A DNA stretch of 64,000 nt from an uncultured Clostridia bacterium (GTDB lineage Bacteria > Bacillota > Clostridia > Christensenellales > UBA1242), in the NCBI GenBank assembly GCA_944372445.1, contig CALVZE010000003.1, positions 1,816 through 65,815 of the forward strand, given 5' to 3'. The position numbers and the translations under genes are program-made. This document shows, one piece after another, positions 1 to 64,000 of the stretch. How positions within the stretch are numbered: the first letter of the stretch is position 1; each line of letters opens with the position of its first letter. The notes under the pieces were generated by a model. The model was not told the origin of the DNA. It was given only the letters and a program-made list of their open reading frames with translations, and did no database searches.

Positions 1-1
1 T

Positions 2-418
2 GACGCTAGACTACTACGCGATTTTGAAGCGAATAAAAACAAAAACATTTCATATATATTTAAAGGGCTTATGCCGTCATCACTTGTGCCGTTCTTTGCA
101 AAAAAGTGCGGAGTGGATGAGAGTAAAAAAGTGCATGATATATTAAAGGAAGAGCGAAAAAAAATCTGCGGAACTTTAAAAAGTCTTCCGCTTTCGTTTA
201 AGTCACTTTATCCGCTTGATGCTGGCATAATCACAAGCGGTGGAGTGGCACTTGATGAGGTTAATCCAAAGACCTTTGAGAGTAAGTTTGTTAAAAATCT
301 TTATTTTATCGGCGAAGTTTTGGACATTGACGCTCTGACAGGCGGATTTAATCTTCAAATAGCGTTTTCAACGGCGTATAAATGCGGAGAAAGTTGGTGC
401 GGACACCAAACTTTTTAA
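2..418 (+). CDS. HI0933/YhiN (BaiN)-like NAD(P)/FAD-dependent oxidoreductase, C-terminal fragment (5' end outside window)
   Basis: Frame is open from the window edge. The C-terminal sequence FIGEVLDIDALTGGFNLQIAFSTAYKCG resembles the conserved C-terminus of HI0933-family flavoproteins. The last ~9 codons overlap repeat copy A. Confidence 0.6.
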   Translation, partial: DARLLRDFEANKNKNISYIFKGLMPSSLVPFFAKKCGVDESKKVHDILKEERKKICGTLKSLPLSFKSLYPLDAGIITSGGVALDEVNPKTFESKFVKNLYFIGEVLDIDALTGGFNLQIAFSTAYKCGESWCGHQTF

Positions 419-598
419 ACGCGGACACGGATATGTAAACATATCCTAACCGCTAAAAGTTCGGTTTCCCAACCCAATCCTCTTCCCTGTAGGTGATTTT
501 CAATTTGTGTTCGCCGGGCAAAGCCCTTCCCCAAACAAAATTGAAAATTAAATTAGAATATGCAAGTGTGGCGTTGTGAGAAAATAGGTTTTGATTGT
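393..598 (-). repeat. Three-hairpin structured intergenic repeat, copy A
   Basis: Alignable by eye to 12721-12915 and 18291-18495. Hairpins: TTGGTG-CGGA-CACCAA (394-409), GGATATG-TAAA-CATATCC (429-446), and a long A/T stem with a GGGC/GCCC cap (496-548). Confidence 0.8.
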
Positions 599-617
599 AG
601 ATAACTTTTATAAAAAA

Positions 618-685
618 CATCCCTAACTCTTTACTGCGAGCCATAGGCTCGCCTTCACTTTTCACTCTTCACTTTTCCTTCTTCC
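618..685 (-). repeat. GTGAAG-module repeat (GTGAAGAGTGAAAAGTGAAGG + 6-bp hairpin + CAGT...)
   Basis: The reverse complement reads GGAAAAGTGAAGAGTGAAAAGTGAAGG-CGAGCC-TAT-GGCTCG-CAGTAAAGAGTTAGGGATG. Related copies lie at 1371, 12207, 14585, 18215, 24027 and 24843. Confidence 0.75.
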
Positions 686-749
686 TTTTTTATTGTTTTA
701 GTTTACAAAATTGATTTTTTGTGCTATATATTTCATATAGGAGTTTAAT

Positions 750-1367
750 ATGTTACTTTGGTTTGTGAGAATATTACTTTGGATACCGCTTTCCATTCTT
801 CATCCAACTTTTATCTATGGAAGAAAAAATCGCCCTAAGGGTAAGGCGATACTTTGTTCCAACCATCGCTCGAATTGGGACATTGTCAACTATCTTCTTC
901 ACACCAAGGAAAAAGTTGTGATTTTGGCAAAAAAAGAACTTGCAAAAAACAAGTTTTTCGGTTTTATCTTAAAGCATTTAGGAGCAATTTTCATCGACCG
1001 TGAAGGTAATGATATCAACGCGATTAAAGAGTGTATGAAGGCGTTGAAGGCGGGCAAGAAACTGTTTATCTTTCCAGAAGGCACAAGGCTTAAAGACGAA
1101 AGTGCGGTTCTCGGCGAAGTGAAAAGCGGACTTGCGCTTATCGCCATAAAAACAAAAACACCGATTGTCCCTATGTGGGTGGTAAGTAAGCCAAAAGCGT
1201 TTAGAAAATCGAAAATCATTATCGGCAAGCCTTATGAACTCTCTGATTTCTACGGCAAAAAACTTGATGAGGTAACACTTGAAGAGGCAAACAAGGTTGT
1301 AAGAGAGAAGATGTTAGAAATAAAATATGACTATGACCAAAAATTGCAAGCGAAGAAGAATAAATAA
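750..1367 (+). CDS. plsC: 1-acyl-sn-glycerol-3-phosphate acyltransferase
   Basis: Acyltransferase motifs NHRSNWD (HX4D) and FPEGTR are present. SD-like AGGAG lies upstream of the ATG. Confidence 0.9.
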   Translation: MLLWFVRILLWIPLSILHPTFIYGRKNRPKGKAILCSNHRSNWDIVNYLLHTKEKVVILAKKELAKNKFFGFILKHLGAIFIDREGNDINAIKECMKALKAGKKLFIFPEGTRLKDESAVLGEVKSGLALIAIKTKTPIVPMWVVSKPKAFRKSKIIIGKPYELSDFYGKKLDEVTLEEANKVVREKMLEIKYDYDQKLQAKKNK

Positions 1368-1370
1368 GTT

Positions 1371-1470
1371 AAGAGTGAAAAGTGAAGAGTGAAAAGTTGA
1401 GGATAGTTTTTATCGATTATCAAAAAGATTAGGGCGACTTAATCTTTTTATCGTTTAGGCGGTTTGGTGG
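1371..1470 (+). repeat. Composite repeat: GTGAAG module + GAAAAGTTGAGGATAGTTTTT + AAAGATTA-hairpin + ATCGTTTAGG..GGTGG
   Basis: The same modules recur at 2817-2850 and 2954-3005, on the other side of the next gene. Confidence 0.75.
1424..1449 (+). terminator. Rho-independent terminator-like hairpin after plsC
   Basis: AAAGATTA-gggcgact-TAATCTTT followed by a T-run. Confidence 0.6.
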
Positions 1471-1630
1471 CAAATAAGATAGATTTAATTTCAATAAAAA
1501 GTGCAATGTAATTTTTTCGCAAAAAATAATGTAATGTATAGTTAAGGAATGGTGTAATGTTTACAAAAAAAGGTTGAAATTTGGTTGGGCTTATGTTACA
1601 ATCAGACTAGATGCTAAGGAGGGAGGCAAA

Positions 1631-2773
1631 ATGGAAAATTATATTGATAACATAATAAAAGCGATAAGGCAAGATAGAAATGCGCAAGATAAACTTATCA
1701 ACTATCTAAAATCAACCGGCGACACTGAGTTGTTTACCGATCTTTCTTCTTCCGGGAAAATGCTACTAGAAGTTGCAGCGGGAGAAAAACTGAAATTGTT
1801 CATTTTAGAGAATTATCCAGAACTTGCGCGGGTTCAAAATAAGAAGGGCAATACTATTTTGTTTGATACAACTGAGAAGGTGCACTGTAAGGCGCTAGAA
1901 GTGGACCCAAGCCTTGCGCGTATTCAAAATGAGGACGGTGAAACATTTTTACATATATGTAATAGATTTTACATGGCGCCAAACATGGCACCAATTTTAG
2001 CCCTAGAAATTGACCCGACTCTTGCGCGGATACAGGATAAAAGAGGTAGAACGTTTGTTCATGGGTCTGATGCCGAAGTAATGCTTAAAGCGTTAGAGGT
2101 AGACCCAAGTCTTGCACGCATTCAGGATAATGACGGTCAAACATTTTTGTTTTTTTACAGTTTGTATAAACGCTCAAAAGATGTTGTACTTAAAGCATTA
2201 GAGGTGGACGCGAGCCTTGCGCAGATTAAGGATAACGACGGAGAAACATTTTTGCACAACATCACAATCATAAAATATCCGCCGGTGGCAAGCGTGGATA
2301 CTGCAATGGCTGTGCTAAAGGCATATCCAGAACTTGCAAGAATTAAAGACAGTGAAGGTAACACCTTTCTGCACTACGCGAATACTAGAAGTTTTGAAGA
2401 TGTGATTGTGGAGGCACTAAAAATCGACCCAATCCTTGCGGAAATTCAAAATAAACAAGGCGACACATTTTTGCACACCTTCTTTGACGGGCCAGACATG
2501 TTTCAACTTCCTTACACTAAGTTATTGACAGCATTAAAATCTCACCCAAATCTTGCGCGAATTCAAAATGCGGACGGCGATACGTATTTGCATTATGCTG
2601 CCAAATTTGGGCATAAAAACATCAAGGAGTTTGCCGAAAGTTTGGACCCGAGCCTTGCCGAAATTCGAAACGAAAACGGGCAAACATACCTTGATTTGTT
2701 CCCTAAAAAAAGTGTTGAAGAGTTAAAAATTTCCCTCGACGAAGTTTTGGATGAAAGAAGAAGAGAACTTTAA
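1631..2773 (+). CDS. Tandem-repeat protein, degenerate ankyrin-like repeats (about 9 units of ALEVDPSLARIQ[ND]xDGETFLH)
   Basis: ATG at 1631 follows AGGAGGGAGG. The track ORF starts at 1574 (TTG), but the RBS favours 1631. The repeated NxxGxTxLH motif with a ~37-40 aa period is ankyrin-like. Confidence 0.75.
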   Translation: MENYIDNIIKAIRQDRNAQDKLINYLKSTGDTELFTDLSSSGKMLLEVAAGEKLKLFILENYPELARVQNKKGNTILFDTTEKVHCKALEVDPSLARIQNEDGETFLHICNRFYMAPNMAPILALEIDPTLARIQDKRGRTFVHGSDAEVMLKALEVDPSLARIQDNDGQTFLFFYSLYKRSKDVVLKALEVDASLAQIKDNDGETFLHNITIIKYPPVASVDTAMAVLKAYPELARIKDSEGNTFLHYANTRSFEDVIVEALKIDPILAEIQNKQGDTFLHTFFDGPDMFQLPYTKLLTALKSHPNLARIQNADGDTYLHYAAKFGHKNIKEFAESLDPSLAEIRNENGQTYLDLFPKKSVEELKISLDEVLDERRREL

Positions 2774-2816
2774 AAATAGGCGCATTCGGTGAACAAGCGT
2801 AGAGTGGTTAAATAAA

Positions 2817-3005
2817 AAATGAAAAGTTAGCGATAGTTTTTAGATTATTCCAATTAAATTTGCTTTAAAATGTTAAAAATCAATATATGAGAGCATACGA
2901 AAGACACAATAAGAATTTAAAAAAGAATATTAAAACGTTTTAAAAATTTGTATGAAAAGATTAGGGCAACTTAATCTTTTTTATCGTTTAGGAGTGTAAT
3001 GGTGG
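2817..3005 (+). repeat. Second copy of the 1371-1470 composite repeat, split by ~100 nt of unrelated AT-rich sequence
   Basis: GAAAAGTTAGCGATAGTTTTTA (2821-2842) and GAAAAGATTAGGGCAACTTAATCTTTTTTATCGTTTAGGAGTGTAATGGTGG (2954-3005) match 1391-1470. Confidence 0.75.
2956..2982 (+). terminator. Terminator-like hairpin after the repeat-protein gene
   Basis: AAAGATTA-gggcaact-TAATCTTT plus a T-run. Duplicate of 1424-1449. Confidence 0.6.
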
Positions 3006-3100
3006 AAAAATTGTTATAAAATTTTTAATTTTCTTTGACAATATTGTATTGTTTTTGCTATTCTATTATTAGATTTAATATTTCTACAAGGACAAAGAGG

Positions 3101-4141
3101 ATGAGCGAAGAATTTAATTTAGATTTAATTGACAAAACTTTCACAAGTTACAAAAAAGGGCAAACTTTTGACGGCGTGGTGGTGCTTAAACGAGAGGACG
3201 GAGTGATTTTTAATATTGGCGGAAAAAATGACGCCTTTATTCCGTCTAGCGATTTTGATAATTTTGATGATGTTAAGATTGGTGATAGATTTTCTGTGAT
3301 TATCACAAAGCAGAAAAATGAAGAAGGGTTGATAGAGGCAAGTATGAGGCTTGCGCGCGATTTGAAGATTGCTAACCAAAATGCGCAATCTCTCCGCCTT
3401 GGAAGCAAATTTACCTTTGTTGTGACAAGCGTAAATAATGGCGGACTTCACAGCAAACTAGGCGACTACACTGTGTTTGTGCCAGCAGGCGAGGCATCAC
3501 TTAAATATGTAAGAGATTTGAAAAGTTTTGTCGGCAAGCAGTTAGAGGTAATTGTCACAGAGATTGACCACGAGAAAAAGAGCATTTTGGCAAGTGCGAA
3601 ACTTCTGCAAGAGCAGATTAAAGTGGCAACCGAAAACAACTTTTGGAACTCCATATTTATCAACAAAATTGTGACTGGCAAAGTTAAAAAGATTATGCCA
3701 TATGGTGCGTTCGTTGAAGTGGATGGAGTGGATTGTTTCCTTCACATTTCAAACATATCCTATGACAAACTTGAAAATGTCAGTGATGCCATTCATGAGG
3801 GCGAAACTTACACCTTTAAGGTGATTGGACTTGATAGAGAGAATAAAAAGGTGGAACTTTCGCTTAAAGCAACCTTGCCTGACCCGAAAATAGAGCGTAT
3901 CAAAGAATTAGAAGTTGGCGAAGTGTATGCTGGTAAAGTGGTAAAACTTTTAAGATTTGGCGCGATTGTTAAAGTGCCAAATGGTGCAACCGGACTTCTT
4001 CACATACAAAACTGCACGGAGAATAGAACAAAAAACATCTATGAACTTGTTAAAGTTGATGACGAAGTTGAGGTTGAGGTTATAAACAAAGACGAGGAAG
4101 AGGGCAAGGTTTCATTCAAACTCAAAAATATGATAAATTAA
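3101..4141 (+). CDS. rpsA: 30S ribosomal protein S1-like, four S1 domains
   Basis: ATG at 3101 follows AAGAGG. Repeated S1-domain signatures are present (GxVxxIxxxGAFVxx, e.g. GKVKKIMPYGAFVEVDG and GKVVKLLRFGAIVKV). Confidence 0.85.
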   Translation: MSEEFNLDLIDKTFTSYKKGQTFDGVVVLKREDGVIFNIGGKNDAFIPSSDFDNFDDVKIGDRFSVIITKQKNEEGLIEASMRLARDLKIANQNAQSLRLGSKFTFVVTSVNNGGLHSKLGDYTVFVPAGEASLKYVRDLKSFVGKQLEVIVTEIDHEKKSILASAKLLQEQIKVATENNFWNSIFINKIVTGKVKKIMPYGAFVEVDGVDCFLHISNISYDKLENVSDAIHEGETYTFKVIGLDRENKKVELSLKATLPDPKIERIKELEVGEVYAGKVVKLLRFGAIVKVPNGATGLLHIQNCTENRTKNIYELVKVDDEVEVEVINKDEEEGKVSFKLKNMIN

Positions 4142-4142
4142 A

Positions 4143-4215
4143 GTTTAGTGTGGACACCAACTGCACATAACGCGTGGAAAATAGAAAAATAAATTTATCT
4201 AACCGCTACCCACTT
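4143..4215 (-). repeat. Partial or degenerate copy (D) of the three-hairpin repeat
   Basis: Shares GGACACCAAC, AACGCG and CTAACCGCTA in the same order and orientation as copy A (393-455). It starts 2 nt after the S1 stop codon. Confidence 0.5.
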
Positions 4216-4277
4216 GCTTAAATTTTAACATCCCATAGTTTATATAGGTGACAAATTTAAAATTTATTCAAATTTAG

Positions 4278-4306
4278 GTGACAAAAGTTTGTTAGTTTGT
4301 TATAAT
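4278..4306 (+). promoter_or_regulatory. Sigma-A type promoter for the SAM riboswitch/metK
   Basis: GTGACA, 17-nt spacer, TATAAT. Confidence 0.6.
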
Positions 4307-4314
4307 GTTAATAT

Positions 4315-4400
4315 ATCCATAGAGAGTGTGCGAGGGACAGCCCCTTTGACCACACAGCAACCTACAATTTGCAAGGTGCTAATGGCTGACCGATGGTGAT
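4315..4400 (+). promoter_or_regulatory. SAM-I (S-box) riboswitch
   Basis: AGAGAGTGTGCGAGGGACAGCCCCTTTGACCACACAGCAACC...GGTGCTAATGGCTGACCGATGG matches the S-box core (GAGGGA..GGCCC..TGA..GCAACC..GGTGCTAA). It lies upstream of metK. Confidence 0.85.
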
Positions 4401-4420
4401 TTTTAATTTACTTACCATCG

Positions 4421-4447
4421 GAAACGATGGTTTTTTCTTACTCTCTT
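4421..4447 (+). terminator. Riboswitch expression-platform terminator
   Basis: ACCATCG-GAAA-CGATGGT plus TTTTTT. The left arm can alternatively pair with CGATGGT at 4391-4397, acting as an antiterminator. Confidence 0.8.
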
Positions 4448-4544
4448 TGGTAAAAGGAGGAGAGTATGTGGTGAGGAATATGTAAAAATCGGTTAAAATA
4501 TAATTTAGTTTGATAAATATATGTAAAAATTAAAAGGAGAAAAA

Positions 4545-5639
4545 ATGAAAAAGATTGTAACAAGCGAAAGTGTAAATATAGGTCATCCAGATAAAACCTG
4601 TGACTATATTTCTGATTGTTTTCTTGATGAGGCGTTGAAGCAAGACAAATATAGTCAAATGGCGGTGGAGTGTGCGATTAAAAACAACAAACTTTTTATC
4701 TATGGCGAGGCGACCACAAAAGCAAAATTAGATTATGACAAGATTGCTTTAAATGCCCTTAAAGAAATAGGCTATAAGGAAGAATTTGAAATTATCAAGG
4801 AAGTTAGTGTGCAGAGTGTCGAGATTAACCATGCGGTGGTTAAAGATAAGCTTTGCGCAAACGATCAAGGTATAGTTTTTGGCTATGCCACAAATGAAAC
4901 GAAAGAGTTTATGCCTCTTTCAATTATGGTAGCGCATAAGTTGATGATGAATTACGACGAATTTAGGCGGAAAGACAAAAATTTCTTTTTTGACGCAAAA
5001 AGTCAAGTTTCGGTGTTATACGAAGATGATAAACCTAAATATTTAACAAACATCTTAATAAGCGTGTCGCATAGCGAAGATATTTCAAACGAAGAGATTT
5101 GCAAAAGAATACTTGAAAATGTCGTTTTGAAAACGCTTTCGGAATATGAAAACTATTATTGCAAGGAAACAAAAATCATAATAAATCCTAGTGGTAGATT
5201 TACAATATATGGAAGCTACGGCGATTCTGGTTGTGTGGGGAGAAAGATTGTTGTAGATAGTTATGGCGGAGTTGCTCATGTTGGAGGCGGATGCTTCTCT
5301 TCTAAAAATGCAACAAAGGTGGATAGAAGCGGGGCGTATTATGCACGATATGTGGCAAAAAATATTGTGGCAAATCGCCTTGCAGAGCGTTGTGAAGTGG
5401 AAGCGGACTATGTTATAGGACTTGAAAACGCATTGAATGTCAATATTGATTGTTTTGGAACTAACAAGTTGCCAATAGAAGAGATTTATGAAATTGTCAA
5501 AAAGAATTTTGATTTTTCTCTTCAAAATATAATAAAAGAGCTTGACCTTTTAAAGCCTATTTATAAAAAGACGGCGTGCTATGGGCATTTTGGAAGAGAG
5601 GAATTTAGTTGGGAGAAGATAAAGAAGCTTGTAAAATGA
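4545..5639 (+). CDS. metK: S-adenosylmethionine synthetase (divergent, 364 aa)
   Basis: Contains GHPDK, DQGIVFGYA, GRKIVVDSYGG and KVDRSGAYYARY. RBS is AAGGAG. Confidence 0.9.
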   Translation: MKKIVTSESVNIGHPDKTCDYISDCFLDEALKQDKYSQMAVECAIKNNKLFIYGEATTKAKLDYDKIALNALKEIGYKEEFEIIKEVSVQSVEINHAVVKDKLCANDQGIVFGYATNETKEFMPLSIMVAHKLMMNYDEFRRKDKNFFFDAKSQVSVLYEDDKPKYLTNILISVSHSEDISNEEICKRILENVVLKTLSEYENYYCKETKIIINPSGRFTIYGSYGDSGCVGRKIVVDSYGGVAHVGGGCFSSKNATKVDRSGAYYARYVAKNIVANRLAERCEVEADYVIGLENALNVNIDCFGTNKLPIEEIYEIVKKNFDFSLQNIIKELDLLKPIYKKTACYGHFGREEFSWEKIKKLVK

Positions 5640-5903
5640 ATGTCAAGAAGTTCAAAATTATATCTAAAATTAATGAGAAAAACTTGTGATGTTAAAATTT
5701 AAACAAGTTAAATTTTAAATTTTGCCAACGCAAAAACACAATAAATTGTGTCATCACCGTTTGAATGAACGTAGGCTCACTCAAATGCGACTTTTTTGCG
5801 CTTGGTTCGACATTCGATAATAAAAATTAAAGTTTTAAAACTTATCTACCAAAACATTCATTTTATATATATTTTATAAGTTAAAGAAATATATTTTATT
5901 TCT

Positions 5904-5932
5904 TTGACTTATTTTTTTATATTTGTTAAAAT
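5904..5932 (+). promoter_or_regulatory. Sigma-A type promoter upstream of plsX
   Basis: TTGACT, 17-nt spacer, TAAAAT. Confidence 0.55.
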
Positions 5933-5974
5933 ATTTTTGCAAGGATTTGCAAAATCTTTTATTTTGGAGTATGT

Positions 5975-6979
5975 ATGAAAGTTGTTGTTGACGCTTTTGG
6001 TGGCGATAATGCTCCTCTTGAAGTTGTTGAGGGAGCGGTTCAGGCAATTAGAGGAAATAAAGACTTAGAGATAATTCTCACAGGCGATGAGAAGAAAATT
6101 AAAGAGATTTTAAAAGGCAGAGTTGAGCGAATAGAAATTGTCAATGCAAGCGAAGTAATCACAAATGATGACACGCCAACAATGGCGATAAGGCAAAAAA
6201 AAGACTCTTCGCTTGTTAGGGCTTTTGACCTACTTAAAGAAAACGAGGATGTTATTGGACTTGTGTCTGCGGGTAGCACGGGTGCGATACTTTCTGGCGC
6301 GATTATGAAGATAGGGCGCATTAAGGGCATCTCTCGACCAGCACTTGGACCTATTCTTCCAACAAAGAAGGGAAGCGATGTGATTATCATTGACAGCGGA
6401 GCAAATGTCGATTGCAAGAGCATAAATTTACTCCACTTTGCCATAATGGGCAGTTGTTATTATTCTATTGTGGAAGGAGTGGACAAGCCTCGCGTGGCAC
6501 TACTTAACAACGGAACGGAAGAGCATAAAGGCAACGAGCTTGTAAAAGAAACCTATCCGCTCATGAAGAAACTTCCGATTAATTTTGTCGGCAATGTGGA
6601 AGGCAAGGAGGTCATGTCTGGCAATGTCGATGTTATAGTCACTGACGGCTTTGCTGGAAATGCGTTACTTAAAGGTGTAGAAGGAACAGCAAGTGCCATC
6701 CTTTCGGTGTTAAAAAGTGAGATTAAATCTAGACCTATGTCGATGATAGGCGCTTTGTTTATGAAAAAGACCTTTAAATCTCTTAAAACTAAACTTGACG
6801 CTAATAAGCATGGCGGAGCACCGTTTTTAGGTGTTAAAAAACTTATTGTGAAGAATCATGGCTCTTGTGGAAGAGATAACATCACGGCGTCAATCAATCA
6901 GGTTGTAAAATTACATGAAAACAAATTGATTGAAAAAATAGAAAAGATGATGGGAGATATGAACATTGAAGAAAATTGA
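5975..6979 (+). CDS. plsX: Phosphate acyltransferase PlsX
   Basis: MKVVVDAFGGDNAP N-terminus and full-length PlsX-like sequence. Confidence 0.95.
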   Translation: MKVVVDAFGGDNAPLEVVEGAVQAIRGNKDLEIILTGDEKKIKEILKGRVERIEIVNASEVITNDDTPTMAIRQKKDSSLVRAFDLLKENEDVIGLVSAGSTGAILSGAIMKIGRIKGISRPALGPILPTKKGSDVIIIDSGANVDCKSINLLHFAIMGSCYYSIVEGVDKPRVALLNNGTEEHKGNELVKETYPLMKKLPINFVGNVEGKEVMSGNVDVIVTDGFAGNALLKGVEGTASAILSVLKSEIKSRPMSMIGALFMKKTFKSLKTKLDANKHGGAPFLGVKKLIVKNHGSCGRDNITASINQVVKLHENKLIEKIEKMMGDMNIEEN

Positions 6980-7595
6980 TGAAAAATTAGGCGTGGGGTT
7001 TAAAAGTAGAAAATATATTGAAGAAGCTCTCACGCATCCGTCAAAATCTAAAAATAACTATCAGCGTTTAGAGTTTTTGGGTGACAGCATTTTAGACTTT
7101 TTGGTCGGCGAATATCTTTTTAAAAAGTCCGATAAGTCGGAAGGCGATTTGACAGTGCTACGCGCGCATTTTGTGTCAGAAGAGTATTTGTCTATGTGCT
7201 TTGATAAACTTAATATTGAAGATGAACTAAATTTAGGCAAAAGTTTGCAAGGCAAAGTGACGCGAGCAATTAAAGGCGATGTTTTTGAGGCGATAATAGG
7301 CGCGATATACCTTGAAAAAGGCATTGATTTTACGAGAAATTTCATTATCGAAAAGTTAAATTTAGAAAACTTTGAAAATGTTGAAAATGACAACTATAAG
7401 TCTGAGCTCCAAGAACTTGTGCAGGCGAATTTCAAATGCACGATGAAGTATGTGACCGAGCGAGAAGAAGATAATTTTGTGGCTCATTTTTATATGGATG
7501 AAGATATGATTTCGACGGGCTATGGCAAAGACAAGATAAGCGCTGAGCAAAATGCCGCCTTTGTTGCCATAAAAAAACTTTTTAAAGAGGAATAA
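6966..7595 (+). CDS. rnc: Ribonuclease III
   Basis: RNase III signature ERLEFLGDSILDF and a C-terminal dsRBD. Overlaps the plsX stop. Confidence 0.9.
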   Translation: MKKIDEKLGVGFKSRKYIEEALTHPSKSKNNYQRLEFLGDSILDFLVGEYLFKKSDKSEGDLTVLRAHFVSEEYLSMCFDKLNIEDELNLGKSLQGKVTRAIKGDVFEAIIGAIYLEKGIDFTRNFIIEKLNLENFENVENDNYKSELQELVQANFKCTMKYVTEREEDNFVAHFYMDEDMISTGYGKDKISAEQNAAFVAIKKLFKEE

Positions 7596-7709
7596 ATTTG
7601 AGCTTATGCATTAATGAATTTTGAATAAAAAATTGTAAATTTTTCAAAATGCTTTTGTGTTAAAGAAAAAATATGCTAAACTATTTTTAGTTTAATTTAA
7701 GGATAAGAT

Positions 7710-10700
7710 ATGTATTTTAAGAAAATTGAGATGATAGGATTTAAGTCGTTTGCGGACAAGACCACCATTGAATTTAATGGCGGATTTACTGCTATTGTCG
7801 GACCTAACGGTTGTGGAAAGAGTAATGTTTCCGATGCTATTCGTTGGGTATTAGGTGAGCAGAGCGCAAAATCTCTTCGTGGTGACAATATGCAGGATGT
7901 CATCTTTAAAGGCACGGAAAAGAGACGAAGTTTGTCTTACTGCGAGGTGACTTTGACCTTTGATAACACTGACAGATTTTTCAACATTTCATATGACGAG
8001 CTAAGCATAACAAGAAAGCTTTATCGTTCTGGCGAGAGCGAATATCTGATAAACAAGAACACGTGTAGGCTTAAAGATATCACCGACCTTTTGTTTGACA
8101 GCGGTATCGGTAAAAATGGCTATTCAGTTATCGGACAGGGCAAGGTCAGCGAGATTGTCGATGAAAAGCCAGAAGAAAGAAGGGCGATGTTTGAAGAGGC
8201 GGCAGGTATTGCTAAATTTAAGAGCCGAAAGGACGAGGCGGAAAGAAAACTCCAACGCACGCGCGAAAATTTGGTTAGAATTGACGATATTGTTGCCGAA
8301 ATTGAAAGGCAGATGGGTCCACTTAAAAAGCAGGCTGAGGACGCCAAGAAATATTTGGAGTATAAAGGGCAACTTAAAGACTTAGAGGTCAATGCATATA
8401 TCTATTCTTATGAAAATGCGCACAATGTTAAGGCGGAGATTAATCAAAGGCTTCAAGGCCTCGCCGAAGAACTCTCCAATCGTCAAATAGAACTTGAAGA
8501 CACTTCAACTAAGTATGACGAAACGCTTGCCAAAATGGACAAGTTTGATAAAGAAATCTCTCATCTTAATGAGGAACTCCTTCGTGTCACCGTTGAACTT
8601 GAAAAACAAGAGGGTGAAATTCGAGTTGTTCGCGAAAAAATCAACTATACACAAAAAGAAAACGACAGATTTCATCTTGACCTTTCTAATGCCAAAACCA
8701 TTTTAGAGAATTGCGAAGAGGCGAGAGAGGAGAAAAAGACAGAGTTAGATAAGCTAACTGAAAGACTAGAAACGCTGAAAAAGACCTATGCAGGGTTATC
8801 AAATAAACATCTTGAAATTGTTGATGAGATGACGCTAAGTGAAAACGAAGCAGGCTTATCTCAACAAAAGTTTATTGACACCTTAGGCTCTCTTGCTGAT
8901 GTTAAGAGTAACGCATCTCGCTATGAGGCAGAAAGAAACATATTAAAAGAAAACTTAGAGAATTTAACGAAGAACTTAAACGAAGCACAAGGTAAAGTGG
9001 AAAGTTTAAGAAAATTAAACGCCGATACTTCCAAAAATGTCGAACTATTAACTAAATCCTTTGAAGAAATTAAAGAAAACTGCAAGGATGTTGCTAGTAA
9101 AAACTTCATTTCCACCAAAAAACTGCGCGACTTAGAGAACGATAAGGCGAACCTTGCCACACAAATAAAGGTGTACGAGAATAGGCGAAAACTTCTTCTT
9201 GAAATGCAAGCAGAGTTTGAAGGCTATGCCTATGCGGTTAAAAAGATTTTAAAGGATAGCGAAAGAAACAGCGCACTCAAAAGCAAAATGGTGGGCGTGC
9301 TTGCCTCACTTATTAAAGTGCCAGCGCAGTTTGAAACGGCAATTGAGGTGGCACTAGGCGCAGCTGTTCAAAATATCGTCACCTTCAACGAAAATGGCGC
9401 AAAGGACTTGATTGCATATTTGAAAGAGAACAAGTTTGGGCGCGCCACATTTTTGCCGATTAACTCCATGAAGCGCCGCGACCTTGACGCTAGACTTGTT
9501 GCTGGCAAAAAAGGTGTTTATGGCGTTGCGAGCAAACTTATTGAATATGACAAGCAGATTGATAATGTCATCAGCAACTTGCTGGGTGCAACGGTTATTG
9601 TTGACACTTTGGCAACGGCGGTGGAACTAGCACAAGAAAACCGTTTCTCATTCAAAATAGTGACGCTTGACGGCGATGTTGTCAGCACGCAAGGCTCACT
9701 CACTGGTGGTAGTAAGAAGAGCGAGGCGGTTAACCTTATCTCTCGTCAGCGTGAGATTGAAACGCTACTCTCTGAGATTAACAAACTTCAAAAGCAAGAA
9801 AGTGAGATGAGTGCTGAAATTGAAGAGTTAAAAGCAGAAACTGCAAATTTGGCGCGTAAGGAAGAGGAGTATAACGCGCAAAGAAACGACTGCGAAATCA
9901 GACTTGTTAAAGAGCAAGAAAAGTTGGATGTAATAGGTAAGGACTTACAAGAAGCTGAGGAAGAAGAGAAGGTATATTCCATGGAAAAAACCACCGTTGA
10001 GAATAAGATTAAACTTATTGACGGCGAACTTAGTGAAATCAACCTTGTGCAAAACGCGCTAAGTGGCAATAAGGAAGATGCCGACCTACTCATCAAGCAA
10101 AAGCAGGAAAAATCTAACGCGCTTAGAGCGGAGAGAGATAACATTGTCAACAACATGACTACTATAAAAGTGGAGATTGCTTCGTGCGAAGAAAAAGTTA
10201 AAGGCATGAGCGATGAGTTAGATAGGTTAATAGCTGAAATTGACAAACAAAACTTGAATGTCGCAACTTTCTCTAAGTCTATTAGCGAAAACGAGGCGTT
10301 TATCAGTCAAGCGGAAGAGATGATTAAGGTGAAGATTGAAAATGCTGGACCTTCGACTGCTAAGGACAATATGAACTCCATTCGCGCAAAGCGAGAGAAC
10401 TTAGAAAGAGAGAAAGGTGATATTTCTGCCACGCTTAAAAAGTATGACGAGATTAAAACACAAATCCTAGAAGATATTTCTCGTATAAACGATAAGAAAT
10501 ACCGTGAGGAAATGAACTTATCTAAGGTTGACAGCGAGTTAGAAACTATGCAAGAGCGTATTTATGAAGAATATAACCTCACATATACTACTTGCCTTGA
10601 ACATAGACGACCAGATTTTGACTATAAAGAAGCCAGCATTGCTATTAATAAGTTGAAGAAAGATATTTCCGCGCTCGGCTATGTTAATGTGCACGCGATT

Positions 10701-11297
10701 GAGGATGTGGCAACGCTCTTAGATAGATATAACGACATGTCCACACAGTCCGCAGATCTTAAAAAGGCGGAAGAGGACTTAGTTACCATCATCAAGGACC
10801 TTTCAGGCGAAATGCTCTCTAAGTTTAACGAAGAATTTGAAAAGATAAATTCAAGCTTCAAAGTGGTATTCCGTGAACTCTTTGGCGGTGGAAACGCAAG
10901 GCTTGAACTCACCGAAAGCGAGGATCCTCTTCTTGCGGGTGTGGAAATTATGGTGCAACTGCCAGGTAAAGCGGCGAACAAACTTTCACTTCTTTCTGGT
11001 GGCGAAAAGACACTTACTGCTATTGCACTTCTTTTCTCTATCTTGCGTCTAAAACCACTTCCTTTCTCACTGCTAGACGAAATTGAGGCGGCGCTTGATG
11101 ATGCAAATATTGAGCGTTTTGCGTTGTATCTTAAAAAATTGTCTGAATCCACTCAGTTTATCGTCATCACTCATAGAAAACCAACTATGGAACTTGCGGA
11201 TAGTCTTTATGGCGTTACTATGGAAGAGAAGGGCGTGTCGAAGATTGTTTCTGTTAAACTTGCAGACGCTATCAAGCAGGCAGAACAGGCAAATTAA
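7710..11297 (+). CDS. smc: Chromosome segregation protein SMC
   Basis: Walker A GPNGCGKSN, long coiled coils, a hinge, and C-terminal LSGGEKTL...LLDEIEAALD. Confidence 0.95.
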   Translation: MYFKKIEMIGFKSFADKTTIEFNGGFTAIVGPNGCGKSNVSDAIRWVLGEQSAKSLRGDNMQDVIFKGTEKRRSLSYCEVTLTFDNTDRFFNISYDELSITRKLYRSGESEYLINKNTCRLKDITDLLFDSGIGKNGYSVIGQGKVSEIVDEKPEERRAMFEEAAGIAKFKSRKDEAERKLQRTRENLVRIDDIVAEIERQMGPLKKQAEDAKKYLEYKGQLKDLEVNAYIYSYENAHNVKAEINQRLQGLAEELSNRQIELEDTSTKYDETLAKMDKFDKEISHLNEELLRVTVELEKQEGEIRVVREKINYTQKENDRFHLDLSNAKTILENCEEAREEKKTELDKLTERLETLKKTYAGLSNKHLEIVDEMTLSENEAGLSQQKFIDTLGSLADVKSNASRYEAERNILKENLENLTKNLNEAQGKVESLRKLNADTSKNVELLTKSFEEIKENCKDVASKNFISTKKLRDLENDKANLATQIKVYENRRKLLLEMQAEFEGYAYAVKKILKDSERNSALKSKMVGVLASLIKVPAQFETAIEVALGAAVQNIVTFNENGAKDLIAYLKENKFGRATFLPINSMKRRDLDARLVAGKKGVYGVASKLIEYDKQIDNVISNLLGATVIVDTLATAVELAQENRFSFKIVTLDGDVVSTQGSLTGGSKKSEAVNLISRQREIETLLSEINKLQKQESEMSAEIEELKAETANLARKEEEYNAQRNDCEIRLVKEQEKLDVIGKDLQEAEEEEKVYSMEKTTVENKIKLIDGELSEINLVQNALSGNKEDADLLIKQKQEKSNALRAERDNIVNNMTTIKVEIASCEEKVKGMSDELDRLIAEIDKQNLNVATFSKSISENEAFISQAEEMIKVKIENAGPSTAKDNMNSIRAKRENLEREKGDISATLKKYDEIKTQILEDISRINDKKYREEMNLSKVDSELETMQERIYEEYNLTYTTCLEHRRPDFDYKEASIAINKLKKDISALGYVNVHAIEDVATLLDRYNDMSTQSADLKKAEEDLVTIIKDLSGEMLSKFNEEFEKINSSFKVVFRELFGGGNARLELTESEDPLLAGVEIMVQLPGKAANKLSLLSGGEKTLTAIALLFSILRLKPLPFSLLDEIEAALDDANIERFALYLKKLSESTQFIVITHRKPTMELADSLYGVTMEEKGVSKIVSVKLADAIKQAEQAN

Positions 11298-11306
11298 GGA
11301 GATAAA

Positions 11307-12203
11307 ATGGGACTTTTTAAAAAGATAGGGCAAGCACTAAAAAAAACTAAGGACGCAATCACGCGTAAGCTTGATGAACTTCTTAGCCACGGCGAACTCA
11401 ATGACGAGTTTTTTGACGACCTCACAGACATCTTGATTTCTTCTGATGTTGGCGTAAATTCTTCTATGGAGATTGTAGATGAACTACGCGATGTTTGCCA
11501 TAAAAAGAAGATTAGAAAGGGCGAGGATGTCAAAAAAGAGCTTAAAAGCATTTTAAAGCAATATTTTCTTGACGCGCCGAAGATTGAAATTGAATATCCT
11601 TGTGTGATAACAATTGTAGGTGTCAATGGCGTTGGAAAGACGACAACTATCGGTAAGCTTGCTTCTTATTTTAAAGATAAGAAAAAGGAAGTAACGCTTG
11701 TTGCAGGTGACACTTTTCGCGCGGCGGCTTCTTCTCAGTTAAACGAGTGGGCAGATAGAACTAAAACAAGAATAATAAAGCACGCCGAGGGCGCTGATGC
11801 GGCGGCAGTTGTGTTTGACGGTATATCAAGTGCCAAGGCGAAAAAAACCGATGTGCTTATTGTAGATACGGCGGGCAGGCTTCACACAAAGACTAATCTT
11901 ATGGAAGAACTTAAAAAAATTGATAAAATCATCAATCGTGAATACCCAGAGGCTCATAAATATACCTTTATTGTCCTCGACAGCACCACAGGGCAGAACG
12001 CACTTTCGCAGATTAAGGCGTTTGACGAGTTTGTGAATATTGATGGCATAATTCTCACCAAACTTGATGGCACGGCAAAGGGCGGAGTTATCATTGCGAT
12101 TGAGAAGGAGTATAAACTGCCAGTTGTCTTTGTTGGCGTCGGCGAAGGTGTGAAAGACCTTGAACCATTCAACGCCGATGAGTTTGTGGAAGGACTTTTC
12201 TAA
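11307..12203 (+). CDS. ftsY: Signal recognition particle receptor FtsY
   Basis: NG domain motifs GVNGVGKTTTIGKLA, DTAGRLH and TKLDGTAKGG. Confidence 0.95.
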   Translation: MGLFKKIGQALKKTKDAITRKLDELLSHGELNDEFFDDLTDILISSDVGVNSSMEIVDELRDVCHKKKIRKGEDVKKELKSILKQYFLDAPKIEIEYPCVITIVGVNGVGKTTTIGKLASYFKDKKKEVTLVAGDTFRAAASSQLNEWADRTKTRIIKHAEGADAAAVVFDGISSAKAKKTDVLIVDTAGRLHTKTNLMEELKKIDKIINREYPEAHKYTFIVLDSTTGQNALSQIKAFDEFVNIDGIILTKLDGTAKGGVIIAIEKEYKLPVVFVGVGEGVKDLEPFNADEFVEGLF

Positions 12204-12206
12204 AAC

Positions 12207-12283
12207 GAAGAGTGAAGAGTGAAGGGAGATCAAAGATTTTCAGTGAAGGAAAGGCAAAGCCTTTCAGTTGTGGAAAGATTTTA
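12207..12283 (+). repeat. GTGAAG-module repeat
   Basis: GAAGAGTGAAGAGTGAAGG...CAGTGAAGG-AAAGGC-AAA-GCCTTT-CAGTTGTGGAAAGATTTTA. The stretch from GTGAAGG onward is nearly identical to 14632-14668. Confidence 0.75.
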
Positions 12284-12318
12284 ATTATCATATACTTGAA
12301 AAAATATTGTTTTTCATG

Positions 12319-12347
12319 TTGACTTTGTTTTGTAATTATGTTATATT
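12319..12347 (+). promoter_or_regulatory. Sigma-A type promoter for the small ORF
   Basis: TTGACT, 17-nt spacer, TATATT. Confidence 0.5.
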
Positions 12348-12369
12348 AATTACAAATATGGAGGATTTT

Positions 12370-12624
12370 ATGGATATTAAAGATGGTGGTTTTTCATTAA
12401 AAACCAAAGAATTGAATGATGGTCTCGATCATGTTATTTATTCTGCCTATGACAGCAGTATTATTTCAAGCATAAAAGGTGCAAAAGATGTTGCATCTGC
12501 GAAGGAATTGATAAGAAAAATGCGACAAGTAGTTGCTCAATTAAATTCTGTAAGTCATGAATTAGAAAAAACGGTGGCCCAGGCAGAAAAAAAGAAACCA
12601 ACTTTCATTATCAAAGAAAAATAA
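12370..12624 (+). CDS. Hypothetical small protein (84 aa)
   Basis: ATG at 12370 follows GGAGGA. It has its own promoter and a terminator. I recognise no motif. The track ORF starts at 12268, but that start has no RBS. Confidence 0.6.
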   Translation: MDIKDGGFSLKTKELNDGLDHVIYSAYDSSIISSIKGAKDVASAKELIRKMRQVVAQLNSVSHELEKTVAQAEKKKPTFIIKEK

Positions 12625-12626
12625 TA

Positions 12627-12651
12627 AGCATCCGCACGAGGGTGCTTTTTT
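12627..12651 (+). terminator. Rho-independent terminator
   Basis: AGCATCC-gcacga-GGGTGCT plus TTTTTT. Confidence 0.7.
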
Positions 12652-12720
12652 ATACATATTAAATAAATAAAAATTTATCCTTAACTTTCTACTGGAAATT
12701 GCAGATTTTGATTATATAAA

Positions 12721-12915
12721 TCAATTTTCAATTTTGTTTAGGGAAGGGCTTTGCCCGGCAAACAAAAATTGAAAATCACCGACAGAGAAGAGGATTGCGA
12801 AACCAACGGAGTAGCGGTTAGAAAAATTTTAATTTTTCGTGCACGCGTTTTATAATCAAAACCTATTAAGTAGCGACCAACTCGCCAATGGAATGCGAGT
12901 TGCGTTTGGTCGCTG
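12721..12915 (+). repeat. Three-hairpin structured intergenic repeat, copy B
   Basis: HP1 at 12724-12776 (ATTTTCAATTTTGTTT...AAACAAAAATTGAAAAT, cap GGGC-TTT-GCCC). Core is ATCACCGACAGAGAAGAGGATTG..GAAACCAACGGAGTAGCGGTTAG. HP2 is GAAAAAT-TTTA-ATTTTTC (12821-12838). The terminal hairpin is AGCGACCAA...TTGGTCGCT (12872-12914). Confidence 0.8.
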
Positions 12916-13042
12916 AAAGGCAAAAATAAACGTGAAAGCGATATTTTTCGAGTTTACTCGAAAATGAGCAAAAGTGCAGTTTTTGCCTTGGTCAAGCAAA
13001 ATTCGACAAAATACCGCATATAAATCATGCATAGAGGTGTGT

Positions 13043-13738
13043 ATGATTTTTGAGAGTTTTGTTTACTTTTTCAGTCGAATTAGTCTTTTCACCAACTTTA
13101 TCAACACGGTGCAGGGTTTTCCAAAACCACTTACGCTTGAAGAAGAGAAGACAGAGTTTGAGAAGATGAAAAAAGGCGATATGAAGGCGCGTGATAAACT
13201 TATTAGTCATAATCTTAGGCTTGTTGCACATGTTGTTAAAAGATATACCAATTCGCTGGAAGTCGATGACCTTTTATCGGTTGGAACGATAGGCTTAATT
13301 AAAGCTATCGACACCTTTGACTATGACAAAAAGGTACAACTTTCGACCTATGCGGCGAGATGCATCAATAATGAAATTCTTATGCTTATTCGTGCGAATA
13401 AAAAGCATAAAAACGTTGTGTCTTTAAACAGCCTAACAAGCAGTAACGAAGAAGATAACGATTTGGAACTTGAAGATGTGCTGTCGTCCGATGAAGATGA
13501 ACTTTTTGAGCAGGTTGACAACAATCTTGTTGTGCAGAAGGTGATGAAAATTATAAAAAACGAACTTGACGAGAGAGAAAGAGAAATTATCATTCTTCGT
13601 TATGGCTTAAATGGTAAGCGCGCTTTAACGCAGAAAGAGGTGGCAGAGAAGCTCGGCATTTCGCGTTCTTATATTTCACGAATTGAAAACAAGGCGCTAG
13701 AAACCATCAAAACAACCTTGAACAAACTTTATGAATAA
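13043..13738 (+). CDS. sigK: Sporulation sigma factor, pro-sigma-K-like
   Basis: ATG at 13043 follows GAGGTG. A hydrophobic pro-sequence precedes FPKPLTLEEE...ISHNLRLVAHVVKRY and STYAARCINNEILM, which is closest to SigK (FPQPLS...EHNLRLVAHIVKKF). No spoIIGA lies adjacent, which argues against sigE. Confidence 0.75.
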   Translation: MIFESFVYFFSRISLFTNFINTVQGFPKPLTLEEEKTEFEKMKKGDMKARDKLISHNLRLVAHVVKRYTNSLEVDDLLSVGTIGLIKAIDTFDYDKKVQLSTYAARCINNEILMLIRANKKHKNVVSLNSLTSSNEEDNDLELEDVLSSDEDELFEQVDNNLVVQKVMKIIKNELDEREREIIILRYGLNGKRALTQKEVAEKLGISRSYISRIENKALETIKTTLNKLYE

Positions 13739-13883
13739 ATGGAATATATAGTGTATTATGTAGTGCATAATACTCTAAATATTGTGTTATGTTATATGTC
13801 ATTGATTTTATATTTTAAAACTCTTTGCTTAAAATATATGTTTATGAATGTTTATTGCAAATTAATCTTTTTCACAAATTTGC

Positions 13884-13912
13884 TTGACAAAACTTTAAAA
13901 AATTTGTATCAT
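13884..13912 (+). promoter_or_regulatory. Sigma-A type promoter of SRP RNA
   Basis: TTGACA, 17-nt spacer, TATCAT. The predicted transcription start is near 13919. Confidence 0.65.
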
Positions 13913-13918
13913 AGTCAT

Positions 13919-14186
13919 GCTGAGATAGATGGGGAGTTAGCGGTGCCCTGTAACCTGCAATCCGCTATAGCAGGATTGAACGCTTGCCTAGGAGTAATTT
14001 GGTTGAAGATGTGCGCAAGTTAAGGGCGTTGAAATCAAGGTCTTATGCAATTGGTAACTTCGAACCATGTCAGGTCCTGACGGAAGCATCATTAAGGAGA
14101 CCTATCGATGTGCCATAAGGTAGCTTTGGTGGAGTTTTTGGCTTGCGAAACAGTCAGTCTTATTATTTCAAAGCATTCTCTCAGCT
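13919..14186 (+). ncRNA. ffs: Signal recognition particle RNA, large Bacillus type (with Alu domain)
   Basis: GGGGAGTTAGCGGTGCCCTGTAACCTGCAATCCGCTATAGCAGG closely matches the B. subtilis scRNA Alu domain. The S-domain GTCAGGTCCTGACGGAAGCA is present. The 5' GCTGAGA pairs with the 3' TCTCAGC. Length is ~268 nt. Confidence 0.9.
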
Positions 14187-14193
14187 TTCATTA

Positions 14194-14220
14194 AAACAAG
14201 GTCAAAGCCTTGTTTTTTTG
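14194..14220 (+). terminator. Terminator after SRP RNA
   Basis: ACAAGG-tcaaag-CCTTGT plus TTTTTTT. Confidence 0.75.
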
Positions 14221-14342
14221 TTTTTATCGCTTGTTTATCTTGACTATAATTGATTTTATCTCTTCAAGAGATCAAACAATAAAGTTAATAAAAAAACAAA
14301 ATCACACCGATAGGCGACTACCTAAAAGTGTGATTTTTTTTG

Positions 14343-14534
14343 TTAATTTTTTTTCATTTCTTTTTTTATCTTTTCAAGCTTTGGTTCAACCTTTTCTTTC
14401 ATCTCATTGATCTCTTTTTTTACTGCTTTTTCGCCTTTGTTGACCATAGATTTAGCATCTTGAGAGTGTTTGTAAAGAAGCGCACCTGTTATCATGCCCG
14501 CACCAAAGCCTAGAAGTGTCATTAATTCTTTCAT
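14343..14534 (-). CDS. Small membrane-anchored YtxH-like protein (63 aa)
   Basis: Strong RBS (AAAGGAGGAAAAT before the ATG on the - strand). N-terminal Gly-zipper TM segment LLGFGAGMITGALL, then a Lys/Glu-rich helix. Confidence 0.65.
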   Translation of the reverse strand: MKELMTLLGFGAGMITGALLYKHSQDAKSMVNKGEKAVKKEINEMKEKVEPKLEKIKKEMKKN

Positions 14535-14584
14535 ATTTTCCTCCTTTTTGTAGTGTTTGCAAAAAACGACAAAATATTCTATAA

Positions 14585-14672
14585 AGTGAAGAGTTAGGGA
14601 TGGATATAGAAGTAAGAGTGAAGAGTGAAAAGTGAAGGAAAGGCAAAGCCTTTCAGTTGTGGAAAGATTCAG
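14585..14672 (+). repeat. GTGAAG-module repeat
   Basis: GTGAAGAGTTAGGGATG...GTGAAGAGTGAAAAGTGAAGG-AAAGGC-AAA-GCCTTT-CAGTTGTGGAAAGATTCAG. Confidence 0.75.
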
Positions 14673-14757
14673 AAGGCTCTTTTTTTCGACAAAAAAAGAA
14701 AATTTTAGTTAAGCTAAAAACTTGCGTGTGTTCATATAGTGCTTTAAGGGGTGGTGT

Positions 14758-15657
14758 ATGTTAAGCAAAATTCTTCCCGAAAAGATTGCAAAGATAGTCA
14801 ATTCAAAACTCAATCTAAAAGGCGTAAATGAGATAAGATTTCGTGCGGACAAGCCTATCATTGTGGTGGTGGGCGGGAAAAACTATTTTTTAAGCGAAAA
14901 TGGACTGACATCATCGCTAAAAGACGCGTTATATTCCTCCAAGATTGTCATTGAGGACATTGTTTTTCGCGCGAGTGAGTGTTCAATATATTCTGTCAAC
15001 GAGCAGATAAAAAAAGGCTTCATTGTCACAGAAAACGGACTAAGAATAGGTATTGGCGGGAACGTTGTGGAAGAAAACGGACAAGTTAAAACAATGACAA
15101 ATTTTAATAGTGTTAACATTCGCATTCCGCACTCTATTAAAAACTGCTCCCTCTCATGTTTTCCACACATTGTCCATGATAATATCATTGAAAACACGCT
15201 TATAATCTCTCCACCAGGGTGCGGAAAGACCACTTTTTTACGCGATTTTGTGGCGCAGTTAAGTGAGCGAAATTTGACCTACAACGTGTTACTTCTTGAT
15301 GAGCGTGGCGAACTTGACGCCGAACTTAACGCTAATTTTTATGACAAAATTGCCTTTTCAAGCAAGAAAATGGGTTTTGAAAATGGCATTAGGTCGCTTT
15401 CGCCTGATCTTATTGTCACAGACGAGATAGGGCAGGAAGCGGATGTTGAAGCTATTTTGTATGCTTCGACTTGCGGAGTGAAAATACTTGCCTCCACGCA
15501 CGCCGACAGCATGGAAACTTTTATCAAGAAATCGCTTTTTCAAAATTTGATTAAGGAAAAGGTATTTAAACGGTATGTGCTACTGTCTAAACGAAATGGA
15601 CCCGGAACAAATGAGGGAATATATAATGAGAATTTTTCGCGCTTGTCAAGTTTTTGA
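14758..15657 (+). CDS. spoIIIAA: Stage III sporulation protein AA (ATPase)
   Basis: Walker A PPGCGKTTFLRD and Walker B LIVTDEIG. First gene of an eight-gene spoIIIA-order cluster. Confidence 0.9.
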   Translation: MLSKILPEKIAKIVNSKLNLKGVNEIRFRADKPIIVVVGGKNYFLSENGLTSSLKDALYSSKIVIEDIVFRASECSIYSVNEQIKKGFIVTENGLRIGIGGNVVEENGQVKTMTNFNSVNIRIPHSIKNCSLSCFPHIVHDNIIENTLIISPPGCGKTTFLRDFVAQLSERNLTYNVLLLDERGELDAELNANFYDKIAFSSKKMGFENGIRSLSPDLIVTDEIGQEADVEAILYASTCGVKILASTHADSMETFIKKSLFQNLIKEKVFKRYVLLSKRNGPGTNEGIYNENFSRLSSF

Positions 15658-15787
15658 TTTAAAAAATTTTGACTTTCTGCTAAGTATGAGCTTTGTAGGT
15701 AACAAAAATTAAATTGAGGATTTAAAGGCTAGCAAAGAAATTTAAGGATAATCAAAAAATCGAAAGGACACTTGAAGGGAGAGAAAA

Positions 15788-16282
15788 ATGAAATATATCA
15801 TCATTGCGGTTTTGTTTGTAATTTGCCTTGTTGTTGGATTTACATTTTTTAGTAAGTATGATAAGCGGAAAAAGTTTTTTACATCTCTTATCATGTTGGC
15901 GGAGAAACTTACAGTGGAAATCAATTTTTCGCGCGAGAGGCTTAAAGTTTTAATTGAAAATTTTGACAAAAATACAAGGCAGAATTTGTTGGGTATAGAT
16001 GAGGGCTTTGTTTCTTACCTTGACAAAAAAACGGAATTAAACGAAAAAGAGATTTTTAAAAAGGCGGATGTTTTAAAGAAGGATGAAAAGGATTTCATTT
16101 TGCTCTTTTTAAAGACACTAGGGCGAAGCGATGTGGAAAATCAGACGAAGGAGATTGCAAGTTTTACTAATCGTTTTCAAGAGATGAGAGTGATTAGCGA
16201 TACGGAGTATAAAAAGTATGGCACGCTTTCGCTTAAATTAAGTTTAATTGCAGGGCTATTTTTTGTGATTGTGCTTATTTGA
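15788..16282 (+). CDS. spoIIIAB: Stage III sporulation protein AB
   Basis: Has N- and C-terminal TM segments. Size and operon position match SpoIIIAB. Confidence 0.8.
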   Translation: MKYIIIAVLFVICLVVGFTFFSKYDKRKKFFTSLIMLAEKLTVEINFSRERLKVLIENFDKNTRQNLLGIDEGFVSYLDKKTELNEKEIFKKADVLKKDEKDFILLFLKTLGRSDVENQTKEIASFTNRFQEMRVISDTEYKKYGTLSLKLSLIAGLFFVIVLI

Positions 16283-16331
16283 AGCCCTAATTTGCGATTT
16301 TTGACCTAAGTTGAAGTAAAAAGGAAGATAT

Positions 16332-16526
16332 ATGGAGGTTGAGATAATTTTCAAAATTGCGGCGATAGGCATACTCACTGCTGTTGTCAGTCAAATACTT
16401 AAAAATAGCGGAAAAGAGGACATTTCCACTCTTGCCACGCTTGCGGGAGTAGTCATTGTGCTTATTATGGTTATTAACCTTATTGCCGACTTATTTGACA
16501 CGATTAGAACAATTTTTAATTTCTGA
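16332..16526 (+). CDS. spoIIIAC: Stage III sporulation protein AC
   Basis: 64-aa two-TM protein (IFKIAAIGILTAVVSQILK). Position in the operon fits. Confidence 0.85.
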   Translation: MEVEIIFKIAAIGILTAVVSQILKNSGKEDISTLATLAGVVIVLIMVINLIADLFDTIRTIFNF

Positions 16527-16539
16527 AAGGAGGGCGAAT

Positions 16540-16932
16540 ATGGATTCTCTTTATAAGATTATCGGCATTGCGCTTATAACAGTCGTTGCCACGCTTATCC
16601 TAAAGCCTGTTCGCCCTGATTTTGCTGTGTTTATTTCTGTTGTTGGCGGAGTGATAATTCTCTTTATGCTGGCAGGGTATTTGACAGATATCTTTGAGGT
16701 ATTTAATCAAATTTTTAATTACACCAATGTCAATTCTTCTCTCTATAAAATCATATTTAAAATCATCGGAGTGGGCTATCTTGTGGAGTTCACCGCAAGT
16801 CTATGCTCAGATACAGGCAATAACAGCCTTGGCGACAAGGTGTTACTTGGTGGGAAGATAATAATACTTGTTATGGCTCTTCCGATTGTCACAAGCATAC
16901 TTGAAATTGTTATGGAGTTACTGCCGTCATGA
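16540..16932 (+). CDS. spoIIIAD: Stage III sporulation protein AD
   Basis: ATG at 16540 follows AAAGGAGGG. Polytopic small membrane protein (YKIIGIALITVV...). The track ORF starts earlier, at 16456, overlapping spoIIIAC. Confidence 0.85.
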   Translation: MDSLYKIIGIALITVVATLILKPVRPDFAVFISVVGGVIILFMLAGYLTDIFEVFNQIFNYTNVNSSLYKIIFKIIGVGYLVEFTASLCSDTGNNSLGDKVLLGGKIIILVMALPIVTSILEIVMELLPS

Positions 16933-18164
16933 AGAAGAGAGATAAAAAGTTGCGAAAAAAGCGTGGTGTTTTCATAATTGTTTTTATCGTCTTCATATCT
17001 TCCTTTTTTGGCAGTTACACAATTGACGGATATATTATAAACACCCCTTATGTTTTGGCGGAAAGCGATAAAGAGAGCGTAGAAGAAGAACTTGAAATTG
17101 AGACTGAAAAGCAACTTGAAGACCTTGATTTTTCCGATTTAGAAACATATATAGACAGCCTCGAAAGTTCTGTCAAAGATATGTTTTCAGGTGGCTTTGT
17201 CAGCAAGGTGGAAAGTTTAATTAATGGTGAATATATCACGGGCGACAGTTTCCTTAGCTCTGTTTTCTCTCTTCTCTGGGATGGACTACTTGATTTTCTA
17301 CCGATAATTGCAAGCATTATTGCCGTTTCCATACTAGGCGGAATGGTGGGTAATTTAAAACCAAACACCGGCGGAAAGTCAATTGGCAATATCATTCACT
17401 TTGTGACCTATGGTATCGTCATTGTCTTTTTAGGCACGACGCTTGTAGAACTTATCGCCTTGACAAGCAAGACCTTAACAAGTCTAAAAAGTCTTATGGA
17501 CATGATTTTTCCTGTGCTTTTAACACTGCTTACTGCGGTTGGCGGAAGCGTGTCGGTAGGTCTATATCAGCCTGCCATAGCGCTACTTGGTAACATATTT
17601 ATTTCGCTTATCACTTATTTTCTTATGCCATTATTTATCTTTTCAATAGTGTTCTCCATTGTTGGAAATCTCTCAAATAATGTGAAGCTAGATAAGTTTG
17701 TAGCTTTTCTTCAAGGCACTTTCAAGTGGTCGATTGGCTTACTTTTTACGCTGTTTTTAGGGTTTATAACCATTCAAGGCATATCAGCAAGTGCTGTCGA
17801 TGGACTTTCAATTAGAACGGCAAAATACACCATTAAAAGCTATGTTCCGATTGTAGGCGGATATGTTAGCGACGGACTTTCTATCATCATGGCGTCAAGT
17901 ATGCTGATTAAAAACGCTGTGGGAACGGCTGGGCTTCTTTTAATACTATTTAGCGTGATTTCGCCTGTTATAAGTTTGATACTTTTCATGCTTTCACTTA
18001 GGTTTATGGCAGGCATAATTGAGCCTGTTGGCGACAGAAAAACAGCGAATTTTGTTTCAGATATATCAAAGAGTATGAGCATGCTTATAGCGTTAATTGT
18101 GGCAGTTTCTTTTATGTATATGGTGATGACAGGGCTGATAATGTGCAGTTGCAATTTGATTTGA
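16929..18164 (+). CDS. spoIIIAE: Stage III sporulation protein AE
   Basis: 411-aa polytopic membrane protein with an N-terminal signal/TM segment. Its start overlaps the spoIIIAD stop. Confidence 0.9.
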   Translation: MKKRDKKLRKKRGVFIIVFIVFISSFFGSYTIDGYIINTPYVLAESDKESVEEELEIETEKQLEDLDFSDLETYIDSLESSVKDMFSGGFVSKVESLINGEYITGDSFLSSVFSLLWDGLLDFLPIIASIIAVSILGGMVGNLKPNTGGKSIGNIIHFVTYGIVIVFLGTTLVELIALTSKTLTSLKSLMDMIFPVLLTLLTAVGGSVSVGLYQPAIALLGNIFISLITYFLMPLFIFSIVFSIVGNLSNNVKLDKFVAFLQGTFKWSIGLLFTLFLGFITIQGISASAVDGLSIRTAKYTIKSYVPIVGGYVSDGLSIIMASSMLIKNAVGTAGLLLILFSVISPVISLILFMLSLRFMAGIIEPVGDRKTANFVSDISKSMSMLIALIVAVSFMYMVMTGLIMCSCNLI

Positions 18165-18214
18165 AAGACTAAGAAGAACCTCGCGGAAATAAGAAATAAA
18201 AAAGAAAAAATAAA

Positions 18215-18270
18215 AGTTGTGGATGTGAAGGAAAACCTTGCGGTTTAGTGAAGAGTTGTGGAAGATTTTA
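18215..18270 (+). repeat. GTGAAG-module repeat
   Basis: GTTGTGGATGTGAAGG-AAAACC-TTGC-GGTTT-AGTGAAGAGTTGTGGAAGATTTTA. Confidence 0.7.
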
Positions 18271-18290
18271 TACTGGATTATTATTTTTCT

Positions 18291-18495
18291 AACCAAAACC
18301 ACTTTTCTCACAACGCTATACTTACGCACTCTTAAAACAATTTTTGATTTTGCGAGGGGAAGGACTTTGTCCGGCGAGCATAAATCAAAAATCACAAACA
18401 GGGAAGAGGATTGGGATGGGAAACCAACGGAGTAGCGGTTAGGAAAATTTTAATTTTCCGTGTCCGCGTTAAGCGGAGTTGGTGTCCGCACCAAC
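18291..18495 (+). repeat. Three-hairpin structured intergenic repeat, copy C (inside the spoIIIA operon)
   Basis: 5' segment is CCAAAACCACTTTTCTCACAACGCTATACTT. HP1 is TTTTTGATTTTGC...GCATAAATCAAAAA with cap GGAC-TTT-GTCC (18341-18391). HP2 is GGAAAAT-TTTA-ATTTTCC (18442-18459). HP3 is GTTGGTG-TCCG-CACCAAC (18478-18495). Confidence 0.8.
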
Positions 18496-18508
18496 AAAAA
18501 GGAGTTTT

Positions 18509-19012
18509 ATGAGCGGAATATCTGCGTGGCTATTATCTATCACAGGCGTAATTCTTTTATCTGTGCTATGCGAATTTGTTTTGCCAGAAGGACAGATAAA
18601 TAGATATACGCGCGTAATTTTTTCCTTTGTGACTATTTTTGTTATCATCTCTCCGCTTCCATCACTTTTAAACAAAGAAATAGATTTTTCCTTTCCAAAT
18701 TATGATTATACTCTTCAAGAGGACTACCTATATGAGATAAACTTAAATAAGTTAGACGCCATTCAATCCGATTTAAAAAAAGAGATTGAAGAAGCGGGTA
18801 TTTATAATGTTAAAATTTCAATAAGTGCCAATGCTTATAGCGAAAATTTAGAGATTTACTCTATATATGTCGAACTTTGCGATATTTCATTTTCTAGCGA
18901 TTTTGAAAATAAAAATAAAAGTGAAGCAAGGCGCAAGATAGAAGAGATAATTTCCTATATGCCAGCACTCAAAGATGTTCCAATTTCTTATGATGACACA
19001 AAGATTTTGTGA
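18509..19012 (+). CDS. spoIIIAF: Stage III sporulation protein AF
   Basis: ATG at 18509 follows AAAGGAG. Two N-terminal TM segments. Operon position fits. Confidence 0.75.
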   Translation: MSGISAWLLSITGVILLSVLCEFVLPEGQINRYTRVIFSFVTIFVIISPLPSLLNKEIDFSFPNYDYTLQEDYLYEINLNKLDAIQSDLKKEIEEAGIYNVKISISANAYSENLEIYSIYVELCDISFSSDFENKNKSEARRKIEEIISYMPALKDVPISYDDTKIL

Positions 19013-19060
19013 AAAATGTGAATATAGGCAAACATCAGGGCTTAATAAAAAGGAGTAGAT

Positions 19061-19576
19061 ATGGACAAACTTAAAGATTTTGTTAAAAAGATAAAAAGTG
19101 TTAGGCACATAGAAATCTATCTTGCAGTCATAATTGGACTTATAGTGATTATGTGCTACTTTCTTTTCGTTTCAAAGCCAGAGAACAAAAAAGAAGAAAA
19201 TTCGACAGAAAATTATTCTAATGCACAGGAATATGCGGACTATTTAGAGAATAAATTATGTAATGTATTGTCCAACATTACAGGCGTTGGCGATGTCAGT
19301 GCAATTATAACTCTTGACGGTGGATTTACTTACGAATATGCAGTTGATAGTGAAACCAACACGACAAACTCTGGCTCGTCAGAAACATCTGTCACTGTGG
19401 ACACGACAATATTAGTAAACGGAGAACCTATTGTTGTCAAAGTTATTTATCCAGAAATAAAGGGGGTGGTGATTGTTGCCGATGGAAGCGAAAATTTTGC
19501 AATTAAGATGAACATTATGGAAGCGGTTCAAACACTTCTTAATGTGGAAACGAATAGCATTACAATATTATCGTAA
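19061..19576 (+). CDS. spoIIIAG: Stage III sporulation protein AG
   Basis: N-terminal TM segment, then a C-terminal domain ending IKGVVIVADG...MNIMEAVQTLLNV, typical of SpoIIIAG. Confidence 0.75.
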   Translation: MDKLKDFVKKIKSVRHIEIYLAVIIGLIVIMCYFLFVSKPENKKEENSTENYSNAQEYADYLENKLCNVLSNITGVGDVSAIITLDGGFTYEYAVDSETNTTNSGSSETSVTVDTTILVNGEPIVVKVIYPEIKGVVIVADGSENFAIKMNIMEAVQTLLNVETNSITILS

Positions 19577-19598
19577 AAAGTTTTAAAAGGAGAATACA

Positions 19599-20063
19599 AT
19601 GAAAAAAAGAACAAAGATAATTATTCTTTCACTAATGATAGTCCTACTAGGGGTGACAGGGTATTTAAACATTGTTTTAAACAATAATGTAAGTCCAACC
19701 ACGACCACAACCACAACTTCCTATTTTGTTTCTTATAGGAATGACAGAGAAACCTCGCGTGACCAACAGATGTTATACTATGACGCTATTATCGACAGCG
19801 AAACATCAAGCGAGGAAGCTAAGAAGAATGCTGAAAATGCCAAACTTGATTTAATTGCTTCCATGGAAAAGGAGCTTGACACTGAGAGTTTAGTTAAGGC
19901 TTGTGGCTTTTCTGATTGCGTCATCTCTATAACTGACCCTAATGTCAATGTGGTTGTGGAATGTGCTTCTATTAGCGAAGACGAAAGTATACTAATTACC
20001 GACACTGTTTCTGAGGCATTAGGTATAGAACCTAGATATATTGTAATAATTCCTGTTGAATAG
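19599..20063 (+). CDS. spoIIIAH: Stage III sporulation protein AH
   Basis: N-terminal TM segment. It is the last gene of the cluster and its size fits SpoIIIAH. Confidence 0.7.
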   Translation: MKKRTKIIILSLMIVLLGVTGYLNIVLNNNVSPTTTTTTTSYFVSYRNDRETSRDQQMLYYDAIIDSETSSEEAKKNAENAKLDLIASMEKELDTESLVKACGFSDCVISITDPNVNVVVECASISEDESILITDTVSEALGIEPRYIVIIPVE

Positions 20064-20115
20064 TTTGCTTTTTATAAAAATATGTGCTAAAATGATGCTG
20101 TAAAAGGGAGTTTTT

Positions 20116-20487
20116 ATGGCAGTAAAGTCTGAGGATAATAAAAATAAAGGGAAGATAACCTTAGATAGAAACATACTTGTGTCTATCATCAACCTTGCAA
20201 CCAAGGAGATAAACGGCGTTGAAAGCGTAGGCAGTAAACATCGTCCGCTTTATAAAAGAATGTTTAATCGTTGCGATGACGGAGTGGAAGTGAAGTTTGA
20301 AAAGAATGGCGCTTTAACTATTGATGTGTATATAAACATTTACATCGGTTTCAATGTGCCAGACATTGCCTTTCGCGTGCAAGAGAACATTCGTAACTCG
20401 CTTGCGACCATGGTGGCATTAAAGCCGATGAAGATAAATGTTCACATTATGGATGTGGAATGTGATAGAGAGGCTTCCGATGCGTAG
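20116..20487 (+). CDS. Asp23/Gls24 family envelope stress protein
   Basis: Asp23 (DUF322)-like sequence LVSIINLATKEINGV. Sits at the conserved position upstream of nusB. Confidence 0.85.
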   Translation: MAVKSEDNKNKGKITLDRNILVSIINLATKEINGVESVGSKHRPLYKRMFNRCDDGVEVKFEKNGALTIDVYINIYIGFNVPDIAFRVQENIRNSLATMVALKPMKINVHIMDVECDREASDA

Positions 20488-20860
20488 AGAGGCAAGAGAG
20501 AGCGCGTTCAAACTCATCTTTGAAACCCTGTTTAAGGACGCGGAAGAGGAAACGCTTAACGAAGTCATAAGTCCGTTAAAAAAGGAAGCGGATGTAAAGT
20601 TTTGCGAAGATATATTTAAGTTGTATGAGGAGCATAGAGAAGAACTAGAAAAAGAGGTGTCAACTCATCTTCAAAATTACGATGTTTCACGCGTTTATCG
20701 CATCGACCTTGCACTCATTTATCTTGCGCTTACTGAAATAAAATATCTTTCCACTCCGAAGGCAGTGGCTATCAATGAGGCAATTGAAATTTCAAAAAAA
20801 TATTCGACCATCGACAGCAAAAGATTTATAAATGGAATACTCTCAGCGATATTAGGTTAG
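20480..20860 (+). CDS. nusB: Transcription antitermination factor NusB
   Basis: MRREARESAFKLIFE N-terminus and ...AINEAIEISKKY...FINGIL. The ATG at 20480 overlaps the asp23 stop. Confidence 0.9.
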   Translation: MRREARESAFKLIFETLFKDAEEETLNEVISPLKKEADVKFCEDIFKLYEEHREELEKEVSTHLQNYDVSRVYRIDLALIYLALTEIKYLSTPKAVAINEAIEISKKYSTIDSKRFINGILSAILG

Positions 20861-20861
20861 T

Positions 20862-22052
20862 ATGAATGCATTAAGTGTTACAAAGTTTAATAGTATTGTT
20901 AGAGATATCTTTAACAGCGAGGAACTTCTCCACAACATAAGCATTGTTGGAGAAGTTTTTGGCGTGTCAAGAGCAAAAACTGCCATTTATTTTTCGCTTA
21001 AAGATGAAGAAAGCTCCTTGCCATGTCTGACTTTCAATTTATCACTTTTTGATAACATAAAAGAGGGCGACATGGTGACTATTCAAGGCTCGCCAAACTA
21101 CTATGTCAAAAGTGGCAGATTTAACTTTGTTACATACAGTATTGTGCCGTCAGGGTTAGGCTTGCTCTATCAGAAATTTGTCGAACTTAAAAACAAGCTT
21201 GAACAAGAGGGATTGTTCTCTCAAGAACATAAGAAAGTTATGCCAAAAAGCATTAAGCGTATTGGCGTTGTGACAAGTAAGGACGGTGCGGTTGTTCAAG
21301 ATATAAAAAATGTCGCATGGCGTCGTAATCCGTCTGTTGATATCGTGCTTTATCCATGTAAGGTTCAAGGCAATGGTGCTGAGAAAGAGATTGCGGAAGG
21401 AATTGACTTCTTTTCAAACTATGACAAGGTGGACGCTGTGATTGTGGCGCGCGGTGGCGGTTCTATGGAAGATTTATCAGCGTATAACACGGAGATTGTC
21501 GCAAGAGCAACATATAATTGCAATAAATTTTTGGTTTCCGCGGTTGGACATGAGGTAGATTTTACTATTATTGATTTTGTAAGTGATTTGCGTGCGCCAA
21601 CGCCGAGTGCGGCCGCAGAGCTATTGACGGAAGATAGGCAAAAAGAAAAAATAAATTTCAAGCATATTTTAAATAAACTTACAAGAGATTTAGAAAATTA
21701 TATCGGTGACAAATTAGAGGAATATAACGATTTAACAGCTTACCTTATGACGCGCTGTGAAGATTATGTTGAAGATAAAAAAGAGCCGTTAAAATTTAAT
21801 GCAAGTAAGTTATCTTATATTATTGAAAAACTATGTATGCAAGAGGAGCATAACTTAAAATTAAAACAAAGCATGCTAGACGGCTTAAATCCTAAGCGCA
21901 TACTAGAAAGAGGTTATGCCAAAGTGGAACAAGGCGGAGAGGCAATTAATGACGCAAAAAGCGTGCTTGAAAACATGCCACTTGAAGTCAACTTCTATGA
22001 CGGGCAGGTAACGACTAGCGTTACAAAGAAAACGATATTTGAACGAAAGTGA
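20862..22052 (+). CDS. xseA: Exodeoxyribonuclease VII large subunit
   Basis: N-terminal OB fold plus RIGVVTS...VARGGGSMEDL...VGHEVDFTI...DLRAPTPSAAAE. Confidence 0.9.
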   Translation: MNALSVTKFNSIVRDIFNSEELLHNISIVGEVFGVSRAKTAIYFSLKDEESSLPCLTFNLSLFDNIKEGDMVTIQGSPNYYVKSGRFNFVTYSIVPSGLGLLYQKFVELKNKLEQEGLFSQEHKKVMPKSIKRIGVVTSKDGAVVQDIKNVAWRRNPSVDIVLYPCKVQGNGAEKEIAEGIDFFSNYDKVDAVIVARGGGSMEDLSAYNTEIVARATYNCNKFLVSAVGHEVDFTIIDFVSDLRAPTPSAAAELLTEDRQKEKINFKHILNKLTRDLENYIGDKLEEYNDLTAYLMTRCEDYVEDKKEPLKFNASKLSYIIEKLCMQEEHNLKLKQSMLDGLNPKRILERGYAKVEQGGEAINDAKSVLENMPLEVNFYDGQVTTSVTKKTIFERK

Positions 22053-22069
22053 GATTTAAGGAGATAAAT

Positions 22070-22288
22070 ATGGAAAAAGAACTTATATATGAAGATGCAA
22101 TAAAGGAATTAGAAGAGATAACAAATAAATTAGATAGTGAAAGTTTGCCACTAGCAAAAAGCGAGGAGCTTTTTAACCGCGCGCTATTTTTGGCTAAATT
22201 TTGCCAAGAAGAACTTTCAAAATCTTCTAAAAAACTCTTTGAAATCAAAAAGGAATTTGATAAAATTCAAGAGGAGGAAAGCGAATGA
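22070..22288 (+). CDS. xseB: Exodeoxyribonuclease VII small subunit
   Basis: ATG at 22070 follows AAGGAG. YEDAIKELEEI..L......L matches the XseB pattern. Confidence 0.85.
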   Translation: MEKELIYEDAIKELEEITNKLDSESLPLAKSEELFNRALFLAKFCQEELSKSSKKLFEIKKEFDKIQEEESE

Positions 22289-24012
22289 AATTAAGTAAAC
22301 TTGTTGGAGAACGCTATAAAGAAGTTCCAAATGGAGCACAACTTAAAAGTCATATTTTGCTTCTTCGTGCAGGCTACATAAAGCAGGTTAGCACGGGTAT
22401 TTTTTCCATGCTTCCACCAGCACAGAGAGTGAGTGCTAAAATTCAAAATATCATCCGTGAAGAGATGAACAGAGTTGGCGGTCAAGAGGTCCTCTTTCCT
22501 GTCGTAATGCCGAGAGAACTTTGGGAGATGTCAGGACGCTATCAAACCATCCAAGAGGAGCTTTTGCGCTTTAAAGATAGGACAGGTCATGATATGCTTT
22601 TAGGTATGACTCATGAAGAGGCGGCGGTGCATATGGTTATGAACACCGTGAAAAGTCATGATGAGCTTCCTTGTATGATTTACCAAATTCAAACTAAATA
22701 TCGCGATGAAGCGCGACCACGCGGAGGACTAATTCGCGTTAAAGAGTTTTTGATGAAGGACGCATACTCTTTCCATACCTCTCAGGAAGATTTGGATGTT
22801 TATTATAAGAAAGTTTATGATGCCTACAATAGGATTTACAAGCGTATAGGGCTAAAAAACTTTATCTCTGTGAAATCTGACAGTGGTATCATGGGCGGTA
22901 AGGTGGCGGACGAATTTATGCTTGTCACCGACAGCGGTGAAGATAGACTTGTGCTTTGCGATAAGTGTGGCTATAAGGCAAACATGGAGGTCGCAAGTGG
23001 CGTCAAAACTCCAAACTTAGAAGGCGAGATGAAAGACCTTGAAGAGGTGTTCACAGGCAACGCTAAGACGATTGAAGAACTTTGCCATTATCTTAATATT
23101 AAAGAAGAAGAAACGGTTAAAGCCGTGTGCTATGTGACAAGCGAGGAAAAACTTGTTATCGCCTTTCTTCGTGGCGATTATGAAATTAACGAAAAGAAAC
23201 TTGCAAAACTTTGTAAGAGTGAAATTAAAGTTGCTGACACCGACAAATTCGGCTTGGTTGCAGGCAATATCGGCTGTGTGAACTTGACCGTGCCAGAAGA
23301 CGCTCTTATTTTCTATGACATCTCTCTTGAAAACTTAAACAACTTCGTGACGGGTGCAAACAAAGAAGATTATCACTTAAAGAATGTGTGTGCTTCGCGT
23401 GATTTAAAAGATGTTGTATTTGACGATATTGCACTTGTGAAAGAGGGCGATTGTTGCCCTGTATGCGGGGAAAAATTGAGGCTTACTCGTGGAATTGAGA
23501 TAGGCAACATCTTCCAACTCGGCACAAAATATACGAAATCTATGGGTATGAAGGTAAGTATGCCTGACGGAAGCAGTATGGAACCTATTATGGGTTGCTA
23601 TGGCATAGGCATAGGAAGAGCGCTTGCCAGCATTATCGAAGAAAAGGGCGATGACAAGGGCATTGTTTGGCCTATGACAGTCGCTCCATGGCAGGTCCAT
23701 TTCTGTCCGCTTCGACTTGATGATGAAAATATTTCGGCGGTGGCTGATGAACTTTATAAGAAAATGCAAGAGGCAGGCATTGAAGTATTATATGATGACC
23801 GCATTGTTTCGGCGGGCGTCAAACTCACCGACAGTGAACTTATGGGTATGCCTATTCGTGTGGTTATAAGCCCTAAAACCATGGCAAACGGCACAGCGGA
23901 AGTTACTATGCGTGAAACGGGCGAAACAAACTTCATTTCACTTCAAAATCTTCTAAGCGAACTTAAAGCGATAATCGAAGATGAGGTCGGCGAGATAGAA
24001 AAAAATCTTTGA
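22285..24012 (+). CDS. proS: Prolyl-tRNA synthetase (bacterial type with editing insertion)
   Basis: Class II aaRS motifs and a ProRS N-terminus (LLLRAGYIKQVSTGIFSMLP). 575 aa. Confidence 0.95.
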   Translation: MKLSKLVGERYKEVPNGAQLKSHILLLRAGYIKQVSTGIFSMLPPAQRVSAKIQNIIREEMNRVGGQEVLFPVVMPRELWEMSGRYQTIQEELLRFKDRTGHDMLLGMTHEEAAVHMVMNTVKSHDELPCMIYQIQTKYRDEARPRGGLIRVKEFLMKDAYSFHTSQEDLDVYYKKVYDAYNRIYKRIGLKNFISVKSDSGIMGGKVADEFMLVTDSGEDRLVLCDKCGYKANMEVASGVKTPNLEGEMKDLEEVFTGNAKTIEELCHYLNIKEEETVKAVCYVTSEEKLVIAFLRGDYEINEKKLAKLCKSEIKVADTDKFGLVAGNIGCVNLTVPEDALIFYDISLENLNNFVTGANKEDYHLKNVCASRDLKDVVFDDIALVKEGDCCPVCGEKLRLTRGIEIGNIFQLGTKYTKSMGMKVSMPDGSSMEPIMGCYGIGIGRALASIIEEKGDDKGIVWPMTVAPWQVHFCPLRLDDENISAVADELYKKMQEAGIEVLYDDRIVSAGVKLTDSELMGMPIRVVISPKTMANGTAEVTMRETGETNFISLQNLLSELKAIIEDEVGEIEKNL

Positions 24013-24026
24013 AAATAAAGTTTTTA

Positions 24027-24252
24027 GCGAAGAGCGAAGGCAAGTCGTTGGCTCGCAGTGAAAAACTGAGAAAAGATTATATAAGCTGGTGTTGTTTTGA
24101 GCAAAAGAGCGTAGCGATTGCTGTTGAAACATCTCAAAAATTAAGCTGTCCTCTCTTAGATCCTTCGACTACGCTCAGGATGACAATACAGGCTTATACT
24201 TGTCATGTTGAGCAAGGACACGCTGTGTCCGCTGTCGAAACATCTCAGAAAA
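24027..24252 (+). repeat. Mosaic of short intergenic repeat modules
   Basis: A GTGAAG-like module lies at 24027-24080. Two copies of TTGAGCAA-N13-17-GCTGTYGAAACATCTCARAAA lie at 24095-24139 and 24207-24252. Hairpin ATGACAA...TTGTCAT lies at 24179-24206. Confidence 0.65.
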
Positions 24253-24306
24253 TAACTTTGCTAATTTATTTATTCTAAACATGACGTTTTTTGAATAAAA
24301 TATAAC

Positions 24307-24846
24307 ATGAAAAAAGGGTCAGTTAGGTGGGCGTTTAAAGTCTTTGTGCTGTCACTGTCGCTTTCAATAGTTTTTAGTTTAATGTCGCAAAGTTTGTTGC
24401 CGACATTATCTTCTTTTTTCTCTATCTTTGTGATTATCTTTTTCATCTTTGTGGCAGTGGTATTTGATATGATTGCGGTTGCCTTCACAACGATAAGTGA
24501 AGATAAACTCTTGCCATATAAAGACAAAAAGGGTTACAATATGGCACTCTCACTGTGTAAAAATGCCGACAAAGTTGCCTCTTTTGGTGGTGATGTTGTG
24601 GGGGACATTTGCGGAATTTTGAGTGGGGCAGGCGGTGTGAGTTTGGTTCTTAATATGCACCTTGAAGGCGATGAACTTAATCTTCTTGTGACATGTTTGG
24701 TGAGCAGTATCATTGCAGGCGTCACTATTTTTTGCAAGGCGATTATGAAGAGTTATTCTATTGAAAACTGCGATAAAATTGCCATAAAAACAGGCTCATA
24801 TTTAGAGTTTGGAAGAAAAAAGCAAAAAGAGAAAACTAAAAAGTGA
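24307..24846 (+). CDS. Hypothetical polytopic membrane protein (179 aa)
   Basis: Several hydrophobic segments and a Lys-rich C-terminus. No SD sequence. I cannot confirm a weak DUF21-like impression. Confidence 0.55.
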   Translation: MKKGSVRWAFKVFVLSLSLSIVFSLMSQSLLPTLSSFFSIFVIIFFIFVAVVFDMIAVAFTTISEDKLLPYKDKKGYNMALSLCKNADKVASFGGDVVGDICGILSGAGGVSLVLNMHLEGDELNLLVTCLVSSIIAGVTIFCKAIMKSYSIENCDKIAIKTGSYLEFGRKKQKEKTKK

Positions 24847-24940
24847 AGAGTTTAGAGAAGGTAGTTATTGAACAAGTAAAACCAAGTCTGAGACGTTTCG
24901 ACATGTTCGCTTATGCTCACGGCTCGACATGACAAAATAA
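24843..24940 (+). repeat. Mosaic repeat modules downstream of the membrane-protein gene
   Basis: GTGAAGAGTTTAGAGAAGG (24843-24861). TCTGAGACGTTTCGAC (24887-24902) is the reverse complement of GTCGAAACATCTCAGA (24234-24249), 15/16 identical. TTCGCTTATGCTCAC..CGACATGACAAAATAAA resembles 24163-24190 and 5776-5830. Confidence 0.65.
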
Positions 24941-24973
24941 ATTTTTCGCAAGAAATCCGCACTCAAAAATTGC

Positions 24974-25002
24974 TTTACAAAGTTTTTTGAAAGTGTTATA
25001 AT
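24974..25002 (+). promoter_or_regulatory. Sigma-A type promoter abutting the start codon at 25010
   Basis: TTTACA, 17-nt spacer, TGtTATAAT (extended -10). Only 7 nt separate the -10 from the ATG, and there is no SD. Confidence 0.55.
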
Positions 25003-25009
25003 CTCATGT

Positions 25010-26008
25010 ATGGAAAATTTTTATGATGCAATTTTAGATGCGCTTATAGATGTTTTCAAGATGATGCCGATTTTGTTTTTGGCATATCTTCTTGTTTCAT
25101 ACCTTTCACACGACCATAATCATAAATTTTCCGGTTTTTTAAGCAAGAAGAAAAGGACAAGTGTATTGTATGCTTCTTTTTTAGGTTGCGTTCCGCAGTG
25201 CGGATTTAGTTCGGTTATAGCTGACCTATATTCAAGGCAAAAGGTGACACTCGGCACGCTGGTTGCGGTATTTGTGGCGACAAGTGATGAGGCAATTCCT
25301 ATCATGATTGCCACGCCAAGCCAGATTTTGAATATGCTTCTTTTAATCGGTATAAAGATAGTTTTGGCGCTCCTTTGGGGTTATGGTATCGACTTAATTG
25401 TCGAACTTTTCTCTAAAATTAAAAGGAAAAAGTTAGATAATACTACGGCGAGTGAAAACAAAATCTCGCATATAGAAAACGACCATGCTCTAAATCATGA
25501 GTTAAGCGAAAAACATCATGAACATCACATTCATGAGTGTGGACATATTCATAGTGATACTTGTGATGAGCATTGCCACCATGATGAACAGTGTTGTGTC
25601 GACAACATCTTTTTGGATGCCTTTAAGCATACGATGGAGATTGCTATTTACATTTTCGTTGCGACTTTTATTATCAACTTACTTATCAACTACTTTACGC
25701 TTGATATTTTCACAACAATCCTTTCCGACAATGTTATTATCCAAATTCTCATCGCGTGTGTTGTAGGGCTTATTCCAAATTGCGCTTCATCGGTTTTGCT
25801 TGTCGAACTTTTCACGGTCGGCGCGCTATCTTTTCCAGCACTTGTTGCGGGTCTATCGACGGGAGCAGGAGTAGGGCTTATCATCCTTATGACACGAAAC
25901 AAAAACATCCTTAAAAATTTAGGCATTCTTCTTTTGCAGTTTGGCATAGGTGTTGTCAGTGGTTTAATTATTTATGGCATCTTTGCGATAAGTGGTTTTA
26001 TGCTATAA
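25010..26008 (+). CDS. Polytopic permease, ArsP_2/DUF2899-like putative metal transporter with a His/Cys-rich loop
   Basis: The N-terminus (ILDALIDVFKMMPILFLAYLL) and GCVPQCGFS...TSDEAIP resemble the putative 10-TM metal-permease family. The central loop is HELSEKHHEHHIHECGHIHSDTCDEHCHHDEQCC. Confidence 0.6.
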   Translation: MENFYDAILDALIDVFKMMPILFLAYLLVSYLSHDHNHKFSGFLSKKKRTSVLYASFLGCVPQCGFSSVIADLYSRQKVTLGTLVAVFVATSDEAIPIMIATPSQILNMLLLIGIKIVLALLWGYGIDLIVELFSKIKRKKLDNTTASENKISHIENDHALNHELSEKHHEHHIHECGHIHSDTCDEHCHHDEQCCVDNIFLDAFKHTMEIAIYIFVATFIINLLINYFTLDIFTTILSDNVIIQILIACVVGLIPNCASSVLLVELFTVGALSFPALVAGLSTGAGVGLIILMTRNKNILKNLGILLLQFGIGVVSGLIIYGIFAISGFML

Positions 26009-26010
26009 GA

Positions 26011-26167
26011 GGTAGCCACTTTCTAGTGGTAGAAAAATATAAACAAATCACTTAAAAACATCAAACATCCAAAATTTGTTTGGGTGGCAGTGCCACTTTC
26101 TAGTGGTAGAAAAATACAAGTAAATTACTAAAAATCGTAAAAAGTCAAACATCCAAAATTTGTTTGG
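26011..26167 (+). repeat. Two tandem ~75-84 bp direct repeats upstream of the rpsB promoter
   Basis: Unit is GCCACTTTCTAGTGGTAGAAAAATA...CAAACATCCAAAATTTGTTTGG, at 26011-26083 and 26084-26167. Extra TTGTTTGG iterations follow, up to 26190. Confidence 0.8.
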
Positions 26168-26198
26168 CAAAAATTGTTTGGTTTGTTTGGTAAAACGC

Positions 26199-26227
26199 TT
26201 GCAAAATTTTTTTTACTATGCTATAAT
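26199..26227 (+). promoter_or_regulatory. Sigma-A type promoter of rpsB-tsf
   Basis: TTGCAA, 17-nt spacer, TATAAT. A ~180-nt leader follows. Confidence 0.65.
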
Positions 26228-26406
26228 CATCTCGTCATTGGACAAATAAGCACTTAAAGTAAATTTTTAAACGGGTTGCCTGAACGCTTGTAAACTTTGG
26301 TTTTATGTTTAAAATTTTGAATTTGTTTGCAGGTAAAAGAGTAATCTTGGGTTGGTTTAAAGAGTTAAAACTTTAAGGAAGGACAAAAACTAGGAGGTAA
26401 AAAATT

Positions 26407-27315
26407 ATGTCAGTTATTTCAATGAAACAACTTCTTGAAGCTGGTGTTCATTTCGGTCACCAAACAAGAAAGTGGAACCCTAAGATGAAAGAATACATCT
26501 TCACAGCAAGAAATGATATTCACATCTTAAATTTGGAGCTTACATCGGAGCAAATCGACAAGGCATACAGCTTTGTTCGCGATGTTGTAGCTTCTGGAAA
26601 AAGCGTGCTTTTTGTTGGAACAAAGAAGCAGGCACAAGAGGCAGTTAAGGAAGAAGCTGAGAGATGCGGAATGTTCTACATCAACACTCGTTGGCTTGGC
26701 GGAACTTTAACTAACTTCAAAACCATTAGAAACAGAATTGAGAGATTAAACAAGCTCAATCAAATGGAAAAGGTTGGTGAATTTGACCTTCTTCCAAAGA
26801 AAGAGGTGGCTCTTTTAAAGCAAGAGAGAGATAAGCTTGAAAAGAACCTCGGCGGAATTAAGGACATGCACGAGCTTCCAGGCGTTCTTTTCGTGGTTGA
26901 CCCAACAAACGAAAAAATCTGCGTTCATGAAGCAAACATCCTAAACATTCCGGTAGTTTCACTTGTTGACACAAATTGCGACCCATCAAATGTCACAGTG
27001 GTAATTCCAGGTAATGATGACGCTATTCGTTCCGTAAAACTTATCGCAAGCGCAATTGCAGATGCTGTTATCGAGGCAAGAGAGGGCGTTTCTATGCAGA
27101 AGAACGAAGAAGATGACGAAAAGGTTGACCTTGAAAGTTTGCTTACAGAAGCTAAGCCTAGCTTAGAACTTGCTGAGGCTGGCGAGGAAGTTAAAAAGAC
27201 AAACAAAAAACCTAAGAAGAAACCAGCTAAGAAAGTAGAAAAAACCGAAAAGGTTGAAGAAAAGAAAGAAGAAGTAAAAGAAGAAAAAGTTGAAGAGAAA
27301 AAGGACGCTGAATAA
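26407..27315 (+). CDS. rpsB: 30S ribosomal protein S2 with Lys/Glu-rich C-terminal extension
   Basis: [22 protein letters not shown] and a strong RBS (AGGAGG). The ~70-aa tail is rich in K, E and V. Confidence 0.95.
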
Positions 27316-27368
27316 TCTAAATACTTAGCGTTCCAAGAAAAAAATTTAAAATCAAAAAGGAGATAATT

Positions 27369-28025
27369 ATGAGTTTTACTGCACAAGATGTTGCAAAATT
27401 AAGACAACAAACAGGCGTTGGTATGATGGAGTGCAAAAAGGCACTTACCGATGCTAATGGAGATTTTGAAAAGGCAATTGTTCTTCTTCGTGAAAGAGGG
27501 CTTAAAGCGGTTGACAAAAAGCAAAACAGAATAGCTTCCGAAGGCGCTGTTGCTTCTTACATCCACATGGGCGGAAAGATAGGCGTTTTGGTTGAAGTTA
27601 ACTGTGAAACCGACTTCGTTGCAAAGAGTGACGATTTCCAAGTTTTGGTTAAAGACATTGCTATGCAAATTGCTGCTGCAAATCCTAAGTATGTTCGTGA
27701 AGAGGAAGTTGACCCTAGCGAACTTGAAAAGGAAAAGGAAATTTTGAAAGTGCAAGCGCTTAATGAGGGCAAGCCTGCAAATATTGTTGAAAGAATGATT
27801 GAAGGAAGAATTAAAAAGTATTATGAAGATGTTTGTCTTCTCAATCAACCATTCGTTAAGGACAGCAGTAAAACAATTAAAGATATCTTAACAGAAGCAA
27901 CTCTCAAAATTGGCGAAAAGATTTCTGTTAGACGCTTTGTTCGTTATGAACTAGGTGAAGGACTTGAAAAGAGAAATGACAATCTTGCCGAAGAAGTTGC
28001 TAAGCAAATGGCAGGTATTAAGTAA
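27369..28025 (+). CDS. tsf: Elongation factor Ts (short form, 218 aa)
   Basis: VAKLRQQTGVGMMECKKAL N-terminal UBA-like domain and a TDFVAK motif. Confidence 0.95.
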   Translation: MSFTAQDVAKLRQQTGVGMMECKKALTDANGDFEKAIVLLRERGLKAVDKKQNRIASEGAVASYIHMGGKIGVLVEVNCETDFVAKSDDFQVLVKDIAMQIAAANPKYVREEEVDPSELEKEKEILKVQALNEGKPANIVERMIEGRIKKYYEDVCLLNQPFVKDSSKTIKDILTEATLKIGEKISVRRFVRYELGEGLEKRNDNLAEEVAKQMAGIK

Positions 28026-28029
28026 TTTA

Positions 28030-28056
28030 AAGGATAGATTTTCTATCCTTTATTTT
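28030..28056 (+). terminator. Rho-independent terminator after tsf
   Basis: AGGATAG-atttt-CTATCCT plus a T-rich tail. Confidence 0.75.
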
Positions 28057-28123
28057 TAACACTTTAAAGATTTGTAAATTTAATGCAATATATACATACA
28101 AAAATTAAACAAGGAGGTGGAGT

Positions 28124-29299
28124 ATGGATGTTAATATTGTTGCGTCAACTAAGGTTGGCTATAAGGCGGACAAAGAGGAGCTTGATAAGTTCGGTGGTAT
28201 AAGCGCGGGAATATGCTATTCTAAAAACGGCTTTGAAAGTTTGTTGAACGAAGAAAGCGAGGCAACGCAAAAAAGGATTGAAAGGACAAAAAATGGCGGA
28301 CATCATAGCGTCTATGGGCATGGCGAAATATCTTTGATTTTAGAGGGTGTTCCTAAGGCACTTGCTATGTTTTTGAATAATGAAAAGGAGTATAACACAA
28401 GCGAGCGTTCGGCTAGATACACCAAAATGAAACTTCAAGGCGAGGAAGAGGAAATTTATAACAAATGGGTAGGTATTTTTAAGGACAAAATTACGTCGAG
28501 ATATGCTGGCGTTGCGCCTAATTTCTTTACTGAAAGAAAGATAACCACTTTGGCACAGGAGAATGCAAGGTATTTGATTTCGGTTTTTACCTTGACTACG
28601 CTTGAATATACCACTTCGTATAGACAACTTAATTACATATACGGCTTTATGCAAAAGGAAATACATAGAGAAAACCCAACCGCTTTCGACATTATGATAC
28701 GCCCACATTTTGCTGAATTCTGTGAAAAGTTAAGAGAACTTAATCTCATTGATGAGCGTCTACAAGAAAATGGCAAAAACAGAGAGTTCAGCCTGATAGA
28801 TAGAGAAAACACACCGCTTGTTAAGTATTTTGGCGATGTGTATGCGACAAGCTACAAAGGTTCATTTGCTGAGCTTGCACAGGCGCAAAGACATAGAACG
28901 ATTGATTATAGCTTTAAATTTACAGACGAAAGCTTTTTTATTCCTCCGATTATTAAAGATGACGAAAATTTAGTCAAAGAATGGCTTAATGATTGTGCTA
29001 AGCAGTATAACACCTTTCCGCAAGGTATGCTTCTTGAAATCGAAGAGCGGGGGACATATAGAAACTTTATTTTGAAAATGCAAGAACGCCTTTGTTCGTG
29101 CGCACAACTTGAAATCAATAAGCAAACGCTTGAAACATTAAAGGAATATAGGCAAGCGCTCCTTGCCAGCAATCATCCAAGATATGCCGAACTTAAAGAC
29201 TTTAACGCTTCAAGATGCACCTTCAAAGAGAAGTATAGGTTTGATTGCAAAACGCCATGTGGCTTTAAGGAAGGAGTGCTAGGCGAAAGAGAGATATAA
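28124..29299 (+). CDS. Divergent ThyX-like (Thy1 fold) protein, 391 aa
   Basis: GGHHSVYGH resembles ThyX HxSxxEH. SERSARY resembles SxRY. ENARYLISV, AQRHRTIDYS (RHR motif) and RNFILKMQERLCSCAQLEI (compare N.RSL..F..LR...AQWEI) are also present. RBS is AAGGAGGTGG. Confidence 0.6.
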   Translation: MDVNIVASTKVGYKADKEELDKFGGISAGICYSKNGFESLLNEESEATQKRIERTKNGGHHSVYGHGEISLILEGVPKALAMFLNNEKEYNTSERSARYTKMKLQGEEEEIYNKWVGIFKDKITSRYAGVAPNFFTERKITTLAQENARYLISVFTLTTLEYTTSYRQLNYIYGFMQKEIHRENPTAFDIMIRPHFAEFCEKLRELNLIDERLQENGKNREFSLIDRENTPLVKYFGDVYATSYKGSFAELAQAQRHRTIDYSFKFTDESFFIPPIIKDDENLVKEWLNDCAKQYNTFPQGMLLEIEERGTYRNFILKMQERLCSCAQLEINKQTLETLKEYRQALLASNHPRYAELKDFNASRCTFKEKYRFDCKTPCGFKEGVLGEREI

Positions 29300-29420
29300 C
29301 AAACTATCAAGTGCCGGCAAAGTTGCTATTTTTATAGACGGTAACCATAAATCAATTAAATTTGATAGAGTTTATTAAATTTCAAGTCAAAATTTTTAAT
29401 ATTAAATTTATCTTCATTAA

Positions 29421-29449
29421 AAAAATTGAACGATAAGTCGTTCAATTTT
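29421..29449. terminator. Bidirectional terminator between the thyX-like gene and rpmB
   Basis: AAAAA-TTGAACGA-taag-TCGTTCAA-TTTTT. Confidence 0.7.
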
Positions 29450-29626
29450 TTAGTTACCTTTTTTCTTTGCAGTCTTAATGCATTTTGTGCAAGCTCTCAC
29501 TCTTTTTCCGTTAATTTCTGTTTCTTGAAGATTAACATTATATTTTCTTGGAGCTTTGTTATTTGCATGGCTTACTGTTTTTCCGTCCATTTTGCCCTTT
29601 TCGCAAATTTCGCAAACTCTACTCAT
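29450..29626 (-). CDS. rpmB: 50S ribosomal protein L28 (58 aa; below the ORF-track size cut-off)
   Basis: The - strand translation is MSRVCEICEKGKMDGKTVSHANNKAPRKYNVNLQETEINGKRVRACTKCIKTAKKKGN, preceded by GGAGAAGGGAA. It is divergent from yloU-yloV, as in B. subtilis. Confidence 0.9.
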   Translation of the reverse strand: MSRVCEICEKGKMDGKTVSHANNKAPRKYNVNLQETEINGKRVRACTKCIKTAKKKGN

Positions 29627-30062
29627 TTCCCTTCTCCTTTTATTATTTTTTATTTACGGGCTTTATTTTATCACACTTTTAATAAAAAATCAACTATTTT
29701 TTCTATTTTGTTTTTTATTTTTGCTATAAAACTTTAATAGATATAGTGCTAAAAGGCTCTAATATAAATTCAACACGCATGAATAAAAATGGTTTTTAAG
29801 AACATATAAATTAAGAAGGAGTTTTCGCAAAATTCCAAACTTAAAAGTTGGTTAAAATTTACAAAATTTATCAAATATTGCAAAATAAAAAATGTTTTTG
29901 AATTATTTTTGAAAAAAATATTTTTTTGTTTGATTTTGCTTGCGTAAATTTTGATTATGGTGTATTATATAGTTAGGTGTAGGATTGTAAAACTTCCTCA
30001 AAGCCTAGATTTGAATTTTTTATTTCAAATGTTATTATTGCATTGTTTTTCGGAGGAAACTT

Positions 30063-30413
30063 TTGACAGTAGATACCAATAATTATTATGGTAAAATTTC
30101 AATTAGCGACAAGGCGATACGCACTGTCGCTGGTTTTGTTGCCATGGATTGCTATGGTGTTGTCGACCTCGTTTCTAAAAGCATTAAAGACAGTGCTCGT
30201 GAGTTTTTTAAAAAGGAATCCTATTCTCGTGGGGTTTCAGTAAATCATATCGACAACCGTATATATATTGACATACACTGCATTTTAAAGTATGGTGTTT
30301 CTATTTCTGCGGTTGCTGAGTCGCTTAAAAAATCAGTTAAATACACAATTGAAAATTTCACAGGCATGATTGTTGACACTGTGAATGTTCATGTTGTGGG
30401 TGTTAGAGTGTAG
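30063..30413 (+). CDS. Asp23/YloU family protein
   Basis: TTG start follows GGAGGA. GKISISDKAIRTVAGFVAMDCYGVV is Asp23-like. Shows the canonical rpmB / yloU-yloV arrangement. Confidence 0.85.
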   Translation: MTVDTNNYYGKISISDKAIRTVAGFVAMDCYGVVDLVSKSIKDSAREFFKKESYSRGVSVNHIDNRIYIDIHCILKYGVSISAVAESLKKSVKYTIENFTGMIVDTVNVHVVGVRV

Positions 30414-30425
30414 GAGTTAATTATT

Positions 30426-32060
30426 ATGCAGAAAACGATTAATGGTGTGTCCTTTCGTAAGATGGTTCTTGCGGGGGTTAGCCTTTTAGAGCAAAATAAA
30501 GAATATATTGATTCGCTTAATGTCTTTCCTGTTCCAGATGGAGACACAGGAACAAATATGTTTCTAACGATGAAGTCCGCTATGACAGAGATAAATAAGT
30601 GCATGAATAACGATATTTCTTCTCTTTCAGAAGCTTTCAGTAAGGGCGCTCTTCGTGGTGCGAGAGGAAATAGCGGTGTTATTACTTCTCAGATTTTCAA
30701 AGGTTTTTGTTCTGTAACAAGCGGATGTAAAGAGATTACAACAAAAGATTTTGCAAAGGCTATGCAGGAAGGAGCAACCATTGCATACAAAGCTGTCACA
30801 AAGCCAAAAGAGGGAACTATCTTAACTGTCATTCGCGTTATGGCTGAAAACGCCGTTTCTCTTGCGAAGAAGCATGAAGATTTTGAAGTGTTCTTGAAGA
30901 AAGTGATAGACACAGGTGAAGAAATTTTAAAGCAGACGCCAGAAATGCTTCCTGTGCTTAAAAAGGCGGGAGTTGTGGACTCTGGCGGTAGAGGTATTCT
31001 TGTTATCTTCACAGGTTTTTATCGCTACATCATGGGCGATGAAGATTTAGAAATAACATTTGAAGATGACAAACAACCTCAAAGCCTTGACGATGTGATT
31101 GCTGACATAAATAATCTTGGCGATATTGAATTCGGTTACTGCACTGAGTATATGATTATCCATATGCACAAAAAGACGACAGAAGCAGATATTGATAAGC
31201 TAAGAGAAAAACTTATGGAAATCGGCGACTCTGTCATCTGCATCGGTGACCTATCGCTTGTCAAAGTGCATGTGCATACAAACGAACCTAACAAAGCTCT
31301 CGGCTATGCGCTTGAACTTGGTGAACTTTTCAACTTGAAAATCGAAAACATGCGCGAGCAAAATAGAGAACTTAAAAAGAAAGCACAAGTTGTTGAAGAA
31401 AGCAAAGAAATGGGTATGATTTCTGTTGCTCCTGGTGATGGTCTTGCATCAATATTTAAAGATTTAACAGTTGATGAAATTATTGTTGGTGGTCAAACTA
31501 TGAACCCAAGTGCTGAGGATATTGCTACCGCTGCCGACAAAGTGCCTGCAAGAACCGTTTTTGTTTTTCCTAATAATAAGAATATCGTTTTAGCAGCAGA
31601 ACAAGCAAACGATGTGACAAATAAAAATTTAGTCATCATTCCAACCAAAAGCGTTCCGGAAGGAATTTCCGCAGCTATCGCTTTCAATCCTGAGGCTAGT
31701 GTTGAAGAAAACAAGACGGCTATGCTTGACGCGATAAAGTCTGTCCGCTCTGGACAGGTGACTTATGCAGTTCGCGACACTCATGTCGATGGTTTTGACC
31801 TTCGAAAGGGAGAGATTATTGGACTTGACGACAAGGCAATCTTGGCGAAGGGTGACTTAGTGGGCGACACCACTGAAAAACTTATCGAAACGATGTTTAA
31901 TGACAGCGTTATCAACATTACTTTATTCTTTGGCGAGGATATTAGAGAAGATGAAGCGAATAAATTACAAGAGAAGCTTGCTGAAAAATATCCAGAATGC
32001 GAAGTGACTGTGGCTTATGGCGGTCAGCCGGTGTATTATTACATCATCTCACTTGAATAA
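30426..32060 (+). CDS. DAK2 domain-containing protein YloV-like
   Basis: N-terminal DAK2 motifs LNVFPVPDGDTGTNM and RGARGNSGVI. 544 aa. Confidence 0.9.
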   Translation: MQKTINGVSFRKMVLAGVSLLEQNKEYIDSLNVFPVPDGDTGTNMFLTMKSAMTEINKCMNNDISSLSEAFSKGALRGARGNSGVITSQIFKGFCSVTSGCKEITTKDFAKAMQEGATIAYKAVTKPKEGTILTVIRVMAENAVSLAKKHEDFEVFLKKVIDTGEEILKQTPEMLPVLKKAGVVDSGGRGILVIFTGFYRYIMGDEDLEITFEDDKQPQSLDDVIADINNLGDIEFGYCTEYMIIHMHKKTTEADIDKLREKLMEIGDSVICIGDLSLVKVHVHTNEPNKALGYALELGELFNLKIENMREQNRELKKKAQVVEESKEMGMISVAPGDGLASIFKDLTVDEIIVGGQTMNPSAEDIATAADKVPARTVFVFPNNKNIVLAAEQANDVTNKNLVIIPTKSVPEGISAAIAFNPEASVEENKTAMLDAIKSVRSGQVTYAVRDTHVDGFDLRKGEIIGLDDKAILAKGDLVGDTTEKLIETMFNDSVINITLFFGEDIREDEANKLQEKLAEKYPECEVTVAYGGQPVYYYIISLE

Positions 32061-32177
32061 TATTAAAAGTGCTTATTTTCAAGCGCTTTTATTTTTGCAC
32101 TTTTTGTTATTATTTCATAATTAAACTGAATTTGTGATAAAAATATCGAAAAAAGTTTGATATTTTTATTAGCCATA

Positions 32178-32205
32178 TTGACAAAATTTATTTTTATGAT
32201 AAAAT
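32178..32205 (+). promoter_or_regulatory. Sigma-A type promoter of the 632-aa orphan
   Basis: TTGACA, 16-nt spacer, TGaTAAAAT (extended -10). Confidence 0.55.
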
Positions 32206-32216
32206 AATTTCAAGAG

Positions 32217-34115
32217 GTGAATATGAATAACTTAACCTGCACAAGCGAAATCGTGCGCATGGCTAAAACATACTTTGCAATGAGCGAGGATGAAATAGAA
32301 AGCGCACTTATGAAGGCTAAGAAGAAAAAAGATTTCAGTGAAAGTTATTTATATTCTATTTTAATTTCGGCTGAACCTTATTTTTCTAGATACCTTGAAG
32401 ATACGCCTGTTGATTTACAAAGAAAGATAGGCAGGGTGGCGTTTGATGGTTTAAATTATTCTACATTTCGCCTTTATGAAACTCCGCAAGATACGAGGTA
32501 TAGGCTTACCGAATTCTTTGCCATGACAAGCAGTTATGGTATTAATCCATACAAGATTTTTTATTCCACCGTCATTTCAAAAGCTCATCTATTCTATAAT
32601 AGAGAAGGAAAATATAGCATTTACAAGCATGAAACTAGCAATTTTGAAGTGGTTTCAAACGCAATTGAGGAGCAATTAGGCATAGATAAAGCCAAAGTTG
32701 CTAAAATGTATGAGCGCTGTTCTTCTCTTTATTACAAAGTTGATATAGAGAAGATTGAAAAAAACTACCGTGCGATTAGGCGATTAAGCTATAATTCAGC
32801 AAGCATATTTAATAATATAGAAGTAAAGGAGATTTTGAGAAACAATCCTACTTTATATTCTTGTTCACAAATTGAAAGTGCTTTTAATTATCTAAAAAAG
32901 AAAGCTGAAATTTATAAAGCTAAAAACAACGACAAAAGATGTGTAGAAGATATTTTAAACAGCTGGATTAAGAATAATTCCTCTTCTCTTGCTATCAATG
33001 TGGAGGGTATGAAAAGTAAGGAGAGGGCATTATATAACTTTTTAACCACCATTGCAAGCAATGACAAGGTGGCAAGTGTTATTTATTCTATATTTGATAA
33101 CCCTACAAGTATCTCTACCATAAACAAAATTTCCAGCGATACATTTTTTAAACATGAGAATTATATGAAAGTGATAAAGACGCTTATTTATTTTCTGGAT
33201 GCTCCTAGCAAGGAGAAATACCCTTTGAATACTTTTAACTATCTAAAAAATTCAAAATTGGTATATTCAATTGATTATAAAAGGCTTAAAGGTTTTTTAG
33301 ATAAAGTCAAAAATTGTGATATTCAAGATAAAACTAATTTAATGCAAAGATTTGTCGAAAAGGGTGATGCTATCTATTCTTATTTCGATAAATATACCGA
33401 TGATGAAATATTAGAAAAACTTAGAACAGACAAGATTTTATTCCGTATAAAACTCTACAATATGACAAAATCTATGATTGCTCATAAGTTTTATGAGGTA
33501 TTTTCAAATAATCCTGACGAAAAATTCAACTATCTTAACGACCTTTTGTGCGAAAATTATAATTTGGAAATTATTTGTTCTCATATCAACAAGGCAACCT
33601 CATATATCGATATACTTAAAAAAGTTTTGAATAGAAATGGCAATGTTTTACCTTTTGCTAAGGAGATAGAGGAGAATGCTCTTAGTTTTCTTGGTGTCTA
33701 TTTTCAATATGAAGAAAAATATATAAAAGTTGACTTTGGCGAGGCTATGGAGATGTTTATGACAAAGGTCGATGATGCAAAAAAGGAAATAGACACTCTT
33801 TATGAAAATGGAGTGGATGATGCAAAAAAACGCTATGATAGTGTCGATGCTTTATATCGCACTTTTAAAGAAAACACTGAGAATAAGTTATCAAAAAATA
33901 ACAATCCTGTTTTAAGGCGCGAAGAGTTTAAAAAAGATTTACAAGAAGTGGTGAAAGCGCTTGAAAAAGAAGTCGAAACAAAGCAACTGTCTATATATGA
34001 TTACAAAGACGGAGTAAATGACAAATATCAAGCTTTGAGTATATTGAAAAAAGTTCAAGCTAGATTTAATACTTTTGATAGCTATATAGAGAAAGAAAAT
34101 AATAGGATGTTATGA
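32217..34115 (+). CDS. Hypothetical protein, 632 aa, predicted all-helical, no recognised catalytic motif
   Basis: Long uninterrupted ORF rich in K, N, Y, I and S, with its own promoter. The start could be GTG 32217 or ATG 32223. There is no Walker motif, signal peptide or TM segment. Confidence 0.7.
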   Translation: MNMNNLTCTSEIVRMAKTYFAMSEDEIESALMKAKKKKDFSESYLYSILISAEPYFSRYLEDTPVDLQRKIGRVAFDGLNYSTFRLYETPQDTRYRLTEFFAMTSSYGINPYKIFYSTVISKAHLFYNREGKYSIYKHETSNFEVVSNAIEEQLGIDKAKVAKMYERCSSLYYKVDIEKIEKNYRAIRRLSYNSASIFNNIEVKEILRNNPTLYSCSQIESAFNYLKKKAEIYKAKNNDKRCVEDILNSWIKNNSSSLAINVEGMKSKERALYNFLTTIASNDKVASVIYSIFDNPTSISTINKISSDTFFKHENYMKVIKTLIYFLDAPSKEKYPLNTFNYLKNSKLVYSIDYKRLKGFLDKVKNCDIQDKTNLMQRFVEKGDAIYSYFDKYTDDEILEKLRTDKILFRIKLYNMTKSMIAHKFYEVFSNNPDEKFNYLNDLLCENYNLEIICSHINKATSYIDILKKVLNRNGNVLPFAKEIEENALSFLGVYFQYEEKYIKVDFGEAMEMFMTKVDDAKKEIDTLYENGVDDAKKRYDSVDALYRTFKENTENKLSKNNNPVLRREEFKKDLQEVVKALEKEVETKQLSIYDYKDGVNDKYQALSILKKVQARFNTFDSYIEKENNRML

Positions 34116-34182
34116 GAAGTATAGGCTTATATTGTCATACAAACTATTTCAAATAGATATTTCCAAAATTTAAGCATTTTGT

Positions 34183-34211
34183 TTGCAAATATTTTTCTTT
34201 TATATTATAAT
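34183..34211 (+). promoter_or_regulatory. Sigma-A type promoter of frr
   Basis: TTGCAA, 17-nt spacer, TATAAT. Confidence 0.6.
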
Positions 34212-34234
34212 AGACTTGTTTTAAGGAGATTTAT

Positions 34235-34801
34235 ATGAATGAGATGGTGGATGAAATTTTTTCATCGCTTAAAAACGACTTAGAAAAAGCATATTCTCAT
34301 CAACAAGATGAATATCTTTTAATAAGAGCGGGTCGCGCTAATCCTCATATCTTAGACAAAGTTATGGTGGAATATTATGGTGTTATGACTCCTATCAACC
34401 AAATGGGAACTATTTCGGTTTCGGAAGCTAGGATTTTAAACATCAATATTTGGGATGTGAGCCAAATAAAGAATGTTATGAAAGCTATCAATCAGGCGGA
34501 TATTGGCATATCACCAACAGATGACGGCAAAACAATAAGACTTGTTTTTCCAACACTGACCGAAGAACGCAGAAAAGAAATTTGTAAGAATGTCAAAAAG
34601 ATATGTGAAGAAACAAAAATTGCTATGCGAAATGCTAGACGCGATAGCCTTGATATGCTTAAAGATTTGAAAAAAGACAACGCGTTATCTGAGGACGAAC
34701 TTTCGGGCTGTGAAAAGGATGTTCAAAAGATGATAGACAAATATACGGCTCTTGCTGATAATTTGGCAACTGAAAAAGAAGACGAGGTTATGAAAGTTTA
34801 A
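34235..34801 (+). CDS. frr: Ribosome recycling factor
   Basis: IRAGRANPHILDKVMVEYYG...LNINIWD...PPLTEERRKE-like sequence (PTLTEERRKE). Confidence 0.95.
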   Translation: MNEMVDEIFSSLKNDLEKAYSHQQDEYLLIRAGRANPHILDKVMVEYYGVMTPINQMGTISVSEARILNINIWDVSQIKNVMKAINQADIGISPTDDGKTIRLVFPTLTEERRKEICKNVKKICEETKIAMRNARRDSLDMLKDLKKDNALSEDELSGCEKDVQKMIDKYTALADNLATEKEDEVMKV

Positions 34802-34812
34802 TTTGGAGTTAT

Positions 34813-35499
34813 ATGAAAAAATTACCTACTCATATCGCTTTTATCATGGACGGCAATAGGCGTTGGGCTGTAAGGCGTGGGCTTAGCAAAATGCTAGGAC
34901 ACAAAAAGGGTGCCGAGGTGCTTGTCAATGTAATTAAAGAGCTAAGCAAGATTAATGATATTAAATATGCTTCATTTTTTGCGTTTTCAACGGAAAATTG
35001 GAACAGAGAACAAAAGGAAATTGATGCAATCTTTCAGCTTGTTGAAGAGATGTTTGAGCGTCACGAGCAGGAATTTCATAATCTCAACATAAAATTTGTG
35101 GTTATGGGTGATATATCGCGTTTTCCGGTGGCAATGCAAGAAAAACTTATAAAAGTTCAGGAAAATAGCAAAAATAATAGTGGACTTACTGTGCTTCTTG
35201 CTTTAAACTATGGTGGAAGGGATGATATTGTGCAGGCAGTTAACAAACTGTTAAAGAAAAACTATAAGAGTGTTACGGAAGAAGATATAGCTAAAAACTT
35301 ATTGTCCTATCCTGCGCCAGATATCGATTTCCTTATAAGAACAAGCAGAGAGCAGAGAATTTCGAATTTTATGCTATTTCAACTTGCTTACAGTGAGATG
35401 TATTTTCCAAAATACTATTGGCCAGATTTTAACAAAAAACGCCTCGAAAAGGCATTAAAAATTTATTCAAAAAGAAACAGAAGATTCGGAGGGAATTAA
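34813..35499 (+). CDS. uppS: Isoprenyl transferase (undecaprenyl diphosphate synthase)
   Basis: HIAFIMDGNRRWA, FAFSTENWNR and RTSREQRISNFMLFQLAYSE. Confidence 0.95.
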   Translation: MKKLPTHIAFIMDGNRRWAVRRGLSKMLGHKKGAEVLVNVIKELSKINDIKYASFFAFSTENWNREQKEIDAIFQLVEEMFERHEQEFHNLNIKFVVMGDISRFPVAMQEKLIKVQENSKNNSGLTVLLALNYGGRDDIVQAVNKLLKKNYKSVTEEDIAKNLLSYPAPDIDFLIRTSREQRISNFMLFQLAYSEMYFPKYYWPDFNKKRLEKALKIYSKRNRRFGGN

Positions 35500-36461
35500 T
35501 GAAAAAACGAGTTTATTCATCAGTGCTAATTGTGCTACTTTTAGCAATCTTATTTGTGCTTAAAATTTTTGTTAGCGACTATTTCTTTGACGCGTTTTTT
35601 GGAGTGATTGCTTGTATTGCTTCCTTTGAAATGTCAAGACTACTTTCCAAAACCAAGCGTTATAATTTTCAAATGTTATCGGTGATTTTTCCAGCGATAA
35701 TCCTTGCTTGTCACCTAATTTGCGCTCACTATGCTGTCGCTCTTGGTGATATTTACTGGATTTTATGGGCAATTCTTATTGACTTTGCGCTTATGTTTGT
35801 GGTGCTTATGGGAACTTTCTTAATTCAGCTTATTCGCAAAAAGAAAGTGCTTGAAGAGATGACAACGCGTGATGTTAAAAATATGTCTGTCGCAAAATTT
35901 ACTTTTAAAAAATGTTTGAACACTCTCATCATCTTTGTTTATCCAGCATTTTTCTTCCTATTTATGGTGTTCGTGAACCATATGGGCGATTTGCCACTTT
36001 CGAAATTTGCCGATGTGTCTGTTGATTTTTCTATCTTCATTTTAATGACTGCAATTTTAATTCCAATGTTGTCAGATACCTTTGCTATGCTCACGGGTTC
36101 TCTTATTGGCGGAAAGAAGTTATGTCCAAGAATAAGTCCGGGAAAGACAATATCTGGCACGGTTGGCGGTGCTGTTTGGACACTTCTTCTTATGTCAGCG
36201 GTTTGGCTTATTTTTGCTAATATCAATGGCTTTGATTTTATGTGGTCAAGTTTTCCAATTTGGGCATATCTTATCATCATCCTTATAGGAGTGGGCATAG
36301 CGGTTGCAGGCGATTTGTTTGAAAGTATTTTAAAACGCCACTCAGGAGTAAAAGACAGCGGAAGGTTGGTTCCGGGACATGGCGGAATACTTGACAGAAT
36401 AGATTCATATATCTTTATTGCGCCTTACATCATGCTTGCATTTTGGATTTTTGCTCTATAA
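35499..36461 (+). CDS. cdsA: Phosphatidate cytidylyltransferase
   Basis: C-terminal signature SILKRHSGVKDSGRLVPGHGGILDRIDS. Polytopic membrane protein. Confidence 0.9.
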   Translation: MKKRVYSSVLIVLLLAILFVLKIFVSDYFFDAFFGVIACIASFEMSRLLSKTKRYNFQMLSVIFPAIILACHLICAHYAVALGDIYWILWAILIDFALMFVVLMGTFLIQLIRKKKVLEEMTTRDVKNMSVAKFTFKKCLNTLIIFVYPAFFFLFMVFVNHMGDLPLSKFADVSVDFSIFILMTAILIPMLSDTFAMLTGSLIGGKKLCPRISPGKTISGTVGGAVWTLLLMSAVWLIFANINGFDFMWSSFPIWAYLIIILIGVGIAVAGDLFESILKRHSGVKDSGRLVPGHGGILDRIDSYIFIAPYIMLAFWIFAL

Positions 36462-36535
36462 TTTTCCTTTTATAATCTTCAAATTTTATCTACGAATGAT
36501 TTTTTAGAAACTCATGAAATAATAGGAGTAAGATA

Positions 36536-37717
36536 ATGACGACATTTTTATATGTATTACTTGCGATTGTGGTTCTTCTATTCATGGTTATGGTTCATGA
36601 GCTTGGACACTACATCGCAGGAAAAATTTTGAAATTTAAGATAACTGAATTTTCAATCGGGTTTGGAAAGGCTATCTTTTCTCATACCTCAAAAAAAACA
36701 GGCGAAAAGTTTTCTCTTCGCATTTTTCCACTAGGAGGCTACTGCTCTTTTTATGGCGAGGAAGATGACGGCACGGCAGAAAAACTTGATGACAATAAAA
36801 ACATTGTGGATGTCAAGCAAAACGACGGCGTGCCTTTTAACAGTCAAAAGCCATGGAAACGAATAATCGTCTTTTTGGCTGGTGTTACCATGAATTTCAT
36901 AACTGCCATCCTCTTTTCTTGGATTCTTCTTTGTGCGGTCGGTTATGATGTTCCACAGATTATTGATTATAGCTCAACTATAAATGTTGATGAGAATGGG
37001 CAAAGCATTTTTCAAAAGGGCGATGTAATTACTCACATTAATGGAGAAAAAATTGATTTCGCCTTTGGTGTCAATTTTAACACAGCTATCTCCAACCAAA
37101 AGGAATCCGCAAAAGAATTTTATGAGAGTGAAAACTATGCGGGCGGAGATTATGTTTTTGATATGACCGTTCGCCGTGACGGAGAGAGTATTGTTTTAGA
37201 AAATGTTAAGATAATCCAAGAAGTTGTGACGGAAACTGACAGTGACACAGGCGAGGTTAAGACAAGTTATGTTTATCTTATGGGACTAGAAAGCACCGAG
37301 AACAAAGTTTGCACGAAGGCGTATAAGTATGGCTTCTTCGAGGGCTTAGGGCGTTCGTTTTCTATGGCTTTCGGCTTTGCATGGGTGGTGCTTAAAAGTT
37401 TATGGATGCTTATAACTTTCCAAATTCCTATCACTGAAATGGGCGGAACGATAACAACCATTGCCACAATGGCAGAATACACTGCAATAAACCCTGCAAA
37501 TCTTTTAATCTTTATACCACTAATATCTGCCAATCTTGCCATATTTAACCTGTTGCCGTTTCCAGCGCTTGACGGGGCGCATGTTCTTTTCACAGTCATT
37601 GAATGGATACGAGGAAAGCCAATCAATCGAAAAGTGGAAAATACCATTCACTTTGTCGGCATTTGCATTCTCTTTGCCTTTGTCGTCATTGTAGATATAC
37701 TGCATTTTTTGCTTTAA
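36536..37717 (+). CDS. rseP: RIP metalloprotease RseP/RasP (M50 site-2 protease)
   Basis: HELGHY zinc motif, a PDZ-like middle region, and C-terminal NLLPFPALDG. Confidence 0.9.
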   Translation: MTTFLYVLLAIVVLLFMVMVHELGHYIAGKILKFKITEFSIGFGKAIFSHTSKKTGEKFSLRIFPLGGYCSFYGEEDDGTAEKLDDNKNIVDVKQNDGVPFNSQKPWKRIIVFLAGVTMNFITAILFSWILLCAVGYDVPQIIDYSSTINVDENGQSIFQKGDVITHINGEKIDFAFGVNFNTAISNQKESAKEFYESENYAGGDYVFDMTVRRDGESIVLENVKIIQEVVTETDSDTGEVKTSYVYLMGLESTENKVCTKAYKYGFFEGLGRSFSMAFGFAWVVLKSLWMLITFQIPITEMGGTITTIATMAEYTAINPANLLIFIPLISANLAIFNLLPFPALDGAHVLFTVIEWIRGKPINRKVENTIHFVGICILFAFVVIVDILHFLL

Positions 37718-37737
37718 AGGTAGATAAAAATATTTAG

Positions 37738-37772
37738 AAAAACTCTATGTCGAAAAACATTAGAGTTTTTTA
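37738..37772 (+). terminator. Rho-independent terminator after rseP
   Basis: AAAAACTCTA-13 nt-TAGAGTTTTT plus T. Confidence 0.65.
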
Positions 37773-37774
37773 TA

Positions 37775-37803
37775 TTGACAAAATAGATATTTTTGTTTAT
37801 AAT
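37775..37803 (+). promoter_or_regulatory. Consensus sigma-A promoter
   Basis: TTGACA, 17-nt spacer, TATAAT (both hexamers perfect). Confidence 0.7.
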
Positions 37804-37820
37804 TTGCGAAAAAGGACGAA

Positions 37821-38387
37821 ATGGAAAGAAAAACGATTTTAAAGCTTAAAGAAGTGTTTTCGCACGGCTACGCGTGGACAAGAGGCTGTGAGCATTATAG
37901 TTATGTTTTAAATAATGGTTATAATGTGGCTTATATAATAAATTGCTTTGGGCATGCATGCTTTAATTTAACCAACAAACAACTTGACAATCTGAATTTC
38001 AACATGACAGACTATTATGCACTAAGAAATTTTTATAAATATAAAAACGAAACGAAAAGAGAGGTTTCAGAAGAGTTATTTTCTTTTGTCGAACAGGCGG
38101 GTATCAAGGTGAGTAGTTTAAGTCGAGGAATACTTAAACGCAACCAAACGGTGGTGGCGCTTTATATTGACGAAAAATATAAAGATATCCACTTTATCAA
38201 GCTGGACGAATATGGCTGGTCGAGTAAATTAGGTATTACTCCGGGAATTAAGCTATATGAAAATGTTCCGGAAAAAATTTCGCCTTTTTATGAGTTTTAT
38301 GATAGCTATATTTTAACCAACAAAAAAGCCGACGGAGACGGAGTGACAAAGAATATTGTTGACAACAATCCCGTTCTCATTCTATAA
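37821..38387 (+). CDS. Hypothetical protein, 188 aa (possible Cys/His hydrolase)
   Basis: Its own perfect promoter. Candidate nucleophile context INCFGHACFN and a later DIHFIKLD...GWSSKLG. No confident family call. Confidence 0.6.
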   Translation: MERKTILKLKEVFSHGYAWTRGCEHYSYVLNNGYNVAYIINCFGHACFNLTNKQLDNLNFNMTDYYALRNFYKYKNETKREVSEELFSFVEQAGIKVSSLSRGILKRNQTVVALYIDEKYKDIHFIKLDEYGWSSKLGITPGIKLYENVPEKISPFYEFYDSYILTNKKADGDGVTKNIVDNNPVLIL

Positions 38388-38394
38388 AAACAAC

Positions 38395-38423
38395 TTGACA
38401 AATTATGTCATATTTTATAAAAT
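38395..38423 (+). promoter_or_regulatory. Sigma-A promoter positioned for a leaderless transcript
   Basis: TTGACA, 17-nt spacer, TAAAAT, then 6 nt (GATAAC), then the ATG at 38430. No SD. Confidence 0.55.
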
Positions 38424-38429
38424 GATAAC

Positions 38430-39959
38430 ATGAATTTTGAACAAGAATTTAATAAAAAGTTTGGAGAAAGATTTTCTAACTTATATCTAAAAAATGTTGT
38501 TGTAGATAAGGACACTTGCACAGTGACTTTCCTTTATCCATCCACTGATGAAACACTTACCGATGTTGAAAAAGAGGAAATAATAAAATTTGCAGAAGAG
38601 AAGCTTTCTTTGTCTTACTTACATCTTAAAGTTAAATTCCTTAAAGTATATGTTGAAGAAAAACTCATAATAAAGGCGCTTTTTAATATTCTTGAAGATA
38701 AATTCAAATTGTTAAAAACATACATTCATGATGAAGATATCAAGGTGGAGATAACAAACATTGACGCAACAATCACCTTTGATGTCAGTCCGCGTCTAGC
38801 TCAATTTTTTGCCGACAACAAGGCTTCGGTGTATATTGCAAAGGCACTAAAAGAAAGTTTTTTGATTAACTTCAACATAAATTTGAACTTGCTTGATGAT
38901 AAGGTTGACGAAGTCGATATTGATAATATTGAAGTTAAAACAACCACGCATAGAACTCAGAGATATGATGTTTTAGTCGTTAAAGAAGTGATTGGAAAAG
39001 ATATACCGCCGAAACCTGAGTTTATTTCAAACATACAATATCCTAAATCTTCGGTGATACTTGCTGGTTATATTGAAAACTTTGAGCGTAAAGACTTTGT
39101 TATAAAAAAAGGCGCGCGTGCAGGTCAGCAAAAGGCGTATTTTAAATTTAACTTGTTTGACGGCAAAGGGAAAATTGATTGTATATATTTTTGTCCGAAG
39201 AAAAATGAAGCGATTATGGATGCCTTAGAGGAGCATATGTTTTTGCTACTACATGGCGATGTGAAGCTTGGGCTAAACGGCAAGTTGACGCTATATATTG
39301 ATAAACTCGCTCTTGCAAGCGAAACTGAACAGAAGGAGGTCGAAAAACCTCATGGACAAATTAAAGAAGTGGAGATAGAGAGGCTTGGAGCGCTTGAACA
39401 AGATAATATGTTTGGAGAGGTGGAGAAATACAACCATAAGGTTATGGACAATAATATTGTGGTGTTTGATATTGAAACAACAGGACTAAATCCTGAAATC
39501 GACCAAATTATCGAACTTGGCGCAGTAAAGATTGAAAAAGGGAATATTATCGAAAAATTTTCAACTTTTGTTAAGCCTACTATTGAAATTCCGTTTGAGG
39601 TTATGGAACTTACGCATATAACCAACGAAATGGTGGAAGATGCACCAGAGATTGAGGACGTTATTAGGCAATTTTTCGAATTTTCTAAGGGCTGTGTGCT
39701 TTGTGGGCATAATATAATCAACTTCGACATTAAGTTTATTAGGCGTTTTGGCGGTTATCAAAATTTAGAATTTAATAACGACATTATAGACACCTTGAAC
39801 GAGGCAAGAGTGTCGCGTTTGAAAATTTCAAGGTTTAATTTAGGAACGGTGACAAAAGCATTAGGTATTGAGCTTAAAGGAGCGCACAGGGCGTGGAATG
39901 ACGCTTTTGCAACCGCCCAGGTGCTTTTAAAGCTGAACGAAGCAGGCAGAAAGATGTAA
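38430..39959 (+). CDS. PolC-like N-terminal + OB-fold + DEDDh 3'-5' exonuclease protein lacking PHP and polymerase domains
   Basis: The exonuclease motifs VVFDIETTGL, GHNIINFD and HRAWNDAFATAQVL are close to the B. subtilis PolC exonuclease (VVFDVETTGL / AHNASFD / HRAIYDAEATAYLL). An OB-like segment VILAGYIENFERKDF...KFNLFDGKGKIDCIYF precedes them. The protein is only 509 aa. Confidence 0.75.
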   Translation: MNFEQEFNKKFGERFSNLYLKNVVVDKDTCTVTFLYPSTDETLTDVEKEEIIKFAEEKLSLSYLHLKVKFLKVYVEEKLIIKALFNILEDKFKLLKTYIHDEDIKVEITNIDATITFDVSPRLAQFFADNKASVYIAKALKESFLINFNINLNLLDDKVDEVDIDNIEVKTTTHRTQRYDVLVVKEVIGKDIPPKPEFISNIQYPKSSVILAGYIENFERKDFVIKKGARAGQQKAYFKFNLFDGKGKIDCIYFCPKKNEAIMDALEEHMFLLLHGDVKLGLNGKLTLYIDKLALASETEQKEVEKPHGQIKEVEIERLGALEQDNMFGEVEKYNHKVMDNNIVVFDIETTGLNPEIDQIIELGAVKIEKGNIIEKFSTFVKPTIEIPFEVMELTHITNEMVEDAPEIEDVIRQFFEFSKGCVLCGHNIINFDIKFIRRFGGYQNLEFNNDIIDTLNEARVSRLKISRFNLGTVTKALGIELKGAHRAWNDAFATAQVLLKLNEAGRKM

Positions 39960-40094
39960 AGTCACATTTACTTGTGGCAGTGTTAAAACTAGAAAATAAT
40001 TGCAGTAAACATATTTAAATTTAGCTAAATTGGCTTAATATGTTATTCATTTTAAAATAATTTATAGATTTTTTGAAAATATGTTAAAAAAATC

Positions 40095-40123
40095 TTGCTT
40101 TTTTTAAATTTATCGGTTATAAT
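40095..40123 (+). promoter_or_regulatory. Sigma-A promoter of the rimP-nusA-infB operon
   Basis: TTGCTT, 17-nt spacer, TATAAT. The leader contains hairpin GAGTGGGCA-atgt-TTGCTCACTC. Confidence 0.6.
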
Positions 40124-40187
40124 AATCTTATCTTGTGGCAGGGAGTGGGCAATGTTTGCTCACTCTTTGTGTTAATAGGAGGAAAAT

Positions 40188-40646
40188 ATGGCAAAAGTCA
40201 AAGAAATAAGCGAGGCGAAGCTTAGACCTGTAATCGAAGAAATGGGCTATGAACTCGTGGATGTAGAATACAAAAAAGAGTTTGACGGTATGAGTTTAAT
40301 TTTCACAATTGATAAAGAAGAAGGTGTGACTATTGACGATTGTGAAAAGGTGAACAAGGCGATTGACCCGATAATTGACGAGCTCAATCCAACGGGTGAC
40401 GAACCTTACACTTTGGTTGTTTCAAGCCCAGGGCTTGATAGACAACTTAAAACAGACAGAGATTTAAGACGAACTCTTGATAAAGATGTTTCGTTAACGC
40501 TCTTTTCGAAGCTTGACGGAAAAAAGAATTTCGAAGGCACGCTTGTGAATTTTGATGAAAAAACGGTCACGATAAAGATTGGTGACGAGGAAAAGGTGTT
40601 CGATAGAGATAAGATTGCTGGCTTGAAACTCGTCATTAAATTTTAA
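40188..40646 (+). CDS. rimP: Ribosome maturation factor RimP
   Basis: LEVSSPGLDRPL-like sequence (LVVSSPGLDRQL). Position upstream of nusA. Confidence 0.9.
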   Translation: MAKVKEISEAKLRPVIEEMGYELVDVEYKKEFDGMSLIFTIDKEEGVTIDDCEKVNKAIDPIIDELNPTGDEPYTLVVSSPGLDRQLKTDRDLRRTLDKDVSLTLFSKLDGKKNFEGTLVNFDEKTVTIKIGDEEKVFDRDKIAGLKLVIKF

Positions 40647-40666
40647 GGAAAAATAAGGAGAAAATA

Positions 40667-41827
40667 ATGGTAAATAAAGATTTTTTTAAGGCATTAGAGG
40701 AATTAGAACAGGAGAGAAATATAGATAAAGACACTTTTATTCAAACGCTTGAAACAGCTCTCACATCTGCTTACAAAAAGATGTATGGCGAAGCTAAAAG
40801 TGCTATGGTTAAATTATATCCAGAACGCAACACTATTAGGATTTATTCCTATAAGACTGTTGTAGATAATGTTGAAGATGAGGACAAAGAAATCTCTCTT
40901 GAAGAAGCAAGACTCTCAAAAAAGTCATATAAAGTTGGCGACATCGTTGCAGTTGAAGAAACCACTAAGGATTTTGGAAGAATTGCAGCTCAAACGGCGA
41001 AGCAAGTTGTTATGCAAAAACTTAAAGAACTTGAAAAACAACAGGCCGTAAGCGAACTATCTGAAAAAGAGGATGAACTTTTAACGACTATTGTTAAGCG
41101 TATAGATGGTGATAATGTTTTTGTAAGCATTCCAGGCACGAACACAGAAGGCGCCCTCATGAAACAGGACCAAATTCCTGGCGACAAATTTCAGGTTGGC
41201 GACAGAGTGAAAGTTTATGTTAAAAAGATTAAAGAATCTTTTCATGGTCCTCAAATTCAAGTTTCAAGAAGCAATATAGGCTTTGTCAGAAAGTTGTTTG
41301 AACTTGAAATTCCAGAGATTGCCAGCGGTGAGGTAGTTATAAAAAACATCGCACGCGATGCAGGCAATAGAACTAAGGTGGCAGTTTTTTGCGATAAGCC
41401 AAATGTGGACGCTGTTGGTGCTTGTGTTGGAAATAGGGGTTCAAGAATTAACACTATCGTTAACGAACTAAACGGCGAAAAGATTGATTTAGTCGAATAT
41501 TCTAATGACCCTCTTGAATATATCGCAAGAGCATTAAGTCCTGCAAAAGTGCTTTCAGTTGAAACAAATGACAGCCTTAACATGAGTCAGGTCATAGTTC
41601 CTGATGACAAGCTTTCCTTAGCAATCGGCAAGGGCGGGCAAAATGTTAGACTTGCTGCGAAACTCACTGGTTGGAAGATAGATGTTAAACCTGAAAGCTA
41701 TGTTAAACCTGTTAAGGATGAAAAAGAGCCTGAATACGAACTTACCGAGCTTTCTGACGAGGATTCTTTCAATACTATGAGTGACCTTGATGACCTTGAA
41801 GAAATCAATGGAGATGAGGAAAACTGA
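40667..41827 (+). CDS. nusA: Transcription termination/antitermination factor NusA
   Basis: N-terminal domain, S1 and KH domains (IGACVGNRGSRI, AIGKGGQNVRLAAKLTGWKIDV), and an acidic C-terminal tail. Confidence 0.95.
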   Translation: MVNKDFFKALEELEQERNIDKDTFIQTLETALTSAYKKMYGEAKSAMVKLYPERNTIRIYSYKTVVDNVEDEDKEISLEEARLSKKSYKVGDIVAVEETTKDFGRIAAQTAKQVVMQKLKELEKQQAVSELSEKEDELLTTIVKRIDGDNVFVSIPGTNTEGALMKQDQIPGDKFQVGDRVKVYVKKIKESFHGPQIQVSRSNIGFVRKLFELEIPEIASGEVVIKNIARDAGNRTKVAVFCDKPNVDAVGACVGNRGSRINTIVNELNGEKIDLVEYSNDPLEYIARALSPAKVLSVETNDSLNMSQVIVPDDKLSLAIGKGGQNVRLAAKLTGWKIDVKPESYVKPVKDEKEPEYELTELSDEDSFNTMSDLDDLEEINGDEEN

Positions 41828-42084
41828 TGCAGGAAAGATTAAGGATGTGTATTGTCTGCCGTGATAGAAGTGACAAAAAAGAACTTGTCCGAGTGGTTAG
41901 AAACAAAAATGGCGAAGTGTTCTTAGATAAAACAGGCAAGGCTAACGGCAGAGGAGCATATGTTTGTAAGTCGAAAGATTGTTTTGATAAACTTAAAAAG
42001 ACTAGGGCACTAAATCGCGCATTTAAGTGTGAAATACCACTTGAAATATATGAAAAACTTGGAGAGGAAATTGAAAACTCTTAA
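41827..42084 (+). CDS. ylxR: YlxR/RnpM family RNA-binding protein (DUF448)
   Basis: RMCIVCR....KKELVR..R...G....D..GKANGRGAY.C pattern. Confidence 0.9.
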   Translation: MQERLRMCIVCRDRSDKKELVRVVRNKNGEVFLDKTGKANGRGAYVCKSKDCFDKLKKTRALNRAFKCEIPLEIYEKLGEEIENS

Positions 42085-42358
42085 CGGAATTATCAACATT
42101 TGCCGAAAGGCGGGATATCTCATTATTGGCGGTGAAAATATTAAAAACAATCCGCATAAAATGTATCTTATACTAATTGATAAATCTAGTGGCAATTCTC
42201 TTAAAAGAGAGATAAATTATTTGTTAGTTTCGCGAAATATTCCATTTTTGGAAGTTGAGGGGCTTGCAAATATGATAGGTATAGAAAATTGCAAGGCGGT
42301 GGCAATAAAAAACAAGGCACTAAGTGATGAAATATTAAAAATGATAAAAGGAGAGTAA
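42071..42358 (+). CDS. L7Ae/YlxQ family ribosome-associated protein
   Basis: TTG at 42071 follows GGAGAGGA. LNGIINICRKAGYLIIGGENI is L7Ae-like. The start is uncertain; in-frame ATGs lie at 42029 and 42050. Confidence 0.7.
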   Translation: MKTLNGIINICRKAGYLIIGGENIKNNPHKMYLILIDKSSGNSLKREINYLLVSRNIPFLEVEGLANMIGIENCKAVAIKNKALSDEILKMIKGE

Positions 42359-42359
42359 T

Positions 42360-44813
42360 TTGGCAAATCAATTAAACGGACTTAAAACAATAAACAATTT
42401 ACAAAGAGATGGCTCTTTGCAGAATTTATTATTGTCTATCAAGAATTCTAAGCTTGAACTTGATGCTTTTTCTAAAAAATTGCAAGAGAAAAAACAGATT
42501 TTGCAGGCAAAGCTGAGAGAGGAAGAGAAGGTAAAGGCTGAGGAGGCTTTAAAAGCTAATATCGTTGAAGAAAAGCAAAAGGAAATTCCCTCTGTCTCAA
42601 CTATTTCAAAGCCTGTTGAAGAGAAGAAGGAGTTTAAGCAAGGCGAAAATAAAAATAATTTCAGAAAATTTGACAATAAGTCTGACAAGGATAAGTTTCA
42701 AAATAGGAATTTTTCAACAAAGCCTCAAAACAAACCTCCTTTTAACAAAAACGCACAGCAAAAGAATGGCAACAAATCTTTTGTTTCCACCAAAGCAAAT
42801 AACTATAAAAGTTTTGCTCCAACCGAAAGCAGTGCTGTTTTAGCTCAACCAGAGCGCAATTTTGGCAACAAGAACAAGCGTAGAAATGTTGAGGAAACCA
42901 AAAAGCAAAATCAAAAGCAGAAAAATATGGAGCGTTATGCTGGAAAAGATAACAATATCTATGTGCTTGATGATGAGAACGGCTTTGAAGAAACAATCAT
43001 GGGTTCACGAAAGCTTATAAAGAAGAAAAAAGAGGTGCAAACAGTTATTGCTCCAAAAGTAACGCATGCTGTTTTAACTTCAAGAGAGATAACAATAAAA
43101 GATTTAAGCGAAAAGATAGGCAAACCTGTTTCAGAATTGGTTAAAAAGTGCATGCTTCTGGGCATTATGGCGACAATTAACAGCACTGTTGACTTTGATA
43201 CGGCAGAACTCATTTGTTCTGATTTCGGCATAACCTTAGAATTGAAGCTAGACAAATCTTACGAAGAAAAGCTCATTGATATTTCAAGTGATGACGATGA
43301 TAAGAATATGGTTAAGCGTCCACCTGTTGTCACAGTTATGGGACATGTTGACCATGGTAAGACATCTCTTCTTGATGCATTTAGGAAAAGCAATGTGGTT
43401 CTTGGCGAAGCAGGCGGAATAACACAAAAAATAGGCGCTTATCAAATTACATTCAACAACGAAAAAATTACCTTTATTGACACGCCAGGTCACGCAGCCT
43501 TCACAAAGATGCGTGCGCGCGGAGCTGAGGTAACTGATATTGCCATTTTGGTGGTCGCTGCGGATGACGGAATTATGCCTCAAACTGTGGAAGCTATAAA
43601 CCACATTAAGGCGGCAAAAGTTCCTATGATTGTGGCGATAAACAAAATGGATAAAGTGGGCGCTAATCCTGATCGAGTTATGCAACAGCTGACCGAACAT
43701 GGTATTTTGCCTGAAAAATGGGGTGGCGATGCAATATGTATTCCTATTTCAGCTAAAACAGGTATGGGGCTTGATGAACTTAAAAAAATGATACTTTTGG
43801 TTGCCGAAATGGAAAATTTAAAAGCTAATCCTAATCGCAAAGCAACGGGTGTTGTTATCGAAGCGGAACTTGATAAATCGCGCGGTCCTGTGGCAACTGT
43901 GCTTGTTAAAAATGGCACGCTCAAAGTTGGTGATTCCATTATAAGCGGTATAACTTATGGTAAGGTCAAAGCGATGTTTGACGAAAACGGAAAGCAGGTT
44001 AAAAAAGCTCCACCTTCAACTCCTGTTGCTGTCATGGGCTTCAATGATGTTCCTTCGTCTGGCGACCAAGTGTATGCTGTTGAAGATAGTTTGTCTAAAC
44101 AGGTTATTAACGAAAGAATTAACAAGCTTAAAGCAGAGCGTGCAAAACAAACTTCTGGTGTCAGTGCCGATGACTTTATGTCAAGAATACACGAAGGAAG
44201 CTTAAAGAACTTAAACATCATAATAAAGGCTGACACACAAGGCTCTGTTGAAGCATTGCGAGGTTCGTTAGAGGCTATTAGAAACGAAGAGGTAAAGGTT
44301 GTCACAATTCATAGCGGAGCGGGAGCAATCACAGAAAGCGACTTAATTTTAGCTCAAACAACAGGCGCAATTGTAATTGCCTTTAACATAAAAACACCAT
44401 CAAAAATCATGCAAATGGCTGAATCTCTCAAAGTTACAGTTTTTGAAACACGCATTATTTATGAAGCAATTGATGAAATCACACGCCTTTCAAAGGGCAT
44501 GATGACAACAAAATATGAAGAAAAATACATCGGTAGTGCGGAAATTCGCGCGGTGTTTAAACTTTCAAGTGCTGGCAAAATTGCAGGAAGCTATGTTACA
44601 GACGGCAAAATTCAGCGTAATTCTATCGCAAAAATCAAGCGTGGAAATGATATTGTCGCCGAAACTACGGTTGAATCTCTTAAAATCGTCAAAGATGAAA
44701 AAGCAGAAGTTGCAAAAGGCTTTGAGTGTGGTGTCAAATTTAAAGACAACATTGATTTTCAAGAAGGCGACATGGTGGAATATTATATCAAAGAAGAGGT
44801 TAAGAGAGATTAA
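42360..44813 (+). CDS. infB: Translation initiation factor IF-2
   Basis: G domain motifs VMGHVDHGKTSLLD, DTPGH and NKMD. TTG start follows AAGGAGAG. Confidence 0.95.
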   Translation: MANQLNGLKTINNLQRDGSLQNLLLSIKNSKLELDAFSKKLQEKKQILQAKLREEEKVKAEEALKANIVEEKQKEIPSVSTISKPVEEKKEFKQGENKNNFRKFDNKSDKDKFQNRNFSTKPQNKPPFNKNAQQKNGNKSFVSTKANNYKSFAPTESSAVLAQPERNFGNKNKRRNVEETKKQNQKQKNMERYAGKDNNIYVLDDENGFEETIMGSRKLIKKKKEVQTVIAPKVTHAVLTSREITIKDLSEKIGKPVSELVKKCMLLGIMATINSTVDFDTAELICSDFGITLELKLDKSYEEKLIDISSDDDDKNMVKRPPVVTVMGHVDHGKTSLLDAFRKSNVVLGEAGGITQKIGAYQITFNNEKITFIDTPGHAAFTKMRARGAEVTDIAILVVAADDGIMPQTVEAINHIKAAKVPMIVAINKMDKVGANPDRVMQQLTEHGILPEKWGGDAICIPISAKTGMGLDELKKMILLVAEMENLKANPNRKATGVVIEAELDKSRGPVATVLVKNGTLKVGDSIISGITYGKVKAMFDENGKQVKKAPPSTPVAVMGFNDVPSSGDQVYAVEDSLSKQVINERINKLKAERAKQTSGVSADDFMSRIHEGSLKNLNIIIKADTQGSVEALRGSLEAIRNEEVKVVTIHSGAGAITESDLILAQTTGAIVIAFNIKTPSKIMQMAESLKVTVFETRIIYEAIDEITRLSKGMMTTKYEEKYIGSAEIRAVFKLSSAGKIAGSYVTDGKIQRNSIAKIKRGNDIVAETTVESLKIVKDEKAEVAKGFECGVKFKDNIDFQEGDMVEYYIKEEVKRD

Positions 44814-45002
44814 TCTCTTTTTTGTTTAATTTCCTTTGTTTTTTTTAAGAAATTTTATATAATAGATACAGCGAAAGAATATGGTAGCGAGTCAAAGTTT
44901 TGAAAGATTTAATTCAATCTTATTAAAAACTTTTATGTATAAAGTCTTATCATTCTTCGCTTTAAATTATTCATAAGGTAGTGATAGTATTTTGGAGGTA
45001 AT

Positions 45003-45368
45003 ATGTCAAATAGGCAAGAACGCGCTAACAGCGAAATTCAAAAATGTTTAATAGAAATAATACAGGAAAAGATGAATGACCCAAGGCTTAACAAGATTAT
45101 AAGTGTGACAGAGGTTAAAGTTAGCCCTGATTTTAAGTTTTGTAAAGTAAAAATTAGCGTGCTTGATGTTAAAGATATTGAGCAGGTTACAAATATTTTG
45201 CAAAGGTCTGAGGGGTATATTAAAAAGGAGCTTGGCAAAATGCTTGATATGCCATATATGCCAAAGCTAAAATTTGAGGTCGATAAAGGTGCAATAAGCA
45301 CTATGCGCGTGGAAGAAATTTTGAAAAACTTGAATATTCCAAAGGAGGAAGAAAATGACGGCGAATGA
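45003..45368 (+). CDS. rbfA: Ribosome-binding factor A
   Basis: RANSEIQKCLIEII...DPRL..I.SVTEVKVSPDFKFCKV. Confidence 0.9.
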   Translation: MSNRQERANSEIQKCLIEIIQEKMNDPRLNKIISVTEVKVSPDFKFCKVKISVLDVKDIEQVTNILQRSEGYIKKELGKMLDMPYMPKLKFEVDKGAISTMRVEEILKNLNIPKEEENDGE

Positions 45369-46302
45369 TGTTTCGGCAAGGCTAAAATCCGCGAAGAGGG
45401 TGGCAATTTTTGGGCATATGCATCCAGATTTAGATAGTTTCGGTGCGATGCTTGGCGCGAAATTTTTGTGCGAAAGTTTGGGCGTAAAGTGCGATGTGTT
45501 TGCGGAGTTTATGAAAAATCTCTCCTTTTTGAGGATTTTTCCTGAAACTTACTTTAAACATGACTTCGACAAAAGAAAATATGACCTTGTGCTTGTTGTC
45601 GACTGCAACGAAATAAGCCGTATCGACAAAAAATTTCAGGCAGACATCAGCGGAAAAAAGATATTATTTATTGACCACCACGAGCTAAATTTTGCGTTGG
45701 ATGGCGCGGACTATTATGTTTACCCTAAAAAATGCTCCGCTTCTCTTATCATTTTCGAATTGTTAGAGAAACTTAATCTTAAACCAAGCGCCGAATATGC
45801 AACATATATTTTTGCGGGTATTGTGGGTGACACGAACAGGTTTTTGCACAGCAACACCGACGCCAATGTTTTTTCTATCGCTTCAAAACTTTTAAAACTC
45901 GGTGCGGACTGCCAAAAGGTTTATGATGTTGTTTATCGCTCAATGACGATGTCGAATGCGAGGCTTAGAGACTATCTCTTTTCCAATCTCAAAGCAAGCG
46001 GAAAGGTTTGCTATGTGGCAATTTCCCAAAAAGATTTAGAAAAACTTTCTTCAAGTGTTGAGGACGTGAAGATGTTTGTTTCTGATATCAATCAACTTGC
46101 TGAATTTAGCGTTGCAATAATTGCGTATGAGATTAGCGAAAACAAGTTTAAGGTCAGTATGCGCTCAAAAAACGGCGTTGACCTTTTAAAGGTTGCCTTT
46201 AAATATGGCGGTGGCGGACACAAAGAGGCGTCTGGATTTTATCTAACAGGCGACAAAAAGTATGTTGCGAATAAATTGAAAGCAGTATGTGAGGAATTTT
46301 AA
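45355..46302 (+). CDS. nrnA: DHH/DHHA1 phosphoesterase, NrnA-like oligoribonuclease/pAp phosphatase
   Basis: GHMHPDLDSFGA, IDHHE and GGGGHKEASG. Confidence 0.8.
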   Translation: MTANDVSARLKSAKRVAIFGHMHPDLDSFGAMLGAKFLCESLGVKCDVFAEFMKNLSFLRIFPETYFKHDFDKRKYDLVLVVDCNEISRIDKKFQADISGKKILFIDHHELNFALDGADYYVYPKKCSASLIIFELLEKLNLKPSAEYATYIFAGIVGDTNRFLHSNTDANVFSIASKLLKLGADCQKVYDVVYRSMTMSNARLRDYLFSNLKASGKVCYVAISQKDLEKLSSSVEDVKMFVSDINQLAEFSVAIIAYEISENKFKVSMRSKNGVDLLKVAFKYGGGGHKEASGFYLTGDKKYVANKLKAVCEEF

Positions 46303-47150
46303 TGCTTGAAAGTGGAATAATTTTAATAAATAAGCCAAAGGGAATTTCCTCGAATAAGGTTGTAAATATTGTTAAAGCCACGCTTCACGCAAAAAAGTGC
46401 GGTCATCTTGGCACGCTTGACCTTGAAGGCGAGGGGCTACTTCCTATAACCGTGAATAGCGCCACAAAGCTTTTTGATTATTTTCTTAAAAAAGATAAAA
46501 CCTATGAAGCCAATTTTGTTTTTGGCTATGAAACTGACACTTTGGATACCTCAGGGAAGATAGTAAAAGCTAAGGAGGTTAATTTTACCGAAGCAGAACT
46601 AGAAGGGGCTGTCAAAAGTATGATAGGAAAATATGAGCAAATGCCACCTATATATTCCGCCAAAAAAGTGGGAGGGAAAGTAGCATATGTTGAAGCGCGA
46701 AAGGGGCAGGAGGTGAATTTGTCGCCAAAGGAAGTTGAAATAACTTCCTTCAAAATTCTAGGCAAGGTAGGTGAAAATACATATCGTTTTGAAATCTCTT
46801 GTTCGAGTGGCACATATATTAGAAGTATTGCGCGTGACCTTGCATACCACCTCGGCACATATGGTAGTATGCAATGCATACTACGCACAAGATGCGGTGG
46901 CTTCTATCTTAAAGACGCCGTAACATTAGAAGAACTTAAAGACGGAAAATTTAAACTAATTTCCGCTGATTGCGTTTTTAACTATGAAAAATTAGAACTA
47001 AGCGATGATGAATTTTTTAGGATTGAAAATGGGCAAACGCTACGAAAAGAGGTGTTGGATGGAAAGTATAAACTTTATAATTCTTCTACCTTTTTAGGAA
47101 TAGGAGAGTGTTATCGTAACAGTCTAAAATTAACGCTAAGGCTCTTTTAA
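46302..47150 (+). CDS. truB: tRNA pseudouridine(55) synthase
   Basis: GIILINKPKGISSN...KCGHLGTLDLEGEGLLPI and SSGTYIRSIARDL. Confidence 0.95.
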   Translation: MLESGIILINKPKGISSNKVVNIVKATLHAKKCGHLGTLDLEGEGLLPITVNSATKLFDYFLKKDKTYEANFVFGYETDTLDTSGKIVKAKEVNFTEAELEGAVKSMIGKYEQMPPIYSAKKVGGKVAYVEARKGQEVNLSPKEVEITSFKILGKVGENTYRFEISCSSGTYIRSIARDLAYHLGTYGSMQCILRTRCGGFYLKDAVTLEELKDGKFKLISADCVFNYEKLELSDDEFFRIENGQTLRKEVLDGKYKLYNSSTFLGIGECYRNSLKLTLRLF

Positions 47151-47440
47151 TTTTGATGAATAGTCAACTACAATATATAAAATTAATCATAAATTAAAAA
47201 ACAATCATAGAACTTAAACTAAATGAAATTAAGACTAAATGAATTGAAAATTAATAGAATTTATGATAATTACAAAATTGAAAGCTGATTACAAATTGAA
47301 TTATGGAATTGAAAAAATGAAATTAAAAACTAATTATGAAATTAAAAACAAATTACAAAATTGACTAACTATAAAATTGAATTAAAGAATTGAAGATAAT
47401 TACAAAATTCAATTAAATTAAAAAAATAAAAATTTAATGG
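47151..47440. repeat. ~290-bp extremely AT-rich tract of degenerate short repeats
   Basis: AATTACAAAATTGA occurs three times (near 47269, 47351 and 47399). ATGAAATTAAAAAC occurs twice. There are many AATTGAA iterations and no ORF. Confidence 0.7.
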
Positions 47441-47452
47441 TAGGAGATAAAT

Positions 47453-48313
47453 ATGTCTAAAATTTTGTTTGGACCTGCGGGTAACAGTCAGTCGTTTTTC
47501 GACGAAGGACATTCGTCAACAATGGAAACGCCAAAATGGATTAGCGAGCGTGGGTTAGATATTTTTGAGTATAGTTTCGGGCAGGGCTATCGAATGAACA
47601 GCGAAACGGCGAAAAAAATCGGCGAGGAATTTAAAAAATACAACATTGAAATGTCAGTCCACGCGCCGTATTTTATTAATTTTGCCAATCCTGACGAAGA
47701 TATGTATCTTAAAAGTGTTGGCTACCTCACAACGGGAATAAAATTTTTAAAACTTTTTGGCGCGAAACGAATGGTGTTTCATCCAGCGTCGTGCGGAAAA
47801 CTTAAAAGAGAAGAGGCGGTGGCGCTTATGACGGCAAGGCTCAGTGAAACTATGCCGAAACTTGAAGAGGAACTTGGCGACCTTTATCTTTGCCCTGAAA
47901 CAATGGGAAAAACGATGCAAATTGGCACGTATAAAGAGATAATCGACCTTTGCACAATCTCTTCGCGTCTTTTGCCGACCTTTGATTTTGGGCATATTAA
48001 CGCGCTCACGCAAGGCTCGTTGAAATCGCCCGACGATTACAAGCGCATTTTTGACTACTCCTTTGAAAAGTTGGGCGACAGAACGAAAGAGGCGCACATC
48101 CATTTTTCCAAAATTCAATACGGCGAAAAGGGGGAAATTCGCCACCTCACATTTAGCGACGAGGTGTATGGTCCAAATTTTGAGGATTTGGTGGAGGTTT
48201 TAATTGATTACGACCTCTCTTGTCACGTCATTTGCGAGTCATCTGGCACAATGGCAGAAGACAGCAAAACGATGAAAGATATTTACCTTAAAACGCTTGC
48301 AAATAGGAAATGA
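47453..48313 (+). CDS. Xylose-isomerase-like TIM-barrel protein, endonuclease IV (AP endonuclease family 2)-like
   Basis: SVHAPYFINFANPD and RMVFHPAS resemble Nfo motifs (HAPYLINLA, HPG). RBS is AGGAG. Confidence 0.6.
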   Translation: MSKILFGPAGNSQSFFDEGHSSTMETPKWISERGLDIFEYSFGQGYRMNSETAKKIGEEFKKYNIEMSVHAPYFINFANPDEDMYLKSVGYLTTGIKFLKLFGAKRMVFHPASCGKLKREEAVALMTARLSETMPKLEEELGDLYLCPETMGKTMQIGTYKEIIDLCTISSRLLPTFDFGHINALTQGSLKSPDDYKRIFDYSFEKLGDRTKEAHIHFSKIQYGEKGEIRHLTFSDEVYGPNFEDLVEVLIDYDLSCHVICESSGTMAEDSKTMKDIYLKTLANRK

Positions 48314-48499
48314 ATATGATATAATCATAGAGGATATTGGTGGGTTTTATTGCGTTTTATCGCATAATGAGATAGCGCAAATTCGCCAAAGTTGATTTTT
48401 GCAATTATTTTAAGATAGGAAAAAAAATTTTGGAAACAACTTTTAACAAATTGAGAAATCAAACTCACCACATCAAACAAAATTAAATAGGAGAAAATT

Positions 48500-49060
48500 A
48501 TGGTATCAGCAGGAGATTTTAGAAAAGGAACAACTTTTGAAATGGACGGAGCGGTTTATAACGTCGTTGACTTTTTGCACGTAAAGCCGGGCAAAGGCTC
48601 GCCATTTGTTAGAGCAAAGATTAAAAACGTGATGACAGGGCAGGTTAGAGAGGACACTTTCAACCCAAGTGATAAATTCCAAGAGGCAGTGATTGAGAAA
48701 AAAGATATGCTTTATCTTTATAATGACGGCGATTTATACTATTTTATGGATAACGAAACTTACGAGCAAATGCCACTTAATAAGGATGTTGTTGCAGATG
48801 TTCTCAACTTCGTCACCGAAAATATGAACACAACAATGTATATGTATAAGGGCGTGCCTTTCGCAGTTTATCCTCCAACATTTGTTGAACTTGAAGTGGT
48901 TGACACCGAGCCGGGTATTCAAGGCGACACCTCAAAGGCGTCCAAAAAGCCAGCGAAACTTATCACTGGTTATACTATCAATGTTCCACTTTTTGTCAAT
49001 ATCGGCGACATCATAAGAGTGGACACGCGTGATGGCTCATACATGGAAAAAGTTAAGTAA
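48500..49060 (+). CDS. efp: Elongation factor P
   Basis: [41 protein letters not shown]. Confidence 0.95.
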
Positions 49061-49125
49061 TTTTTTTGTTTAACTTTAACCTTTATATTTTCGAATTAAT
49101 AAACAAAAACAGTTTAATTTATGAT

Positions 49126-49157
49126 AAAGATTAATCATTCAAGATTAGTCTTTTTTG
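49126..49157 (+). terminator. Rho-independent terminator after efp
   Basis: AAAGATTAATC-attcaa-GATTAGTCTTT (one G-U pair on the + strand) plus a T-run. Confidence 0.65.
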
Positions 49158-49265
49158 TATTATCTTAAAATTTACTTGATTTATTTTTATATTTATTTTA
49201 TACTTATCTAGTATATTGTGTGCTAATATTCGGCATGCAAAGATTTGATTTAATAGAGGGATGAT

Positions 49266-51689
49266 ATGTTAGATAAAAAATACAACATTCAAGAAAAAGA
49301 AGCAAAGTGGCAAAAATATTGGCAGGAGAATGGAATATATAAGTTCGACCCTAAATCTAATAAGCCAACCTTTTCCATTGATACGCCACCTCCAACGGTC
49401 AGCGGAAAACTTCATATTGGGCATATTTCGGGCTTCACACAGGCGGATATGATTGCGCGCTATGAGCGTATGCAAGGAAAAAACCTCTTTTATCCTCTTG
49501 GATTTGACAATAACGGACTTCCAACTGAACTACTTGTTGAAAAAGAGAAAAAAATTCGCGCTCACACTCTTCCGCGCGAAGAATTCACAAAGATTGCCCT
49601 TGATTTGGTGGCAAAATATAACGACGCTTATAAGGATGTTATGGTTAGGGCGGGTATGTCTTGCGATTTAGATTTAGGCTATAACACTATTGATAATAAA
49701 AGTCAAAAAACAAGCCAAAAATCGTTTATCGAACTTGCCAAAAAGGGAATTGCATACCGCGATAATCGCCCTTCGCCTTGGTGCTGTAAGTGCCGAACAA
49801 GCGTTGCAGAACTTGAACTTGACGACAAGGAACTCGACAGCATTTTTAACTATTTAAACTTCAAACTTGCTGACGGCAGTGGCACGATTCCTATCGCTAC
49901 AACGCGACCAGAATTTTTACCAGCGTGCGTTGCGATTTTTGTTAATGGCGATGATGAGAGATATAAAAATCTTGTCGGCAAAAAGGTCAAAGTGCCTCTT
50001 TTTGAGGAAAATGAAGTGACAATTCTTGCTGATAGTAAGGTTGGAATCGACAAGGGAACGGGCATTGTTATGTGTTGCACTTTCGGCGACCAAACCGACG
50101 TTGAGTGGTGGAAGGAATATAAACTTCCGCTCAAACAGGCGATTGACGAGGGTGGCAGAATGACCGAAATCGCGGGCAAATATGCGGGTATGAAAATTTT
50201 GGACGCGCGAAAAGCGGTGATTGAAGATTTGAAAACGGCGGGATATATCTTTAAGCAAGACCCTATTAAGCACGCCGTGAAAGTTCACGAGAGATGTGAG
50301 GAGCCTATCGAATTTCTCTCTAAAAAGCAGTGGTTTATTAAAACTTCCACGCCAGAACTTAAAAAGAAATGGGCGGAACTTGGCGAGGAACTTGTTTGGC
50401 GACCTGAGAGTATGAAGGTTAGGTATATGACGTGGGTGAACAACTTAAACCAAGACTGGTCAATTTCGCGTCAGCGCTATTTCGGCGTGCCTTTCCCTGT
50501 TTGGTATTGCGAAAAATGCGGTGAGCCGATTTTTGCGGATGAAAAAGATTTGCCGGTTAATCCGCTCACTCATTCGCCAAAAGTTGACAAATGTCCTAAG
50601 TGCGGTCACACCACCTTCCTTCCAGAAAGTGACGTTATGGACACGTGGGCAACTTCGTCCGTCACACCTCAAATCAACCTTAATTGGGCGGATGACGAAG
50701 AGGGTTGCAACAAGCGTATGCCGATGGATATGCGTTTTTGCGGGCGTGATATCATCACCACATGGAGTCTTAGAACAATCATTAAGGCATATTATCACCA
50801 AAATTGCTTGCCGTGGAAAAAACTTATTGTCAACGGCTGGGTTATGGCGGATAAGGGCGTTAAGATAAGTAAGCACCTCGCAAACTCAAAAATGGAACTC
50901 AACGACCTTCTTTCAGCCTACGGCGCGGATGTTATTAGGTATTGGTGCGCGATTGGTGCGTATGGCAGAGATGTTATGTTCAGCGACGAGGGCTTAAAAG
51001 ACGGCTACAAACTTCTAAACAAACTTTGGAACGCCTCAAAATTTGTCCTCTCTTTCCTTGAAGATTATAAACCTAAAAAACCGTCGCAAGTTTTGCCGAT
51101 GGATAGGTATATTATGCATAAATTCAACGACGCCTTCAAAAAGACTTGCGCGCAATATGAAAATGTGGAAATGGGCTACGCTAAGGCGGAGATTGAAAAG
51201 TTCTTCTGGGATTTTTGCGATAACTATATCGAACTTGCAAAAAATCGCCTGTATAAGCCAGAAGTTTATGGAGAGGAAGCAAAAGCTTCTGCACAGTGGG
51301 CTTGCTATAATGTGCTTCTTGGCGTTATCAAACTTTTCGCAATCACAATGCCACATATCACTGAGGAAATTTATCAAAACTACTTCAAACAATTCGAGGG
51401 CGAAAAGAGCGTTCACCTTTGCGTTTTAAAGCCTATTGAAATTGAAAACGAGGAAAATATTATCGAAAATGGCGACGAGGTGGAGGCAATCGTGGCAAGA
51501 GTTCGCCAATTTAAGAGCGAGAAAAAACTTAGCCTTAAAACTGAAATTGAAGATATGACCATTCAAAGCGAAAAGTTAGCCTTCATTAAAGAGTGCGAGG
51601 CAGACATTAAAGCGGTGACATCGGCAAGAGAGATAAAATGGCAAAAAGGCGAATTTTCAGTTACTATCGGCAATGTGATTGAAGAGTGA
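49266..51689 (+). CDS. valS: Valyl-tRNA synthetase (807 aa, no long C-terminal coiled coil)
   Basis: PPPTVSGKLHIGH (ValRS-type HIGH), a KISKHLANS (KMSKS-like) motif, and YGADVIRYW. Confidence 0.75.
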   Translation: MLDKKYNIQEKEAKWQKYWQENGIYKFDPKSNKPTFSIDTPPPTVSGKLHIGHISGFTQADMIARYERMQGKNLFYPLGFDNNGLPTELLVEKEKKIRAHTLPREEFTKIALDLVAKYNDAYKDVMVRAGMSCDLDLGYNTIDNKSQKTSQKSFIELAKKGIAYRDNRPSPWCCKCRTSVAELELDDKELDSIFNYLNFKLADGSGTIPIATTRPEFLPACVAIFVNGDDERYKNLVGKKVKVPLFEENEVTILADSKVGIDKGTGIVMCCTFGDQTDVEWWKEYKLPLKQAIDEGGRMTEIAGKYAGMKILDARKAVIEDLKTAGYIFKQDPIKHAVKVHERCEEPIEFLSKKQWFIKTSTPELKKKWAELGEELVWRPESMKVRYMTWVNNLNQDWSISRQRYFGVPFPVWYCEKCGEPIFADEKDLPVNPLTHSPKVDKCPKCGHTTFLPESDVMDTWATSSVTPQINLNWADDEEGCNKRMPMDMRFCGRDIITTWSLRTIIKAYYHQNCLPWKKLIVNGWVMADKGVKISKHLANSKMELNDLLSAYGADVIRYWCAIGAYGRDVMFSDEGLKDGYKLLNKLWNASKFVLSFLEDYKPKKPSQVLPMDRYIMHKFNDAFKKTCAQYENVEMGYAKAEIEKFFWDFCDNYIELAKNRLYKPEVYGEEAKASAQWACYNVLLGVIKLFAITMPHITEEIYQNYFKQFEGEKSVHLCVLKPIEIENEENIIENGDEVEAIVARVRQFKSEKKLSLKTEIEDMTIQSEKLAFIKECEADIKAVTSAREIKWQKGEFSVTIGNVIEE

Positions 51690-51904
51690 GTGCTTTTACG
51701 CACAGCGACTTGCGAATAAATGGCTAAACAATTAAAAAAGTGCCAACGGAGAGAGTGTAATTAAGTTATTATAAAAAGATAGTGTGCAATTAACCTAACG
51801 GGTCACTTGCACTCTTTTTTTTGTGTAAGTATTTCTCGAAAACGTCTATATCTATGCACAGTTGCATTTTTTTTGTTCGAAACCATTTATTTTTACATTT
51901 GATA

Positions 51905-51933
51905 TTGACAACATATCACCTGTATGCTAAAAT
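51905..51933 (+). promoter_or_regulatory. Sigma-A promoter of the WG-repeat gene
   Basis: TTGACA, 17-nt spacer, TAAAAT. Confidence 0.6.
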
Positions 51934-51952
51934 GAAAACAGGTGAGGAAGTT

Positions 51953-52879
51953 ATGAGAGAGATAAAAAAAATTGTGTGCATAGACCCATATCGCGAAGGG
52001 TTCGCTCGTGTTGTGTTAAACGATGGTAAGTATGCGTTTTTAGATAAAAATGGCAAACTACAAGGTAGATATAAACGTGCATGGCCATACAGCGAAGGGC
52101 TTGCTTGTGTTCAATTTTACAGTTATAAATATGCATTTATAGATAGGAATGGCAAACTGCAAAAAGGTAGATATAAATGGGTAGATTCTTACCACGAGGG
52201 ATTTGCTGTAGTTATGTTAGATGTTAACAAGTGTGCGTTTGTTGATAAGAATGGCAAACTACAAGAAGGTAGATATAGGGATGCAGGGGCATACAGCGAA
52301 GGGTTTGCTTATGTCATGTTAGACGATGGCAAATATGCGTTTATAGATAAAAATGGCAAACTGCAAGAGGGTAGATATAGGAAAGCATGGTCATATAGAG
52401 AAGGGTTTGCTCGTGTTCAGTTAGATGATGACGCAAGTACTAATACTACAATAGATAAATCTGGAAACATATATTTATCAAAAAGAGATTGGTTAGAATA
52501 TATAAAAAAAGCCCCTCTTTCATTTAAGTTTATTCCTCCATATTATTTTAATGACGAAGACTTTATTGAATCGATTGATAACGCTGTTAAAGATGTGTTT
52601 GCTAATAAGGTCAAGGCGGTTGACAGTGCTTTGAACGATGCCGAAGAAAAACTTGCTGAGATTCGAGATGATTTTGAAAATTTTTGCAAAATGCGCGTTG
52701 AAAAAATAAAGATTGTTAAAGAAATAATGCAAAAGGAAGAGCAAGAAAGGTTAGAGCGGGAAAGAGTAGGACGAGAAAGATTAGAGCAAGAAAGGTTAAA
52801 GCAAGTAAAGATAGAGCAAGCAAAGGAAGATTTAATTCAGCAAATTAATAACTTAGATGTAGGTAAAGATAGAGGGTGA
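51953..52879 (+). CDS. WG-repeat (KWG-type) protein with C-terminal Glu/Arg-rich coiled coil
   Basis: ATG at 51953 follows GGTGAGGA. About five units of EGFA.V..DGKYAFIDKNGKLQEGRY. The tail is QERLERERVGRERLEQERLKQ. Confidence 0.8.
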   Translation: MREIKKIVCIDPYREGFARVVLNDGKYAFLDKNGKLQGRYKRAWPYSEGLACVQFYSYKYAFIDRNGKLQKGRYKWVDSYHEGFAVVMLDVNKCAFVDKNGKLQEGRYRDAGAYSEGFAYVMLDDGKYAFIDKNGKLQEGRYRKAWSYREGFARVQLDDDASTNTTIDKSGNIYLSKRDWLEYIKKAPLSFKFIPPYYFNDEDFIESIDNAVKDVFANKVKAVDSALNDAEEKLAEIRDDFENFCKMRVEKIKIVKEIMQKEEQERLERERVGRERLEQERLKQVKIEQAKEDLIQQINNLDVGKDRG

Positions 52880-52880
52880 T

Positions 52881-52994
52881 ATGAAAAAAGAAAAGATTGA
52901 AGGTGTGCAAAAAGAAAAGATTGAAAAAATGAAGAAAGAGATGATTGAGTATATTGAAGAATACTTCGGCTTATTCAAATTTAAACGCAATTAA
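52881..52994 (+). CDS. Possible 37-aa ORF (MKKEKIEGVQKEKIEKMKKEMIEYIEEYFGLFKFKRN)
   Basis: ATG lies 1 nt after the upstream stop, with AGAGGGTG as RBS. It ends right at the terminator. It is below the track cut-off and there is no homology evidence. Confidence 0.35.
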   Translation: MKKEKIEGVQKEKIEKMKKEMIEYIEEYFGLFKFKRN

Positions 52995-53018
52995 AGGGTG
53001 CAGTTGCACTCTTTTTTA
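52995..53018 (+). terminator. Rho-independent terminator
   Basis: AGGGTG-cagttg-CACTCT plus TTTTT. The 3' half resembles 51801-51822. Confidence 0.65.
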
Positions 53019-53261
53019 TAGTAAAGTGCATTTTGAGGCTAGAAAGTTGTTATGTTGAATACATCTATGGACTAAGAGTGAAATATTTTGCTAATCTCAT
53101 TGATTTCTTAGAATGTGGTTAATGATTTTTAAGTGAGCAAGTTTTGTCTCCACGCTTGGTTAAATTCAAATAATACAAAAGAAATTTATATGTATATTTT
53201 TTTCAAAATCAAGCACAATATTACTAACAAGGAAACATCCTTGGAAAACGGGAGGTAAACT

Positions 53262-53408
53262 ATGTTCGGAAAGAAAAAAGCGTCCAGAAAGAACGCAAAT
53301 GCTGAGGCATCCAGTGAGAATGCTTCAAGAGCAAAGAACTGTGAAGCAGGAAAAGAAGCAAAATCTAGCAAAAACTGCAAATGTTCCAGTGCAAAAAACT
53401 GCAAATAG
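53262..53408 (+). CDS. 48-aa Lys/Cys-rich peptide with three (A/S)KNC repeats
   Basis: MFGKKKASRKNANAEASSENASRAKNCEAGKEAKSSKNCKCSSAKNCK. Strong RBS (GGGAGGT, 6 nt before the ATG). A near-perfect palindromic terminator follows. Confidence 0.55.
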   Translation: MFGKKKASRKNANAEASSENASRAKNCEAGKEAKSSKNCKCSSAKNCK

Positions 53409-53423
53409 TTGTTTCTCGTAAGG

Positions 53424-53450
53424 AAAAGCGCTTAAATTTAAGCGTTTTTT
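53424..53450. terminator. Bidirectional terminator
   Basis: AAAAGCGCTTAAA/TTTAAGCGTTTTTT palindrome between convergent genes. Confidence 0.7.
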
Positions 53451-54446
53451 CTATTTTCCCAACACGGCGAGGAAATCTTTTGGGAAGGGAACGCTGAAAA
53501 CAAAATCTCTATTTAACTCCATATTATGAAATTTTATGCTTTTTAGGTGGAGGTAACTGTGTGAGTATAGGTCGCTTATGCCGTAAAGTTTGTCGCCAAT
53601 TAGTGGGTGATTAATTGATGAAGCGTGCAAGCGTATTTGGTGGGTGCGTCCCTTAAATATTTCTGCTTTAACTAATGTTAAAGAATTATCTCTTTTAAAA
53701 CTTATATCATTTCTTTTTTCGCTCAAAGCTATTTTGTTTAAGACAGCTCGAAAATTTTTTAGTGTTTTACATCTAAAATTTATATACCTCATATCTTTTA
53801 AATGTCTAATAGGTGTAAAAGTTGTCTTTGCATATTGACCGAAGGGGGAAATAATGCGTTTTCTATTGTTTATGCCGTTTTCGATGACGGTGTAAATAGG
53901 CGCCTCAACGATTGTTTTTCTTTTAATATTGCCATGACAAACAGCATAATATTCCTTTTCAATATCGACCGTGTTTTGATAGGTGATTGTGTCTTTCGCT
54001 ACAAGAATAATGCCAGAAGCGTCCTTATCTAATCTATTCATTATTCTAAGGGTAAATTCGCTGTCATTGATATATGCACAAATCATGCCAGCAAGATTAT
54101 TATGATAATGGCTCTTTGATGGTGTGGTTGGAAGACAAGAAGGTTTATTGATGACGAGATAATACTCATCTTCATAGATGATGTCGAGCGGAGCATATAT
54201 TTTCTCAATCTCAGTGCCTTTAAAAGGATTTCTGTCAATTTTTAAAATGTCGCCAGATTTAAGAGGGTGGTTTATGTTTTCCGGTTTACCATTTATCATA
54301 ATTGCGCCAAAATATGAGCGCAAATTTTTTATAAAATGCTCACTAAAACTCTTTTGCTTTAAACATATATACACGCTTTCGTAACTTTTTTCGATTTTTA
54401 TCTCTAAGTATTTCATATTAGAATATTTTAACACTTTTTTGCTCAT
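53451..54446 (-). CDS. RluA-family pseudouridine synthase with N-terminal S4-like domain
   Basis: YEDEYYLVINKP, RLDKDASGIILVAK and GRTHQIRLHASSINHPLIGDKLYG. Confidence 0.85.
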   Translation of the reverse strand: MSKKVLKYSNMKYLEIKIEKSYESVYICLKQKSFSEHFIKNLRSYFGAIMINGKPENINHPLKSGDILKIDRNPFKGTEIEKIYAPLDIIYEDEYYLVINKPSCLPTTPSKSHYHNNLAGMICAYINDSEFTLRIMNRLDKDASGIILVAKDTITYQNTVDIEKEYYAVCHGNIKRKTIVEAPIYTVIENGINNRKRIISPFGQYAKTTFTPIRHLKDMRYINFRCKTLKNFRAVLNKIALSEKRNDISFKRDNSLTLVKAEIFKGRTHQIRLHASSINHPLIGDKLYGISDLYSHSYLHLKSIKFHNMELNRDFVFSVPFPKDFLAVLGK

Positions 54447-54472
54447 ATCTCAAAATAAATAAGGCAATTTAC

Positions 54473-54501
54473 TTGACAAAATTTTGCCGATATTTTATAC
54501 T
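54473..54501 (+). promoter_or_regulatory. Sigma-A promoter of the pheST leader
   Basis: TTGACA, 17-nt spacer, TATACT. Confidence 0.65.
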
Positions 54502-54507
54502 AAGCAT

Positions 54508-54745
54508 GTAAAAACGATGATGAAAGACTAGTAGGCTTGTGGTTTTTCTTACAGAGAGTCCTTTTTGCTGAGATAGGGCAGAAAAAGCAGGTTGAATTCA
54601 CTTTCTAGTTGCACCTTGAAAGATTTTCGAGTAGGGGTTGTCGCGTGGGCAGGCGTAATTGTCATAATGAGGTGCTTTTTAAGCATGAAGTTAGGTGGTA
54701 ACACGATTGATAATCGTCCTAATATTTTAGGGCGATTTTTTTTAA
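54508..54745 (+). promoter_or_regulatory. T-box riboswitch leader, Phe specifier (UUC)
   Basis: AGAGAG element, candidate specifier GAATTCA (UUC followed by A), T-box sequence AAGTTAGGTGGTAACACG (54688-54705), and terminator AATCGTCCTA-atatt-TTAGGGCGATT plus a T-run. Confidence 0.85.
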
Positions 54746-54773
54746 ATGAGGTGTTACATAAGGAGAGGAGAGT

Positions 54774-55793
54774 ATGAAAGAAAAACTTGAACAAATTTTG
54801 AAAGACGCACAAGGCGAAATCGAAAAGTGCGACGATGTAAAAATGCTTGATGAAGTTAGGGTTAAATTTTTAGGCAAACAAGGAGAGCTAACTTCAATAT
54901 TAAGAAATATGAAAGAGGTTCCACCAGAAGAACGAAAAACGGTGGGAATGCTTGCGAACGGTGTTCGAGAAAAGGTGGAAGAAGCTATCGCTAAGAAGGG
55001 CGAAAAACTTAATGAAACAGCTTTAAAACTTGCAATGGAGAAAGAGAAAATCGATATCACCATGCCAAGTAAAGGCGAAAAAAGAGGCGCACTTCATCCG
55101 CTCACTAGGTTCAACAATAAGTTTATGGACATTTGCGTGGCAATGGGCTTTACCGTCATTCAAGGTCCTGAAATTGACACCGATTATTATAACTTTGAGG
55201 CACTAAATGTGCCAAAAAATCATCCAGCTCGCGATATGCAAGATTCGCTATACATCACCGACAACATCCTTCTTCGCACGCAGACCTCAAACATGCAAGT
55301 GCATGCGATGGAAGAATTGAAGCCTCCATTTAAAATTGTTTGCCCGGGAAGAGTGTATAGAAACGATGATGATAGTTCTCATTCACCGATATTTAATCAA
55401 TTTGAGGCGCTTGTTGTGGATGAAAATGTTGGACTGAAAGACTTGATGAAGATGATTGATGTCATACTCAAAAAACTATTTGGCGAAAATGTAAAGATGA
55501 GAGTGCGACCAGCTTACTTCCCTTTCACAGAGCCGTCAATTGAAATTGATGCCACTTGTCAGATGTGTCAAGGCAAGGGTTGTTCGCTTTGCAAAGGAAC
55601 AGGGTTTTCCGAGGTATTCGGTGCTGGCGTTGTCAATCCAAAAGTTTTGGAAATGTCAGGAATAGACAGCAAAAAATATAGCGGATTTGCGTTTGGACCT
55701 GGTATTGATAGGAGCGTAATGGTGACCAATAAAATTCCTAACATCAAATATCTGTTTAGAAATGATATGCGTTTCTTAAAGCAAATGCGCTAA
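54774..55793 (+). CDS. pheS: Phenylalanyl-tRNA synthetase alpha subunit
   Basis: HPARDMQDSLY, class II motifs FRNDD...SH and GFAFGPGIDR. Confidence 0.95.
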   Translation: MKEKLEQILKDAQGEIEKCDDVKMLDEVRVKFLGKQGELTSILRNMKEVPPEERKTVGMLANGVREKVEEAIAKKGEKLNETALKLAMEKEKIDITMPSKGEKRGALHPLTRFNNKFMDICVAMGFTVIQGPEIDTDYYNFEALNVPKNHPARDMQDSLYITDNILLRTQTSNMQVHAMEELKPPFKIVCPGRVYRNDDDSSHSPIFNQFEALVVDENVGLKDLMKMIDVILKKLFGENVKMRVRPAYFPFTEPSIEIDATCQMCQGKGCSLCKGTGFSEVFGAGVVNPKVLEMSGIDSKKYSGFAFGPGIDRSVMVTNKIPNIKYLFRNDMRFLKQMR

Positions 55794-55914
55794 ATGATGT
55801 AGTGCTATGCTTGCATACTACACTATATATTGATTATCAACATTATTGATTGTGATACTTTTAAATAATTGAAAAGTTTAAAATTTGTATTTTAAATAGT
55901 TTAAGGAGAAGGTT

Positions 55915-58311
55915 ATGAAAATTTCATATAGTTGGCTTAAAGATTTTGTAGATATTGATATAGCCCCTGAGGAGCTTGCAGAAAAGCTTACTGTTTCTGG
56001 TTTCGAAGTTGAGGAAGTTATCTATCAAAACGAGCATCTTCATGATGTTTATGTGGGAAAAATCACGAAAATAGAAAAGCATAAAGACGCTGACAAGCTA
56101 CAAGTTTGCACGGTTGATGTTGGAGATAAAACTGTGCAGATTATCACCTCGGCAACAAATGTTTTTGAAGGTGCTGTTGTGCCTGTGTCTCTTGAAGGAG
56201 CTGACCTTTGCAATGGCGTCAAAATTAAGCCGACAAATTTTAGGGGCGTCAAGAGCGATGGCATGTTCTGCTCTGGTGAAGAACTCGGTATTGACGAAAA
56301 TTATATTGAAGGTGGCGGGGTTAACGGCATTTTGATTTTGCCTGAAAATACGAAGATAGGCGCAAAAATTGAGGACGCTCTTCTTCTCAACGATGTTGTG
56401 TTCGATGTCAATGTCACACCAAATCGTCCAGATTGCAACAGTGTGATAGGAATTGCGCGTGAAGTTTCGGCTATCTATGATGTGCCTTTAAAAGATGTTG
56501 ATTATTCCTATAAGACATGTGGCGGAAATGTCAATGATTATATAAGTGTGGAAGTAAAGACAAAGAAGTGTCCGCGCTATATGGCGTCATATATAAAAGA
56601 CTTAAATCTTTCGCGTTCTCCACTTTGGCTTAGGTCTAGACTTTTTGCTTGTGGAATTAAGCCGATAAACAAGATTGTTGATATAACAAATTATGTGCTT
56701 GTTGAGCAAGGTCAACCAATGCACGCGTTTGAATATAATCATCTTGCTGGCAAGAAGATTGTTGTGCGCGATGCAAAGAAAGGCGAAAAAATCGCTGTCT
56801 TAAATGGCAACACTTATGAGCTTGATGAAAATGACATGGTGATAGCGGACAGCGATAAGCCTGTGGTTATTGCAGGAATTATTGGTGGAGTTAATTCTTG
56901 TGTTGAGCCGTCAACAAAAGAAACCGTCTTTGAATGTGCCGTTTTTGACTTAAAAAGTGTTCGTCTTACAAGCAGAAAGATAGGAGTCAGCACTGATTCG
57001 TCGATGAGATATTCAAAAGGCGTCTATGTTGACACGCCAGTAAAAGCCTTGAAGCGTGCTTTACATCTTGTAAATGAACTTGACGCAGGAAAGATAGTTG
57101 ATGGTATTATCGATAAATGTGATGTGAAATCTAAGGCACACTCATTCACGGCTTCTATGAGTAAGATAGACAAAATCTTAGGGGTCGAAATTGATAGAAA
57201 TAGGGTTTTGCAGATTTTAAATAGCCTTGGAATAAAATCCTCTCTTTCAGGCGACAAACTTCATGTTGAACCGCCATACTATCGTGAAGATATTGAGTGT
57301 GAAAATGATATCGCCGAAGAACTCATCCGTATATATGGTTATGATATCTATAACAATCTTGAAGGTGAGGCTTTTGAAAATTCTTCTGTAACTGTCGGAG
57401 CTTATGAACCAAGACTTGTTTTTGAAAACAACTTAAAAAATGAACTTGTAGATTTTGGTTTCTATGAAACCTTAAACTATTCGCTATATTCCTCATCAGC
57501 TTGCGACAAACTTTTAATCGACGATGAAAGAAAGAATGTTATAAAGATAGCTAATCCTATAAGTGAAGAACTTTCGACTGTCCGAACGGTTATGGCGCAT
57601 GCGCTTCTTCTTGATATAAAATTCAATCTCTCAGTTGGAAATAAAGATTTACGCTTTTTTGAAGTAGGAAAGGTTTATCAGCCGAAAGCTCTGCCTTTAA
57701 AAGAACTGCCTGTTGAAAATAATAGACTTTCTATCGCTGTGTGTGAGGACGGTTATGACTTCTTTATGCTCAAAAATGTGGTTGAAAATTTACTTGTTGC
57801 GACATCGTTAAAATATAAATTAGAGCGTTCTACTGAGCCATATCTTCACAGCGGTGTCAGTGCCGACATCATTGCAGAAGATGGCAAAAAGGTGGGTTAC
57901 TTTGGCAAAATTCATCCAAAAGTATTAAAAAACTACGACATTTCGCACGATGTTTATTATGCCGAGCTTGACACAGACTATCTATCAAGCTTGAAGGAAA
58001 AGTTGTATAGCGTTAAGGAAGTGTCAAAATTTGCCGAGGTTGAGCGTGATATTGCCGTTGTGGTTGATGAAGAAATTACAAACGGAGAGCTTACTTCTGC
58101 AATAAAGTCTGCTTGCGGAAAGTTGTTTGCAGGCGCAGAGCTTTTCGATGTGTATAGAAACATAAGTCTAGGTGAAAATAAGAAGAGTATGGCATATAAA
58201 ATTCACCTTTTGAATGAAGAAAAAACTATGACTGCTGAGGAAATTAATGCTGTTATAAACAAAGTGCTGAAAAGTTTGGAATATCGCTATAAGGCAAAGC
58301 TTCGTGCGTAA
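55915..58311 (+). CDS. pheT: Phenylalanyl-tRNA synthetase beta subunit
   Basis: MKISYSWLKDFVDI N-terminus, plus tRNA-binding, B3/4, B5 and FDX-ACB domains. 798 aa. Confidence 0.95.
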   Translation: MKISYSWLKDFVDIDIAPEELAEKLTVSGFEVEEVIYQNEHLHDVYVGKITKIEKHKDADKLQVCTVDVGDKTVQIITSATNVFEGAVVPVSLEGADLCNGVKIKPTNFRGVKSDGMFCSGEELGIDENYIEGGGVNGILILPENTKIGAKIEDALLLNDVVFDVNVTPNRPDCNSVIGIAREVSAIYDVPLKDVDYSYKTCGGNVNDYISVEVKTKKCPRYMASYIKDLNLSRSPLWLRSRLFACGIKPINKIVDITNYVLVEQGQPMHAFEYNHLAGKKIVVRDAKKGEKIAVLNGNTYELDENDMVIADSDKPVVIAGIIGGVNSCVEPSTKETVFECAVFDLKSVRLTSRKIGVSTDSSMRYSKGVYVDTPVKALKRALHLVNELDAGKIVDGIIDKCDVKSKAHSFTASMSKIDKILGVEIDRNRVLQILNSLGIKSSLSGDKLHVEPPYYREDIECENDIAEELIRIYGYDIYNNLEGEAFENSSVTVGAYEPRLVFENNLKNELVDFGFYETLNYSLYSSSACDKLLIDDERKNVIKIANPISEELSTVRTVMAHALLLDIKFNLSVGNKDLRFFEVGKVYQPKALPLKELPVENNRLSIAVCEDGYDFFMLKNVVENLLVATSLKYKLERSTEPYLHSGVSADIIAEDGKKVGYFGKIHPKVLKNYDISHDVYYAELDTDYLSSLKEKLYSVKEVSKFAEVERDIAVVVDEEITNGELTSAIKSACGKLFAGAELFDVYRNISLGENKKSMAYKIHLLNEEKTMTAEEINAVINKVLKSLEYRYKAKLRA

Positions 58312-58320
58312 AGGAGAAAT

Positions 58321-59442
58321 ATGATTTTTCTTGATAATGCAGGAACAACAAAGATGTTTTCTGAATGTGTGGCAACATATTCTCATTTTGCATGCGATGA
58401 GTTCTATAATCCGTCTGCTGTTTCAAGGAAAAGTGCTTTTGTGCATGCCAAACTTGAAGAAGTCAGAAGAGATTGTTTGAAAAAGTTAGGCGCGTTAAAG
58501 GGGACTGTCGTCTTCACGGGCGGTGCCACTGAGAGCAATAATCTGGCAATAAAGGGCGCAGTCAAAAATGGCGACTATGAGTATGTTTTTTCAAATGGTG
58601 AACATCCTTCTGTTTTTAATATCGCGCGAAGTTTGGAAAATGAAGGGAAGGTCGTTAGGTTCGTAGGATTGGATGCTAATGGCAAGGTTAATTTAGACGA
58701 ACTTAGAAATATGCTAAATAAAAAGACTAAGCTTATAAGTTGTATGCTTGTCAGTAATGAAACGGGTGCTATAAACGATGTAAAACAAATTGTCGCACTT
58801 AGAAATGAACTTGCTCCAAATGCGCTTGTGCATATTGACGCGGTGCAAGGCTTTATGAAAATACCTTTTTCGGTCGAGGATTTAGGCGTTGATATGCTTT
58901 CGTTTAGCGCACATAAATTTCATGGACCAAAAGGTGTCGGAGGTCTATATGTTCGGTCGCTACAATTAATAAAAAACATAATTGACGGCGGTGGACAAGA
59001 ATATGGACTTCGTTCTGGCACGGAGAATGTTCCGGGTGTCATGGCTATGCAAACGGCACTATTAAAAATCGATGTGAAAGAAAATTTTAAAAAAGTGTCA
59101 AGACTAAAACAAATTTTTAACGACATAGTGGCTACTGAGAATGGTATAAAGATATTAGATTTTCATGGTTCGCCATATATTGAGGTGCTTTTATTTAGCG
59201 GAGTGAAAGGCGAAACTATGCTTCATGCCTTAGAAGAAAATGGCGTGATTGTCGGACTTGGTAGTGCTTGCTCTGCAAAAAAAGCAGGAAATCGCATTTT
59301 AGAAAACATCGGTTATAGTAAGGAAGAGATAATTTCCTCTTGTAGAATTAGTTTTAATGCGTATATGAATGAAAGTGAAGTAAGAGAGGCGGGCAAGATA
59401 ATAATTGAAACTTATATAGAGATGTTAAAGAGGCTAAACTAA
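58321..59442 (+). CDS. Cysteine desulfurase (NifS/IscS class V aminotransferase)
   Basis: PLP-lysine context SFSAHKFHGPKG and SGTENVPG. Coupled to thiI. Confidence 0.9.
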   Translation: MIFLDNAGTTKMFSECVATYSHFACDEFYNPSAVSRKSAFVHAKLEEVRRDCLKKLGALKGTVVFTGGATESNNLAIKGAVKNGDYEYVFSNGEHPSVFNIARSLENEGKVVRFVGLDANGKVNLDELRNMLNKKTKLISCMLVSNETGAINDVKQIVALRNELAPNALVHIDAVQGFMKIPFSVEDLGVDMLSFSAHKFHGPKGVGGLYVRSLQLIKNIIDGGGQEYGLRSGTENVPGVMAMQTALLKIDVKENFKKVSRLKQIFNDIVATENGIKILDFHGSPYIEVLLFSGVKGETMLHALEENGVIVGLGSACSAKKAGNRILENIGYSKEEIISSCRISFNAYMNESEVREAGKIIIETYIEMLKRLN

Positions 59443-60602
59443 TGGAAGAAAAAAAGGTGCTGTTACTCAAATTTGGTGAGTTGTTTTTAAAAGGTAAAAA
59501 CAAGCATGAATTTGAAAAATTATTAATGAATAATATTAGGCGTAAACTTAACGGCTATAATTTCTCTTTGCAGTATACAAGTGGAAGAATAATCCTTGAA
59601 AACTATGATGAGTTTGAAGAAAATATCATAATTCAAAAACTGAAAACGGTGTTTGGGCTTATTGGCGTTGCTAAGGCTGTTGAAATTGACGCTGATTATG
59701 AAAATATAAAAAAGTTTGTTTCTGGCATAAAAATATCTGGAACTTTCAAGGTTGTTGCAAAGCGTGCAGACAAGCGCTATCCACTTACCTCAGTTGAGCT
59801 TGAACGAAAGTTAGGTGAGGTGGTTTTAAATTCAAACGAAAAGGCAAAGGTAGATTTGCACACTCCAAACACCATTCTCTACGCGGAAGTGCGTTTTAAT
59901 GGAAAGTGCTACATATATTATGAAAATATAAAATGCTTCGGAGGACTTCCTCTTGGTTCTGGCGGAGAGGCGCTGTTGCTTTTATCTGGTGGTATCGACA
60001 GCCCTGTGGCAGGCTACCTCATGGCGAAACGCGGATTGAAACTCGAAGCCGTGCATTTTCATTCCTATCCTTACACAAGCGAGCAAGCAAAAGAGAAGGT
60101 TATAGAGCTAGCAAGAGAGCTCACAAACTATGTTGATGAAATTAAATTACATATTGTTTCTTTCACGAAAATTCAAGAACAGATACATATGAACTGCGAT
60201 GCGGAATACATGATAACTATCATGCGAAGAATTATGATGAGAATTGCCGAAAAAATTTGCAAAAAGGAAAACTTGGGCGCAATAATCACAGGCGAAAGTT
60301 TGGGGCAGGTGGCAAGTCAGACAATGCAAAGTATCAATGTGACAAACTCTGTTGTTACCCTTCCTGTCTTTCGTCCGCTAATTGGTTTTGACAAAGAAGA
60401 TATTATGGATATTGCAAAGAATATCGGCACCTATGAAACTTCCATTCTTCCTTATGAAGATTGTTGCACGGTGTTTTTGCCGAAATATCCTGTCATAAAG
60501 CCAACAATAAAAAGAGCTGAACATCTTGAAAAGTTTTTAAATATCGACCTCTTAGTAAACGAGGCGATTAATAACGAAGAGGTGGTAGTTATTAAAAATT
60601 AG
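59442..60602 (+). CDS. thiI: tRNA 4-thiouridine synthase ThiI
   Basis: THUMP N-terminus and PP-loop LLLSGGIDSPVA. Confidence 0.9.
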   Translation: MEEKKVLLLKFGELFLKGKNKHEFEKLLMNNIRRKLNGYNFSLQYTSGRIILENYDEFEENIIIQKLKTVFGLIGVAKAVEIDADYENIKKFVSGIKISGTFKVVAKRADKRYPLTSVELERKLGEVVLNSNEKAKVDLHTPNTILYAEVRFNGKCYIYYENIKCFGGLPLGSGGEALLLLSGGIDSPVAGYLMAKRGLKLEAVHFHSYPYTSEQAKEKVIELARELTNYVDEIKLHIVSFTKIQEQIHMNCDAEYMITIMRRIMMRIAEKICKKENLGAIITGESLGQVASQTMQSINVTNSVVTLPVFRPLIGFDKEDIMDIAKNIGTYETSILPYEDCCTVFLPKYPVIKPTIKRAEHLEKFLNIDLLVNEAINNEEVVVIKN

Positions 60603-60699
60603 TTTATAGAGCATGGCGAAAGTATGCAAGTCTTTCTATAAATATAATTTTTAAAAACATAAATTTCCACTTTTTTAAATTTATATAAAAAATTAATGT

Positions 60700-60789
60700 A
60701 TAAATATGCAAAATTTCACTTGCATATTTATTAATTTTATTGTATAATAATTAAAACAACCTGAATAAGTATAAATTTATATTTATGCA
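60700..60789 (+). promoter_or_regulatory. Putative ArgR operator sites overlapping the argR promoter
   Basis: Inverted repeat ATAAATATGCA (60700-60710) / TGCATATTTAT (60721-60731). A third copy, ATATTTATGCA, lies at 60779-60789. TGAATAAGTAT (60762-) looks like an ARG-box half-site. Promoter is TTGCAT (60720), 17-nt spacer, TATAAT (60743). Confidence 0.45.
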
Positions 60790-60842
60790 AAAATCTTTAC
60801 AAGTGCCTAAAACAGGCGCATGTAGCTGATAAGGAGAGAAAT

Positions 60843-61295
60843 ATGGCAAGAAGTTTAAGACAATCAAAAATCTTAGAGCTTATCTCAGTGAAGGAGATTG
60901 AAACTCAGGATGAGCTTGCGAAAGAGCTAAAAAATGCCAATTTTGACATCACGCAAGCCACAATTTCCAGAGATATTAAAGAGCTTGGACTTACCAAAAT
61001 TTTATCTTCTAGCGGTAAATACAAGTATGCGATTTTGGGTAACGAACAGCAGGGCGTGTCGAGCAAATATATAAATATTTTTAAGGAATGTGTCATCTCT
61101 GTTAAAAACGCTCTTAATCTTGCCGTGATTAAAACTATCAAAGGTATGGGAGGAAGTGTCGCTTCTTTTATCGACAAGCTTAATCTTATTGACCTTATGG
61201 GAACCACCTTTGGCGACGACACCGTGCTTTTAATTTTTCCGTCAACCGCGCTTTCTAGTGAGGCGGTTGTTACACTTAACAATATTTTAGTTTAG
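60843..61295 (+). CDS. argR: Arginine repressor
   Basis: RQSKILELI....I.TQDELAKELK..NFDITQATISRDIKELGL. Confidence 0.9.
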   Translation: MARSLRQSKILELISVKEIETQDELAKELKNANFDITQATISRDIKELGLTKILSSSGKYKYAILGNEQQGVSSKYINIFKECVISVKNALNLAVIKTIKGMGGSVASFIDKLNLIDLMGTTFGDDTVLLIFPSTALSSEAVVTLNNILV

Positions 61296-61303
61296 GAGGA
61301 AGT

Positions 61304-62956
61304 ATGCTTTCTTCTCTTTTTATTTCTAACTTTGCTCTCATTAAGACTTGCGAAATTAATTTTAATAAAGGCTTTAATGTCATTTTAGGTCAGTCAGGTG
61401 CTGGCAAGAGTATTCTCATTGATGCTATTAGTTTTGTTTTAGGCGCAAAGGCGGACAAGACATTTATGCGAACGGGCGAAAACTTAATGAAAGTCGAAGC
61501 TGTGTTTGATAATATAAGTGAAAAAACAAAGAAAAAACTTGAAGATATTGGAGTGGAATGTGATGACGAACTTATCATATCGCGTTCCTTAAACTCAGAC
61601 GGCAAAAGCGTCATCCGCGTCAACGGCTCCGTTATTGTCTTAAAAAATCTAAGAGATATCACTGAGGGCTTTGTTGATTTTTGTGGTCAGCATGACAGTG
61701 TCGGACTAATCAATGTTAACAATCACCTTACCTTTTTAGATAATTTTATCGGTCGCGAAGCAGAGGAATACTTAAAAATACTCGGTTCTTATTTTGATGA
61801 ACTTCAAGAAGTCGACAAAAAAATTAAAGCGTTGGGCGGAGATGATGCTGAACGAAATAGATTAAAGGAAATCTTAAAATTTCAAATAGACGAAATTGAA
61901 AACGCAAATCTCTCTATTGGCGAAGAGGAAGAACTTAAAGAAAAGTTTAATTATATTTCCTCTTCTGAAAAGATAAGCGAAAACCTAAACTTGGCACTTA
62001 ATTGCTTGGAGCGTGAAAGTATTTCGGCGACTGGATTAGTTTTTGATGCCAAAGCTCTTTTATTGTCACTTTCTCAATTTGAAAACATCTCAGATTGTCA
62101 AGATAGATTAAATAGCGCTTACTATGAGCTTAAAGACATTGCGGAAACCTTGGAAAATATTCTTGATAACACAGACTATGACCCGGTGAGTTTGGAGCGA
62201 ATTGACAAACGACTTGACTTAATCAAAGACTTAAAACGCAAATACGGGAAAAACATAGAAGAAATCTTAAAGTTTTTAGAAGATGCCAAAGGTAGGCTGG
62301 AAGAACTAAATAGTAGCGAAGAACTTTTAATTCTTTTAGATAAGCAAAAAGGCGAATTATTAGAGAAAATAAAGGAGATGTCTTCAAAACTTTCCACATT
62401 GAGAAAGGAAAAAGCAAAGATTTTTGAAAGTAAACTTGAAAATGAATTGAATGACCTACAAATGAAAGGCACAAGTTTTAAAGTTAATTTTGAGAAAATT
62501 GAACCTTCACGCAAAGGACAAGACGATGTCAAATTCATATTTTCGGCTAATGTTGGCGAAGAGCTTAAAGATTTATCTAAAACGGCATCAGGCGGAGAGC
62601 TTTCAAGACTTCTTCTTGCTTTTAAAAATATCATGCTTGACAAAGAAAGCACGGTTATCTTTGATGAGATTGACTCTGGTATAAGCGGTCAGACAGCAGG
62701 AAAAGTAGCAGAGAAACTTAGAAACATCTCAAAATTTCTTCAAACAATCTTAATCACTCATACGCCAGTGGTTGCAAGTAAGGGCGATGAGTTTATTTTG
62801 GTGACAAAAGAAAGTGTTGGCAATGAAACAATATCTCACGCGAAGATAATTCATGATGAGGAAGTTGTGAAAGAAATTGCCAACCTAATTGATGGAAGCG
62901 AAAAAATTTCAGAAACAGCCATAAATCACGCCAAAGAATTGTTGTTGAAGAAGTAA
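61304..62956 (+). CDS. recN: DNA repair protein RecN
   Basis: L.I.NFALI....I.F..GFNVILGQSGAGKSILIDAI and C-terminal ASGGELSR..LA..., FDEIDSGISG. Confidence 0.95.
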   Translation: MLSSLFISNFALIKTCEINFNKGFNVILGQSGAGKSILIDAISFVLGAKADKTFMRTGENLMKVEAVFDNISEKTKKKLEDIGVECDDELIISRSLNSDGKSVIRVNGSVIVLKNLRDITEGFVDFCGQHDSVGLINVNNHLTFLDNFIGREAEEYLKILGSYFDELQEVDKKIKALGGDDAERNRLKEILKFQIDEIENANLSIGEEEELKEKFNYISSSEKISENLNLALNCLERESISATGLVFDAKALLLSLSQFENISDCQDRLNSAYYELKDIAETLENILDNTDYDPVSLERIDKRLDLIKDLKRKYGKNIEEILKFLEDAKGRLEELNSSEELLILLDKQKGELLEKIKEMSSKLSTLRKEKAKIFESKLENELNDLQMKGTSFKVNFEKIEPSRKGQDDVKFIFSANVGEELKDLSKTASGGELSRLLLAFKNIMLDKESTVIFDEIDSGISGQTAGKVAEKLRNISKFLQTILITHTPVVASKGDEFILVTKESVGNETISHAKIIHDEEVVKEIANLIDGSEKISETAINHAKELLLKK

Positions 62957-63018
62957 ACAAAAATTGGAGTATTGTATGGAAAAGAAAAAGAGCGCAAGTC
63001 TGCACTTTTACTATTTGT

Positions 63019-63047
63019 TTGACAAAATTTTTTAAATGATTTAAACT
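63019..63047 (+). promoter_or_regulatory. Sigma-A promoter positioned for a leaderless ruvC transcript
   Basis: TTGACA, 17-nt spacer, TAAACT, then 6 nt (ACTACT), then the ATG at 63054. No SD. Confidence 0.5.
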
Positions 63048-63053
63048 ACTACT

Positions 63054-63542
63054 ATGAGAGTTTTAGGTATTGACCCGGGCTATGCGATTGTCGGCTATGG
63101 GATTATTGAAACAAGCGAAAATAACAAGGTTATTGACTATGGTGTTATCGAAACGCCAAAAGAGGACCCGTTGCCAATCCGCCTTCAACATATCGACGAG
63201 GCGCTTAGGGTTATTTTTGAAACTTATAGGCCCGAAGAAGTTGCGATTGAGGAACTTTTCTATTTCAAAAATCAAAAAACTGTCATTCAGGTGGCACAGG
63301 CGAGAGGGGTGATTGTGCTTGCAAGTCAAAAATATTGCGGACGCACCTTTGAATACACTCCTATTCAAATTAAGCAGGCGCTGACGGGCAACGGACACGC
63401 CGAAAAAAGGCAGATGCAGTATATGGTCAAAAATATTTTAGGGCTTAAAGATATACCGCGTCCAGACGATGCAGCGGACGCGCTTGCCGTGGCGATATGC
63501 CATGGACAGATTAATCCAAGGTTAAACTTCAATATGATGTGA
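63054..63542 (+). CDS. ruvC: Crossover junction endodeoxyribonuclease RuvC
   Basis: MRVLGIDPGYAIVGYGIIE...EELFYFKNQKT...DAADALAVAICH. Confidence 0.9.
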   Translation: MRVLGIDPGYAIVGYGIIETSENNKVIDYGVIETPKEDPLPIRLQHIDEALRVIFETYRPEEVAIEELFYFKNQKTVIQVAQARGVIVLASQKYCGRTFEYTPIQIKQALTGNGHAEKRQMQYMVKNILGLKDIPRPDDAADALAVAICHGQINPRLNFNMM

Positions 63543-63638
63543 CTTTTAGATGTTTATAATTTATAGATAAATCTTTTTGATTTTACTGAAATATACTTTT
63601 ACTACTTAAAACTTTTTGATAAATTTTTGTGAGGAATT

Positions 63639-64000
63639 ATGATTTCATTTTTGGTTGGAACAATTGAAGAAAAATATGAAAACACTCTTGTTTTAGATGT
63701 AAATGGAGTTGGCTATGAGCTTCAAATTTCTAACAATTCACTTGTCGCGTTGCCTGATGTAAACGAAACGACAAAAGTTTATACATATCTCCATGTAAAA
63801 GAGGATGGCATTGCACTCTTTGGCTTTGCGACGCAAGAAGAAAAAGGAATATTTATGAAACTTATCACCGTTTCAGGCGTTGGACCAAAAATGGCAATAT
63901 CAATTCTTTCAGGGATGAAGATAAGTGACCTAATTGTGGCAATTTCGCGAGAGGATGTATCACTATTAGCAAAGATTAAAGGGCTTGGCAAGAAAACAGC
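63639..64000 (+). CDS. ruvA: Holliday junction DNA helicase RuvA, N-terminal part (3' end outside window)
   Basis: ATG at 63639 follows GTGAGGA. MISFLVGTIEEKYENTLVLDVNGVGYEL...LFGFATQEEKGIFMKLITVSGVGPKMA. The frame is open to the window end, so it is absent from the ORF track. Confidence 0.85.
   Translation, partial: MISFLVGTIEEKYENTLVLDVNGVGYELQISNNSLVALPDVNETTKVYTYLHVKEDGIALFGFATQEEKGIFMKLITVSGVGPKMAISILSGMKISDLIVAISREDVSLLAKIKGLGKKT

What the first reader, a model, noticed from the sequence alone, without database searches (positions are those of the whole stretch)
12721..12915. Multi-copy ~200-nt three-hairpin intergenic element with compensatory stem changes (393-598 -, 12721-12915 +, 18291-18495 +, partial 4143-4215 -)
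Three full copies share the same layout: HP1, then a conserved core, then HP2, then GTG(T/C)(C/A)CGCG, then HP3. Copies A and C also share a 5' segment, CAAAACC..TTTCTCACAACGC.A.ACTT. In copy B a related AATCAAAACCTATT instead lies 3' of HP2.
- HP1 is a 13-16 bp A/T stem capped by GG(G/A)AGG(G/A)CTTTG(C/T)CCGGC.
- The conserved core is ATCAC..ACAG(G/A)GAAGAGGATTG..GAAACC.AC....TAGCGGTTAG.
- HP2 is a 7-bp stem with an invariant TTTA loop.
- HP3 is GTTGGTG-TCCG-CACCAAC, or in copy B a longer AGCGACCAA...TTGGTCGCT.

Where copies differ inside stems, both arms change together:
- HP1 stem: TTTTCAATTTT/AAAATTGAAAA (A, B) versus TTTTGATTTT/AAATCAAAA (C).
- HP1 cap: GGGC/GCCC (A, B) versus GGAC/GTCC (C).
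- HP2: GGATATG/CATATCC (A), GGAAAAT/ATTTTCC (C) and GAAAAAT/ATTTTTC (B).

This points to selection on secondary structure. That fits a structured ncRNA family or a REP/MITE-like element recognised as a DNA hairpin. On the strand where copy A reads forward, the core exposes CU-rich CCUCUUCCC and CCCUUCCCC stretches that could pair with SD sequences. I recognise no known family.
Basis: seen in the sequence. Interest (0 to 1): 0.7.

Follow-up and report, generated by a model that had tools for sequence, protein, structure and literature searches.

The report
Uncatalogued multi-copy structured RNA-like element
The repeat is real: a roughly 165-base element that folds into two long hairpins joined by a purine-rich linker, scattered through the genomes of uncultured gut Clostridia (even inside 16S rRNA genes and their leaders), matching no known RNA family and kept intact by selection.

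Summary
The window has three copies of one element (391-555 -, 12717-12851 + truncated, 18333-18497 +) and a remnant (4142-4216 -).

**Spread.** The same element occurs in 12 uncultured Clostridia MAGs and in metagenome contigs, which also hold very divergent relatives.

**Fold.** It is not three hairpins. HP1 is followed by a single-stranded, Shine-Dalgarno-like purine linker (GGAAGAGGA). Then comes one long irregular hairpin built from TTGGG/CCCAG, AGAAACCGAAC/GTTTGGTGTCT, GCGG/CCGC and HP2. In copy B it belongs to a different repeat.

**Covariation.**
- 24 copies: 96.8% of cells paired, 20 of 44 pairs changed on both sides, 0 of 500 shuffles as good.
- 44 members: 37 of 44 pairs changed on both sides.

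**Known families.** No match in Rfam, plasmids, phages or viral contigs.

**Context.**
- Copies are present or absent at orthologous sites in related genomes.
- They lie in either orientation.
- They sit just upstream of 16S, inside 16S helix 6, inside a T-box leader, next to tRNAs and inside operons.

**Selection.** One orthologous copy shows 0-1 change in 152 nt, against 6-13% in the flanking genes.

**Reading.** The best reading is a transcribed, selected RNA module that relocates by an unknown route. Its function is untested.

The parts
12717..12851 (+). Copy B: core of the element ('R1'), truncated at the 3' end. HP1 is 12724-12776 and the purine-rich linker is 12777-12794. The 5' strand of the 3' domain is 12795-12813, GCGG is 12814-17, and HP2 is 12821-12838 (GAAAAAT-TTTA-ATTTTTC). 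ACGC at 12843-46 pairs with GCGG with one mismatch. The 3' strand of the long-range helix and the tail are missing.
   Evidence: Sequence; CM hit of 109.8 bits; alignments.
12852..12867 (+). ATAATCAAAACCTATT. It is nearly identical to a block of the 5' extension of copy A (TACAATCAAAACCTATT) and marks the break point of copy B.
12867..12990 (+). Not part of R1. This is a copy of a second structured repeat family ('R2').
   Evidence: nhmmer finds 6 further copies in L023, L003 (x2), L016, L007 and L004.
18333..18497 (+). Copy C: complete core. HP1 is 18340-18392 and the linker is 18393-18410. The 3' domain is 18411-18494, built from GCGG 18435-38, HP2 18442-59, CCGC 18464-67, the 3' strand of the long-range helix at 18478-87, and the closing pairs at 18490-94. 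It lies inside the spoIIIA operon between spoIIIAE (stop at 18164) and spoIIIAF (ATG at 18510), in the same orientation as those genes.
   Evidence: CM hit of 188.6 bits; structure; gene context.
18219..18332 (+). 5' extension of copy C (the 'long form'). It holds one GTGAAGG-hairpin-AGTGAAGAG unit, then TTGTGG-N17-TATTAT (18256-18284), then CAAAACC..CTCACAACGCTATACTT (18307-18323), then CTCTTAAAAC.
   Evidence: Aligned with 12 other long-form copies. The promoter reading is not supported by the consensus scan.
391..555 (-). Copy A: complete core. HP1 is 548-496, the linker is 495-478 and the 3' domain is 477-394. It is antisense to both flanking genes. Its tail overlaps the last codons of the converging flavoprotein-like ORF, which ends at 418.
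   Evidence: CM hit of 178.8 bits; inverted repeats 396-415/455-474 and 496-506/538-548; orthologues in L002 and L012.
556..676 (-). 5' extension of copy A: AGTGAAG units with a hairpin (676-646), then AGAGTTAGGGATG..TTTATAAAAGTTATCTACAATCAAAACC (630-587), then CTCACAACGCCACACTT (580-564).
   Evidence: Conserved in the orthologues with 2-3 changes in 76-77 nt.
4142..4216 (-). Copy D: degenerate remnant of the 3' domain only (TAGCGGTTAG .. CCACGCG .. GTTGGTGTCCACAC). It lies between an S1-domain gene and the SAM riboswitch of metK.
   Evidence: Sequence; nhmmer E 1.2e-6, profile positions 98-169. Not found by the full CM.

Best explanation
R1 is an uncatalogued family of interspersed elements of about 165 nt, or about 280 nt with an optional 5' module.

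**Fold.** One strand folds into two long irregular hairpins. The first is HP1. The second is a rod of about 85 nt closed by TTGGG/CCCAG. Between them lies an exposed, Shine-Dalgarno-like purine tract (GGAAGAGGA and variants).

**Proposed mechanism.** I propose that the functional form is RNA.
- Copies co-oriented with a host transcript (16S leader, 16S helix 6, T-box leader, operon spacers, 5' UTRs) are made as part of that transcript.
- Copies antisense to their neighbours mostly carry their own conserved 5' module, which would drive or start their transcription.
- The RNA would act as a self-contained module. The two stable rods present the purine tract and the invariant UAGCGGUUAG/CGUGYCCGCGU internal loop to a partner. 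The partner could be the 30S anti-SD or an RNA-binding protein.
- This would stabilise, insulate or mark for processing the RNA next to it.
- New copies arise now and then at non-coding sites by an unidentified copy-and-paste or recombination route.

**Shown:** the family, the fold, its strand bias, its polymorphic presence, its contexts, and locus-specific purifying selection.

**Inferred:** transcription, the RNA-level role, the partner and the mobility mechanism.
For: **Fold**
- 24 MAFFT-aligned copies: 96.8% of cells paired against 87.5% in shuffles. 20 of 44 pairs changed on both sides, with 0 of 500 shuffles as high. Slid controls pair 35-53% of cells.
- 44 CM-aligned members, including divergent ones: 94.3% of cells paired, and 37 of 44 pairs changed on both sides.
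- G.U pairs outnumber A.C pairs 33 to 4 on the strand given.
- Arm lengths vary while the junctions stay fixed. HP2 is expanded in L004 and L016, there is an extra domain of about 100 nt in L006 and L017, and the L045 type has extra hairpins.

**Selection**
- The orthologous copy A has 0-1 substitutions in 152 nt across three genomes. The flanking plsC and flavoprotein genes differ by 5.7-13.4%.
- Paralogues within one genome differ far more than that.

**Transcribed contexts, in sense orientation**
- Directly upstream of 16S in L005, L008, L011, L013, L015 and L023, and in the very divergent L041.
- Inside 16S helix 6 in L013 and L018.
- Between stem I and the antiterminator of a T-box in L017.
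- 3 nt before a tRNA-Leu.
- Before rpsL and after it.
- Inside the spoIIIA operon.

**5' module and orientation**
- With the module: 7 antisense copies and 3 sense copies.
- Without it: 2 antisense and 11 sense. Fisher p = 0.013.

**Purine tract**
- The purine tract stays unpaired and SD-like in all lineages.
Against: - There are no expression data of any kind.
- The consensus scan finds no sigma-70 promoter in the 5' modules of copies A and C.
- Most G.U cells come from two or three columns shared by subfamilies, so the strand call rests on few independent events.
- Orientation was judged from crude ORF calls.
- In copy C the minimum-energy fold uses HP3 rather than the long-range helix, and the antisense strand has the better z-score: -4.0 against -2.5.
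- Copy A is strongly conserved, antisense, and has no obvious cis target.
- No partner protein, cleavage site or ligand has been identified.
Confidence: 0.4

Rival explanations
1. R1 is a selfish, non-autonomous DNA element of the hairpin type, like REP/BIME with a RAYT or an IS200/IS605-derived PATE. A trans-acting HUH transposase would recognise the hairpins on single-stranded DNA. The conserved fold would be the transposase substrate, and RNA would play no part.
For: - Copies are present or absent at orthologous sites. The spoIIIAE-AF spacer is 8, 29 and 85 nt in L050, L048 and L047, against 345 nt in the window. The same spacer in L019 is filled in the opposite orientation.
- An L049 copy sits where the window, L047 and L048 are empty.
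- Both orientations occur.
- There is no ORF, no terminal inverted repeat and no clear target duplication, as in IS200/IS605.
- The structure is specific to one strand.
- Subfamilies are shared across species.
Against: - The fold is far larger and more elaborate than known transposase hairpins. It has a long-range helix and variable inserted domains.
- HP1 and the 3' domain are unrelated in sequence, unlike LE and RE hairpins.
- An orthologous copy is at least 10 times more conserved than the neighbouring genes. Selfish spread does not predict that for a fixed copy.
- A rough TnpA probe finds nothing in 478 kb.
- There are no near-identical paralogues that would signal recent bursts.
Confidence: 0.2
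2. R1 copies are a paralogous family of trans-acting small RNA genes, for example a sponge for CsrA, Hfq or another protein that binds GGA or purine-rich motifs, or for 30S subunits. The embedded copies would be processed out of host transcripts.
For: - The exposed linker and internal loops carry several GGA or GGGA motifs.
- The neighbouring AGTGAAGG-hairpin arrays repeat a purine motif between hairpins.
- An antisense copy with its own 5' module is strongly conserved.
- The multi-copy organisation resembles Qrr- or LhrC-type families (this comparison is from general knowledge).
Against: - There is no terminator at the 3' end in most copies.
- The 3' end abuts start codons, 16S or tRNAs, which suggests read-through into them.
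- The promoter is unverified.
- The copy number is unusually high for an sRNA family: 3 per 64 kb here.
Confidence: 0.15
3. R1 is the scaffold of a transposon guide RNA, such as a TnpB or IscB omega-RNA or a bridge/seek RNA, surviving as orphan copies. The sequence just 3' of the tail would be the guide.
For: - The 3' boundary is sharp and coincides with the insertion boundary (CACCAAC|AAAAAGGAG).
- The size and degree of structure fit omega-RNAs.
- Orphan, multi-copy scaffolds and IS605-derived non-autonomous elements are described for that system (PMC10055086, seen; not read in full).
Against: - No nuclease or recombinase ORF lies next to any of more than 45 copies.
- Rfam gives no match, including its IS605-orfB and HEARO models.
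- Conservation of a fixed antisense copy is not explained.
Confidence: 0.08
4. R1 is a self-processing RNA, either a new ribozyme or a dedicated RNase substrate, that cuts at its own 3' edge and so releases the downstream RNA (16S, tRNA, mRNA) with a defined 5' end.
For: - The tail ends 9-14 nt before AGAGTTTG of 16S. From general knowledge of E. coli and B. subtilis 16S, that is within a few nt of the expected mature 5' end.
- It also ends 3 nt before a tRNA-Leu, about 10 nt before a T-box antiterminator, and 12-18 nt before start codons.
- Insertion in 16S helix 6 and in a T-box leader would be harmless if the element were removed.
Against: - There is no similarity to any ribozyme family in Rfam.
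- The same close abutment is seen for antisense copies at stop codons and at tRNA 3' ends. It may therefore only reflect short spacers.
Confidence: 0.05

Closest known systems
BOX elements of Streptococcus pneumoniae, and similar modular intergenic repeats such as ERIC/IRU and Bacillus cereus bcr1 (comparison from general knowledge)
   Same: - Multi-copy, intergenic and 100-300 nt long.
- No ORF.
- Modular, with units that vary in number.
- Predicted stable single-strand structure.
- Found in either orientation and co-transcribed with neighbours.
- Mobilising enzyme unknown.
   Different: - No sequence similarity was detected, although those elements were not compared directly here.
- R1 has a long-range helix, an invariant internal loop and deep divergent lineages with inserted domains.
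- R1 sits in rRNA leaders, 16S helix 6 and a T-box leader.
- An orthologous copy is under strong purifying selection.
IS200/IS605-derived non-autonomous elements (PATEs), REP/BIME-RAYT systems and TnpB omega-RNAs
   Same: - No terminal inverted repeats and no target duplication.
- Single-strand hairpins.
- Sharp 3' boundary next to variable flank.
- Clostridia are rich in IS605-family elements and IStrons.
   Different: - No TnpA, TnpB or RAYT was seen near any copy.
- The two hairpin domains are unrelated to each other.
- No conserved target tetranucleotide or pentanucleotide was found.
- The structure is much larger than a transposase hairpin.
Intervening sequences and expansion segments of bacterial rRNA (for example 16S V1 inserts of Clostridium paradoxum, 23S IVS of Salmonella; from general knowledge)
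   Same: Two R1 copies are inserts at the tip of an extended 16S helix 6, flanked by a long stem of the kind RNase III cuts.
   Different: The same element also occurs at dozens of non-rRNA sites. In this clade helix 6 hosts other, unrelated inserts as well, so the site is permissive and does not define the element.
STAB-SD 5' mRNA stabilisers of Bacillus (cryIIIA; from general knowledge)
   Same: An SD-like purine tract that does not start translation lies upstream of genes, next to stable structure. It could bind the 30S subunit and block 5'-3' decay.
   Different: STAB-SD is a short linear motif, not a 165-nt conserved fold. No experimental link was made here.

Membership tests
Any Rfam 15 family (including T-box, IS605-orfB, HEARO, group I/II introns and small ribozymes) | Covariance-model score at or above the family's gathering threshold | tested here: not met
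   - The whole window at gathering threshold gives only SRP RNA, one T-box at 54508 and one SAM riboswitch.
- Copy B at E<=10 gives only noise, best 22.9 bits against a threshold of 70.
- 13 loci with divergent members give only rRNA and tRNA.
MITE (classical miniature inverted-repeat transposable element) | Terminal inverted repeats | tested here: not met
   Inverted-repeat search over copies A and C with flanks finds only the internal helices, not matching termini.
MITE (classical miniature inverted-repeat transposable element) | Target-site duplication flanking the insertion | tested here: inconclusive
   Filled and empty sites were compared at three loci. The 3' edge is sharp. The 5' side is a composite with other repeats, so no duplication could be read.
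IS200/IS605-type PATE or REP-RAYT element | Related subterminal hairpins at both ends, recognised by one HUH transposase | tested here: not met
   HP1 and the 3' domain share no sequence.
IS200/IS605-type PATE or REP-RAYT element | A cognate TnpA or RAYT gene in the same genome | tested here: inconclusive
   A rough tblastn probe with a consensus-like TnpA written from memory finds nothing in 478 kb of held sequence. Whole genomes were not available.
TnpB/IscB omega-RNA or IS110 bridge RNA | Scaffold encoded at the end of, or next to, the nuclease or recombinase gene in at least some copies | tested here: not met
   No same-strand long ORF runs into or abuts any copy in 51 loci.
Structured ncRNA family (generic) | Statistically supported covariation for a common fold | tested here: met
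Structured ncRNA family (generic) | A transcript of the folded strand | not testable with these tools
   No expression data are available. The consensus promoter scan was negative.
rRNA intervening sequence | Insert at the tip of a conserved rRNA helix, flanked by an extended stem | tested here: met
   Met for L013 153-313 and L018 5851-6013 only. The window copies are not in rRNA.

The most novel reading that the evidence does not exclude
R1 is a new class of functional structured RNA specific to a clade of uncultured, spore-forming gut Clostridia.
- It would be built into the pre-16S leader as its ancestral home and copied to dozens of other transcripts.
- It would work as a cis module that recruits the 30S anti-SD, a protein or an RNase, or that cleaves itself.
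- It would thereby define or protect the 5' end of the RNA downstream.
- Together with the AGTGAAGG-hairpin arrays and the R2 repeat, it would form a previously unseen system of RNA punctuation.
Probability: 0.25. Interest if true: 0.8.

Novelty: new variant of a known kind. Interest (0 to 1): 0.62.

Why it matters
- **If it is an RNA module.** It would be a rare case of a large, covariation-supported bacterial RNA fold that is both multi-copy and embedded in rRNA precursors, rRNA expansion segments, riboswitch leaders and operons. That would bear on how Firmicutes mature, stabilise or insulate RNAs.
- **If it is selfish DNA.** It would be an unusual structured mobile element with no recognisable enzyme.
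- **Practical consequences either way.** It adds 160-200 nt to the V1 region of 16S in some species. It fragments MAG assemblies at rRNA loci. It can also be mistaken for small ORFs: 61-70 aa ORFs overlap all three copies.

Tried and rejected
- **Rfam.** Searches at gathering and permissive thresholds gave no family.
- **Other collections.** blastn against plasmids and phages and a pattern scan of viral contigs found nothing.
- **Sigma-70 promoter in the 5' module.** A TAYAAT box sits at a fixed position in about 8 of 13 long forms, but the consensus scan finds no promoter. The question is left open.
- **HP3 as a terminator.** On the antisense strand of copy A, HP3 plus a T-run scores as terminator-like. 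Most antisense copies lack the T-run, so this is not general.
- **Pseudoknot between core and tail.** This resolved into a simple closing helix.
- **K-turn in HP1.** Conserved GA/GA is present, but the strand order and loop sizes do not fit the motif (read from the sequence by eye).
- **tRNA-like origin.** UAGCGGUUAG matches tRNA-Glu D-loops (a literature string search returned only tRNA-fragment papers). However, covariation pairs GCGG with CCGC and no T-arm exists. ARAGORN was run only on four related loci, where it called flanking tRNAs and nothing inside the elements.
- **Group I intron or IStron.** The element is too small and has no P/Q/R/S-like core or Rfam hit.
- **Coding potential.** The 5-nt indels and variable arm lengths argue against it.
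- **Literature.** Five searches found no description. The first 200 of 408 supplementary files of a microbiome RNA-motif catalogue held no match.
- **IS200-like TnpA.** A rough probe found no hit.

Full report
**1. Checking the observation**

- Diagnostic blocks occur only there. GGRAGGRCTTTGYCCGGC is found 3 times against 0.08 expected, ACAGRGAAGAGGATTG 3 times and TAGCGGTTAG 4 times.
- All copies are intergenic.

The window is core chromosome of a spore-forming, low-GC (36.8%) Clostridia-type organism. Its gene order is plsX-rnc-smc-ftsY, SRP RNA, spoIIIAA-AH, nusB, xseA, proS, rpsB, tsf. All genes are on the + strand and no transposase is evident.

**2. Relatives elsewhere**

- An exact-pattern scan of one genome per species found the element in 18 loci from 12 MAGs, all titled 'uncultured Clostridia bacterium' and apparently gut-derived to judge by sample labels such as Lapin (rabbit). 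It also gave one chance hit in Legionella.
- A second pattern on metagenome contigs found more copies and, importantly, very divergent relatives.
- Profile and covariance-model searches of the held loci raised the count to more than 45 copies, often several per 8 kb.
- Nothing similar exists in plasmids, phages or viral contigs.
- No Rfam family matches either the window copies or the divergent ones.

**3. The real anatomy**

Alignment of 24 distinct full copies, with RNAalifold, gives the following layout.
- **HP1.** A 14-bp A/T-rich stem, an internal loop with conserved GA/GA, and a 4-bp cap.
- **Linker.** About 19 nt, unpaired: ATCAC..ACAGGGAAGAGGA.
- **3' domain.** One long irregular hairpin made of:
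  - TTGGG/CCCAG closing pairs;
  - AGAAACC(G)AAC paired with GTT(T)GGTGTCT;
  - an internal region that is either Watson-Crick paired (AACTTTT/AAAAGTT) or a symmetric purine loop (CGGAGT on both strands);
  - GCGG/CCGC;
  - the invariant loop UUAG/CGUGY;
  - HP2.

Other copies end GTCTGTCCCAG or GCCTCCCCAG. The tail co-varies with the core: AGA..TCT against GGA..TCC, TTGGG/CCCAG against CAAGG/CCTTA and CTAGG/CCTAA.

**4. Covariation statistics**

| Measure | 24 MAFFT-aligned copies | 44 CM-aligned members |
|---|---|---|
| Cells forming standard pairs | 96.8% (shuffles 87.5 +/- 0.5, 0/500) | 94.3% (shuffles 77.2) |
| Pairs changed on both sides | 20 of 44 (shuffles 11.4, 0/500) | 37 of 44 |
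| Covariation score | 0.292 (shuffles 0.124) | 0.353 (shuffles 0.108, 0/500) |
| Slid controls, cells paired | 35-53% | 36-54% |

- The 44-member alignment is fitted to the model, which favours the structure.
- G.U pairs outnumber A.C pairs 33 to 4 on the strand as given. The fold therefore belongs to one strand, the + strand for copies B and C.
- Most of those G.U cells come from two or three columns, which weakens that count.
- Arm lengths vary while junctions are fixed. HP2 is expanded to 60-80 nt in L004 and L016. A homologous extra domain of about 100 nt follows HP1 in L006 and L017. The L045-type lineage has extra hairpins and a different 5' domain, yet keeps GG.GGAAAGGGAG, TTGGGAGGAAAACC..GGTGTTACCCCAA and TAGCGGTTAG..CGTGCCCGCGT, with compensated pairs.

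**5. Where copies sit**

*In sense orientation to a host transcript:*
- Directly upstream of 16S rRNA, 9-14 nt before AGAGTTTG. This holds in L005, L008, L011, L013, L015 and L023, and in the highly divergent L041.
- In L011 the 16S gene stands alone. R1 lies between the RNase III-type leader/trailer stem and the 16S 5' end.
- Inside 16S helix 6 (V1) in L013 and L018.
- Between stem I and the antiterminator of a T-box in L017, and likewise in L033.
- 3 nt before a tRNA-Leu in L043.
- Before rpsL and between rpsL and the next gene in L004.
- Inside the spoIIIA operon (copy C).

*In antisense orientation:*
- The tail abuts or overlaps the stop codon of a converging gene. This applies to copy A, L012, L019, L007, L026, L027, L042 and L021.
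- In L034 and L045 the tail lies 2 nt from the CCA end of a converging tRNA-Glu.
- One copy is antisense within an rRNA leader (L020).

**6. Presence or absence at orthologous sites**

- The spoIIIAE-spoIIIAF spacer is 8 nt in L050 (81% identical AE protein), 29 nt in L048 (92%) and 85 nt in L047 (95%). It is 345 nt in the window because of copy C and its 5' module.
- The same spacer holds an R1 copy in the opposite orientation in L019. In L049 it holds no R1 but a 544-nt array of AGTGAAGG-plus-hairpin units.
- The 3' edge of the insertion is the end of the tail: CACCAAC|AAAAAGGAG, where the native SD begins.
- An L049 copy lies upstream of spoIIIAA, where the window, L047 and L048 are empty.
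- Copy B lies in a spacer of about 770 nt that is about 110 nt in L048. That spacer also contains a small ORF cassette and a different repeat.
- No terminal inverted repeats were found and no readable target duplication.

**7. Selection on a fixed copy**

Copy A is orthologous in the window, L002 and L012.
- Across these three genomes the 152 aligned core positions carry 0-1 substitutions, plus one 5-nt replacement in the closing region.
- The 5' module has 2-3 changes in 76-77 nt.
- The flanking plsC and flavoprotein coding sequences differ by 5.7-13.4%.
- Paralogues in the same genome are much more different. This is therefore locus-specific purifying selection, not homogenisation among copies.

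**8. The 5' module**

- About half the copies carry a conserved extension. It runs: AGTGAAG-hairpin unit(s), AGAGTTGTGGAAG, TTTATAAAAGT, TAYAATCAAAACC, CACAACGCC.CACTT, CTCTAAATC.
- It is found mostly on copies antisense to their neighbours: 7 antisense and 3 sense with it, against 2 antisense and 11 sense without it, Fisher p = 0.013. Orientation here rests on crude ORF calls.
- That pattern is what one expects if the element must be transcribed and brings its own start when it cannot ride on a host transcript. However, the consensus scan finds no sigma-70 promoter in copies A or C.

**9. Interpretation**

*What the data establish:*
- a new, covariation-supported, one-strand fold;
- multi-copy status and relocation between related genomes;
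- tolerance inside essential transcripts;
- selection on at least one fixed copy.

*What I infer:* the functional form is RNA, acting as a self-contained module. The two rods would display an SD-like purine tract and an invariant internal loop. The module would influence the stability, processing or insulation of adjacent RNA.

*Alternatives, with my confidence in each:*
- a hairpin-type selfish DNA element moved by an unseen HUH transposase (0.2);
- a trans-acting sRNA or sponge family (0.15);
- orphan guide-RNA scaffolds (0.08);
- a self-processing RNA (0.05).

None can be excluded without expression data and complete genomes.

**10. Comparison with known systems**

- The closest analogues in behaviour are modular structured repeats such as pneumococcal BOX, ERIC and bcr1. 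For the two 16S copies, the closest analogues are rRNA intervening sequences.
- R1 fails the tests for a classical MITE, for any Rfam family, and for IS200/IS605-type ends. It shows no linked nuclease gene.
- I class it as a new variant of a known kind (interspersed structured repeats). There is a fair chance, about 0.25, that it is a new functional RNA class.

Noticed in passing
L049 11300-11790; window 646-676 (-), 12205-12270 (+), 14580-14660 (+), 18225-18262 (+): These are arrays of a constant 7-8-nt motif, AGTGAAG(G/A). Each motif is followed by a different perfect 16-18-nt hairpin, with a period of about 24 nt. L049 has 9 units forward, then 4 as CCTTCACT on the other strand, filling the spoIIIAE-AF spacer. 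In the window the motif occurs 15 times against 4.2 expected and clusters in spacers, often next to R1. Unit number varies between orthologous loci (window, L002 and L012). The nature of these arrays is unknown.
   Followed up: partly
window 12867-12990 (+): This is a second structured repeat family ('R2', about 125 nt). It consists of a GCGACC..GGTCGC hairpin, then TTTTCGAG-loop-CTCGAAAA, then GAGCAAAAGTGCAGTTTTT. Six more copies occur in L023, L003 (x2), L016, L007 and L004, with apparently compensated stems, often adjacent to R1.
   Followed up: partly
L008, L020, L023, L041 (16S genes, first 120-320 nt); L013, L018: 16S helix 6 (V1) in this clade is greatly expanded. GGCGGACGGGTGAGTAA lies at position 126 to 317 from AGAGTTTG. 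Apart from R1, a different conserved insert (GTTTGAGA-hairpin-TCTCTCAAGGC..AAGTGCT) occupies the same site in L008, L020 and L023.
   Followed up: partly
L011 (16S at reverse-complement positions 2440-3997): This 16S gene stands alone. It is followed about 150 nt later by an intrinsic terminator and then a promoter and a protein gene, not by 23S. The rRNA operon therefore appears to be split.
   Followed up: no
window 12319-12624 (+): A small gene cassette lies between ftsY and the sigma-factor gene. It has a good promoter-like site (TTGACT-N17-TATATT at 12319-12347), an ORF of about 85 aa from about 12370 and its own terminator at 12626-12651. It is absent from the orthologous spacer in L048.
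   Followed up: no
window 2-418 (+): The flavoprotein-like (HI0933/BaiN-type, by eye) ORF reads about 25 nt into the antisense tail of copy A before its stop codon. Its last residues are therefore encoded by the element. The same is true in L002 and L012.
   Followed up: partly
L034 6384-6470 and L045 7620-7702: Two different tRNA-Glu genes (ttc and ctc) lie on one contig. Each has a divergent R1-type copy converging on it, with an identical junction (..CTACCA TA TTGGGGTAACAC..). This is either a duplicated block or site-specific placement at the tRNA-Glu 3' end.
   Followed up: no
L024 about 5470-5580: A tandem array of about 15 TGAAAAA heptamers lies just upstream of an R1-like core. It recalls the AGTGAAG/AGTGAAAAG units upstream of long-form copies.
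   Followed up: no
window 4314-4433, 13920-14184, 54508-54724: Ordinary Rfam hits: a SAM riboswitch before metK, the large SRP RNA, and a T-box leader before a likely pheS (assigned by eye).
   Followed up: no
L013 455-616 against L023 289-451: The two 16S-leader copies have an identical 3' domain but HP1 of different subfamilies (GAACTGCGTTC cap against GGGCTTTGCCC cap). This suggests the modules are exchanged by recombination.
   Followed up: no

What the first reader, a model, noticed from the sequence alone, without database searches (positions are those of the whole stretch)
38430..39959. PolC-derived 'N-terminal + OB + proofreading exonuclease' protein without any polymerase, sitting at the polC locus
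In Firmicutes polC typically lies between rseP/proS and rimP-nusA. Here that slot holds a 509-aa protein.
- Its C-terminal ~180 aa closely match the PolC DEDDh exonuclease: VVFDIETTGL versus VVFDVETTGL, IIELGAVKIEKGNIIEKFSTF versus IIELAAVKVKGGEIIDKFEAF, GHNIINFD versus AHNASFD, and HRAWNDAFATAQVL versus HRAIYDAEATAYLL.
- Before it lies an OB-fold-like segment (VILAGYIENFERKDF...FKFNLFDGKGKIDCIYF versus [38 protein letters not shown]).
- Before that lies a ~200-aa region with the pattern of PolC N-terminal domains.

The PHP halves, palm, fingers, thumb and beta-binding regions (~900 aa) are entirely absent, and rimP follows after 228 nt. Two readings are possible. It may be a remnant or neo-functionalised stand-alone proofreading or OB-exonuclease factor left after polC relocated. 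Or it may be part of a split replicase arrangement.
Basis: partly seen in the sequence, partly recalled or inferred. Interest (0 to 1): 0.6.

Follow-up and report, generated by a model that had tools for sequence, protein, structure and literature searches.

The report
PolC reduced to a stand-alone proofreader
In this chicken-gut Clostridium and hundreds of uncultured relatives, the slot that normally holds the main DNA-copying enzyme PolC holds a conserved 509-residue descendant with PolC's front end and error-correcting nuclease but no polymerase, so it probably proofreads for a polymerase encoded elsewhere.

Summary
ORF 38430-39959 (+, 509 aa) lies between rseP and rimP-nusA-infB, where other Clostridia carry the full-length ~1,400-aa polC.

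- **Real gene:** identical copies lie on 7 independent contigs, and contigs from 4 further chicken-gut studies lie on it colinearly.
- **PolC-derived throughout:** the exonuclease matches PolC best. Profile-profile comparison aligns the N-terminal domain plus OB fold colinearly with the PolC N-terminus (E 5.5e-17; shuffled controls at least 0.22). Foldseek's top hit is PolC 9QPC over 393 columns.
- **No polymerase:** no PHP or polymerase sequence is present in any frame of the window or of about 36 related loci.
- **Large, old family:** 714 clusters at 50% identity, all about 505-577 aa or fragments, with a single origin on both trees. DEDDh residues are conserved and dN/dS is about 0.05 in every module.
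- **Derived clamp-type motif:** Q-x-x-[LMIF]-[FL] lies in a disordered linker 23 residues before ExoI in 33 of 36 members and in 0 of 60 PolCs.

Best reading (0.58): a clamp-tethered, stand-alone 3'-5' proofreader serving a separately encoded replicase, probably DnaE1. I found no published description.

The parts
38395..38423 (+). Promoter-like site TTGACA-17-TAAAAT. The ATG lies 6 nt after the -10 element and there is no Shine-Dalgarno sequence, so this is a candidate leaderless transcript.
   Evidence: This is a consensus match only; no transcript data were examined.
38430..39959 (+). Polymerase-less PolC derivative ('mini-PolC'), 509 aa, stop codon included.
38430..38909 (+). N-terminal domain, residues 1-160: two small alpha/beta subdomains, colinear with the PolC N-terminal domain.
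   Evidence: - AlphaFold2 model of residues 1-160: pLDDT 91.8, pTM 0.74.
- hhalign against a PolC N-terminal profile: probability 89%, E 2e-6, family columns 16-155 against PolC 28-167. It lands at PolC 45-182 when the whole PolC alignment is the target.
- No significant PDB fold match: best E 1.2e-3, to tandem BON, PrgH and archaeal NusA KH domains.
- dN/dS 0.07.
39027..39329 (+). OB fold, about residues 200-300, colinear with the PolC OB domain that precedes PHP.
   Evidence: - Pfam PF01336 at 212-293 (E 1.2e-5, below the gathering score); it is matched by 34 of 37 family members.
- hhalign of the OB part against PolC 236-351: E 4e-5.
- Part of the 393-column Foldseek alignment to PolC 9qpc_A.
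- dN/dS 0.04.
39399..39413 (+). Q324-D-N-M-F328, a beta-clamp-binding-type pentapeptide (consensus Q-x-x-[LMIF]-[FL]) in a disordered linker, 23 residues before ExoI.
   Evidence: - pLDDT below 50 for residues 321-329.
- Q324 and F328 are at least 90% conserved in an alignment that reaches down to 14% identity.
- Present at -20 to -25 in 33 of 36 members; the other 3 have E-T-T-L-F at the same place.
- Present in 0 of 60 full-length PolCs in the same region.
- Clamp binding itself was not tested.
39444..39941 (+). DEDDh 3'-5' exonuclease domain, residues 339-504, of PolC type. Catalytic residues are D347 and E349 (ExoI), D433 (ExoII), and H486 and D491 (ExoIII). The protein ends 18 residues after ExoIII.
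   Evidence: -.
- The five catalytic residues are invariant in 37 sequences.
- ExoI and ExoIII are present in 36 of 36 diverse members, which all end 12-25 residues after ExoIII.
- Foldseek matches PolC 9qrn_A at rmsd 3.6 over 174 columns and E. coli epsilon at about 2.0.
39960..40187 (.). Intergenic spacer before rimP. It holds no coding remnant of PolC.
   Evidence: A 9-nt insertion polymorphism occurs at 39969 in one run.
36536..37717 (+). rseP (Peptidase_M50), the upstream synteny anchor of the polC slot.
40188..41827 (+). rimP and nusA, the downstream synteny anchors of the polC slot.

Best explanation
**Origin.** The gene is the positional descendant of polC. In the ancestor of a deep, uncultured clade of gut Clostridia it lost the whole PHP domain and the polymerase (palm, fingers, thumb, HhH). 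It kept three PolC modules in their original order: the N-terminal domain, the OB fold and the DEDDh exonuclease.

**Proposed function.** The product is a catalytically competent 3'-5' exonuclease. It is no longer built into a polymerase, and it acquired its own beta-clamp-binding-type motif in the disordered linker just before the nuclease. I propose it works as a separate, clamp-tethered proofreading subunit.
- The motif docks it on one protomer of the sliding clamp.
- The OB fold, and possibly the N-terminal domain, hold single-stranded DNA or a replisome partner.
- The nuclease trims mispaired 3' ends for a polymerase encoded elsewhere. That polymerase is most likely DnaE1, which all Clostridia carry.

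**Shown here:** origin, architecture, conservation, intact catalytic residues, the motif and its disorder.

**Inferred:** exonuclease activity, clamp binding, the partner polymerase, and the role in replication.
For: **Slot**
- cdsA-rseP-X-rimP-nusA-infB holds in about 30 mini-PolC loci. The same slot holds the full polC in other Clostridia.

**PolC origin of all three modules**
- Best family and structure matches of the exonuclease are PolC.
- hhalign of NTD+OB gives E 5.5e-17, colinear, with clean controls.
- Foldseek's top hit is PolC 9qpc_A over 393 columns, E 2.4e-20.

**Function retained**
- D347, E349, D433, H486 and D491 are invariant. ExoI and ExoIII are present in 36 of 36 members.
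- dN/dS is 0.03-0.07 in each module against the Ca. Caccovivens faecavium orthologue.
- The family has 714 clusters at 50% identity. All of the best 150 are 505-577 aa or fragments.

**Single origin**
- Mini-PolC genomes form one side of a branch on a NusA+IF2 tree (SH-aLRT 100; one change).
- All 36 mini exonuclease domains form one clade (SH-aLRT 99) apart from 62 PolC exonuclease domains.

**Clamp motif**
- It is conserved, at a fixed position, in a disordered linker, and absent from PolC.

**Precedents**
- E. coli epsilon.
- The mycobacterial non-canonical DnaQ, which binds the beta clamp through Q[Y/L]ALF and proofreads alongside DnaE1 (PMC11348249).
- Clostridial DnaE1 has a typical clamp motif, a conserved putative epsilon-binding surface and an intact PHP site. 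Some Clostridia have DnaE1 only (PMC3919608).
Against: - No activity, binding or genetic data exist for any member.
A PolC-type polymerase encoded elsewhere is therefore not excluded.
- The window shows nearly all genes on one strand plus G+A excess on that strand. Saha et al. 2014 (PMC4070872) associate this signature with PolC.
- The clamp motif is only a five-residue pattern. In the mycobacterial precedent the motif was needed for clamp binding but dispensable for the antimutator function.
- The N-terminal domain has no significant solved-structure match and no known role.
- An exonuclease with an OB fold could also serve repair or recombination.
Confidence: 0.58

Rival explanations
1. **Split replicase.** A PolC-type polymerase (a PHP + Pol3 core, or a full or exonuclease-less PolC) is encoded elsewhere in these genomes. 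This protein is its detached N-terminal/OB/exonuclease half, re-associating non-covalently to rebuild a PolC-like holoenzyme.
For: - G. kaustophilus PolC was crystallised without the N-terminal domain and the exonuclease (3F2B, as described in PMC3919608), so the polymerase folds without the N-terminal and exonuclease modules.
- Exonuclease-less PolCs exist in Clostridia and Negativicutes.
- Strand bias and purine asymmetry in the window are features linked to PolC.
- Nothing examined here excludes a polymerase gene elsewhere.
Against: - No PolC polymerase lies within 10 kb of any of about 36 mini-PolC loci or in about 106 kb around this one.
- None of the 33 mini-PolC genomes contributed a second, full-length PolC locus among the best 80 hits of the genome scan. 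This is weak evidence, because the list was truncated.
- The N-terminal profile found no long protein among its best 150 hits, so there is no close paralogue or unsplit intermediate.
- The PHP halves that flank the exonuclease in PolC are gone, so the original covalent docking site is lost.
- There is no intein fragment: the protein ends 12-25 residues after ExoIII in all 36 members.
- Its own clamp motif suggests independent tethering.
- Earlier notes of this scan, unverified, place exonuclease-less PolCs in the polC slot itself. That makes them alternatives to mini-PolC rather than partners.
Confidence: 0.17
2. **Repair or recombination nuclease.** The PolC-derived exonuclease was re-used outside the replisome, for example for end processing, gap repair or degradation of single-stranded DNA, in the manner of ExoX, ExoI or the DinG-fused DnaQ domain. 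The OB fold would be its substrate-binding module.
For: - Structural neighbours include ExoI, ExoX and the S. aureus DinG exonuclease.
- NCBIfam models of generic 3'-5' exonucleases also match the domain strongly, for example PRK06807 at E 4e-43.
- OB + nuclease is a common repair architecture.
- Many clamp-binding proteins are repair factors.
Against: - The gene has kept the polC slot, next to rimP-nusA-infB, for the whole history of a deep clade.
- It also kept the PolC-specific N-terminal domain under purifying selection. That is easier to explain by retained replisome contacts.
- Its closest sequence and fold relatives are PolC exonuclease domains, not repair nucleases.
Confidence: 0.2
3. 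**Artefact or dying pseudogene.** An assembly error, frameshift or recent deletion truncated a normal polC.
For: None found. NCBI's pipeline names one member 'PolC-type DNA polymerase III', which could give that impression.
Against: - The identical ORF lies on 7 contigs, and 4 further runs show it colinear.
- Hundreds of species carry the same ~510-aa product.
- dN/dS is about 0.05.
- No polymerase-coding remnant follows the stop codon.
Confidence: 0.01

Closest known systems
PolC, the Gram-positive-type DNA polymerase III alpha subunit (NCBIfam NF001688 / TIGR01405; E. faecium structures 9QPC/9QRN; G. kaustophilus 3F2B)
   Same: - Same chromosomal slot.
- Same order of N-terminal domain, OB fold and DEDDh exonuclease.
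- The exonuclease is 42-56% identical to PolC exonuclease domains.
- PolC 9qpc_A is the top fold match, over 393 columns.
   Different: - PolC has a PHP domain, polymerase core, HhH module and a clamp motif in the polymerase part; this protein has none of them.
- It scores 169 bits against a family cut-off of 873.
- The exonuclease is not inserted in a PHP domain.
- A clamp-type motif sits in a new position, just before the exonuclease.
E. coli DNA polymerase III epsilon subunit (DnaQ; PDB 1J53, 5FKV)
   Same: - A free-standing DEDDh proofreading exonuclease (rmsd about 2.0 over about 173 columns).
- It lies next to a short clamp-binding motif in a flexible linker and acts in trans for a DnaE1-type polymerase.
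   Different: - Epsilon has no N-terminal domain or OB fold.
- Its clamp motif follows the nuclease, and a C-terminal peptide binds the alpha PHP domain. Here the motif precedes the nuclease and the protein ends right after ExoIII.
- Sequence relationship is distant: TIGR01406 scores 71 bits against a cut-off of 222.7.
- The origin is independent, from PolC.
Mycobacterial non-canonical DnaQ (PNAS 2024, PMC11348249)
   Same: A DEDDh exonuclease with extra domains that binds the beta clamp through a Q[Y/L]ALF motif. It does not bind the polymerase stably. It acts as a proofreader beside a DnaE1 whose PHP domain is active.
   Different: - Different accessory domains: a BRCT domain there, the PolC N-terminal domain and OB fold here.
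- The motif is C-terminal there.
- No shared origin beyond the DnaQ fold.
- In mycobacteria the motif was dispensable for the antimutator effect.
Exonuclease-less PolC of Clostridia and Negativicutes (Timinskas et al. 2014, PMC3919608)
   Same: A natural uncoupling of the PolC polymerase and the PolC exonuclease in anaerobic Firmicutes that pair PolC with DnaE1.
   Different: It is the reciprocal reduction: those proteins keep the polymerase and lose the nuclease, whereas this one keeps the nuclease and loses the polymerase.

Membership tests
PolC-type DNA polymerase III alpha (NF001688 / TIGR01405) | Pol III alpha polymerase core (PF07733, PF17657) with catalytic palm | tested here: not met
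   No Pfam hit in the protein. tblastn of 15 PolCs against the whole window finds only the exonuclease part.
PolC-type DNA polymerase III alpha (NF001688 / TIGR01405) | PHP domain split by the inserted exonuclease | tested here: not met
   No PF02811 hit. Only about 45 residues lie between the OB fold and the exonuclease, and the protein ends 18 residues after ExoIII.
PolC-type DNA polymerase III alpha (NF001688 / TIGR01405) | Whole-protein score above the curated cut-off | tested here: not met
   NF001688 scores 169.2 bits against 873. TIGR01405 scores 161.1 bits against 1043.
PolC-type DNA polymerase III alpha (NF001688 / TIGR01405) | PolC-specific N-terminal domain followed by an OB fold | tested here: met
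   hhalign of NTD+OB against a PolC N-terminal profile gives probability 98.8% and E 5.5e-17, colinear. The NTD alone gives probability 89% and E 2e-6. Controls give E 0.22 or worse. Pfam's own N-terminal models PF14480 and PF11490 do not match.
PolC-type DNA polymerase III alpha (NF001688 / TIGR01405) | Position between rseP and rimP-nusA | tested here: met
DnaQ-like DEDDh 3'-5' exonuclease (PF00929; TIGR00573 domain model) | ExoI D-x-E, ExoII D, and ExoIII H-x4-D motifs, with the domain score above the cut-off | tested here: met
   PF00929 scores 118.2 bits against 24. TIGR00573 scores 112.4 bits against 71.5. D347, E349, D433, H486 and D491 are invariant.
DNA polymerase III epsilon subunit proper (TIGR01406 / PRK05711) | Equivalog-level score and a C-terminal alpha-binding segment | tested here: not met
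   TIGR01406 scores 71 bits against 222.7. PRK05711 scores 77.4 bits against 196. There is no C-terminal extension.
Beta-clamp-binding proteins (pentapeptide QL[SD]LF-type motif) | Conserved Q-x-x-[LM]-F-type motif in an exposed, flexible segment | tested here: met
   33 of 36 members have it at a fixed distance from ExoI. pLDDT is below 50. It is absent from 60 PolCs.
Beta-clamp-binding proteins (pentapeptide QL[SD]LF-type motif) | Physical binding to DnaN | not testable with these tools
   The structure tool takes single chains only. A pull-down or a multimer model is needed.
Split-intein-joined polymerase (as in cyanobacterial DnaE) | An N-intein fragment at the C-terminus of the first half | tested here: not met
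   The protein ends 12-25 residues after ExoIII in all 36 members, which leaves no room for an intein fragment.

The most novel reading that the evidence does not exclude
The whole clade has no PolC polymerase at all and replicates with DnaE1 as its only replicase. The clade covers hundreds of species of uncultured gut and rumen Clostridia, as deep as an order or more. The polC gene would then survive only as an epsilon-like, clamp-tethered proofreading subunit. That would be an independent and traceable origin of the 'polymerase plus separate DEDDh proofreader' arrangement inside the Firmicutes. It would also mean that PolC-targeting antibiotics have no polymerase target in these gut bacteria.
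Probability: 0.42. Interest if true: 0.9.

Novelty: new variant of a known kind. Interest (0 to 1): 0.72.

Why it matters
PolC is treated as the essential, defining replicase of Firmicutes, and it is the target of a new antibiotic class (ibezapolstat).

- **Replication biology:** a deep and abundant gut clade has turned polC into a polymerase-less exonuclease. Its replisome must be organised differently from both the B. subtilis and the E. coli models.
- **The PolC + DnaE1 question:** the finding bears on the open question raised by Timinskas et al. of what PolC and DnaE1 each do in Clostridia.
- **Evolution of proofreading:** it offers a natural case in which a built-in proofreader became a separate subunit.
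- **Annotation and drug spectrum:** NCBI's pipeline already names one family member 'PolC-type DNA polymerase III', which is misleading. Predictions of which gut bacteria PolC inhibitors will hit also depend on this.

Tried and rejected

**Attempts that led nowhere**
- A PolC-core profile search restricted to shorter proteins was swamped by truncated gene calls of Agathobacter and Roseburia PolC. It said nothing about this clade.
- An X-padded query, used to reach full-length proteins, found only ordinary PolCs matching through the exonuclease.
- Walking along contigs by exact-protein look-ups covered about 36 kb downstream and 6 kb upstream of the window. No C-family polymerase turned up, and this is too little of the genome to count. 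One look-up failed because I trimmed the wrong end of a minus-strand gene.
- The N-terminal-domain-only model gave no significant PDB fold match. Its PolC origin therefore rests on the profile comparison.
- Pfam's PolC N-terminal models did not match any of 37 members.

**Ideas considered and rejected**
- Intein-split polymerase: there is no C-terminal extension.
- Read-through or frameshift into a polymerase: no such coding sequence follows the stop.
- Assembly error: the locus is reproduced in independent samples.
- Decaying pseudogene: dN/dS is about 0.05.
- Exonuclease-less PolC as the missing partner: earlier notes place it in the same slot, so it is an alternative, not a partner. I did not verify those notes.

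**Literature**
- Literature searches (one search looked only for the mycobacterial precedent) and two polymerase surveys (PMC3919608, PMC12926913) yielded no description of this protein. The held supplements of the 2026 survey list genomes but not their polymerase sets.
Full report
**1.

The window carries an ATG-initiated ORF at 38430-39959 on the + strand, encoding 509 residues. The gene order is frr, uppS, cdsA, rseP, a 188-aa orphan, this ORF, then rimP, nusA, ylxR, an L7Ae-type gene, infB, rbfA, nrnA and truB. The stop codon is followed by 228 nt of non-coding DNA and then by rimP with its own ribosome-binding site.

- Pfam finds a DEDDh exonuclease at residues 344-499 (E 6.9e-34) and a weak OB fold at 212-293.
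- The best NCBIfam model is PolC NF001688, matched only at profile positions 414-586.
- The best solved structures are the PolC exonuclease of T. maritima (2p1j) and E. faecium PolC (9qpc).
- A tblastn of 15 full-length PolCs against all six frames of the 64-kb window finds only the exonuclease segment. The next best hit has E 0.47.

**2. It is not an artefact.**

The identical protein is encoded on seven independently assembled contigs with the same neighbours. At least 20 chicken-gut runs from about ten studies hold the stretch. Contigs from four of them cover 37700-40700 colinearly. They show single-base differences, one 9-nt intergenic insertion, and one low-depth rearranged 151-nt contig in the rimP leader, outside the ORF.

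**3. It is a large, old family in a fixed place.**

- A word-indexed search found more than 120 clusters of about 510 aa at 43-99% identity.
- In a 37-sequence alignment the catalytic residues D347, E349, D433, H486 and D491 are invariant.
- A scan of one genome per species returned about 36 loci with proteins of 505-530 aa (first start codon; one start unresolved), down to 26% identity. The closest, at 91%, is from Candidatus Caccovivens faecavium.
- About 30 of these loci show cdsA-rseP-X-rimP-nusA-infB. The same slot holds a 1,350-1,550-aa polC in Halanaerobiales, Thermoanaerobacterales, Clostridium, Peptoniphilus and others.
- A profile of the non-nuclease part (N-terminal domain, OB fold and linker) searched against 1.84 billion representative proteins gives 714 clusters at E 1e-3 or better and 312 at 1e-30 or better. 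All of the best 150 are 505-577 aa or shorter fragments, and none is a long protein.

**4. Single origin.**

On a NusA+IF2 tree of 45 loci, the 30 genomes with the short protein form one side of a branch (SH-aLRT 100), so one change of state suffices. On a tree of 98 exonuclease domains, all 36 short proteins form one clade (SH-aLRT 99), apart from 62 PolC exonuclease domains. This holds after correcting two labels that my length rule had set wrongly, L042 and L079. These are quick trees of a biased sample, and the root is not inferred.

**5. All three modules come from PolC.**

The exonuclease is 42-56% identical to PolC exonuclease domains.

| Comparison (hhalign) | Probability | E-value | Aligned columns |
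|---|---|---|---|
| Family NTD+OB (31 seqs) vs PolC N-terminal profile (50 seqs) | 98.8% | 5.5e-17 | 275, colinear: family 16-307 vs PolC 28-332 |
| Family NTD alone vs the same profile | 89% | 2e-6 | 133 |
| Reversed template, and 20 column shuffles | at most 0.3% | 0.22 or worse | - |

Against an alignment of whole PolCs, the match lands at the N-terminus, columns 45-335.

- The AlphaFold2 model has confident domains joined by disordered linkers: mean pLDDT 82.6, pTM 0.43, and pLDDT below 50 at residues 162-174, 303-309 and 321-329.
- Its top Foldseek hit in the PDB is PolC 9qpc_A over 393 columns, E 2.4e-20.
- The N-terminal domain modelled alone is confident (pLDDT 91.8) but has no significant PDB match. 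The nearest folds are tandem small alpha/beta domains, which agrees with the KH-like prediction for the PolC N-terminal domain cited by Timinskas et al..

**6. It is under selection and has a derived motif.**

Against the Ca. C. faecavium orthologue, dN/dS is 0.05 overall. By module it is 0.07 for the N-terminal domain, 0.04 for the OB part, 0.025 for the linker and 0.04 for the nuclease.

In the linker, 23 residues before ExoI, lies Q324-D-N-M-F328.
- The pattern Q-x-x-[LMIF]-[FL] occurs at -20 to -25 in 33 of 36 members. The three most divergent have E-T-T-L-F at the same place.
- It occurs in 0 of 60 full-length PolCs within 45 residues before ExoI.
- It falls in a segment with pLDDT below 50.

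This is the form of the bacterial beta-clamp-binding pentapeptide.

**7. Mechanism.**

The simplest reading is a stand-alone proofreading exonuclease tethered to the sliding clamp. It would serve a polymerase encoded elsewhere.
- Two precedents exist: E. coli epsilon, and the mycobacterial non-canonical DnaQ. The latter binds the clamp through Q[Y/L]ALF and proofreads beside a PHP-active DnaE1 (PMC11348249).
- Timinskas et al. note that clostridial DnaE1 has a typical clamp motif, a conserved putative epsilon-binding surface and an intact PHP site. They also note that some Clostridia have DnaE1 only (PMC3919608).
- The partner, the activity and the clamp binding are all inferred, not shown.

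**8. What could not be settled.**

Whether a PolC-type polymerase is encoded elsewhere in this genome is the decisive question.

Indirect evidence is weak.
- No polymerase lies within 10 kb of any short-protein locus or in about 106 kb around this one.
- No short-protein genome contributed a second, full-length locus among the best 80 hits of the genome scan.
- There is no long paralogue of the N-terminal part.

On the other side, the window has nearly all genes on one strand and G+A excess on that strand. One survey ties this signature to PolC (PMC4070872). I therefore keep a split-replicase rival at 0.17 and a repair-nuclease rival at 0.20.

**9. Novelty.**

Two systematic surveys of bacterial C-family polymerases (2014, and 2026 on complete genomes) describe exonuclease-less PolCs, DnaE1 with a fused exonuclease, and stand-alone DnaQ proteins. 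I did not find this architecture in the passages and sections I searched. Text searches found nothing else.

Earlier agents of this scan reported the same family from about 20 other genomes, with similar conclusions and the same open question. I treat those as leads, not support.

The protein fails the defining tests of PolC and of epsilon proper, and it meets those of a DnaQ-fold DEDDh exonuclease. I file it as a new variant of a known kind.

Noticed in passing
window 37775-38387 (orf188 at 37821-38387; promoter-like site at 37775-37803): A 188-aa orphan gene with a perfect consensus promoter sits between rseP and the mini-PolC gene. It has no Pfam or NCBIfam match. Among about 36 related loci it occurs only in Ca. 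Caccovivens faecavium. There the stretch 37400-38600 is 96-100% identical in DNA against a background of 80-90%, which suggests a recently exchanged small cassette.
   Followed up: partly
window 30073-31872: A second patch, in the fakA region, is 96-99% identical in DNA to Ca. Caccovivens faecavium. The flanks are about 80-85% identical. This points to recent recombination between the two species.
   Followed up: no
window 38395-38432: The mini-PolC start codon lies 6 nt after the -10 element of TTGACA-17-TAAAAT, with no Shine-Dalgarno sequence. It is a candidate leaderless mRNA. rimP, by contrast, has AGGAGG.
   Followed up: partly
window 1-64000, and L094/L095: 50 of 51 long ORFs lie on the + strand (excluding ORFs wholly inside longer opposite-strand ORFs). 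GC skew is positive in all bins and AT skew in 28 of 32 bins, giving purine excess on the coding strand. Gene orientation flips about 17 kb beyond the window end, where nifU-like, iscS-like, hslUV, trmFO, topA and dprA lie on the other strand. This is probably the replication terminus.
   Followed up: partly
L035 11467-15375 (the sister locus L060, whose rimP directly follows mini-PolC, lacks this insert): Two paralogous genes of about 620 aa, with repeat-rich C-terminal halves, lie on the minus strand between mini-PolC and rimP. They break the otherwise fixed adjacency.
   Followed up: no
L024 3256-6292: In the MAG UMGS808 the mini-PolC gene has left the rseP-rimP slot and directly follows tilS. 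This is the clearest case among the roughly 36 loci of mini-PolC outside the rseP-rimP slot; three more loci (L042, L064, L085) also show no rseP upstream.
   Followed up: partly
window 32217-34115: A 632-aa ORF lies between fakA and frr and has no family match. A protein of the same size sits at the same place in L009.
   Followed up: no
P0045 (NCBI MGN1201430.1): NCBI's pipeline names a 509-aa member of this family 'PolC-type DNA polymerase III' although it has no polymerase. Other members are named 'ribonuclease H-like domain-containing protein'.
   Followed up: no
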